Made by a program: the position numbers and the translations under genes. DNA of 63,856 nt, counting the filler, from Stramenopiles sp. TOSAG23-3 (Eukaryota): the NCBI GenBank assembly GCA_900128585.1. It is 27 parts of 27 records of this genome, joined end to end, with 100 filler letters (N's around TTAATTAATTAA, not from the genome) between each part and the next. Parts side by side here need not be neighbours in the genome. Positions count along the whole stretch, not along the records: positions 14,283 to 16,561 come from LT644926.1; 26 more parts are not named here. One strand, given 5' to 3'. A model generated the notes under the pieces. That model worked only from the letters and a program-made list of their open reading frames with translations. It did not search any database and was not told where the DNA came from. Shown piece after piece: positions 1-63,856 of this stretch; the stretch's first letter is position 1, and each line of letters begins with the position of its first letter.

Positions 1-79
1 AATCCCCCCGTACGTGTTGTGTAAGCTAATAATCCTACCTCCCTGATAATTTCATTCTCTCTTCTTCCTTCTTCCTTCT
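1..79 (+). repeat. 79-bp perfect inverted repeat, left copy (partner 2204-2282)
   Basis: aatccccccg...cttccttct is the exact reverse complement of the last 79 nt of contig 1. Confidence 0.95.
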
Positions 80-545
80 GAAAATCCTGAATGAAAATCC
101 AAAACAATGATGATGTTGTATGTAGTACTGTATAAAAAATATTTTTTTATTAGCACAGTAGTACAGCATTAGCAAAAAAAAAGATTATTAATATGTTGTT
201 GAGAGGAGGAGGAAACACAACAGATCTTTTCTCTAGACGACTACGCACGAGTAGTCGTTCTAAATAAAATGTAATGATGAATGATGTTGTGGTGGTGTAT
301 TATACATTCATCATATATGATGGACCAACAACATAAAATAATAATATTTGTATTTTTAAATTATTATCTGTATTCCCCGCAATGAAATGTATGACTTCAC
401 ACAATTTTTTTTTTTTTTAGTAATTTGCAGGCTGTGCTATACTCGGTCTAAACACCTGCTCTTTTCACAGTATATAGGCGCGTCTTCGACATTTTCTTCG
501 TCAAAACAACAGTGGCACCACTTTTAGAATAGAATTAGAGCCACG

Positions 546-2231
546 ATGGAACGGTCGAGAGACTACTTGCCCGTGCGCGTAGGCAAATGGAGAAAAAGCA
601 GTTTTCTCGCATTCTGTTGCTCTATCATCGGCTTGTTGGCGTTGACAATGACGGCCGGGGTGATTCAGTCCAGGACTATTCCATATTTTATCGTGAAAGA
701 TCCCGTTGGCGGGGAGGGCACGGACTATCCTATCTTGACGTCTCGCTGCGAAGTGGACGAATATGGGAACGTGGACAAGACGAACTATTGCTTTTCGCAT
801 TACTTTGGGATATCGGACATCTTCACCCAGTACTTCAGCATGGACGCTTTCTTCAAAGTGAAGGAAGCTTATAAGAGCGACGGAGAATATACAAAACTAA
901 AGTTTAAAATTACATGGCTGGGCAGGGGACCAGAGGCCGGGACCTGCAAGCAGGACGGTTGCTCTGCGTGCCTGAAGAAAGCGGAAGGCTCGCAGACCAA
1001 ATGTCTTCTGGGTGGGGCCTCTCCGTGCAGCCGCTGTGACGTTGAGTGTTACCGTTGCATTCAGAGCCTGGGGACAGACTGTGACGTAAAGGGTGAAAGC
1101 AGCGAAACGATGACCCGCGACGAAAAAATTCTTTCTGTTTGTAAAGCGAGCGAAAACTCCTTCTCTTTCCAGCATTGGAAGAAGATTGCTTTCAACCAAA
1201 CGACAAACAGAAAGCTTCGTTGCCATTCGGGAGAGAAAGATTGCAAACCGGTGGTGCTTTTCAAAACGACGCACGTGGAGTTCAACACTTATTACTTTCG
1301 AGTCGCCATATCGGACATAACCAAGCGGCAGCTGGACATGCTGGACACGGTATCCTTCAAATTGATGTTTCAAAACCCAAAATTCTCCGTCTATAAACTT
1401 GCGTTCAAGTACACGTTCGTAGTTCTCAATGTGATTGTGCTGTGCCTCTTTGAGATGAAAGTTCGCAAACGAAGGCAAATGCAGAGTCGGGGTCGGACGA
1501 ATTCTAACGGCGGGCACGCCGGCCAGGCAACGAACGCTGCCGTTAACCCTGCTAGTACCGGACATGGGGAGATGACTCTGCGCCAGCGCGCTGCTCGGAT
1601 GAACTCGACGACGTGGGTACGAGTGCTCCTGACATCACTGCTGCTATTCAACAATCCTTTGCATGCGTTCGAATACTTCAGCTCAACGAGACGATTTTTC
1701 GGGGTATTATGCGTTTTATTTGAAATTGCATTCCTTGGGGCATTGTTCGCATTCTGGCTGGTCGAGTTCGACGATTTGGCGGACGAGCAATCGGGCACGG
1801 ACGGGGGGAGCGCGACCAGATTTCATAGCTGCACTTGCGTTTGTGGCTTAAAGTCGATTCTGGTTTTATCCTTTCTGCTGGTGGGAGCCGTCAGTTTCAG
1901 TTGGATAAAAGTGACCGAATTCGCTGACCCACTCTACGATTATCACGAGGACCGTGCCGTCTGGAATTTCATTCGTGCATTCTTGGTGGTGTGGGGCATT
2001 TTCTACTTGCTTGCGCTATCTTACTTTATGTTTCGAGCGTTTGGAAAGTGGTTTTGTCGATCAAATAGCCCAAGCTGGTTTGGAACGTTAAACCCGTGCG
2101 ACAGGGACTCGAGGCGTTGGCAGAGAGCCTGGTTGACTTTGTTCCATCTGTTCTTCATGGCGATTGGCGTGGGGGGTTTAGCCTTTGGAAGGGTGACACA
2201 GATAGAAGGAAGAAGGAAGAAGAGAGAATGA
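546..2231 (+). CDS. TMEM181/Wntless-like multi-pass membrane protein with a Cys-rich luminal insertion; 3' end probably truncated by the inverted-repeat junction
   Basis: N-terminal TM, luminal domain, QNPKFSVYKLAFKYTF, LLLFNNPL...ALFAFWLV and further TM helices. The last codons run into the 79-bp repeat. Confidence 0.6.
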   Translation: MERSRDYLPVRVGKWRKSSFLAFCCSIIGLLALTMTAGVIQSRTIPYFIVKDPVGGEGTDYPILTSRCEVDEYGNVDKTNYCFSHYFGISDIFTQYFSMDAFFKVKEAYKSDGEYTKLKFKITWLGRGPEAGTCKQDGCSACLKKAEGSQTKCLLGGASPCSRCDVECYRCIQSLGTDCDVKGESSETMTRDEKILSVCKASENSFSFQHWKKIAFNQTTNRKLRCHSGEKDCKPVVLFKTTHVEFNTYYFRVAISDITKRQLDMLDTVSFKLMFQNPKFSVYKLAFKYTFVVLNVIVLCLFEMKVRKRRQMQSRGRTNSNGGHAGQATNAAVNPASTGHGEMTLRQRAARMNSTTWVRVLLTSLLLFNNPLHAFEYFSSTRRFFGVLCVLFEIAFLGALFAFWLVEFDDLADEQSGTDGGSATRFHSCTCVCGLKSILVLSFLLVGAVSFSWIKVTEFADPLYDYHEDRAVWNFIRAFLVVWGIFYLLALSYFMFRAFGKWFCRSNSPSWFGTLNPCDRDSRRWQRAWLTLFHLFFMAIGVGGLAFGRVTQIEGRRKKRE

Positions 2232-2282
2232 AATTATCAGGGAGGTAGGATTATTAGCTTACACAACACGTACGGGGGGATT
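2204..2282 (-). repeat. 79-bp perfect inverted repeat, right copy
   Basis: Reverse complement of 1-79. Confidence 0.95.
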
Positions 2283-2382
2283 NNNNNNNNNNNNNNNNNN
2301 NNNNNNNNNNNNNNNNNNNNNNNNNNTTAATTAATTAANNNNNNNNNNNNNNNNNNNNNNNNNNNNNNNNNNNNNNNNNNNN
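2283..2382. other. Artificial contig-joining spacer (44 N + TTAATTAATTAA + 44 N); first of 26 identical spacers
   Basis: The same 100-nt block recurs every ~2.35 kb. The 12-mer puts stops in all six frames, and contig lengths fall steadily from 2282 to 2249 bp. Confidence 0.98.
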
Positions 2383-4137
2383 CACGACGCTCTTGGAAGC
2401 AGTGGGGGGGTGCTGAAAGCCGCGGAGCGTGTTGTCAAGGCTGCAGCAGAAAGAGACGTGCAGAACGAAGCGCTGGGGCATGGTGCTTCTCCCGATTTGC
2501 ACCAAGCTGCAGCTGATTTGTACGATGGTCAAAACGTACGGGCAAAGGGGGAGGAAATCCCATCAAATTACCACGCAACGCCTACGGCGAAGGAGACGGG
2601 TAAGCCAACAGGGGAGACCAGTGGCAGCGCTACCCCACCGGCCATGCCTCCCCTGGTGCCGAAATTTCACGCCGCCAATAGCGTGAACGATGCCACAAAT
2701 GTCATGGGTGGGTGCAACCTCGATCCTGTCTCTTTGTGCAAAATGGAAAACCCTGGAATTGTAATTCTTACTCACGATCGAGAAGAATATGTCACTCAAA
2801 CCCTGAAATCTTTGATTGCCCTTCCAGAAATTAAACGATTCAATGTTTATGTCTCCATCGATGATCCCAACTCTTACAATAGATTAGAATTAGCTGTACA
2901 AAGAATCCAGAGAATGGCCCCGGGTGTCTCGATTGCTACATGGAGAAAACCTCGTCCGAGCACTTTTTCCCACCCATTTTTGCGTAGCGCGCTGTCCTGT
3001 ATTTCCCAACACTTTAAGTTCGTAATGGAGCGAGGCTTTCATGAGATAGGGCACTCCCATTTGATCATGATAGAGGATGATTTATTACTCGGGAAAGACT
3101 TTCTTAAGCTTTTCGAAGAAACTGCTTGGTTGATCAAGGCCGAACCGGAGAAAACGTTTTGTGTCTCGGCATGGAATGACAATGGTCTGAAGAATTTGGT
3201 GCGCACGAGCGAAGCCGCAGGAAAGTCGGCGCTGATGCGGACGGGATACTTTCCTGGCCTGGGTTGGATGACCACCAAGGAAGTGTGGAATGACTTGCGC
3301 AACAAATGGCCTGAACGCCCTACAACGGGGTGGGACCATTGGATTCGGCTGTCGACATCCATGAACGGAAGAGAATGCATAATACCAGAAATTCCCCGAA
3401 CCAAGCATATTTCCAGTCATGGCACAAACGTGAACTCTGCACAAGCTGTAAAGAAATTCCAAAAATATGCTTTCATCGACGAAACGGGGGGAAATCCGAA
3501 CGGTTTCCCGGATACCAGGGCACTGCTGTCTGAAAATTACGCTACCGCCATGCAGGGGATGGTATCTGGGGCTGTTCGGGTTAGACATCTTAATGAAGTG
3601 GACCAAGTCAAGAACACAAATATGCAGCGTGCAGGATCGAATTCATTTCTGGTTTTGTACAAGCGAGAGGAGTTCGAGAGACTGGCCCCCGAATTTGGTC
3701 TTTTTCCCACTCAGGCCCGAGGATGGCATGAGGGCATCATAATATCCCGTGTTCCCCAAGGCCACTCGCAGGCTGGACGTCCTCTTCTTCTGGCCGATGT
3801 CCGGAAAGCCAAGTATATCAAGGTAAACGAAAGGATGGAACAAAACACTGGCACATTGAAGGTTGCAGCTGCAAGAGGACAATCTTGCGAGGAAGCATGC
3901 AGGGCAAGGAAAAAAGGATGTTTGGAAGACCAGCTCGAGTTTTTAAATACGTGTGAATCTTTTAGTGGGATATTTCCGTGTGAAGCAGGGTGTGGGCACC
4001 AGATTGGGGCTGAGATTCCATGCTATGTTGCAGACCGAACACAGCCCACGTACCAGCAATGCCTAATTACTGATCATGGGACCGTGCGGTGTGGGTCGAA
4101 ACATATGTCCACGCAGCGCATATGTGCTTGCGGTTGA
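2383..4137 (+). CDS. MGAT1: Alpha-1,3-mannosyl-glycoprotein beta-1,2-N-acetylglucosaminyltransferase (GnT-I, GT13) with an extra Cys-rich C-terminal domain; 5' partial
   Basis: GT13 motifs ISQHFK, IEDDL, CVSAWNDNG, RTGYFPGLGWM, WDHWIR, RECIIPEIPRT. The frame is open from the contig start. Confidence 0.85.
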   Translation, partial: HDALGSSGGVLKAAERVVKAAAERDVQNEALGHGASPDLHQAAADLYDGQNVRAKGEEIPSNYHATPTAKETGKPTGETSGSATPPAMPPLVPKFHAANSVNDATNVMGGCNLDPVSLCKMENPGIVILTHDREEYVTQTLKSLIALPEIKRFNVYVSIDDPNSYNRLELAVQRIQRMAPGVSIATWRKPRPSTFSHPFLRSALSCISQHFKFVMERGFHEIGHSHLIMIEDDLLLGKDFLKLFEETAWLIKAEPEKTFCVSAWNDNGLKNLVRTSEAAGKSALMRTGYFPGLGWMTTKEVWNDLRNKWPERPTTGWDHWIRLSTSMNGRECIIPEIPRTKHISSHGTNVNSAQAVKKFQKYAFIDETGGNPNGFPDTRALLSENYATAMQGMVSGAVRVRHLNEVDQVKNTNMQRAGSNSFLVLYKREEFERLAPEFGLFPTQARGWHEGIIISRVPQGHSQAGRPLLLADVRKAKYIKVNERMEQNTGTLKVAAARGQSCEEACRARKKGCLEDQLEFLNTCESFSGIFPCEAGCGHQIGAEIPCYVADRTQPTYQQCLITDHGTVRCGSKHMSTQRICACG

Positions 4138-4763
4138 ATGCTGTAGTGTCTACAAGAGTAATATGTTTTTATTTTTCGCTCTGTTTTGTGATGTACGTGT
4201 AGAGACTTTTTTATAGTGCTTCTAGAATCACCACTATAAAAACGCGTACCGGTATTAATAATATCATAGTACATTTTATTATTTATAGCCCATACAACAA
4301 AAACAAAATAATTGTGTGTTGAAAAAAGAGCCTATTATTCATATATTAAAATAATAAGTTTAATAGGACTCTATACTCTATTCCTATGTAGAGCAAATAA
4401 TTTGTATTTTTTATTGATAGGTATGATGATATATTTATATAAGTATTAATTAATGTAGTTTATGTTGGAAGAATTAATAAAAAATGCCCTTCTTCTTGTC
4501 GTTTGTTTGTTCGTTTTTTTTTTGTGTTGTTGGTTGTTGTGTGTGTACTTTTTTTCAAAAAAAAAAATGAAAAATAATATTATTAATAATTCGAAAAAAG
4601 AGTACGAAGTAATATTAAGCTCTTGTTGAATTAGAACCCCAAAGGTTTGTCTCCGAAAAGTTCNNNNNNNNNNNNNNNNNNNNNNNNNNNNNNNNNNNNN
4701 NNNNNNNTTAATTAATTAANNNNNNNNNNNNNNNNNNNNNNNNNNNNNNNNNNNNNNNNNNNN

Positions 4764-5120
4764 AAACGCTTTGGCGGTTTTAACACTGCCGCTCTTGGAG
4801 ATAAGTGCTTGGTATACAAGGTCGAAAAGGAAGAAATGAAACCAGGAGATATTTTGTTAAATATGCGTGGGTATTGCAAAGACAAAATCGTCAACAATAC
4901 TAACGCGAAGACTTTCGGCGGCCATGTAACAATGTTCACAAAATGGTTTAACGATGACAAAACGGCGTACTACGGTTACGAAGAAAGCGCGTCGAAAGGG
5001 GCCGTACATCGGTACATAACGTACCCATACTGGAGAAACCATTCCCCTCAGTGCTACCATGCGTACCGGTTCTACAAAAGTTGCGATGCGACCAAATCGC
5101 CTCCTCCCCATTGCAGCTAA
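4764..5120 (+). CDS. C-terminal fragment of an NlpC/P60-like peptidoglycan endopeptidase
   Basis: Frame open from the contig start: ...GGFNTAAL...EMKPGDILL...GGHVTMFTKW...YYGYEE...ITYPYW...YHAYRF. This matches the PGD...HV-x-hF...YE pattern of NlpC/P60. The catalytic Cys would lie upstream, off the contig. Confidence 0.6.
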   Translation, partial: KRFGGFNTAALGDKCLVYKVEKEEMKPGDILLNMRGYCKDKIVNNTNAKTFGGHVTMFTKWFNDDKTAYYGYEESASKGAVHRYITYPYWRNHSPQCYHAYRFYKSCDATKSPPPHCS

Positions 5121-5137
5121 ACAATACTTTCAAAAAA

Positions 5138-5159
5138 CAAGAAAATTGGCTGTTATTTA
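5138..5159. repeat. Dispersed motif CAAGAAAATTGGCTGTTATTTA (copy 1; others at 24386, 35706, 42747, 42951, 51578, 51848, 60316, 60357)
   Basis: Near-identical 18-40 nt matches on six separate contigs. Confidence 0.85.
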
Positions 5160-5344
5160 ATTTTGGGATTTTGCAGCGGGGTCCATTAAAAAAGTGGTCC
5201 TTGAGTAATTTATTAATACAAAGTACTTTGTAAAAAAATCAATATCAGAAAGTTGTCGGGGCATCCCCATACGCCTCCAAATTTAAACACTAAGCATGGA
5301 TCGGGCCATGCTGAGAAATTTCTCTCTCATTACACCACTCCCCT

Positions 5345-6367
5345 TTACTGCAGGGCGCAGCCTTCCGGCGTGACAATACTATCCCGGTCGTATTTGTCCC
5401 CTCCACTACCACTACTCTTACTATTTTCCTTCTTTTTCGATCCGGCCTTGTAATCGTTTTCTTTCGATTTTGGCTCCTGGTCGTGGTCTACTACCTTTAG
5501 CTTGACCCTTCTGCTAGTGTCCCGTATGAAGTTGGTTTTCCCTGGGGCTCTCGGCAGCTGCTTTGTGACGTAACCCCTGGACCTGTCATTGCACATGATG
5601 CAGGAAAGAAACGGTTGATTCTCTGCACCTTCAACATTTTCGGAGACGGACTTCCCATTGTTTCCTGCGACCGCGCGGAGAGACTCGTACGTTTCCAAAT
5701 TTTTTAGCAAGAGTTCGTTTATTCGGGAGAAAACATCAATCACACAATTATGACTCGAGACTGTTGTGCGCAAAAAATTAATCCCCACGCGACCCGAGAA
5801 CAGGCGGGCCTTCTCTGAACTCACTTTTAGCTCTTCCTTTGGTAAATCGCATTTGGACGCGACAAGGACGATGGCGTGCAAACCTGCTTTCCGCTCGTTG
5901 ATCCGTGCGATGATTCTCTTTGCTGTCATGTACGATTTCATACTTCCCATGCTGAAACACACTATGAAACCCGTTGGGTAATCCCCATTGCCATCAATGA
6001 CTTCGTTTGTTCGCTCAAAACACAGATCAACGATCTGAAGAGTGCTTGTGGCGTTCTTCCGACTTCCATGACTTTCTTCAATGATGTGATATTCATCCTC
6101 ATTCGTCGGTTCGGTTTGGACAACAACACCTTTGGCCCTTTGGAACGCCATGGAAGTCTTCCCAACCCCCCTGGACCCTAAAAGAAAAACTTGAAAAACA
6201 CTCTCTCCTTTGAGCCGCAAATCGTGTATCCAAAGCGGCAGTTCCTGCGGGGTAGCCATCATGCCGCTTGGATTCCCTGGCGTTGCAGCACGGTCGACGC
6301 AGCCGTCCTGACCACCAGCACTATCGGGCCTCCCTCGCTTTCGTGGGCTACTTATTCTCCGTTTCAT
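5345..6367 (-). CDS. Divergent Ras-superfamily small GTPase with a C-terminal CaaX box
   Basis: G1 GSRGVGKTS, effector-like EPTNEDEY, G4 ASKCD, ends CALQ. The G3 DxxG motif is degenerate (VDLCFE). Confidence 0.7.
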   Translation of the reverse strand: MKRRISSPRKRGRPDSAGGQDGCVDRAATPGNPSGMMATPQELPLWIHDLRLKGESVFQVFLLGSRGVGKTSMAFQRAKGVVVQTEPTNEDEYHIIEESHGSRKNATSTLQIVDLCFERTNEVIDGNGDYPTGFIVCFSMGSMKSYMTAKRIIARINERKAGLHAIVLVASKCDLPKEELKVSSEKARLFSGRVGINFLRTTVSSHNCVIDVFSRINELLLKNLETYESLRAVAGNNGKSVSENVEGAENQPFLSCIMCNDRSRGYVTKQLPRAPGKTNFIRDTSRRVKLKVVDHDQEPKSKENDYKAGSKKKENSKSSGSGGDKYDRDSIVTPEGCALQ

Positions 6368-7145
6368 ACCTTTCTATAAATTACAAAATTATGGATCGTT
6401 CAAACGGGATCACGCATTTAGAAATGTAAAGGTTACCTTCTTGCGAATCAATTGATACTAAAAAATATGCACATGTTATCAAAAGAAGAATTTAATTTGA
6501 ATGAAGTTTTCTTGCGCTTTTAACTCATATATTTTTATTTTATTTACGAAGAAGTATGCCGTATAATATATTTTTATTGTTTCATTTTATTATTGTGTTG
6601 TTGTTGTGTGTTGTTGTTACACACACCACCCACATTTTTCAAAAACATTTTTTAATAAAAATATTACATACATGTATTATCGGTACAGGTGCGGTACGGG
6701 TATTAATACTACAGTACAACCCGAACCGAAACATGGATCTTTCGTTTACGTCGTGCGTGTTTTGATGATTATTCGTCTTCTACATATACCAAGTACTCTA
6801 TTTATTTACACTAATAGTTAATTATATTTTTTATATTTATTATTTATAAAATAAAATAATAATAATTGGAATATAATACGACATGAAGGATTTCACTTTA
6901 CTTAATATTTCATTTTTTATGGTACAGTTGTGAATACACAACCTCCTATTATATGACACCACATTACAAACAGAAAAAGTCACTGCCCTCCTATGGAAAT
7001 TACTAACAGCCTGGATAATGAAAAATCGGAGTCACAGCATAGTNNNNNNNNNNNNNNNNNNNNNNNNNNNNNNNNNNNNNNNNNNNNTTAATTAATTAAN
7101 NNNNNNNNNNNNNNNNNNNNNNNNNNNNNNNNNNNNNNNNNNNTG

Positions 7146-8156
7146 TTTGAGCCTGAAGAGTGGGACGGTGCTCTCTATGTCGATGGTGGGGTCTTGCGAA
7201 GAATGCCAGTGGACGCGTTTCCCCCAGAGGATATGCTCGTAATGAAGATTTCTGAAGACTTCATCCCCATCAAGCCCAACGATGTGTCGAAAATGAGCTT
7301 CATCGATTACTCTCGCCGAATGATGAAAGCGGTCGTGCACCAGTCGCAAGATCTCGACTTGGTTCAACGGAAGAAGCAAGAGGCGGGCATCGACTTTATT
7401 GATTTTACGGAGAACGCCATCGCGAAGTCTCAATCGGCCCTCGAGTTCGACATTTCGTTTGTGAAGCGGGCAAAGTTAGTAGAGGTGGGTTACTCCGTGA
7501 TGAGACAGCATTTGTCTGACCAGAACGCACAGCACGGATGTAGATCGTTTGAAGTGAATTCTACTGAATCCATGTCATGGGTCAAGAGAATGCACGAAGA
7601 GGCGAAACTGCGGGACGCAGAGATGGAAAATCGTTCAGTGACGGACCTTGCAGTGGAACGAAACGTTTTCCTTTTCTTTGCCGTCACTGTCGTTCTTACG
7701 TTCCTTTCTGGGAGGTTTCGAAATGGTATTCATAGCCTGGTACTGCAGAAGTATTCTGGCATTCAAACGGAATGTTGCGCCGCCTGCCAAAGGGGTTGGG
7801 TCCCAAGCGAATTGTCGTACAGAAAGGTCAACGCGCTTTCTTCCCTGGAATTAAAACGCGCTCTCAATAGCAGAGGGATGCGGGACGGTTCCTTGGAGAG
7901 GGAAACAAAGAGCGGAAAGAAAGGCCACCAGAAGAATTTAGATTCCCAGCGTCGCAGGCGTCTTAGGCAGGCGGTTTACGTCGAGAACATATCGTTCCGG
8001 AGGCCTTGGAGCTTGTTTTATCACTCGGACATTTTCCCCTGTCGGTGGACGACGAAAGATTTTCCAGTCAACGAGTACATTGTAGCGCTCCTGGCTCTGT
8101 TTTACATATTGTCGATGAAGACGAAGATAGAGAGCATTGTAAGGACAGAGTTGTAA
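7146..8156 (+). CDS. Patatin-like phospholipase, C-terminal part with TM segments and a SAP-like motif; 5' partial
   Basis: The frame extends to the contig start and reads FEPEEWDGALYVDGGVLRRMPV (patatin DGG motif). Two hydrophobic segments follow. Confidence 0.7.
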   Translation, partial: FEPEEWDGALYVDGGVLRRMPVDAFPPEDMLVMKISEDFIPIKPNDVSKMSFIDYSRRMMKAVVHQSQDLDLVQRKKQEAGIDFIDFTENAIAKSQSALEFDISFVKRAKLVEVGYSVMRQHLSDQNAQHGCRSFEVNSTESMSWVKRMHEEAKLRDAEMENRSVTDLAVERNVFLFFAVTVVLTFLSGRFRNGIHSLVLQKYSGIQTECCAACQRGWVPSELSYRKVNALSSLELKRALNSRGMRDGSLERETKSGKKGHQKNLDSQRRRRLRQAVYVENISFRRPWSLFYHSDIFPCRWTTKDFPVNEYIVALLALFYILSMKTKIESIVRTEL

Positions 8157-8289
8157 CTTAAAAAAGTTTTGATTATAGAATTTGTACAAATATCTGAGAA
8201 GACTATAATCACGTACAAATAAATTTAATAAGATGCACACCAAAAAATAATTTTTAAAGCAGACATTTTTTTTACATGTCTTCACAAAT

Positions 8290-9423
8290 TTATTTTGGGA
8301 CTTCGCTTTTCGAAAAGTCGCACGGAGCGCCACTTTTATCGTTGCAGCCCAACAAGACAAACTCGCTGGCGGCGACCATGCCATCGTCGAAGGAAACAAC
8401 CTGTTTCGAAGGGGAAAACGCGAGAAAGGCCATCGCTGCAATACCGTCGTTTCCGTTTGAATCAAGTTTAAAGATTCCCTTGTCGCTAACCGTGGCGTTG
8501 ACATCGATGATGATGGCTTGGCCTTCCTTTACGGCCGTTTGGTCCCCAGAGCGCATGTGGCCAGTAAAAACGTCCCCATTTGCATTTTTCCAAGCGATCG
8601 ACCCATCGCTGTACGCACTAAAATCCCATTCCCCACGGGCAAAGTTGCTGCTAACTTCAATGCCGCGCCACGTACCGATTAGCGGCGCGCCACAAGTAGC
8701 GTTGCAGTGGCCAAAATCTTTGCAGCCCGCGGTGTCCGAATCATGGCAGACGTACGGCCCGGGCTTACTACTATCGATTTGACAGTACGAATTCGGGCAA
8801 TCCGCATTGGTCATGCAGTACTTGATGTCGCACTTGTCGCAAGTAAAGGTTTGGTTGTTGCAACGAAAGATGCCTTGCTGCTTCTTGCAGCCCATTTCAC
8901 ACTGCGCTTTCGTAATGCCGGGTTTCCCTGCAGGGAGCTCCTTGCACGTTGGGTTGCTCTTGTCGACCCAGTCACACGCGTAGTCACTGCAAGATTCTCT
9001 GCGGTACTCTTTATGGCAAGTCCACGTTGGGCTGGAACGTCCCTCGTTGTCAAACCCAGCACAGTTTGCGCCTGGAGCACCTGAGGTGTAGTTCACCGGA
9101 ACGTCGCACCAGCCGCAGAGGCCAGACGGCGCGTTCAAGCAGGACGCGCAGTCGTGGAACTGATTGCAAGGGTCGTTTACAAGCGGGTTTTGCAAAGCTG
9201 TCTTTTGCAACCAGAACGGGACGACGGACATTTCCAAAGACGCTTTGAGCGCGCGTTTGCGCTCCGCAACGCGGCCAGTAAAAACTGAAGCAAAGTCGCA
9301 CTTGGTCGATTTGTCTTTGCACTTGCTCGCAACCAAGACGATGAAGTCTTCCCCGTTCATGGCGGCAAGAACAGAGGCGGGGGCCGGCCCATTTGCCTTG
9401 CCGCAGGCAAATGCAAAGTTCTC
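8290..9423 (-). CDS. Cys-rich, probably secreted protein with a PSI-like module and an internally duplicated domain; 5' partial
   Basis: CNQFHDCASCLNAPSGLCGWC is PSI-like, and two segments end in similar F-x-hL-x-x-C...CDF motifs. Confidence 0.6.
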   Translation of the reverse strand, partial: ENFAFACGKANGPAPASVLAAMNGEDFIVLVASKCKDKSTKCDFASVFTGRVAERKRALKASLEMSVVPFWLQKTALQNPLVNDPCNQFHDCASCLNAPSGLCGWCDVPVNYTSGAPGANCAGFDNEGRSSPTWTCHKEYRRESCSDYACDWVDKSNPTCKELPAGKPGITKAQCEMGCKKQQGIFRCNNQTFTCDKCDIKYCMTNADCPNSYCQIDSSKPGPYVCHDSDTAGCKDFGHCNATCGAPLIGTWRGIEVSSNFARGEWDFSAYSDGSIAWKNANGDVFTGHMRSGDQTAVKEGQAIIIDVNATVSDKGIFKLDSNGNDGIAAMAFLAFSPSKQVVSFDDGMVAASEFVLLGCNDKSGAPCDFSKSEVPK

Positions 9424-9523
9424 NNNNNNNNNNNNNNNNNNNNNNNNNNNNNNNNNNNNNNNNNNNNTTAATTAATTAANNNNNNNNNNNNNNNNNNNNN
9501 NNNNNNNNNNNNNNNNNNNNNNN

Positions 9524-9602
9524 GAAAGTTAATTCAGGCTGTTTAAAACCAACATCTTTAATTGTACTGTTTTCTTTTTTTTGTTATTTTTTGTGCACCG
9601 AT
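9524..9602 (+). repeat. 79-bp perfect inverted repeat, left copy (partner 11725-11803)
   Basis: gaaagttaattc...gtgcaccgat is the exact reverse complement of the contig end. Confidence 0.95.
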
Positions 9603-10263
9603 CGTCGATATCGACTGGGACTTTGTGCTGGAGAAATCGAAGCGACAAAAGATCGGGGACATAGAGAGGAAGACGGAAGACGCGGACGCGCTCGCCAAGG
9701 CGGACTACGCCAGCCTGGTGAAGATCGGGTCCCGGCTGGGCGTCGACGACCAGAGCGGGTGGAAACGTTCGAAGGGGTGGACGGACGGGGGCACCGACCC
9801 GTGCGCGGAACACTGGGCGGGGGTCAGCTGTGACCGAAGCGGCCGGGTGTACGGCCTTGACCTGACCGGGAACGGCCTGCATGGGATGATACCGAAAGAG
9901 ATAGGAAGTTTGACCGCCCTTCGAACGCTTTCCTTGTCGGGGAACAAAGGCATCGTTGGGGCCATCCCCCCGGAGATCGGCAAGTTGGCCAACTTGGAAT
10001 GGTTGTCGCTCCACGACAACATGCTTGGGGGGGAGATCCCGAAGGAGATCGGGAAATGCAGCAAGCTCAAGTGGTTGAGTTTGTACAACAACAAGTTGAC
10101 GGGGTCCATCCCAGAAGAAACGACCCAGCTGAAAGAGTTGAAAGTCTTGCTCCTCCAGCAGAACGAATTGACAGGAAGAGTTCCGGACGAATTGTTGAAG
10201 TTGCCCAAACTAAAGAAAAAAATGTTCAACAAGAACAATTTCGGGGCCCGGGCAAGGTTGTGA
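9601..10263 (+). CDS. Leucine-rich repeat protein (plant-RLK-type LRRNT + LRRs); 5' end lost at the repeat junction
   Basis: DPCAEHWAGVSC cap followed by LxLxxNxLxGxIPxEIGxL repeats. Confidence 0.85.
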   Translation: MVDIDWDFVLEKSKRQKIGDIERKTEDADALAKADYASLVKIGSRLGVDDQSGWKRSKGWTDGGTDPCAEHWAGVSCDRSGRVYGLDLTGNGLHGMIPKEIGSLTALRTLSLSGNKGIVGAIPPEIGKLANLEWLSLHDNMLGGEIPKEIGKCSKLKWLSLYNNKLTGSIPEETTQLKELKVLLLQQNELTGRVPDELLKLPKLKKKMFNKNNFGARARL

Positions 10264-10578
10264 AGAGGTTGTCGTGAAATTGATTTATGCCTTGAAGGGG
10301 TTTTGCCGAAAGGTACAAATCTTATAAAAAATTACACCGTTTCTGGATCAAGTGTGGAAAAAAGTCTTACTGGTGGGAAGTAATATTGTTCTCCGTGTTT
10401 CACTGCGCCCGTAAAACCTAAAGTACACTAAGATAAAAAGCAAATAAAATTAAGCCCCTGCGCGTCCTACCTGTTCAAAAAACAACTATTATGCTCAAAA
10501 ACATTTCACAAAACCTGGCCGAGGGGGGAAGGGTGATCGTTCGCACGCCAAAGCCATTTGTTCCATTCCACCAACCGC

Positions 10579-11646
10579 TCATGACCATCCGGTGTGGCGT
10601 TCGTTGGAGCGTGCCTGCAACTGATTAAAGAGCGGCGTTTTCGGCCGCATGGGCAACTGAAAAGGTCTACTGTTTGGCGTACGCCGTGCTGGAACGCCGC
10701 CGCCAGGGGAACGCAGCGACCGTGCATCGGCACTTCCTGGCCTTTGGAACCTTGGCGTCGACGGTGCGGAGGTGAGTTTTGCGGGGGAGTTCGATCGGGA
10801 ACGGCTCTGGCGGTACCGTGCGCCAGCGTGATGAACCTTTGGATCTTGACGGTTTGAAAAGTACGCGCTGTTTTGGGGCGTGTTTGCGGGAGAACGTTTG
10901 TAAGACGGGACAGGGCTGTTTCCGACGCGACTTCCGAACGGGTTACTGTACGGGGACGGCTTGATGCCCAAGGACCGTACCGACGGCGTCAACGGGAGCG
11001 GAATCCCTCCGCCTGGAGTGTAATGGTTGCGTGCTCCTGGAGGCGCAAAGTGCGCGTCTCGACCCCGCGCACGGTCTTGGAGAGGCCTGGACGACGGGTT
11101 TGGCGGCGGCACGACTCGCTCTTCGCGAAGCGCGCGGTAACTCTTTTGCAGCGCATCGCGTTGCCGCCGAGTCTCCGCGAACTCCTTCTCCAGCTCTTGG
11201 ATGCGGGCGTCCTTTCGCCGGAGTTTTCCTTCCATTTCTTGCGCGTAATTCTCCGTCCTCATGATTTTGTGCTTTAAATCATTCGCGTCTTTCTCGGCAT
11301 TTCGTTTGAGTCGTTTGCGGGAGCTAATGATAAGGAGCCGTTGCTGCTCACGGAACTGAAGGACTTGGCCCAAAAAACCCAAGACCGTGCCCGGGCGCTC
11401 GACAATAAAGGACAGGATCGTCTTCACGTCGTTTGTGGAGGCAGGGTTGTCGCCTAAGAAATTCAACTCGGTCACCCCTTCTCTCGTCAGCGTCTTGTCG
11501 CACACCGGGCATACAAAATCATGGTTGTTACGAAACGCGGACATCCCATCATCATGACAAAGGATATGACCACAAGCAGTCATAAAGCAGTTTCCAATCA
11601 GCTGCTTTGAGCACGCGTTGCATTCTAGCCCCGTCCGAGGCTCCAT
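10579..11646 (-). CDS. HEI10: HEI10/CCNB1IP1-like meiotic RING E3 ligase
   Basis: N-terminal CNAC...TACGHILC...CPVCD RING, then a coiled coil and a long S/P/R-rich tail, the HEI10 architecture. ATG at 11646. Confidence 0.7.
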   Translation of the reverse strand: MEPRTGLECNACSKQLIGNCFMTACGHILCHDDGMSAFRNNHDFVCPVCDKTLTREGVTELNFLGDNPASTNDVKTILSFIVERPGTVLGFLGQVLQFREQQRLLIISSRKRLKRNAEKDANDLKHKIMRTENYAQEMEGKLRRKDARIQELEKEFAETRRQRDALQKSYRALREERVVPPPNPSSRPLQDRARGRDAHFAPPGARNHYTPGGGIPLPLTPSVRSLGIKPSPYSNPFGSRVGNSPVPSYKRSPANTPQNSAYFSNRQDPKVHHAGARYRQSRSRSNSPAKLTSAPSTPRFQRPGSADARSLRSPGGGVPARRTPNSRPFQLPMRPKTPLFNQLQARSNERHTGWS

Positions 11647-11724
11647 GACTGATGCGTAATCTGGTTGTCTCCAGAGGGTCGATGCTGTAAAGAGCGCCGA
11701 AGATCTCTCGTACGATAAATGGCA

Positions 11725-11803
11725 ATCGGTGCACAAAAAATAACAAAAAAAAGAAAACAGTACAATTAAAGATGTTGGTTTTAAACAGCCTGAATTAACT
11801 TTC
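11725..11803 (-). repeat. 79-bp perfect inverted repeat, right copy
   Basis: Reverse complement of 9524-9602. Confidence 0.95.
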
Positions 11804-11903
11804 NNNNNNNNNNNNNNNNNNNNNNNNNNNNNNNNNNNNNNNNNNNNTTAATTAATTAANNNNNNNNNNNNNNNNNNNNNNNNNNNNNNNNNNNNNNNNN
11901 NNN

Positions 11904-11982
11904 TCTTCTTCTCTTTTCTTCTTCTTCTTTTCTTCTTTCTTCTCTCTTCTTCTTCTTCTTCTTCTTCTTCTTCTTCTTCTTC
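11904..11982. repeat. (CTT)n microsatellite at contig end
   Basis: Read directly from the sequence. Confidence 0.9.
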
Positions 11983-12327
11983 CACCTGTACCTACTACCA
12001 GTATTGAATAAACTACTCTACTTATAGGAATTTTATTTTTTTAATAATAATAATTATTTACCTCGTACCTCCCTCGTACGTTTATATATTATTATATGTA
12101 TTAATTTATAGAATAAGTCATTGTCCCTACCAATTGATAAATACATGGAATTAACTTCATCACAAACTTACAATTGTTGTTTACTCAGTGCAATAAACCC
12201 ATTATCGCAAGTGGGCGCTGTTTTTATCTCATACGCACATAAGATATGATATTTCTTATTTTGCTTCAACGACTTCCGGGGTCAAAACATATTTTTACAC
12301 CATTTGTTCGCGGTTCATTCAAAATTT

Positions 12328-13842
12328 TCAATTTGCATCCCACCTCCGGTTATACCTTGCACCCATAAACTCTATTGCGACGACTTCGTCTGCTTTGCGA
12401 TCCGCGCCGTTGCCCATAATAAACTGCACCAATTCCTGGTCGGTACCATCGTCTTTCCAACGGCAGCCAAGTGTACTCAATCCATCAATGTCGTGAGCTC
12501 GAAGGAAATCCGGCGGTATTGTAGGGTCGGTTTTTAATTGAAGCCTTGGCCCGTCCTTTGAAGTTTTAAGAACAAGCTTTTGGCCATTCGCTTCAATGGT
12601 AACAGACCCGTCATAATAGGAACCTTCAAGTAGTTGGTAATTTTTTGGCAGTTGCGGTGAAGGTTGCAGACGATTCAGGGCAGCCTCAAACGCTGGTGCC
12701 AGTATTTCAAGTGCGGGAATCGTCCATACCGAGTCTTCGTCGACGTCACTAACGAGAGCAGAGGTAAAGACACCAAGTCGAAGATCGTCTAAGATTGTCA
12801 TGCTGCTGCGATAACCAGGGAGCTCCCCCTGCTTCCCCTTTGTCCAATATCTGTTCGAAACATATTGCATCTCAAAGGGTGTTCCGACCGCCTCGAAGCC
12901 ATTCCGAAGAAGGATTTCTGGAGCAAGCATTTCGGATATAGTAGAACCTCCCAACGGATCGTCCTTCTTCGTCGAATCGGCCCGAAACAGAAGCTTCATT
13001 AACGCTCCTATGTCCCCCGCGGAAGCCCATAGACAACCGGCAGGCGCCCCAAAGCCGCATGAGGGGCCCACGGGAACCTTCACTTCCTTCCCTTCCTTAT
13101 CCGTCCCTTTAGCGCTGCGCTCCATCGTAGTTTGGTTGTAAGCGAACGTCGCATTTGTCATCATCATCGGTCTGGTAATGTATTTCTCGACCAAGTCTTC
13201 GTAACTGAAATTTTCGCCCACATGCCCCAAGGCCCGCCCCAATAATGCCATGCCTAAATTACTGTAATGAAATCTCCGATGCACAGGAGACACCGCTGCT
13301 TTTGTGCTAAGGCTCTCCAAAACTTCGCTTTCGTTACAGCCCGGGTATTCAAACGAACTGCACGGGTAAGGGGTCTCTCGGGGTAACCCACTGGTGTGCG
13401 AAGCAAGCTCGCGCAAAGTGATCTTTCCAGAAGACTGGATGGAAAACTCTGGCATATACTTTGTCAAATTGTCTTCTAAGTTTACGTGCCCTCTGTCCCT
13501 TAAAATATATAAAAGCATGCTGGTAAAGACCTTGGTAATGGAAGCTATTCGTACCAGCGAGTGCTCGTCTGGTGGACCTTGGGAGGGAAATTTGACGTCT
13601 TTGTACCCGTACCCTTTCGTCCAAGCCGTACTCTGGTCGAATACTACCGTAGCGACCAGTCCTGACGGTATTCCCGTAGAAGCGTTCTTGAGCAAATCAT
13701 CTACCAGACGCAAAGCATCCTTTACTTCGGGGGAGCCAAGGACGGCTGCGGCCGGCACTGACGCCGGGTTTGGAAAAATCGGACAGAGTGGGGCTGCGTG
13801 CGCAACCGCAGTTAGGAGTACAAAGCATTTGATCAGCATCAT
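12328..13842 (-). CDS. Secreted beta-lactamase/PBP-related serine hydrolase (LACTBL1-like)
   Basis: Signal peptide, RIASITK (SxxK), LASHTSGL, FHYSNLG (YxN), and KQGELPGY at the third motif. Confidence 0.88.
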   Translation of the reverse strand: MMLIKCFVLLTAVAHAAPLCPIFPNPASVPAAAVLGSPEVKDALRLVDDLLKNASTGIPSGLVATVVFDQSTAWTKGYGYKDVKFPSQGPPDEHSLVRIASITKVFTSMLLYILRDRGHVNLEDNLTKYMPEFSIQSSGKITLRELASHTSGLPRETPYPCSSFEYPGCNESEVLESLSTKAAVSPVHRRFHYSNLGMALLGRALGHVGENFSYEDLVEKYITRPMMMTNATFAYNQTTMERSAKGTDKEGKEVKVPVGPSCGFGAPAGCLWASAGDIGALMKLLFRADSTKKDDPLGGSTISEMLAPEILLRNGFEAVGTPFEMQYVSNRYWTKGKQGELPGYRSSMTILDDLRLGVFTSALVSDVDEDSVWTIPALEILAPAFEAALNRLQPSPQLPKNYQLLEGSYYDGSVTIEANGQKLVLKTSKDGPRLQLKTDPTIPPDFLRAHDIDGLSTLGCRWKDDGTDQELVQFIMGNGADRKADEVVAIEFMGARYNRRWDAN

Positions 13843-14103
13843 CTAAAGAATACGGAAACGGGAGTATTGCTGCAGTCTTAAAAGTAAAGTCCCGTTTATA
13901 ACTGTTTTGTAAATTGGGCACGACTTTTGTTTGAATGCAATACATTCCATTTTTTTTGTTTTATTTAGAATAATAATATATTATATATAGTCTAAGAGGG
14001 TATTGGTATTCCTTGAAAGGTACTTTTTTGGATCTCCTCTGGTGATGATGAATGAGAAAAGAAGAAGGAGGAGGTATAATAAAGAAGCCCAACCACCACC
14101 CAC

Positions 14104-14182
14104 CAGAAGAAGAAGAAGAAGAAGAAGAAGAAGAAGAAGAAGAAGAAGAAGAAGAAGAAGAAGAAGAAGAAGAAGAAGAAGA
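14104..14182. repeat. (GAA)n microsatellite at contig end
   Basis: Read directly from the sequence. Confidence 0.95.
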
Positions 14183-14730
14183 NNNNNNNNNNNNNNNNNN
14201 NNNNNNNNNNNNNNNNNNNNNNNNNNTTAATTAATTAANNNNNNNNNNNNNNNNNNNNNNNNNNNNNNNNNNNNNNNNNNNNCCCCCCCCCCCGGCACTA
14301 ACCGTGCAAGTCACAATATTAGGCCTGACTCCTCGTAATGTGAGGATGTACGGCATTAAAATAATAGAATAATTCCAATAATACAAATACCAGGGGTACC
14401 AACAAAAAAAAGAACAAAATAGACTACGAGGAAGGAAGCAGAAGCTGATGAATGTGTGGGGGGGGACCACAGTTGGGCACAGTTGTGACCAATCCATGTC
14501 CGCGATGTTAATATTTATACAACAACAGGAGAACAGCAGCAAAATGATGATTTTTATTTTATGTCGTTTGTTTGTTTGCTGCAGTTTGCAACACATGCTG
14601 TTGTTGTTGTTTATTGAGTTTCTTTGTTGCTTGTTGCTTGTTGCTTCCTGTTTTGCATTTTTTGCACTTAGGCCCAACTCGAACTGGATGCATAACGCAA
14701 CACGCAAGTGAAAACGGTCCAAAAATCTTT

Positions 14731-16561
14731 ATGAACCCACCCCAAGTGAAACGTCACAAGGTAGCGATGAAGATGATTGCAGTGTTGACCGTTCTGCTTT
14801 TACAGGTCTTCGCCACTTTAGGAAGTCCACAGTGCACCCAAGGAGTAAGCAGAACATTCGACCCGTCCCATTGTGACCTAAGATCTTTAAAGCAGGAAAT
14901 TGAACGCAACGCGCATAGAAATAGAGACGAAGCAAAATACATAGAGAAGAGTGTGGGCTGGTTCGTCAAGCTGTCCAAACGCTTCAAAGATGCGACGCAA
15001 ACGGAAGCCAACTGCGAGGAAAGAGCGGAAGACAGAGAATCGCAAAAGAAAGGCGTTGAGTTCTTTAAAGCTTTGAAGAATCGTTCGTACTGTTCTTACT
15101 CGTCTTTTCCTAAATACACCAAAGACAGTATTGTCGAGAGAGCCTTTCCTAGGCCAGGTGTGTCCCCTATGCGTGCAGCCGACTCTTTGAAGCTTAAGCG
15201 TGCTTTGGCTGAAAAGGCCAAGAAGCAACACACGCGACGAGCTAATCGACCGTCTTCGGCCAGCTTCCTCGAACTTGTCGAGGGGAAGAAACACCAGTGC
15301 TATGAGGAGACTTTGGGCACAGCCACAACACTTGTTAATGGGATGCTGAAACACGTAGTACCGGATGCGATAAAAAATCAGGAGTTCACAGGTCCAAAAA
15401 ATATTAAAGGGGTCACATTCAAGAACAAGATTAAGGTCGAGGATTTTGGCATAAGAAACATGCTCATGGAGCGTAAAGGCAACACCTTTGAAATGAATAT
15501 AAAAGGGTTTCGTCTTAAAACAAACCAAATCAAGTTCAAAATTGAAACGAAATTTCTTGTGAGCTTACTGGAAATAGGCAGGGGCAGTAGGCTCTTTGGG
15601 CGCAGAAGTTCTAAAAAAAAAAAAAGGTGGGTTGGAGGGTTGGTTTGTGAAGAAAGTGAAGAAAGTGAAGAAATTTGTGAAGAAAGTGAAGAAAGTTGTG
15701 AAGAAAGTTGTGAAGAAAGTGAAGAAAGCTGTGAAGAAAATTGGGAAACGTGTAATAAAACAAATTAAGAAAGTTGCAACAAAAATCATCCCTAAATGTG
15801 AGGGGTCGGTAAGCATTACTGTTCAAAATGCAGACCTCCAAACTTCTGTTGCTATAGGCGACAAAGGCATTACCCTATCTGATTCCATCATAAGTCGGCT
15901 CGATATAGAATTTGATCAACACATTAAAGGCGTTTGCGGAAATATTGTGAAATTGTTTAAAAAACCTGTTGAGAAATATTTTAAGAAAACGATTCTCCCT
16001 AGTCTTACCAAAAGCGCTGAAACCCAGATTGCTGGCATATTGAACAAAAAAGGGTTTCTCCAAACGCTCAACTCGTTTTGTGGGGAGGGGAGCCAGAGTA
16101 ACACATTCATTCGATATACAAAAGCCTCAATAGACAATTCGTGCACAGCTAGCATTCTGCAGCACGCTGTGATCCTAATTAGAGATGCCATTGAATTCCT
16201 ACCAAAAGCCGGTGAGAAACTTGGCGGTTTCGAGAAGGAAAAAAAAGCTATAATTAAACGCTACGACGAGTTGATTAACAACGAAGATACTTGGAAGATA
16301 AAGGATCTAACGGAAATTCAGAAAGGTACAGCCCGCGAGGCTTTAAAACTTGGCAAACAAATCTGCGAAATTCTCTTCAAAGCAAAACCCGAGGACCTCA
16401 ATATTGATCTGTGCGCAATTCAAAATAAGGAGATACCGACGCTCCATAAGATCAGCGAGGTCGTCAAACAGGTAGGCCAGAACTCTCCTGAACTGTTCGG
16501 TCTTGCGTGGCGCATGATTCGATTACACCAAGTCCGAGTAAAGTGCAAAAAATGTAGATTC
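14731..16561 (+). CDS. Secreted protein with a BPI/LBP (TULIP)-like domain and a cationic insertion; one frameshift at A13 (15613-15625); 3' partial
   Basis: Signal peptide MKMIAVLTVLLLQVFATLG. Frame-1 ORF (to ~15625) and frame-2 ORF (15596-16561) join if one A is removed. The strand/helix pattern resembles the BPI N-terminal domain. Confidence 0.55.
15647..15739 (+). repeat. Coding minisatellite of GTGAAGAAA units (9/12-nt variants) encoding (V)VKK
   Basis: Nine GTGAAGAAA copies in tandem. Confidence 0.9.
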
Positions 16562-16661
16562 NNNNNNNNNNNNNNNNNNNNNNNNNNNNNNNNNNNNNNN
16601 NNNNNTTAATTAATTAANNNNNNNNNNNNNNNNNNNNNNNNNNNNNNNNNNNNNNNNNNNN

Positions 16662-17779
16662 GAAGTGCGCCGAGCTCTTATGTTTTCTAATTCTTTCATG
16701 CGGGCAGCCCTTTTCTTGGCACGCTTCGCTAGTTCAATTTGCTTTTCCCTCGCCTGGGCGGCCCTCTCCAGCTCTAACTTCGCCTTTGTTTTTGCTTCAA
16801 CCCGCTCGGCGATGACCCCAGCGTATTGTTTTCTTGCCTGCAGGCCCCTAAAGAGACTTTGGATGTACGTGGCGGCCTTGTCTTTTAGTATTTTCATTAC
16901 ACGCCGTTTCTGAAGCCTTTGTTGCGTCTCGCCACGCTGCCGCCGGCGCTCGATGTTTTGGACGTTGCGGATCGCTGCTGCCCACATGTGCGATGAATTC
17001 CCCGTCTCCAACAGGTGCTTGTAAGAACGAATGCTTCGCGTTATAATAATGGCAGCATCTTCCCGAATCTGCCGGTGTAACATGTCCAACACCACCTTCG
17101 CTGCCGCGTACGGCAAAGCGCCGCGGGGTATATTACGTGCCGCGTCCTGCAAATCTCGAAAGCGACGAGCATGCCTGTGGTACGAAGTGGACCTATCGTA
17201 CATTCTGCACAGCCCACCAAGGGCAACCTCGACTTCGGTCGGTTTGCACCGCCCTGCGGCGTCTAGCAGGGTGTCTTTGACCCCTTGAATGGCCCGGTCG
17301 AATGACTTGGACGTACCTGCTTTCCTTCCTATCGTCTTCGCGGTAATCTTCTCAAAGGCGCCAATTTCGCTCATGCCCTTTAAAAATTCCTGGAAGCTGA
17401 GCTCCCCATCGTCGTCCTCGTCAAAATGTGTAATTATCTCGGTGGTGTCGCTGAAACCGCGGGCGGCAGCGGGAATGCCGTGCAGGAGTTTGTACAAACG
17501 GTTGATGGCGTACAGGTGTTTCCCCATATCATGTGATGCAATGCGCCCGTCCGAATCAGTGTCTATGCCCGTGAACAGCTTCATGATGTCGGCCACGATG
17601 GCCGGTGGAGTCTCAATGAACGCAGTCCGCTTACGCGCAATGCTGTAAAACTTTGGAGGTTTAGGCATATTCGTCCTGCTCTTGAACAAAATTCTCTTCT
17701 TGGCAATCAATGGGTCGTTGAGATGTTTTGCTTGGACCCTGATTACTCTTCTCCTCTTTTTTCCTGTGTTTGGTTGCAT
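16662..17779 (-). CDS. EF-hand and IQ-motif protein; 3' partial
   Basis: EF loops DTDSDGRI and DEDDDGELSFQEF, IQ motif AATYIQSLFRGLQARK, and a coiled coil. Confidence 0.75.
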
Positions 17780-19062
17780 GCATACGGTGTATTAATTATA
17801 CTGTAGCAATGGAATGTGATCGACGAGAGTTGGATGAAAGTTACCTCCCTCATTTCTTATTTATTACTATCATAATAAAAAAAATAATATGATGAGAGAA
17901 GAGTGTAACGAAGCATCTATATATTTTTTATTTTATCGATCTAACTACTTTTATTATCTGTGCTGGGTAAAATACGATCGATAACACCATACAGCAAGGC
18001 AATACCAGTGGAACAGATGAACTTCCAGTACTTCGCTACACAGTGCGAAGAGTCACCAAGGATTTTGTACTAATTTGCTCTTCTACTATAGCTATACTTG
18101 ATAGGGATATTAATACAAACTCTATTAGGAAGTACCAAACAGTAGTGACATAGCATGTATATTATTTGTAGTAGCAATATAACAAGCAATTTAATAATCC
18201 CTCTTTCTTATTATTTAGCTTGTTCTTTCTTGCCTTCTGTGATCTGTCTGTGATGAAGCTCTCACTTCGAAACGCCTCTTCTTTATTATTCTAGTTAAAT
18301 AAAGAAATGAAGAAATCGATGATTAAAAAATGAAACAATTAGCCAGCCTATTAGTAGGGGATTAGGAAGAGCCTTTTTTTCTTATTTCGTTTATATAGGA
18401 TAATTTAATTGATTAGAATATAATATAAAATATATAAATATAGAATAAGAAAGTTGATTTGATTTTTTATTTTAAATCGATCGGTTGAACACCTACGTAC
18501 TACTACCACCAGGTAAAGTAAAAATTCATCTAGATCGAATAGGAACACAGTATCTCAATAAAATTTGAATAATCAATTCGTCTAATAAATTAAAAAGGAG
18601 CAATAGTGTTATAGTTAATCATTACGAGTGTGATTAATTATTATATTTAATACATGATCACACCATCTAATAATTCATAAAGAAAGAAAAACTGATGAAT
18701 CTGATTCTTCTCCTTCCTCCTTCTTAGCTCCTCCTCTGTAATTTTATTCCCATTCTGTGCCCTTTGCGCTCGCTCCGTGAAATTTTTTTATTGTTGTTTC
18801 ATTAGTGAATTTTTTTAAAACGAGCAATTTGTTTTCGGAGGAAAAAACTGTGAACAATACCTTTCATTCTAATCAGCTAATAAATAGCGATAATTGGTAG
18901 TTCCGTTTTTGATTTGTTTGGCTGAAAAGGAAATTGAANNNNNNNNNNNNNNNNNNNNNNNNNNNNNNNNNNNNNNNNNNNNTTAATTAATTAANNNNNN
19001 NNNNNNNNNNNNNNNNNNNNNNNNNNNNNNNNNNNNNNAAGAGAGGAGGCAGTTATTTATTA

Positions 19063-19165
19063 AAAAGAAGAAAGAAGAACAAGAAGAAGAAGAAGAAGAA
19101 GAAGAAGAAGAAGAAGAAGAAGAAGAAGAAGAAGAAGAAGAAGAAGAAGAAAGAAGCAGAAAGAA

Positions 19166-19213
<48 letters not shown>
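19063..19213. repeat. Compound (GAA)n/(GAAA)n microsatellite
   Basis: Read directly from the sequence. Confidence 0.9.
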
Positions 19214-20106
19214 TTCTTTCTTGTTGCTAGAAATTTAAGTTACCTCCTCCTCATATAATTATAATATTCTACGTAAATAGTGGAAGATTGAGCGAAACCT
19301 AATATTATTTTTATGTTATGTACAGTACGAGTATGAGATATATTGTACTATTTTATAATATTATTTATGTAATATATGTAGATCAAAGGGCGCGTGCATA
19401 CTTTTTTATCGATCGAAATGAAGTAAGTCACAAGAAGGAACACCAAAAAAAAGAAGGGGACAATAACAACGGAGGAAAACCTATTATTAAATTTAGTATA
19501 TTATCCTATTTACTGTTTGTATTCTTTATGGTGATACAAGTACAAAATGGGTTGGTTTCGTACTCGTACACATCCTCGTAGTCAGTTCACGAATTGAAGA
19601 AAAAAACGTCAAGGTCTAAAAATAGAAGATGATGCGACCTCCACCTTCATGTTGAGTGACTTTATTTCTGATGATGTGATGATGTAACAAAGAAGTGCCT
19701 CTCCTAAAATAAAAAATATTATTAAAAAAATCTTTTTTTTTTTTTATTACCGTAAATATATGGAAGAATATATATACGACACGTTTGTTTGTAGTAAACG
19801 ACTTGGGGTGGAAATAAATAATTATGACGAAGACAATTTTTATATATAGTCTATACTTTACTGTCTCTCTCTCTCTCGTTGATCCACTTGCCTTTCATTC
19901 AATTGAAATCAAAATCATTACATTAAAAATCAATCACTTTTCTTGTAACACAACAACAACCTATAATTCAATAAACCAAGCCGAAAGCGCACCAAGAAAG
20001 CCAAAAAAAAGCTTCCTACACGCACAGGGTTTATGCCATACACCATATTTACACAACGACAACACACCGGGAGACGACTAGCAGTGCTCATCTGACAAGA
20101 AATCAA

Positions 20107-20907
20107 ATGGCAACACGGCTGACAACACGAAAAAACAGTGCGCTGTCGATCGACGAATACGTAAATTCCATAGCGGGGGGGACAAAGTATGACGACGAAG
20201 TAGTCGAAACGCTTTTCAACTTGCACGACGCCGACTGTGTGATATGCTTCGAAAAAGTCCAACGGCCCTCGATAACACCGTGCAAACACATTTTTTGCCG
20301 CAAGTGCATTCTCCAACAAATGAAACATCATAAGGAATGCCCTTGTTGCCGTGCGAAGATTTCAGAGCAAACTGTGACGGAACTATCCCTCGAGCCTGCA
20401 AGATACATACCAGTCCGCAGGATAATTCCAAACCGCGATCAATTTGTCATCGCGTGTGAGAAAGGCGAAATCGCCACCGTGAAATATCTCATTGAGTATG
20501 GGAAAGTGACGGACGTGAATACAACAGGAAAACGGAGCAATGGGTGGGACGGGTACACTGGGTTGATGATGGCCGCACGGAATGAGCACTTAGAAATCGT
20601 GCGATACTTGCTGTCCTTCCCCTCCATAGATGTTTCCATTTGCGGGGGCGTCGGCTGGAACGCCCTGCACCACGCTTGCTACGGAAACAAAAAGAGCCTC
20701 GATCTGATAAAGTTGTTGCTGGCACATTCCACAAGTACTCAGTACGGCCGAGCGGACTACACGATCAACCAGACCGACGACGTCGGGCGTACTCCGTTGG
20801 ACAAGGCCCATTACAATAACAAAAGCGAGTTGAAGGAAGAGATCATACAATTGTTAAGAGACCAAGGTGGCCTCACAAGATGTGAACTAGATCGATTAGT
20901 CGATTAG
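20107..20907 (+). CDS. C3HC4 RING finger plus ankyrin-repeat protein
   Basis: CVIC...TPCKHIFCRKC...CPCCR RING, then GYTGLMMAA, GWNALHHAC and GRTPLDKA ankyrin repeats. Confidence 0.88.
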   Translation: MATRLTTRKNSALSIDEYVNSIAGGTKYDDEVVETLFNLHDADCVICFEKVQRPSITPCKHIFCRKCILQQMKHHKECPCCRAKISEQTVTELSLEPARYIPVRRIIPNRDQFVIACEKGEIATVKYLIEYGKVTDVNTTGKRSNGWDGYTGLMMAARNEHLEIVRYLLSFPSIDVSICGGVGWNALHHACYGNKKSLDLIKLLLAHSTSTQYGRADYTINQTDDVGRTPLDKAHYNNKSELKEEIIQLLRDQGGLTRCELDRLVD

Positions 20908-21568
20908 TCCTCAGTAATAGTATAGATAGGTAAATAAATAGTAATGAAGAAAATGGCGTCTGCCTGTTGAGTAGTATGATGATAGGTAAATAAATATATA
21001 TTCTTTAAATAATAAATTGTATAATATTGTATACTTATAATAATAATACAAGTATAAAGACTCTCTTCTTCAAATGGTAAAATATTTAATGGATTAGAAC
21101 TACGTAAAACTTTTTTAAATTATTATTATTGCTTCCAAACCTTCCCCTATCTACTACTGTTTTAGTCGTTCAGTTAGTATATAATTTTAGTACAGTAAAA
21201 GAAAGAAAAGAAAAAAAGAAAAGAAAACAGAGGAGCTACACATTTTTAATATAATAAATACAACATTCATCTACTATATATTGTAATACTATGCAGCATC
21301 CATTATTATAATTAANNNNNNNNNNNNNNNNNNNNNNNNNNNNNNNNNNNNNNNNNNNNTTAATTAATTAANNNNNNNNNNNNNNNNNNNNNNNNNNNNN
21401 NNNNNNNNNNNNNNNACGACTATTTACAAAAACCGGACGCGCAGAAAAACAAAAGTACCTTCAACCAGTACCGTGTCAGCAGAAACTTTGCATCTGCCCC
21501 CAATCCACCGGAGCAAGTGTACCAAGTCGTCCGCTTGCGTTTTCATTTGAAACGTGTGTGCCTGTCGC

Positions 21569-23314
21569 ATGGCGTCGAAGCGAAAGGCGAAGGCGCGGGT
21601 CGTGTGGGATCAGACGGACGAAAAGTCAGAGTTTATAATGGAACTCCCAATTGAATTCGAAAGGACTCCAACGTGCATTTTTTCTATTACAGTGGACGAC
21701 ACTGACGTTTGCATCGTTTCTTCTGCGGAGGCGGCGGGGAAAACGTTCAAAGACGCCGCCACAACTGGCCAGGCCTTTTGCCAAAAGTACGATTTTAACG
21801 AAGAAACCTGCCTGGTCCTGGTGCAAGCCTTGGAGCCTGTCATGGCCAATATTTCGGCAAACAGGATTTCTAAGAAAAGCGCGGAGAGCGGCGTCCACAA
21901 CCACGACGGGTCTGTCCCTTACATCAAGCATGCTCTGGGGTATGAAATGGACCGTTGGCGGGTGGAAAATGGATTTTACGGCCTGGAGACTGGGGGGGCC
22001 GGGGCGCGGCCCCCGGCTTGCACTGCATCGCTCGGAACGCTGGAAGTGGTGGCCAGCGGGGGCAAGGGGGAGCCGGAGCGTCGGCAGTACGTCGGCACCC
22101 GCGTTCGTTTAAAGTTCGCCGGCGGGAACAGCCCAAATGCAGGGGCGTACGTTTGCATGCACATGCACCCACCCCGGCACCTCAACCTTTACCCTTCGAA
22201 GGGGATTGATCTGGGCTGCCTGAATTCATGGGAGCGGTCTAGTTTCGAGGTAGAAAATGCTCCGTACGGAGAGTTTGATATTTACGCCTACGTCTTGGGA
22301 ACGTCAGAGGACCCCTTTTCTTCTCCTTCGGAGTGTGCGGCTGTGGTCATGGTTCATGTGCTCCCTTTGCTGATCGGAGACGGTCGCCAGTACGTCGCGG
22401 AGACTGCCCCGTGCGCCCCCCATCCCTTGATGAAGAAGTCTGTGGGGGCCTTGGACGCAGTGCCCAGGGCAGAGGATCCGGAATTTAGTATATGCATACT
22501 AGCCCACAGGGGCCAAAAGGCCCTGAGGAAAGCGCTGGACTCTTGGCAATCGTCTGGTCTCCTGTCTATGGCCAAAGAACGTATCCTATTGATGCAGGAA
22601 CTGAAAGATCACGACCACCGCCTGTACGACAATTTGGCTGATGTTTATTCCCTTCAACTTCTTGATGAAAGGTCGCAGCTGGGAATCGCCGTCGGCCTGT
22701 CCCGCCTTGTCGAGCGAGCGGGCACCGAGCTTATCCTCTTCCTGGAGGAAGACTTTCGGGTGTCCGACAGTGTTAAGGGCGTGAACGAGGTGCGAGTGGC
22801 CATACGCGAAGCGGCGGACTTGGTTCAGACTGCCCGGGCAGACGTAGTCCGACTGCGGCATGTGGTCCAACCGGGGGTTCCCATGTGCGCGTACGCTTGG
22901 AGGAGTTCGGAAGACCTCCTAGGGAAGGGCAGCACTCCGAAACGCAACAACCAGTCGGTTTTGGATTTGCGAGCTTGGGTGGAGGACCTCCCTGCCGCTT
23001 TCCCCGACAGTTCGTGGTACTGCGGCCACGCCCGAAAGCACGCTTGCGCCTTTTCGACCCATGCGTCATGGACAAACAACCCCATCTTTTTCTCCCGAAT
23101 GTGGTTTTTGGAGAACATTTCTCCGGTCGCGTACGCCGATAAAACCACTCGTTTGGAAGCTGCCGTGTCCTTCTCAAACCCGTTCTGGAGTGACCGATGC
23201 TTTATAGTTGCGAAAGGCCAAGGGCTGTTCACTCACGACGATGTCGACAAACCGCATTGGCAGCAAACTGTTTGCCCTGGTCCACCGCCCAGGGGAGAAG
23301 ACGGTGGAGCGTAA
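21569..23314 (+). CDS. Putative GT-A fold glycosyltransferase-like protein; start uncertain
   Basis: FSICILAH...ALDSW...LGIAVGL...ILFLEEDF (DxD-like)...WTNNP. Confidence 0.5.
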   Translation: MASKRKAKARVVWDQTDEKSEFIMELPIEFERTPTCIFSITVDDTDVCIVSSAEAAGKTFKDAATTGQAFCQKYDFNEETCLVLVQALEPVMANISANRISKKSAESGVHNHDGSVPYIKHALGYEMDRWRVENGFYGLETGGAGARPPACTASLGTLEVVASGGKGEPERRQYVGTRVRLKFAGGNSPNAGAYVCMHMHPPRHLNLYPSKGIDLGCLNSWERSSFEVENAPYGEFDIYAYVLGTSEDPFSSPSECAAVVMVHVLPLLIGDGRQYVAETAPCAPHPLMKKSVGALDAVPRAEDPEFSICILAHRGQKALRKALDSWQSSGLLSMAKERILLMQELKDHDHRLYDNLADVYSLQLLDERSQLGIAVGLSRLVERAGTELILFLEEDFRVSDSVKGVNEVRVAIREAADLVQTARADVVRLRHVVQPGVPMCAYAWRSSEDLLGKGSTPKRNNQSVLDLRAWVEDLPAAFPDSSWYCGHARKHACAFSTHASWTNNPIFFSRMWFLENISPVAYADKTTRLEAAVSFSNPFWSDRCFIVAKGQGLFTHDDVDKPHWQQTVCPGPPPRGEDGGA

Positions 23315-23794
23315 ATGTAGGAGGTGTAATGTTTTTAAACATAATCATGGTTCTTATGTTAGTTTATTTAAGTTATAATTTTATAATGTGTGTGTGGGCA
23401 ACCACGAACCGTGGACTACGAACGGGGGGGGCCTGTGGGGGGTGAAAATAATAAATACGCTCTGCAGAATCCAAAACCGTGCCTTTCTTTCTCGGCAGTG
23501 GGGTAGGTGTCGACTGCAGGACACATGCGCTCGCTGAGCGTTGGCGTTTCCGAGCGCTACAATCAGTACGTCCAATCGTCGTTGTTCTCGTCGTCGTCGC
23601 TTGATGCTGTGGGGGACAAATAACAGACAAAATCAGGCGTTCCGGGAATCTTGGGGAACGCTCGCCGTCCACGCAATGCCCGCTTTTTCTCGNNNNNNNN
23701 NNNNNNNNNNNNNNNNNNNNNNNNNNNNNNNNNNNNTTAATTAATTAANNNNNNNNNNNNNNNNNNNNNNNNNNNNNNNNNNNNNNNNNNNNAG

Positions 23795-24379
23795 GACCCC
23801 ACAAACAACGGCCTGCACCCGGACATTCTATACAATGACTCTCCGCTTGCTATCACAGTCGGACTCCACGTTTACCACTGTTTCACGTCTTATAAAACAA
23901 TGACCATCGTGGATTGGATGCACCACTTGGTCAGCAACATGCTTGTGTGCGTGCTGTGTTTTTCTTACCACTACGGCCCCCTTGTCAGCTGGGGCTGTTT
24001 TTTCGTGTGCGGGTTCCCTGGAGGCATTGACTACGGTTTGCTATTTCTTAAAAGCACGGGTTGGATTCACCCAATGACGGAAAAGCGCTGGAACAGGGGT
24101 TTGAACATGTGGGTGCGATCCCCGGGGATCATGATGTTTATTGCATTTGCCTACTGTTCTGTTATGGCGGGAAAGTACACAGTTCCGTTGCCGGTGCTGC
24201 TGGCACAGTTCGTCTTGAATGCGGTCAATGCGATATACTTTGCCGACCTCGTTGTGGCCAACGCGGCAATTTGCGAGTGGTGTCACACGCATGGGGTCGA
24301 TAAAAAGCAGACAGAGGAGTGGACTGCTGTGAAGGAAAAACTGGGCCAAGAAGTGGATAGAAGAAAAAAAGAAAAATAG
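23795..24379 (+). CDS. TLC (TRAM/LAG1/CLN8) domain membrane protein; 5' partial
   Basis: LHVYH...DWMHHLV...GFPGGIDYGLL...EKRWN..LN.WVR.PG motifs. Confidence 0.7.
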   Translation, partial: DPTNNGLHPDILYNDSPLAITVGLHVYHCFTSYKTMTIVDWMHHLVSNMLVCVLCFSYHYGPLVSWGCFFVCGFPGGIDYGLLFLKSTGWIHPMTEKRWNRGLNMWVRSPGIMMFIAFAYCSVMAGKYTVPLPVLLAQFVLNAVNAIYFADLVVANAAICEWCHTHGVDKKQTEEWTAVKEKLGQEVDRRKKEK

Positions 24380-24530
24380 AAAAAGCAGCCAATTTTCTTG
24401 TTTAAATTATCTTATCAAATATCCTAATGTTCAAACTGATCAAGAAAACGTTTTTAAGTTTAAAACTTAACATACTCCGCAAAGTGTCATTATCTAATTT
24501 ACCAGGTAGATATATCGGTAGAAACTGTCT

Positions 24531-26066
24531 TTACGTCGTGAGAATATTCGCATCCATCATTCGTTCTCGTATTATATGCACACTGTCCTGCCGCGATTCC
24601 CTGGGAATGTTGCAGAACTGGTCTTGGAGCTCACACTGGTGCCTGCGACAATGTTCGACCATGTCTTTTTGCGAGTCGCACGGCGAATCGTTCCGTGCGT
24701 ATACTTCCGCAAGGCGAGGCATGTCACAGTACTTTGACAGCCACAGTAGCCGTTTCACCCAGGAGCGGCGAACTTCTGCCGAATCCACCGAGCACACATA
24801 CCGAATTGGGGACTTGTGCTGCCCAAACAGCTTTTTAAGAAACCCGCCGTGCTGCCCGGCAGCCGCGCCATTTTGCACGACCTCTGAGGATTCGCACTTT
24901 TCCAGGTCAATGCAAAACCTGACTGCACCGTCGGCAAGCCCATCCTCCGGTGGAATGGAACATGTAATCATATAGTCGTGCACAGAGTATGACTTCTCAA
25001 GCCTAAGGCTCTGCGCCCGAAGGGACTTTAGCTCTTCCAAGGAATACCCCGTGGCGTATTTGTTTATCGCGGGCGTCTGCTCCGCTACCAACGCTTCCGG
25101 AGACGCCACCACCCATGAATCGAACTTCCCCGTATGGTTTCGATCTTCCAAATTCTTTTCATTGATTACGTAGTTCAATATATTGACGAGCAAGCTATAG
25201 GCGTAAATCTTCAGCTCTCCGGCCTTCAGATCAATTAACATATACCGCCTTTCCCACTGGCTGCCCAGCACCGCTCTGTGCCGTTCCACGCAGACCAGGG
25301 AGCCAAAGCCTTTCCGGGAAAAGTGATTCCATACGTGCAACTTTCGCTCCATTTTTTGGAATGCTCTATTAGCAAATGGACTTTTTTCCAAGCGGCTTTC
25401 CATGCTATAAACAAAGCAAGAAAACATTTGGGTCCCTAAAAACGATTTAAAAAATTGTTGAGATTGTTCGTCGCCACCTTCTACCCCTATGAACGCCTCT
25501 CTGTCAAACCGTCCTCCCTGAAGCGTAAAATACATGCCATATGCTTTGAAACAAGACACCATAAAGCCCATGAAGCTGGCACGGATTCTCTTCTGTTGGA
25601 AGATCGGGCTTACTTCACTTTTCTTGGCCCTTTGGAACGCCAGAACCAACGATTTGCCTTCGTCGTTCCCGCTCGAGTCCACCGCATCGCCTACAAGCAC
25701 CTCGTGCGAACTGTTCCATTTTCTTGAAAAGCTTTTTCCACCACTTGAAACTCTCTTCACTAAACTTGCCCTTTTGCCGCCAGAGTTGGTTCGCTTCCTC
25801 AGTGTTTCGGCCACTTCCGAAATCCTACGAACAATCGTTCGCCCGAGGCACTCCTCCTTGGGCGCCGAGTAAGGTATGACTTCCTCATCCTCCTCGCCTC
25901 CCAGCTCGCCAATAGCACGATCAGTCAGTAATTGCGTCGTGTTCGAGATGGACTGTGGGTAAGTGGGCACAGCCAGTGCATCGTACGAAAAATTTGCTGT
26001 GGCCCCATGCTCCAGCATACCAGCGTACAGGCGCAGCAATAAACGGAACGGGAGCTCCGGGGAACG
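24531..26066 (-). CDS. DENN (dDENN) plus PH-like domain protein; 5' partial
   Basis: IRASFMGFMV...FDREAFI...FFKSFLGTQMFSCFV (dDENN), then WERRYMLI...LKIY...RRSWVKRL (split PH). Confidence 0.7.
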   Translation of the reverse strand, partial: RSPELPFRLLLRLYAGMLEHGATANFSYDALAVPTYPQSISNTTQLLTDRAIGELGGEEDEEVIPYSAPKEECLGRTIVRRISEVAETLRKRTNSGGKRASLVKRVSSGGKSFSRKWNSSHEVLVGDAVDSSGNDEGKSLVLAFQRAKKSEVSPIFQQKRIRASFMGFMVSCFKAYGMYFTLQGGRFDREAFIGVEGGDEQSQQFFKSFLGTQMFSCFVYSMESRLEKSPFANRAFQKMERKLHVWNHFSRKGFGSLVCVERHRAVLGSQWERRYMLIDLKAGELKIYAYSLLVNILNYVINEKNLEDRNHTGKFDSWVVASPEALVAEQTPAINKYATGYSLEELKSLRAQSLRLEKSYSVHDYMITCSIPPEDGLADGAVRFCIDLEKCESSEVVQNGAAAGQHGGFLKKLFGQHKSPIRYVCSVDSAEVRRSWVKRLLWLSKYCDMPRLAEVYARNDSPCDSQKDMVEHCRRHQCELQDQFCNIPRESRQDSVHIIRERMMDANILTT

Positions 26067-26168
26067 GNNNNNNNNNNNNNNNNNNNNNNNNNNNNNNNNN
26101 NNNNNNNNNNNTTAATTAATTAANNNNNNNNNNNNNNNNNNNNNNNNNNNNNNNNNNNNNNNNNNNNC

Positions 26169-27596
26169 ATTCCATTCAACAACTTGATGGTATGGAGTGC
26201 AATGGACGAAGGGAGCTTGTTCGGTATGTGGACAAAACAATTCTTGTATGTTATGAACACAGACATTCCGATCGAACTGCAAAAAACGCTGACTCTGTAC
26301 GTAAAAGCGTGCGTTGAAATCAGGGACCACGGCAAGCGCTTGGCGGAAGGGAGGAGGTACGAAGAGGAAGAGTTACGGGACATATTTTCGAAATTTGACT
26401 GCGATGATTCGGGCAGTTTAGACAGGGATGAAGTTCACCGGCTGCTCATAACACTTGGCGCAGACCCATTCCCACACGAGATTGACCAGTTCATGAACCT
26501 TGCGGACACCGACGGCAGCGGGGCAATTGAATTAGGGGAATTTGTAAAAGTTTGGAATTCTAAAGTTGAATCTTTTTACCAGTCAAGCAGCCAAAACCGA
26601 AAAGCGTCGATGGGGGACGTTCTGCTTGAGCATTATAACACCTCTGAAAAACATGTCGAAACGCATCGCGAGGAAGCAGCACCTGATACCACAGGACTAG
26701 GCGAAGGGAGCGATTGCAGTGATGAAGACCTTTCTGAAGACGCATTTTCGGAGGATGGAGACACGAGCGCCGCAGCAACTACCGTCAAAAACAGCGCAGC
26801 CAGCGTGGAGCTCGATACGACCGCGCTTGGCAACCAGCGGGCCAGCACTGGTTCGAGCAACGGCAAAAGCAACGATACTGAAAATGTAAGCAACCGCCGA
26901 AGGATGAAGAAAAAAGACGCCGCAGATTCAAATCATCCCGTGCCCGATCACGTTCATCGTGTTGCTTCAGACCACAAACTACCCCGGCCAACAGCCACTG
27001 CCACAGCTGCAAGCGCGATCAGGAACGCACAAGTGGGCGTTGGTGGACTGGAGCGTAAAGATTGTTTGAGTGAAGAAGAAACTAAGCTGTCTGATTCGGA
27101 TAGCAACGGTGCAACTCACGGCTGCCCTCCAGCCTCAGAACCGGAGCGTGCACGTTGCCCCGACAGAAGGGGGGCAAAGCGAACACCAGTGCCTAGCGCA
27201 AAGAGCAAACCAGGGAGTACACAACGCCCTAAGTCAAGAGAGGTGAAGCATGCAAAAGTGCGAGAACCGAAGGGGGAATCAAAGGCACCAGTTCCAAACG
27301 CCACCCCGGGCATTTTGACACCTCCCCGGGAGAAATCGCAGGTTACAGCTCTTGTCCGAGACGAGAGAAAATCATCGTCCCCGGAAAAGGCTTCACCGCC
27401 TTTCGTGGAGACTAAAACCTCCCCTAATCGCGTACCGGTGCAACCGTCGGAGAAAACCGTCGCCACCCCCAGCCGCAGGACCGCCAAGGCCACTGAGCAA
27501 GGACACAGGTCGATGTCACGAAAGAAGAAAGCAAAGTCCTCCGAGCTCTCCTTTCTGGGATATTTTGGAATGATGGGGTCGGATGAGGAGTGGTAA
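26169..27596 (+). CDS. EF-hand pair protein with a long disordered tail; 5' partial
   Basis: EF loops DCDDSGSLDRDE and DTDGSGAIELGEF. Confidence 0.75.
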   Translation: MPFNNLMVWSAMDEGSLFGMWTKQFLYVMNTDIPIELQKTLTLYVKACVEIRDHGKRLAEGRRYEEEELRDIFSKFDCDDSGSLDRDEVHRLLITLGADPFPHEIDQFMNLADTDGSGAIELGEFVKVWNSKVESFYQSSSQNRKASMGDVLLEHYNTSEKHVETHREEAAPDTTGLGEGSDCSDEDLSEDAFSEDGDTSAAATTVKNSAASVELDTTALGNQRASTGSSNGKSNDTENVSNRRRMKKKDAADSNHPVPDHVHRVASDHKLPRPTATATAASAIRNAQVGVGGLERKDCLSEEETKLSDSDSNGATHGCPPASEPERARCPDRRGAKRTPVPSAKSKPGSTQRPKSREVKHAKVREPKGESKAPVPNATPGILTPPREKSQVTALVRDERKSSSPEKASPPFVETKTSPNRVPVQPSEKTVATPSRRTAKATEQGHRSMSRKKKAKSSELSFLGYFGMMGSDEEW

Positions 27597-27745
27597 TGTA
27601 CCGACATATGCAGCGTAGTCGTGTGTCGTGTGTAAAGCTAAGGGCGAGGAATATACATAATTTTACGTCACACACGTCTGTTAAAAAGACATGCAGCATT
27701 ATACATCTGTTAAATATATTGGTTCCTAATTGTTTGTAAAATTAA

Positions 27746-28438
27746 TTATCTCTGGCTCTCTTGTTTTGCGTCGGCCGCTTTCAATTCATTCTTAATATTA
27801 CCAATGCCTTTGTCTGTCTCTTCGAACGATTTGGACATTGCCATGGCCTGTACCTTATGGGCTATTTGTTTTACCATGTCAACGGCCACGTGGTCCTTTT
27901 TAGAGCGAACTATTTTCAGCTCCTCGGCTTGCATATCGATCCCTTTGTCGCCGTTGGTAATCAAGTAGTTGTCTAACGCTTTCCCCCCCGTGTTAATGGA
28001 CGACATGTTTTTGAAGCCTTTAGTTGCGTCTGCAAAGTCTCGAACCGTTTGCCGCTCTTCCGTTGGGTTGTCCAGGCCGATCGGATCGTAATATTCTGGG
28101 TAGTAGGGATCAGAGGAGACGCAACGCGCATCCGAGCTGAGGTGAAAGTCCCTAATTTTGTCGGGAAAGTCCGACAGAACGCTTTTCACGACATCCCGGG
28201 CTTTGCGCATCGAGACGCGCTCATGATAATGCTCGGGCATGCCCTTTGGGTTTTCTCGGCAATTGTAACATACGAGTTGCTTGCCTTTTTTGCCCTTGAA
28301 TGTCACTGTCAACGGCGTATCTAATGGCTTTGTCGTAGTGTCGTCGCTGCCTTCTTTGCCCGTGGCACCGGTGGCCCCAGTGCTGCCAACAGTGCCCGTG
28401 GCGCCTGTGCCACGTGGCTTGGCACCTCCCGTGGCACT
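27746..28438 (-). CDS. Hypothetical protein with a GATG low-complexity linker; 5' partial
   Basis: Frame open from the contig end: ATGGAKPRGTGATGTVGSTGATGATG...; coding-like composition. Confidence 0.55.
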   Translation of the reverse strand, partial: SATGGAKPRGTGATGTVGSTGATGATGKEGSDDTTTKPLDTPLTVTFKGKKGKQLVCYNCRENPKGMPEHYHERVSMRKARDVVKSVLSDFPDKIRDFHLSSDARCVSSDPYYPEYYDPIGLDNPTEERQTVRDFADATKGFKNMSSINTGGKALDNYLITNGDKGIDMQAEELKIVRSKKDHVAVDMVKQIAHKVQAMAMSKSFEETDKGIGNIKNELKAADAKQESQR

Positions 28439-28540
28439 GCNNNNNNNNNNNNNNNNNNNNNNNNNNNNNNNNNNNNNNNNNNNNTTAATTAATTAANNNN
28501 NNNNNNNNNNNNNNNNNNNNNNNNNNNNNNNNNNNNNNNN

Positions 28541-28573
28541 TCGCCGTTATTCGTCGCCGTTATTCGTCGCCGT
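28541..28573. repeat. Short tandem repeat (TCGCCGTTATTCG, ~2.5 copies)
   Basis: Read directly at the contig start. Confidence 0.8.
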
Positions 28574-28591
28574 TTGTTTTGGACGTAGAAA

Positions 28592-29047
28592 ATGGTGTGT
28601 AACATTTCGTGCTGCAATGAGCGGCTGAACGGTATGTGTACATTGTGGGGGTTTTATTGTAGAATATGGGCGTTTGGGATAGGCTTGACGTTGTTGATCG
28701 CCTCGTCGGTGTATATGGGGACCGCGCCGAACCTGTCTACTTTTGGGGTCGTTGCTGGAGTCACCGCCATGCTGTTAGAATGCAGCTTTATCTTTCCCCA
28801 CTGCAAATGCTGCTCACGGCTAGGCCACGCCCTTGAAAACTACATGGTGAGGGCCGTCCTTTATCCCTGCCTGGCAATCATTGGCACGATCATACATTAC
28901 AAAACAGTGAAGCAACCCAACTTGTTCATGTTGCTCATCTTGCTAGGCCTGGACGGTTTTTTTTTCGTAGGGGCTCACTTTCAACGGAAACGGCTCGAAA
29001 CGTACTCGGACTCGGGCGCATTTGGATCGGGCAGTGGAAAGGTCTAA
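28592..29047 (+). CDS. Small multi-TM protein, TVP18/Flower-like
   Basis: 151 aa with 3-4 TMs; LLECSFIFPHC...ENYMVRAVLY pattern. Confidence 0.55.
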   Translation: MVCNISCCNERLNGMCTLWGFYCRIWAFGIGLTLLIASSVYMGTAPNLSTFGVVAGVTAMLLECSFIFPHCKCCSRLGHALENYMVRAVLYPCLAIIGTIIHYKTVKQPNLFMLLILLGLDGFFFVGAHFQRKRLETYSDSGAFGSGSGKV

Positions 29048-29242
29048 ATCATTTCGTTCATTTTTGCAAGCAATAGAGAGGGCGTTGCGTTGGGTGGGCG
29101 TTAGTTTAAATTCAGTGCCATTGAGTCGTATAATATATAATTAAAGTAACAACACAATATATACTCACGTATACACAAACCGCTGTGTTTTACAGAAAAA
29201 TATCGTTATTATATTATGAGTATACACAATCATTATGTACTA

Positions 29243-29311
29243 NNNNNNNNNNNNNNNNNNNNNNNNNNNNNNNNNNNNNNNNNNNNNNNNNNNNNNNNNN
29301 NNNNNNNNNNN
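29243..29311. other. Internal scaffold gap (69 N, no linker)
   Basis: The only N-run lacking TTAATTAATTAA. Confidence 0.9.
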
Positions 29312-29425
29312 TATACCCGCTGAGCCCAGAAACTTCCTGCCCAATTCGCGCTTCTCCTTATTAGTCTCGACGGCCGTGATGCGACCAAACCATGTACCGG
29401 CAGTACTTATAAAAACCAGGGGTTT

Positions 29426-30559
29426 TCACACGCGGTTTTGCATTTGGACACCAACTGCAGCCAGGGTACTAGTATCGCCTTTTTTTTTTCCCGTCTCCTT
29501 TTTTCTTTCGTACATGCATGGATACACAACCAAATGGTAAAATCCTAACCCAAGATAGCAAATAATGGCGAGATAAAGGTACCCTTTATACTTTGCAGAA
29601 TGGGCTTCAATCGTCTCCTCGGTTGTTATTAACATGCGCAGCAAAGGTAAACCTTTGTTTGCAGTTCCACACTTGTCAAATATTGATGGATCGTCCATTG
29701 CTGGTCGCCCATTTTCACCAAACAAATTTTGGCCTTCCTCTTCTATTTCACTGTTAGAAAATGCATATCGAATCGGGTCAATTTCGGCACACAAATGTTC
29801 TGTTTCACAATATGCGCGAACAAATGGATTCAAAACATCTTCCTCATTGGCCATAACTGAATCCGGTATCCAACCGAACCATCCAACAATCTTATTACAA
29901 TTTTCAATTCTTGGTTCTGAAGTCAAATCATCTGTGTCTGCAACCGATACTGTATAATTATGAATCGCTTTGGCATCTTCAAATGTTTTTACGACAGGGC
30001 AAACTCTTCCAATCTTACCCGTTTTTTCATCATTTTTTTTCGAGGAGCCATAAGCTTTATAAGATCGGATATTACCGTAGCACATTCTTTTATTCACAAT
30101 AACATAGCCATCATTAAACTTAAACGCTCGCCGTTCGCTTACCTTAAAACCTAAACTGTTATCCATAGTCAAATCTTTGTTAATAATCGCGCCCACCTCT
30201 GTAACGCTGATCCCACTTTCAACTTTAATCGCTGCCCCAGGTGCCAATTCATACCCAAAACTCTGAAGAGTGAAAACCCCTAAAGCAGTTATGACGAGGA
30301 CACACCATGTAGCAGGGTGAAGCATATAATGAGTGTCCACTTTAATGTGTCTGTTTAAACAATAACAGCATGAAGCTGGGCACATCAATAACACGGCATA
30401 AAACACCATTAGTGCAACATTATGATATGCATCAGTTTTCCCAACCCACGTTACCACTTGGCTGCATAAATATAGGCCAAGCGCCAGTGGGAAGAGCGAC
30501 CAAAGGACCTTTGCGGAATTGTCGCAATACTTGTCGCAATAGTGGCCTAGATGAACCAT
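29426..30559 (-). CDS. Hypothetical membrane protein (3 N-terminal TMs, luminal domain, C-terminal TM)
   Basis: Complete 377-aa ORF with clear hydrophobic segments. Confidence 0.6.
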   Translation of the reverse strand: MVHLGHYCDKYCDNSAKVLWSLFPLALGLYLCSQVVTWVGKTDAYHNVALMVFYAVLLMCPASCCYCLNRHIKVDTHYMLHPATWCVLVITALGVFTLQSFGYELAPGAAIKVESGISVTEVGAIINKDLTMDNSLGFKVSERRAFKFNDGYVIVNKRMCYGNIRSYKAYGSSKKNDEKTGKIGRVCPVVKTFEDAKAIHNYTVSVADTDDLTSEPRIENCNKIVGWFGWIPDSVMANEEDVLNPFVRAYCETEHLCAEIDPIRYAFSNSEIEEEGQNLFGENGRPAMDDPSIFDKCGTANKGLPLLRMLITTEETIEAHSAKYKGYLYLAIICYLGLGFYHLVVYPCMYERKKETGKKKGDTSTLAAVGVQMQNRV

Positions 30560-30913
30560 GCGTTCGCCGTATTTGTTTTTTGGAGCGGGGGGTCTTTTTC
30601 ATTTGTGTGGGAAAGGAGAATCTTGTGTAGTATTATCTTTCTCTTTTTACTTTTGTTTGCGAGGCATCGAAAGAAGAGTCAGTTATGGTATCACTGGGGT
30701 GTCTGTGGGGGGGGGTGGTGTGTGTGTCGATAATAATAATAAAATAAAAACTCATCAACAACATGTCGTCGTTTTTCTTCCTTTTTTTGTTATTTTGCCT
30801 GCTGCGTGCTATTNNNNNNNNNNNNNNNNNNNNNNNNNNNNNNNNNNNNNNNNNNNNTTAATTAATTAANNNNNNNNNNNNNNNNNNNNNNNNNNNNNNN
30901 NNNNNNNNNNNNN

Positions 30914-31182
30914 CTTACACCTATTGTCGAAGCAGGATTTGCCGTGGTGAGGTGTTGGAACAAACCGCATTCCTCGCCCTTGGCGGGCGGGGTCACTTTA
31001 TCCTTGGGCGGGGACACTGTATGCTTATGCGTGGACACAAAAGGAGACCGTGACCTCAGCCTGAACTTGGGGGAGGACTTTGCACGAAACGATTTGTACG
31101 AATGAAGGAAAGGTGCATCGCTCCCCTCGGACAGTCCCATGAGGGAAATACATACCCCCGCGGCGACAAGAAATCGTGACAT
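30914..31182 (-). CDS. N-terminus of a secreted hypothetical protein; 3' partial
   Basis: MSRFLVAAGVCISLMGLSEG signal peptide; GC rises at the ATG. Confidence 0.5.
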
Positions 31183-32081
31183 GGTGTTATTATATACTTC
31201 GATGAAATATGTTATAATGCAAAACGACAAGGCAATGTTGCTTCGTTCATGCTTCCACAAAGAAAAACCGTTTTTTAAATCCAAACCATCTACCAATTGC
31301 CTCTCCAACATATCCACACTCAAGTAATGAAGATATATCTCAATGCATTTTTTGTGCAATTAAAAAGGTGGTCATCGTTGATGTATGGCCACTTACAATT
31401 AAGGATACGTTTCTCTATAGGATTATATATGAAACCCTTTGTTTATAATAAGGCGTAGTGTGTAAAGGGATTTAGATGAAATCATTTATTCATTTTAATA
31501 ATAAGAAAATAGAATTAAAAAAGTGATAAAATATACCTCTTTATATACACACAGTATAGATAATCATATTATAGGCACATTTCCTTAATCATTGCTTATT
31601 TGGTCTCTCCATTTTATAAATAGGACCTCACTTCCCCCCCCTCTTTTTTATTTTAAATTTGTTTTGTGAGCCAAAGTGTGTTTCCTTCTTTTTTCATATA
31701 TGAGAGTTCGTATTAGGGTTTGTTTTTTTAACTTTTTTTTTTAAATTTTTTATTATTAGTTTATTTTTTTTTAATTAAAATTTTTGTTGTGTTTCAATTA
31801 TTATTTTTTCAACAATTGTGAAATTGAAGTATATGTAGATGACTAAATGATAGTGGTTGATTTAAAGGATAAATATGCCTAACTTTGTCCTGTTCTACCT
31901 TTTATTTTATTTTTTGCTTGTTTGTGCGTTTGTTTGCCCGGCTCCCCATCAACCGAAGGAAGGGATTAGATAGATTTGTTGCACCGTACTGTTTGTGTGT
32001 CTGCCAGTCGGTCGTATCGTGTCGTGTCGGTTGTGTCGGTCGGACTGTGTCTTCCTCTTCTGCGTTGTTCCCGCTCTAAAA

Positions 32082-33185
32082 ATGGCAGATTTTGTTGCTT
32101 CTTCCAGCGCTCTTTCCGCATCTACCCCCCCTTTCTTTCCATCCAGCGATTTGTTTGAAACCATTTCAAAAATGATACTGTCGACCTTTAAAAAAAAGTC
32201 GACGAACAAAGCAAAGCGGGAATTTGATAGGGCCAAATCCTTAGAAACGGAAGCCGAGATCTTTTCGATCCTGAGAGCCCAGAAGGACCCGAACCCCGTA
32301 GCGTTCATTTTCAAATTCTTGAAACGTTTGAAACAAACGAGGAAGAAAACTGAGCCGAGGATTGGGGGCAGGCTGTTCTACTTTTTGGGCCGGCTGTACT
32401 ACGAAGAGCCCAGCGAGGTGATCCATTCGTTAAGAGAGCAAGCCAACGAGTTGATCGTGAAGAAAGAGATCAGCTCGATGTTTTTCGGGGACGTAATTTT
32501 ACAATTTTCTTTGACCGACGACGTCTGGACGCCCGAAAAGCTGCGGGACCTTCTGCTGGAGACCATGCGTGAGGAACTGATGGATCCGGAAAATCGTCAG
32601 CGCGTTTGCAAGGCATCCGTTGACCTGCTGGTAAAGCTGAATTTGCACAAGCAGTATGAGCACTGCCCGGAAGTGATCCTGGGCCCCCTGCTGGAGGCCA
32701 AGGACCAAGGCCAGGGGTTCAACTTGATGCAGCGCGCCTGCAACGACAGCGTCCCGTTTCAAAAGTGCCTGGTTTCCATGATGTACGCGTGCAAACACGA
32801 TCTGAAGCGGGCCACGAAGTTGTTGAAGTCGTACAAACTAGAACCAAAAGAGTTTCCGGAGATTGTCAAACAGAACTACTTCGCCCAGCTGAGGTGGGCC
32901 ATTCGTTCGGAATGCTACGACCTTGTCCAGGTACTGCTGGACCAGGACGATCGCAAGGGGACTTACATGCGGTGGCTCTGCAAGCACGTCTACCAGAAAT
33001 TTGGAAAAGACCACATCCTTACGCAGGCGTGGGTCGATCAGTACAGGAAGAAGTACCGCGGGGCAGGCTTTGAGAACGTTAGACCCCCGCACATTGAAAA
33101 CTTTGTCATTTCAAACGTGGAGGACGAGTCCAAGAAAGACAAGTACCTGGACATTCGCGATTTCAACATTTTTGCGGTCGGAGGC
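32082..33185 (+). CDS. N-terminal helical region of an EXD3/mut-7-like exonuclease; 3' partial
   Basis: LKRATKLLKSYKLEPKEFPEIV...LRWAI resembles the EXD3 N-terminal domain. The nuclease domain would follow, off the contig. Confidence 0.5.
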
Positions 33186-33285
33186 NNNNNNNNNNNNNNN
33201 NNNNNNNNNNNNNNNNNNNNNNNNNNNNNTTAATTAATTAANNNNNNNNNNNNNNNNNNNNNNNNNNNNNNNNNNNNNNNNNNNN

Positions 33286-34617
33286 GGGGCGGCTGCCAGC
33301 GACACGCTGCGGGCGACCCGGGTCCCCTCCCGAAACAACCTGATGACAGCCGGCGCGGCCATGCCCTCCACCCTGTTCGATAGCCTCCAAGAGGCCGTGC
33401 TGGAGCGCATCCGGGAGGCCCACTTCGAGCCCTTCCTGAAGGCGGAGGAGTACACCAAGTTCGTGCAGTTCAAGACGCTAGGGGAGAAGAAGTACGGGGA
33501 GCCGGACTTCGCCGTCTTTCGCAAGCTGGGCCGGGGGGGCTTCGGCGCGGTGTTCGCGTGCAAGAAGCTGACGACCGGGTGTCTGTACGCGATGAAGGTC
33601 ATGGACAAGCAGCGGATCAAGAACAAAAAGGCGCAGAAGATGATCATGAACGAGCGGTCCGTCCTGTCGGTCCTGAATTCACCGTTCGTGGTGTGCATGG
33701 CGTACGCATTCGAGACAAAGACCGACGTGGTCTTCGTCCTGGACCTCATGCAGGGGGGGGACCTGCAGTTCCATCTGCTCCACGAGGGGACCTTCGGGCC
33801 CGAACGGACGGTGTTCTACGCGGGCCAAGTCTTGCTCGCGCTGGAGCACCTGCACTCCCTGAACATCGTCTACCGTGACCTCAAGCCGGAAAACGTTCTG
33901 CTCGACAAGCGGGGGAACTGCCGGGTCTCGGACATGGGCCTGGCCTGCCAAGTGCCCCAGCAAGGGCTCCGGGGACGCTGCGGGACGAGGGGGTACTGGG
34001 CCCCGGAAATGCTCGACAAGGAGAAGCGGTACGGCCTCGAAGTCGACTGGTGGAGCTACGGGTGCACCATTTACCAGATGCTGTTCGGGAAGTCGCCCTT
34101 CCGCACGGACGAGGCCAAAGCGCTCAAGCCCGAGGACAAGAGGGCGTCGATAGACCTGGCCACGCTGACCATGGACGTACCGTACCCGAAGAAAACCTTT
34201 GACGACTCGGCGATTGCGATGCTGTCCGAACTGTTTCAAAGGGACCCTAAGAAACGCTTGGGGTCGAACGGCGCGGATGAGATCAAGCTGTCGCTTTTTT
34301 TTTCGAACCTGGACTGGGGGGTTCTGGAGAACGGATCCATGGAGCCCCCGTTCGTCCCGAACCGGGACATCAACGCCCAGTCGCAGGAGGACATTGGCGA
34401 CTTCGAGCGAACAAAGAAGACCCCGCTCACGCCCGAGGACCATAAATTTTTTGAACAGATTGAATTCACGTCCAGCGAAGCGATCCAGGGCGAGCTTGCC
34501 GATTTTTTGCAGTACGAGGAGGACCACGGACCGATCAAGCTGCAGTCGGGCGCGGACGTTGGCTGCTGCACGTTGCTGTGTGGAGAGGGGGGGGGGGTAC
34601 ACACCATGGACCAGTAA
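33286..34617 (+). CDS. GRK: G protein-coupled receptor kinase (end of RH/RGS domain + AGC kinase); 5' partial
   Basis: FEPFLKAEEYTKF RH helix, LGRGGFG, YAMK, YRDLKPEN, SDMGLA (GRK-type DxG), CGTRGYWAPE, PPFVP. Confidence 0.88.
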   Translation, partial: GAAASDTLRATRVPSRNNLMTAGAAMPSTLFDSLQEAVLERIREAHFEPFLKAEEYTKFVQFKTLGEKKYGEPDFAVFRKLGRGGFGAVFACKKLTTGCLYAMKVMDKQRIKNKKAQKMIMNERSVLSVLNSPFVVCMAYAFETKTDVVFVLDLMQGGDLQFHLLHEGTFGPERTVFYAGQVLLALEHLHSLNIVYRDLKPENVLLDKRGNCRVSDMGLACQVPQQGLRGRCGTRGYWAPEMLDKEKRYGLEVDWWSYGCTIYQMLFGKSPFRTDEAKALKPEDKRASIDLATLTMDVPYPKKTFDDSAIAMLSELFQRDPKKRLGSNGADEIKLSLFFSNLDWGVLENGSMEPPFVPNRDINAQSQEDIGDFERTKKTPLTPEDHKFFEQIEFTSSEAIQGELADFLQYEEDHGPIKLQSGADVGCCTLLCGEGGGVHTMDQ

Positions 34618-34806
34618 TTGGTAATCTTACGTAACTGTGAATTTCGTGCAGTTATGATACTGAAAGTTAAATAAACACACTAACTACCGGTACACTCCAT
34701 GTTCGTCCTTTTTGTCATTATATGATATTATCACACCAACCACCTGTTCTTTTTTTATTCATCTTGTTTTTTATAAACAATATATACACACGCCGCGCCG
34801 TACACC

Positions 34807-35553
34807 TCACAATATCGTACACCCCGGCGCGTTCTTTTCCGAAACGATGATGTTGTCCTTGCCCTCTCCGGCCTTCCCACTGCTCCCTTCCACCCCGTCG
34901 CCCCGTGCGCCCTTTGACTTCGCCGAGTACCGTCTCGACCGTGCGTCTCCGCCGGCCTTGTCCTGCTGCCGTTTCTCCCCGACGTCGGACGCGGTGGAGG
35001 TTTCGGGGACGGTGGGGTAGTCGGCGAACGCCTTGGCAGCGGACAATTTCGTTTTGGCCGAGCGCAGGCGCTGGCTCGGTCGGCGCTTTCGTTCCCGGTT
35101 AAACTTGTTGTACTTGCTTTCGTTGCGCGAGGCGTCCCGTTTCCTCGAGTCGTCCTTGTGCTCCTTGTTGGGGGGCTGCTTGGCGGCGGCCTTGGACTTC
35201 TTCTTGGACGATTTTATCCGAAGGGGCCCGTCCGTCGGGTTCGGGAACACCTTCGGCTGTCCCCGCGAGTCGAACTGGGGCTCCATCCAGTCGAATTGCC
35301 CGTCTATGGCCACGTTGGTTCGCTTCGCGATGTCCATCAGCATCCGCTTCAGGGCGTTGTAATCTATCTGCTCGGACGGGCGCAAGTTCCGGCAGTACTG
35401 GATGAACTGGGCGTAGCCCTGGTCGTGCCCCGCGCACAGGTCCTTGAGCGGCACGTCCATCTTCTTGTTCGCGATAAGGGCGTACTTTGCCTTGGTCGTC
35501 TTCGCCTTCAGCCCCGACCACGGGAGCGACCCCCGCCCAAAATAAATCAAAAT
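34807..35553 (-). CDS. Casein kinase 1 family, C-terminal part, ending in CaaX (CTIL); 5' partial
   Basis: LIYFGRGSLPWSGLKA...LC.G....F..YCRNL.....DY..L...FDW. Confidence 0.85.
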   Translation of the reverse strand: MLIYFGRGSLPWSGLKAKTTKAKYALIANKKMDVPLKDLCAGHDQGYAQFIQYCRNLRPSEQIDYNALKRMLMDIAKRTNVAIDGQFDWMEPQFDSRGQPKVFPNPTDGPLRIKSSKKKSKAAAKQPPNKEHKDDSRKRDASRNESKYNKFNRERKRRPSQRLRSAKTKLSAAKAFADYPTVPETSTASDVGEKRQQDKAGGDARSRRYSAKSKGARGDGVEGSSGKAGEGKDNIIVSEKNAPGCTIL

Positions 35554-35697
35554 GNNNNNNNNNNNNNNNNNNNNNNNNNNNNNNNNNNNNNNNNNNNNTT
35601 AATTAATTAANNNNNNNNNNNNNNNNNNNNNNNNNNNNNNNNNNNNNNNNNNNNATACATTCATCGCTGCAAATTTGTGTGGGAGTCTTGCATCATT

Positions 35698-36837
35698 TTA
35701 TTTTAAAACAAAAAATTGGCTGTTATTTAGAGTGGGTGTTACAGAGCATGGGTTGGAAGCACCGCAGATTGTTGGGCTTATGTATTTCTCTTTGCCGTAC
35801 GTGTAGTCACTACCATCCCACACACAACCATAGAAGGGATGGTCTCCCGCAAGGTCCGTAAAGTTCGTGTTTACAATTACGATGGAAGGGATACCATCAC
35901 CTTCATTCGTCATGATCTGATGCCCGTGTTTCTCCGAATCTTGTAAGGTTATTGCTTCGTTTCTTATAAACGTACATTCTCGAATGTTCGCAGTCGCTTT
36001 CCAGCTTAAATAAAGTCCGCCCCCACCCTTCGACCCCCAGTGACTAGTTGCCGCCCCATCTATTTGTTTATTTTCAATCAATCTGACCCTTGTTAGAGTA
36101 ACTTGAGTAGGATCAGAGGAAGTACCATGGATAAAAATTCCACCCCCTCTGTGCCCTGCTGTATTCTTTATAAAAGTGGAATCAGTACTTGCTGATCCTA
36201 TGCTACCCTGATGAATGCACAACCCGCCACCAATGGTCCCTGCTGAATTATATTTAAATGTATTCCATTCGCCCTGGAATGTTCCTGTGTATAAATACAC
36301 CCCACCTGCTTCGATACTGGCAGTATTAGTGTCAAAAATTACGAAAGAGAAGAAGAGAGTAGGGTGTGCAAGCGCCGCCCAAACAGCACCACCATAAGAA
36401 GCACGATTATTGAAAAAGACACAATGGGATATGTTCAAATGCGCGGCTACGTTGTAAACGTAAATGGAACCACCATAGCAAGCGTCCGAGACACAGGTCC
36501 CAACATTCCCACCGGTCATGTTCAACCACGCCAACTTCACAGTGTGCGCGCCACCGGTGATCTTAAAATGTCGCCCACTCGCTGCCGTCAGCGTAGAGTA
36601 CACCGTCTCTTTCCCTGTCACCGTCAGGTCCCCGTCAACGACGATTTCGTTGGAGATGATGCAATCACTAGTGATGGTGGCGCTGCCGCTGGTGGGGATA
36701 GAACAAGAAGATAGAGTTGAATATCCCAGGACAGGGCACACTGCCAATAAAGAAAGCACAACGCAACCAACCAATACAAAACGAAACCACCGGATGCGTG
36801 GGAAGAAGGCCTTCCGCAACGGCCATCCCCACCACAT
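35698..36837 (-). CDS. Secreted/surface beta-helix protein with Pmp-like GGA(I/V)/FxxN repeats; 3' end probably truncated
   Basis: Signal peptide, repeated FxxNxAxxGG(A/G)h motifs. The ORF ends inside the dispersed motif. Confidence 0.7.
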   Translation of the reverse strand: MWWGWPLRKAFFPRIRWFRFVLVGCVVLSLLAVCPVLGYSTLSSCSIPTSGSATITSDCIISNEIVVDGDLTVTGKETVYSTLTAASGRHFKITGGAHTVKLAWLNMTGGNVGTCVSDACYGGSIYVYNVAAHLNISHCVFFNNRASYGGAVWAALAHPTLFFSFVIFDTNTASIEAGGVYLYTGTFQGEWNTFKYNSAGTIGGGLCIHQGSIGSASTDSTFIKNTAGHRGGGIFIHGTSSDPTQVTLTRVRLIENKQIDGAATSHWGSKGGGGLYLSWKATANIRECTFIRNEAITLQDSEKHGHQIMTNEGDGIPSIVIVNTNFTDLAGDHPFYGCVWDGSDYTYGKEKYISPTICGASNPCSVTPTLNNSQFFVLK

Positions 36838-38027
36838 ACTATGCTCAATCTGGCTGGCAAACAAAAATAACTAAAACTATTTTCTTCTCTCAAAACTTTA
36901 CATAAATTTGATATCTTTCTATGAAAAATATCTCATTCCCAAGGAAAATTCGGTTTGTTTCCTATCCAATTTTAAGAAAGTCCATTCAAATGAATCGTTT
37001 CATTTATTCAATAAAATATAATTAAATCATTCTTCTTAATTCGTTGATTTTTTAAAGAATAATTGCTAACATACAGGCCACAGGCAAGGGGACGAGAACA
37101 AACTTTTTTATTAAAAAAATTTAAACTCGTCCTGTATTCTAAGAATGTATTTGAGTATGTTTAGTCTCTTTTGATAGGATTTTGTAACCGTTTAAGGAAT
37201 ATTGTGATTTTTGGTATTTTTGATAATTTGTACTTGTATACCCAATAATAATAGTCTAATTATACATTGTATAGGAATGATCAGGGCGGTTGAAATTTTC
37301 AGGAGTTTAGCATGGTACAGCAGGGGGAATCTAACTTTTTTTTTTAATTTTCTTTTTTTTAGACCGAGTTTAGCACTGTACATAGACACACTATGGAGCA
37401 CGGGGTGCAAGAGGGGGTCATGATAGCATAGGGGAATTATATAATTTCATTTTTTATAATGGTGTGTTCCTTCTATGTTGGGAATAAAAAAAAAAGAGAT
37501 GGCCTGTACGAAACATTTCCTCTTTTTTTTTAATCTATTTTTGATGGTATTTAAATGTATTATTTATCGGAAACTTAATAAAAAACTATTTTCTTTGCTA
37601 TTGCCTGTGCAAAACAAACTTAATTGTTTTATTTCATGCTATTCAATGTATAATCGAAAACTAAAATAGTTTCAATGCTATTGCCTGTGAAAAACTGTAT
37701 CAATCTCTATAAAAAAAAAATGAAGAAGAATTTTTATATTTTCTTTTGAGCTATTACCAAGTTTACCGTTTTTTGATCGACACTTTTTTTATAATGTACT
37801 TATTCTTTAATTAAACCCTATCAAAGTATGACCCTTCGAGACGCCTGGCAGGGGCCTATTTCTATAATTTACCTAATTGTCGATAGAATGGGAGGAGCCG
37901 CTCGGTAGAGATTCTAAGCCTNNNNNNNNNNNNNNNNNNNNNNNNNNNNNNNNNNNNNNNNNNNNTTAATTAATTAANNNNNNNNNNNNNNNNNNNNNNN
38001 NNNNNNNNNNNNNNNNNNNNNAGGGTG

Positions 38028-40283
38028 TCAAGCCCCCCCTTCTTCGGCTGGGTGCACCTTCCTCTCGAGTTTGCCTTTTCTTGCCAACTTTATTACCTTT
38101 TGTCTTAACACGCTGCGCATAAGATGCAGAAAGTAAATTGTTCCTCCCAAAAGACTAATGCATCCAATCCACTCAAACATTCCAAACACTGTATATCGTG
38201 CTGGGGCATGCCCCTCCAGCACTGACGCCCCAATTTCATCGTACTCTATCGCAGACGTATTGAATTTAGTCCCGTTGATAACTGTAACACTGTGAACTGT
38301 ACGCTGGTTCAACCCCAATGAACGCACTTCCTCCGCTATCGAAAGCGTTCCCAACGTCGACACGCCCAAACAGATCTGTCCTATCGTTAGCAGCAAATCC
38401 AACAAATTGTTGATGCCAATGTGACGATCAAAGGCCTGGTTAAACTCGTCCAACGATTTAACGGCCATTGCGCCCTTCATCGCAGCGCAACAGGAACCAA
38501 ACCTTGTTCCAGCAGGCCGATCGGCGTCTTCGTATCTGCCTAATGATGTCCGCCGCTTTTCGATTTCGTGATCGGACAGGTAAGGAAGGTATCGGACGAG
38601 GCACACTATGTATAAACTGTTGCAGAGAATCTCGGCCGGCAGTCGAAGGTCGTACCGATTTGACATGAACAATGTTGTTCCCGCCACGAAGAGTTTACGA
38701 GCCAGAATGGCAAACTCCCACGCAAAGTGTTCCCTTCGAAACTTATCGAATGTATGACCAAACACTTTTCTCTTTGTGCACTCATCGCAATCGACTTCAT
38801 TGCAAGGCCAGGGCTGACTTTCCTTGTAGTTCGGGCAATTCTGGTCGTCAAGCCAGTCGGGAATCGGAAACGATGGCCTGCAAGATTGACCTCTGCGCAG
38901 CTTCCACCCTAAAATGCGGCGGAAAAACACTAGTGCTGGAAGCACAATGTACAGCAAAAACAAGAAGATAGAGCCCCAAAACAATGGCCCCCACTGCGGG
39001 TCTTCCAGCGTACATGTAACGTTTGGGTCTACGTCCCACACAGAAACTTCGCCTTTTGATGTCGTGCAGTCCCATGGCACGATGATCCGGTGAAACATTA
39101 TGGGGAACAAAAACGAAAGCGAAATGAGAAAAACCGTCGCAAAAATCGATCGCCCATCAAATGGGGCTTGTTGATTGGCCCGATGATTTGCGATGCACCG
39201 TGCCGAGCCCCACCATATCGCAGCCATCAACGCTGCAAAGACGGGCAGGCACGCCGTTAGGGAATATTTTTCGCTGAAAGTGAGGCGGAACTGGCAATCG
39301 GGGGAAGACGCTAATTTTATCATGTCCACTGTCACTAGATTCACAAGTACCTTTAACGCGTTTGAAAACCAGTGTGGAAGGTGAAACAATGGGAAATGCG
39401 GCAACGCAAAGTTGAGAAGGACGCAGTGAGAAAATATCACGCTTGCCGTCCTACCAATGGTGCTAAAAGTACTGCTTGAGAGACTACTCACCGAAACGGT
39501 CGTCATACTCCGCGTTATACCAGCCTGGCGCTCGGTTGTCCATTTCCGTTTGATCGAGTCCCCGTAACTGGACAGTTCTACGGAACGTTCTTTTTCCTTC
39601 TCGTTATTTTCCTGCTGGGCGCTCTTTTCGTTCTTTTGCTGCTGGTAGAACAAGTCCCGGTCCAATTCACTGCTCTGAAAGAGACCGTGCAGAAAGTACA
39701 CAACGTAACACAATCCAGAGAGGAACAGAATGCCTAATAAAATATCATTTTCTGGTCCGGGGCAGGGCGCGCACGCGACCTCGGACGGGACCTCGTAGAA
39801 CGTCTCTTTGCAGTGCACACATCCAACTCCTTCCCGATTTTGGGCGCACGTCGCCCCTCCCAAACATAATTTTGAGTTAGGGCAGGGAGCGCACCTTTCA
39901 GCGCTATCGTGCAAGTTTGCCGTCGTGCCCGGGTCGGCGAGGTAGCGCCCCGCGGGGCAGTCCGTGCAGGCAGCCGCGGCTGCGAGGGACCATGTTCCGG
40001 TTTTGCAGATCGAACACTTGGTGAGGCTATTGTGCAGGTTTGGTGCCGTACCTGGGTCTGATAGGTATCGGCCAGCGGGGCAGTCCGTGCAAGAAGCTGC
40101 TGAAGCAAAAGACCATTGGCCTGCAGGGCATAGAATGCAGTTGGTTGCGCCGGTTGCGCCGGGTGTGGGACCGTACGTTCCAGCGGCGCAGGGAGTGCAT
40201 TGAGCGAGGCCTTCGTTCAGGCCGTATGTTCCGGCGGTGCAGGGAGTGCACTGAGGGAGGCCTTCGGTTGCCGTGATTTCTCC
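38028..40283 (-). CDS. Large membrane protein: tandem Cys-rich CxxCPAG (GCC2/GCC3, ephrin-receptor-like) repeats plus a multi-TM C-terminal domain; 5' partial
   Basis: Frame open from the contig end: CTPCTAGTY, CTPCAAGTY, CTDCPAGRY; TM block including WEFAILARK. Confidence 0.8.
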   Translation of the reverse strand, partial: GEITATEGLPQCTPCTAGTYGLNEGLAQCTPCAAGTYGPTPGATGATNCILCPAGQWSFASAASCTDCPAGRYLSDPGTAPNLHNSLTKCSICKTGTWSLAAAAACTDCPAGRYLADPGTTANLHDSAERCAPCPNSKLCLGGATCAQNREGVGCVHCKETFYEVPSEVACAPCPGPENDILLGILFLSGLCYVVYFLHGLFQSSELDRDLFYQQQKNEKSAQQENNEKEKERSVELSSYGDSIKRKWTTERQAGITRSMTTVSVSSLSSSTFSTIGRTASVIFSHCVLLNFALPHFPLFHLPHWFSNALKVLVNLVTVDMIKLASSPDCQFRLTFSEKYSLTACLPVFAALMAAIWWGSARCIANHRANQQAPFDGRSIFATVFLISLSFLFPIMFHRIIVPWDCTTSKGEVSVWDVDPNVTCTLEDPQWGPLFWGSIFLFLLYIVLPALVFFRRILGWKLRRGQSCRPSFPIPDWLDDQNCPNYKESQPWPCNEVDCDECTKRKVFGHTFDKFRREHFAWEFAILARKLFVAGTTLFMSNRYDLRLPAEILCNSLYIVCLVRYLPYLSDHEIEKRRTSLGRYEDADRPAGTRFGSCCAAMKGAMAVKSLDEFNQAFDRHIGINNLLDLLLTIGQICLGVSTLGTLSIAEEVRSLGLNQRTVHSVTVINGTKFNTSAIEYDEIGASVLEGHAPARYTVFGMFEWIGCISLLGGTIYFLHLMRSVLRQKVIKLARKGKLERKVHPAEEGGA

Positions 40284-40387
40284 GGNNNNNNNNNNNNNNN
40301 NNNNNNNNNNNNNNNNNNNNNNNNNNNNNTTAATTAATTAANNNNNNNNNNNNNNNNNNNNNNNNNNNNNNNNNNNNNNNNNNNNCC

Positions 40388-42646
40388 TGCAATGCAGGCC
40401 AAAATGCAATAAAAGTTCCAAGCCGTCACATTCTGAAAGGACACAAAGGCTCCGTTTGCACTATTACATATTCTCGTCTGCAACAGCTTGTGATCTCTGC
40501 TGCTACGGACGGTACAGTCCGCATCTGGGATGCTGGCGCTAAATTATTTCGCTTGACGCACCCAGGCACGGTACCGCATGTCCAGAAATGGCCCGGTTAC
40601 TACAAAAATATGGAGCCCGAGTGGACGAAAACTTCGCAACCATTTATGGAAGCATTGACATTGAATTTAGGCGAAAGCGTATACTGCAAGCACTTGGCAG
40701 TGCTAAATTTGCGCTTGGATCCTCCTCCATGCCCCATCAAGATTGAGGACGACGGAATAGACAAAGCAAAAGACTTGGATTTCTTAACAAAAAGTTCAAA
40801 GCCTTTAGACGAAGCTTCTATTGCAACAGAGACTGCGGACGAACTAAATAGGCGAGCGCTACAGTTGGAAACAGTCACTGGATGTAAGGGCTGCATATAT
40901 CTGTGGGAGGACGGGACGTTAGAATCTGTTGACGCCCCTCGATTTATTGAGGGCATGGTGGCGCAGCGCGAAGTTGCGTACATAGAAGCGTGCGACCCTC
41001 TTGTTCGACCTACTCTACGCCGAATATACGGCAAACGCCACAAACTACTTCGGGTATTTTACGTCGCTTCTCAAGAGTATCCTAGCTTATCGGCATTTAC
41101 GGAATCGCTTCAAAAGAGCGGAAATGCTGTGCGAAATCAAGCATGTTTACAACGTTTCTGTGCGCGACCACATGCAACTATAATCCCATTTTATCGTGTG
41201 GGTGATGGTCCAGAAGACCATGTGTCGATAAAGCAAAAGTCACCTCACGAGCCCGAGTTTCAGGAGAAAGCGGACAATGTCTTTTTGAAGGCAGCCAAGA
41301 CGGGCACTGTTACCAACGTAATCCGGAACAACAAATGGTTTGAAATTGCTTACGATCACGCTCAAATTGAGAGTCGCGTTCCGCGCAAACGCATCCAACT
41401 AATTACGGCAGGCCGTAGAGCCGCAGCATTGGGGGATACCGATGGGGACATCGTCGTTGGGTCCCGCGTACTGGTTTTGCCAGACAAAAATCAAGGGGCC
41501 GCCGATAAAAATGGTGGCTCAATGGCGGCGCACTTAAGTGGAGGGCTTGGGGAAAGTGCGTCTGGATCCACAGGACAAATCGAGGTGCTTGCTATGCTTG
41601 TGCATGACAGTTCTGGAGATACAAAAGTTAAGTGTTATGGCATTGGTCGTGCTGAAATACCGGTACCCGCAAATGCGTTCGACGACAAATTGCCCTCGTG
41701 GCTAATTTCAGGAGTGGAACAAGAATACAAGTACCATTGGGCAATAAGTCTGGCAAGGTACCGGGCGCGGCACCCGATCGTTCGATCTGCCACGCGCTTG
41801 CAGTTGGAAAACGAATCCAGTTTGCTTTCACAGGTCGCCTCAATCCTGAGGCGCGCGTCGTTGGACCCATCGCTGTCGGACAACTACGAGAAGCGCCGCT
41901 TGCTATGCGAAGCGAGCTTAGCCGTGGCGCTACGATCGCCAAAACGACCTGTTGTTGCGCTGATAGATTGCGTGGACGCAGTCCTCCGCATAATTTACCC
42001 AGCATCTGGGCGCCGGTTGATAAACGCTTTGCCTGTAAATTATGTTGTTTCAAAGTTAGAGCAGCATTGCTCAATGAACCGCTTGGCTGAAGCAATCGTT
42101 GGACCCATTTTGCCTGGTCTTCGTGGCATTGTTAATTTGCATGCAACTGAAGAGGGAACAGTCACAGCAAGGGGGGTTCTAGCCGCTATAGAAGAAAAGC
42201 ATGCTCGATCATTGGGTGTAGACGAATGTTTTGCACTATTGCGCCAGTTACGGCATTTGCACCCCCCCAATATGATCGCAGAGCAGTTTGTATCTGTCGC
42301 CATAACCACGGACGACGACGCGGACACTCTTCATATGACTCCTCGCCGATTTTCATCCGCAATAACAAAAATGGATCCTTTTGAAGCAACGCGGTTAGAT
42401 TTAGCGAAGTTGGTGACAAACCTGAGAAGCCAGCGGAAGGAAGCCCCTTATCCAAAGTCATCAGAGATTGCCATTGAAGGGGTGGACAACGCGTCGTCGG
42501 CTGCTTTGTACAGGCAGGAGAAGCAGAAAACGGGAGACGGCGACCGCCTCGATGACACACACGCGACAGGGTTACCAACTCGTGTTTGTGGCGGTCTCCA
42601 AAGGTACGCCCAAGCCGTTGCCGAGCAGCGCTGGGCCAAGGCGTAC
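40388..42646 (+). CDS. Internal fragment of a large WD40-containing protein; partial at both ends
   Basis: LKGHKGSVCTITYS...ISAATDGTVRIWD; frame open across the whole contig. Confidence 0.7.
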
Positions 42647-42763
42647 NNNNNNNNNNNNNNNNNNNNNNNNNNNNNNNNNNNNNNNNNNNNTTAATTAATT
42701 AANNNNNNNNNNNNNNNNNNNNNNNNNNNNNNNNNNNNNNNNNNNNATAACAGCCAATTTTCT

Positions 42764-63856: not shown

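Follow-up and report, generated by a model that had tools for sequence, protein, structure and literature searches.

A candidate protease-matured cationic helix at the tip of a TULIP barrel in a secretory-type protein of a marine stramenopile

The locus described here raises the question of whether a marine bacterivore makes a secreted BPI-like protein that carries a built-in antimicrobial peptide at its lipopolysaccharide-binding tip, as a sequence-only reading of the DNA had proposed. MASTs are major uncultured bacterivores whose killing of prey is poorly known; in one bacterivory metatranscriptome, a term search showed that the main text names neither BPI nor bactericidal proteins, saposins, or amoebapores (PMC10268365).

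The window, i.e., the whole 63,856-nucleotide stretch of DNA analyzed, is a string of ~2.3-kb contigs joined by N spacers, and the feature lies on the contig at positions 14283-16561. The source assembly is eukaryotic, fragmented, and 28.4 Mb in size. Where labelled, the sequencing runs containing this DNA were marine (runs with small word shares were left out for habitat), and one homologue bears the EukProt label Stramenopile-MAST_4; the host was taken as a marine stramenopile flagellate of the MAST type. The gene extends from 14767 to the contig end at 16561, which is overrun by both RNA and DNA contigs, and RNA libraries of three studies contain it. Its parts are:

14710..14746 (+), likely transcript 5' end; RNA contigs start at 14710, 14712, and 14746 (3/3 RNA runs, three studies)
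14767..14823 (+), signal-peptide-like N-terminus; best 11-residue Kyte-Doolittle mean 2.72
14824..15261 (+), Cys-containing family pro-domain ending in a basic helix; match to paralog C3110, E 3.6e-12
15262..15273 (+), first FL[E/Q] motif (SFLE), a putative maturation site; FL invariant, then E or Q, in 5/5 aligned members
15298..15552 (+), N-half of the TULIP (BPI-like) barrel, conserved Cys at its start; profile E 3.3e-4, paralog match E 1.5e-5
15553..15796 (+), tip insert of 81 aa: SLLE motif (15562-15573), basic stretch, amphipathic Lys/Val helix
15613..15625 (+), run of 13 A at the frame shift, probably an assembly or strain slip
15638..15787 (+), amphipathic helix, 50 aa, net charge +24, partly encoded by the tandem repeat at 15645-15748
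15797..16081 (+), C-half of the TULIP barrel, in which three Cys are conserved; profile match E 8.6e-4
16082..16561 (+), start of the family's long helical region, the gene being cut by the contig end; paralogs C3110 and C2049, E 1.9e-6 and 2.3e-5

No RNA contig fell within 14283-14700, though the DNA run covers that stretch; because the RNA contigs (not reads) start at 14710..14746 and avoid the upstream DNA, they give a weak hint that the transcript begins there. The signal-peptide-like N-terminus agrees with the earlier proposal that the protein is secreted. Homologue N-termini were similarly hydrophobic in all six checked (Kyte-Doolittle 2.08-3.23), and no segment of transmembrane strength was found downstream of the N-terminus in the sequenced part of the gene. 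The pro-domain, which by inference is helical, has three Cys invariant in all five aligned members and matched no Pfam family.

The proposed TULIP/BPI-like fold was borne out by models of homologues, in which a long helix lies in a curved antiparallel sheet and which match solved TULIP domains. Foldseek placed BPI and LBP first for the models of both P0005 and the own-genome paralog L005. The P0005 model (24 sequences, mean pLDDT 58.8) returned BPI (E 1.8e-7), LBP, and CETP on top, and Der f 7, Der p 7, JHBP, SPLUNC1, and BPI at Z 9.2-10.6. For L005, mean pLDDT was 40.9 overall and the central, insert-bearing barrel alone was folded (~50-70); that barrel aligned with BPI 6-196 at Z 11.1 and rmsd 3.9 over 173 residues, the top eight rows were all TULIP, and CETP and the mite allergens were within 1 Z of BPI. 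In the Atlas, the insert-free domain fell with TULIP-clan clusters and families (features 0.85-0.92). A profile from 10 insert-free homologues matched the window halves at E 3.3e-4 (positions 3-85) and 8.6e-4 among 882 sequences, the next window frame reaching only E 2. Four Cys occupy matching barrel places in the window, P0004, P0005, P0041, and P0007; by inference, one pair sits at the insert base and the other connects the first helix with the last. Modeled as two chains, the window's barrel halves scored 0.59 against a best control of 0.02 (contact agreement 86%, pLDDT 72), a score of 0.60 or less being a mark reached by 5/78 solved complexes and by all four passing mismatches. The halves folding together thus lends weak support to a two-chain state, and likeness to solved TULIP structures may drive the score. 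On these models, which are of modest confidence and depict homologues at ~22-30% identity, the window domain is a TULIP (BPI-like) barrel.

Assignment to the BPI/LBP family itself was not upheld: there was no Pfam LBP/BPI match, identity to solved structures was 9-13%, and the cysteines differ. Neither the Pfam LBP_BPI_CETP model nor its C-terminal counterpart matched window pieces, paralogs, or eight homologues up to E 1, and sequence and profile searches found no related PDB sequence. The conserved disulfide given for the BPI N-domain, C135-C175 (PMC4620459), would fall near L005 residues 585 and 625, by an approximate placement, whereas the L005 Cys are at 547 and 596. The protein resembles the BPI/LBP N-domain (1ewf, 4m4d) and Dictyostelium BpiC in having a TULIP barrel, in being secreted, and in carrying positive charge at the same tip, but it is only 11-13% identical to them, has other cysteines and no LBP_BPI_CETP match, and places one barrel inside a much larger protein in lieu of the two-barrel boomerang of BPI/LBP. 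One barrel is present in the window gene, P0004, and P0007, and two in the P0005 subfamily, for which the model places the barrels relative to each other at low confidence (pTM 0.33; rmsd 13 to BPI). Der p 7/Der f 7, JHBP/Takeout, SPLUNC1, latherin, CETP, and PfTUPA-type proteins share the same fold (Z 9-10.8; Atlas 0.85-0.92), and we know of no such tip module in any of them; unlike PfTUPA-type proteins, the sequenced portion of the gene has no PqiA or transmembrane part. The protein is thus a member of the TULIP superfamily and not of the BPI/LBP family.

What distinguishes the barrel is its tip. Between two barrel strands, the window has 81 aa of net charge +31 where insert-free homologues have 11 aa, so that the cationic amphipathic insertion of ~70 aa noticed earlier is correct as a net gain. 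Both models show the insert as helical, at low confidence, and put it between the two longest strands; counted from both ends of the aligned range, which is approximate in not being a residue-level alignment, it maps to about BPI 92-95. Residues 86-102 of BPI form its polycationic LPS-binding region (PMC4620459), and the claim that the insert occupies the hairpin equivalent to BPI's cationic tip therefore fits. BPI/LBP have a short hairpin at this place, whereas the present family has a 33-86-aa module of motif plus helix. The 50-aa helix contains no acidic residue. Its hydrophobic moment at 100 degrees is 0.638 (peak at 98 degrees), a value matched by none of 20,000 same-composition shuffles, confirming the suspected amphipathicity; with its net charge of +24, the helix combines the high positive charge and amphipathic helix of cationic alpha-helical antimicrobial peptides. 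Among 1,105 ORFs of at least 100 aa in a 508-kb genome sample that includes the window, it ranked first of 25 matches. A HK97-gp10-like Pfam match above cut-off fell on the Lys/Val repeat and was taken as compositional.

The insert had been attributed to a minisatellite that expanded the tip into an antimicrobial peptide. The tandem repeat (15645-15748) shows periods of 9, 12, 21, and 33, the best being 33 nt (11 codons; 3.2 copies, 90% match). An insert is found at the identical barrel position in L005, P0004, P0005, P0041, and P0007 as well as in the window, i.e., in six lineages, and in all six it starts with an FL[E/Q]-like motif. The expected variation in module length is seen among these homologues, which span 33-86 aa: 33 in P0007 (net +2), 49 in P0004, 60 in L005, 79 in P0041, 81 in the window, and 86 in P0005. 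P0004 has an additional basic copy ahead of the barrel, and in two barrel-less paralogs, L103 and L104, a Lys helix directly follows the pro-domain motif, the next 60 residues having charges of +12 and +18. From these sequence comparisons, the insert is a family module in which an FL[E/Q]-type motif is followed first by a basic stretch and then by an amphipathic Lys helix. Because the module occurs at the L005 tip without a DNA repeat and in two paralogs without a barrel, it appears to predate the repeat, which only lengthened it, contrary to the minisatellite account. A DNA repeat with a best period of 33 nt underlies three helices (window, L103, and L104). Eleven codons make about three helical turns, so repeat expansions keep both helix faces in register, and we read the 33-nt period in three loci as selection on amphipathicity. 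Release of a peptide at RR/KK sites, also suggested earlier, does not match the conservation: the conserved FL[E/Q]-like motif is N-terminal to the helix, the helix runs directly into a Cys-bearing strand, and the alignment contains no conserved site between the two, though Lys pairs within the helix could be cut. As to more such helices elsewhere in the proteome, no further motif-plus-helix module turned up in the 508-kb sample, which represents 1.8% of the genome and favors the longest contigs, and a genome-wide cassette is thus unsupported. When the helix, the insert of the paralog, or a degenerate pattern served as query, the own genome returned only the query loci or nothing, such low-complexity queries being handled poorly; two helix-bearing paralogs that these searches missed surfaced later through the conserved C-terminal region.

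The family to which the module belongs was visible to profiles alone. A word-based homologue search with the window protein yielded none of 7,994 candidates, a metagenome scan for the window gene, from which near-identical records may be missing, had no match, Pfam assigned no meaningful family across window pieces, paralogs, and homologues, and the Cys-rich C-terminal region had no usable match in the Atlas. Searching with the barrel C-half found two paralogs; a profile of five sequences then found eight proteins among 1.84 billion representatives, and a second profile three plus nine, of which four were already known. The conserved C-terminal region found six loci in the own genome and three metagenome loci, one of them probably spurious. 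Overall, the genome has at least seven loci of the family, whose products are large secretory-type preproproteins. A full member opens with a signal-like start and a Cys pro-domain, continues through an FL[E/Q] motif into a long helical region, and closes with a Cys-rich end and a terminal RRLL; members of 1,000-1,700 aa are mostly helical, Cys-rich sequence without family match. The barrel is optional, as at least three members read from the N-terminus (L103, L104, and L093) lack it. In a second subfamily (P0005, P0023, P0024, and P0041), the protein is mainly a pair of barrels, of which only the first carries the insert. The C-termini of P0005, P0041, and P0021 have a basic helix like the pro-domain end of long members and break off within an FL motif, which looks like a permutation of the modules. 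In L005 (2741-4708, -; G000:C3110), the half-barrels are ordered N1-N2-N3-insert-C1-C2-C3, with the opening Cys in N1 only and the closing Cys in C3 only, a pattern expected if three barrels were nested tip-in-tip to form a stalk; in the three-barrel model, the central barrel folded and the outer repeats, where there was no alignment depth, had pLDDT <50. The TULIP barrel in this family tolerates tip inserts of 33-86 residues, and possibly nesting as well.

The motif that opens the insert bears on how the module may be used. An FL[E/Q] motif ends the pro-region in all five aligned members, as an xFL[E/Q] or S-hydrophobic-x-E motif does in secretory proteins processed in the plasmepsin X/SUB2 manner. 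SFLE is a plasmepsin X site in Plasmodium SUB1 (10.1101/2023.01.13.524002), and SFLE, RFLE, and NFLQ are among the sites reported for that protease (10.1101/2023.01.13.524002, PMC10113190); by analogy, the tip likely carries a protease cut site. Maturation of the FL[E/Q] type, known from work on apicomplexan parasites, may accordingly also take place in free-living stramenopiles.

We tentatively favor, at somewhat less than an even chance, a protease-matured, tethered membrane-attack helix on the presumably lipid-binding barrel of a bacterivore's secretory protein, with putative cleavage, location, and activity. The protein would enter a lysosome-like or regulated secretory compartment, in which a protease would cut at the FL[E/Q] motifs. 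After the cut at the tip, the cationic helix would become the free N-terminus of the C-half chain and would stay tethered to the barrel through the interlocking of the two halves and, probably, a Cys pair that links them. It could then bind and disorder the anionic envelope of bacteria that the cell has engulfed or touched, with the barrel taking up lipid or LPS, an action like that of BPI/BpiC and of the AlyL antibacterial insert, without membership in either family. In Dictyostelium, BpiC helps killing in phagosomes, and the AlyL insert (ABS), composed of basic residues followed by an amphipathic helix of ~40 aa, is required and transferable for killing Klebsiella (PMC8545105). The two inserts are alike in that layout, in belonging to secreted proteins of bacterivorous protists, and in being absent from paralogs; they differ in that the ABS resides in a lysozyme, has four repeats with GS linkers, and has no FL[E/Q] motif reported in the section consulted (PMC8545105). 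The activity of the ABS was demonstrated, whereas that of the present insert is putative, and homology is not claimed. The Pfam-invisible family is a concrete candidate for prey killing, and P0005 offers a natural pair of barrels with and without the insert in one chain.

Several observations weigh against the membrane-attack helix. The insert of the MAST-4 orthologue is short and only +2, too weak for an antimicrobial peptide, which argues that killing is not what the family does in general. Across the genome, SFL[E/Q] shows no enrichment (4 observed versus 3.3 expected in 221 long ORFs). The same design of motif plus basic amphipathic helix was proposed as a membrane anchor in Toxoplasma ROP2/ROP18; in ROP18, specifically, SLLE precedes basic amphipathic segments (PMC1797617). 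ROP2/ROP18 and plasmepsin X substrates share a signal peptide, a pro-region, an S-hydrophobic-x-E or FL[E/Q] motif, and basic amphipathic segments with the window protein; they differ in coming from alveolate parasites, in being Arg-rich, and in having kinase cargo and a proposed anchor, whereas here the organism is a free-living stramenopile and the module also lies inside a folded domain. The long helical and Cys-rich regions may in any case dominate function. Still more doubtful is the full extrapolation to a MAST family of protease-armed, two-chain bactericidal effectors, with a portable "FL[E/Q] + cationic 11-mer helix" that is set into a BPI-like barrel at its LPS-binding tip, exposed by a maturase of the apicomplexan style, and tuned in length by 33-nt repeat expansion, and with a stalk of three nested barrels in one paralog.

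The membrane-attack helix ranks ahead of three other readings. In the first of these, which is credible if on the unlikely side, the helix is a docking arm that holds the barrel on ingested membranes or lipid particles for lipid extraction and recycling. An 11-residue periodicity is typical of apolipoprotein- and perilipin-type helices, and the 11-codon repeat unit in three loci matches it; the L103 helix had a sub-threshold Perilipin match (E 0.071). In the Plasmodium digestive vacuole, lipid is recycled by the TULIP domain of PfTUPA, and an amphipathic helix docks that domain in simulations (10.64898/2026.09.11.750981). The ROP18 segments after SLLE, proposed as anchors (PMC1797617), point the same way, and Der p 7, JHBP, and CETP are within ~1-2 Z of BPI. 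However, a charge of +24 per 50 residues with no acidic residue would suit anionic bacterial envelopes over neutral lipid surfaces, and the insert is at BPI's charged tip.

It is quite unlikely that the proteins are structural or cargo components of extrusomes or of a cell coat, the FL[E/Q] motif marking maturation, the helix serving in condensation, sorting, or adhesion to anionic surfaces, and the barrel being an optional spacer. At least three members without a barrel (L103, L104, and L093), the mostly helical, Cys-rich, family-less proteins of 1,000-1,700 aa, and the threefold, stalk-like repetition of half-barrels in L005 would all suit such a role, but in the separate P0005-type subfamily almost the entire protein is two barrels, only one of them bearing the insert, which shows that barrel plus insert is kept on its own.

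The remaining reading concerns the frame. Frame A runs from ATG 14767 through the barrel N-half and then reads the repeat as an acidic Cys/Glu/Ser string until it meets a stop codon (15766-15768). The Lys/Val helix and the barrel C-half are encoded in frame B, which from 15578 onward stays open as far as the contig goes. The 1-nt frameshift repaired earlier could be placed at the 13-A run (15613-15625), frames A and B being open on either side; the one-base shift of that correction stands, but the Lys before Gly-Gly number four and not five. Evidence from reads came as contigs of 4/24 listed runs (one DNA, and three RNA from three studies). The oligo-dT RNA contig X4-12 (depth 3.6) aligns over 15614-15759 with five unaligned letters before 15614, which, for this single shallow contig and with the letters themselves not displayed, fit a 12-A run; at 15648, it has a variant that would terminate the acidic frame but amounts to a mere substitution in the cationic one. 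Overlapping contigs of run X4 reach 16202. Paralogs have the same insert in one continuous frame, which is a stronger argument for the cationic frame than the RNA contigs. The paralog frames, the X4-12 stop variant, and the open homologous flanks make the cationic frame most likely the translated one, as had been supposed, and splicing out of the repeat finds no counterpart in the data, as no splice joint was present in the gene in any of the four runs. The acidic-frame reading, which ends at 15768, lacks a homologue, and acquires a stop from the RNA variant, was rejected. That the copy is a broken allele or pseudogene, or that the shift is spliced out with a small intron, either of which would mean that the cell does not make the long helix in the form given here, is very unlikely: the assembly does have 13 A, many GT-AG pairs could restore the frame (e.g., 15559-15637 with a GTGAG donor), and no contig of the four runs bridges the 13-A run with 31 letters on each side, but, besides the missing joint, RNA contig X6-23 continues 14 letters beyond the donor-like site at 15559, X4-12 links the A run to the repeat, and the frames are open and homologous on both sides.

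Short contigs at a depth of ~38, about ten times that of the locus, matched the repeat at window positions 15651-15701 in one DNA and one RNA run; they were left out as probably repeats of other organisms, and suggest that repeats coding Lys/Val like this one are common in other marine genes.

The literature searched, which included few subscription journals, contained no description of the family or of a TULIP tip insert, and supplements of MAST genomics papers may list the genes; the parts and their logic each have precedents, and the combination was not found described.

Other observations concern family loci and their surroundings. A further member is represented at window positions 49826-51424 (+) by its C-terminal portion. 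This portion shares 62% identity with P0004 over 541 aligned positions and ends in the same residues, a hint of gene conversion or of a gene model that is chimeric; it could even be the 3' terminus of a gene whose pieces fell on different contigs. The barrel-less genes with a Lys-rich helix directly after the FL[E/Q] motif are L103:683-3898 (-) and L104:2044-4698 (+), the latter having a frame change near its Cys-rich region. Adjoining it, L104:733-1500 (+) is a secreted-type ORF with a short Lys/Gly/Phe-rich loop between cysteines and a sub-threshold HetE-N match (E 0.0037). L059:3507-4736 (-) encodes a secreted coiled-coil protein with an internal SLLE, which we take to be trichocyst-matrix-like, and beside it L059:1-3345 (+) encodes a large protein, rich in Cys, that contains SFLE and has a hydrophobic C-terminus. 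On a neighbouring, unlinked contig of the window, 12328-13842 (-) encodes a secreted hydrolase of the serine beta-lactamase family (PF00144, E 1.9e-45).
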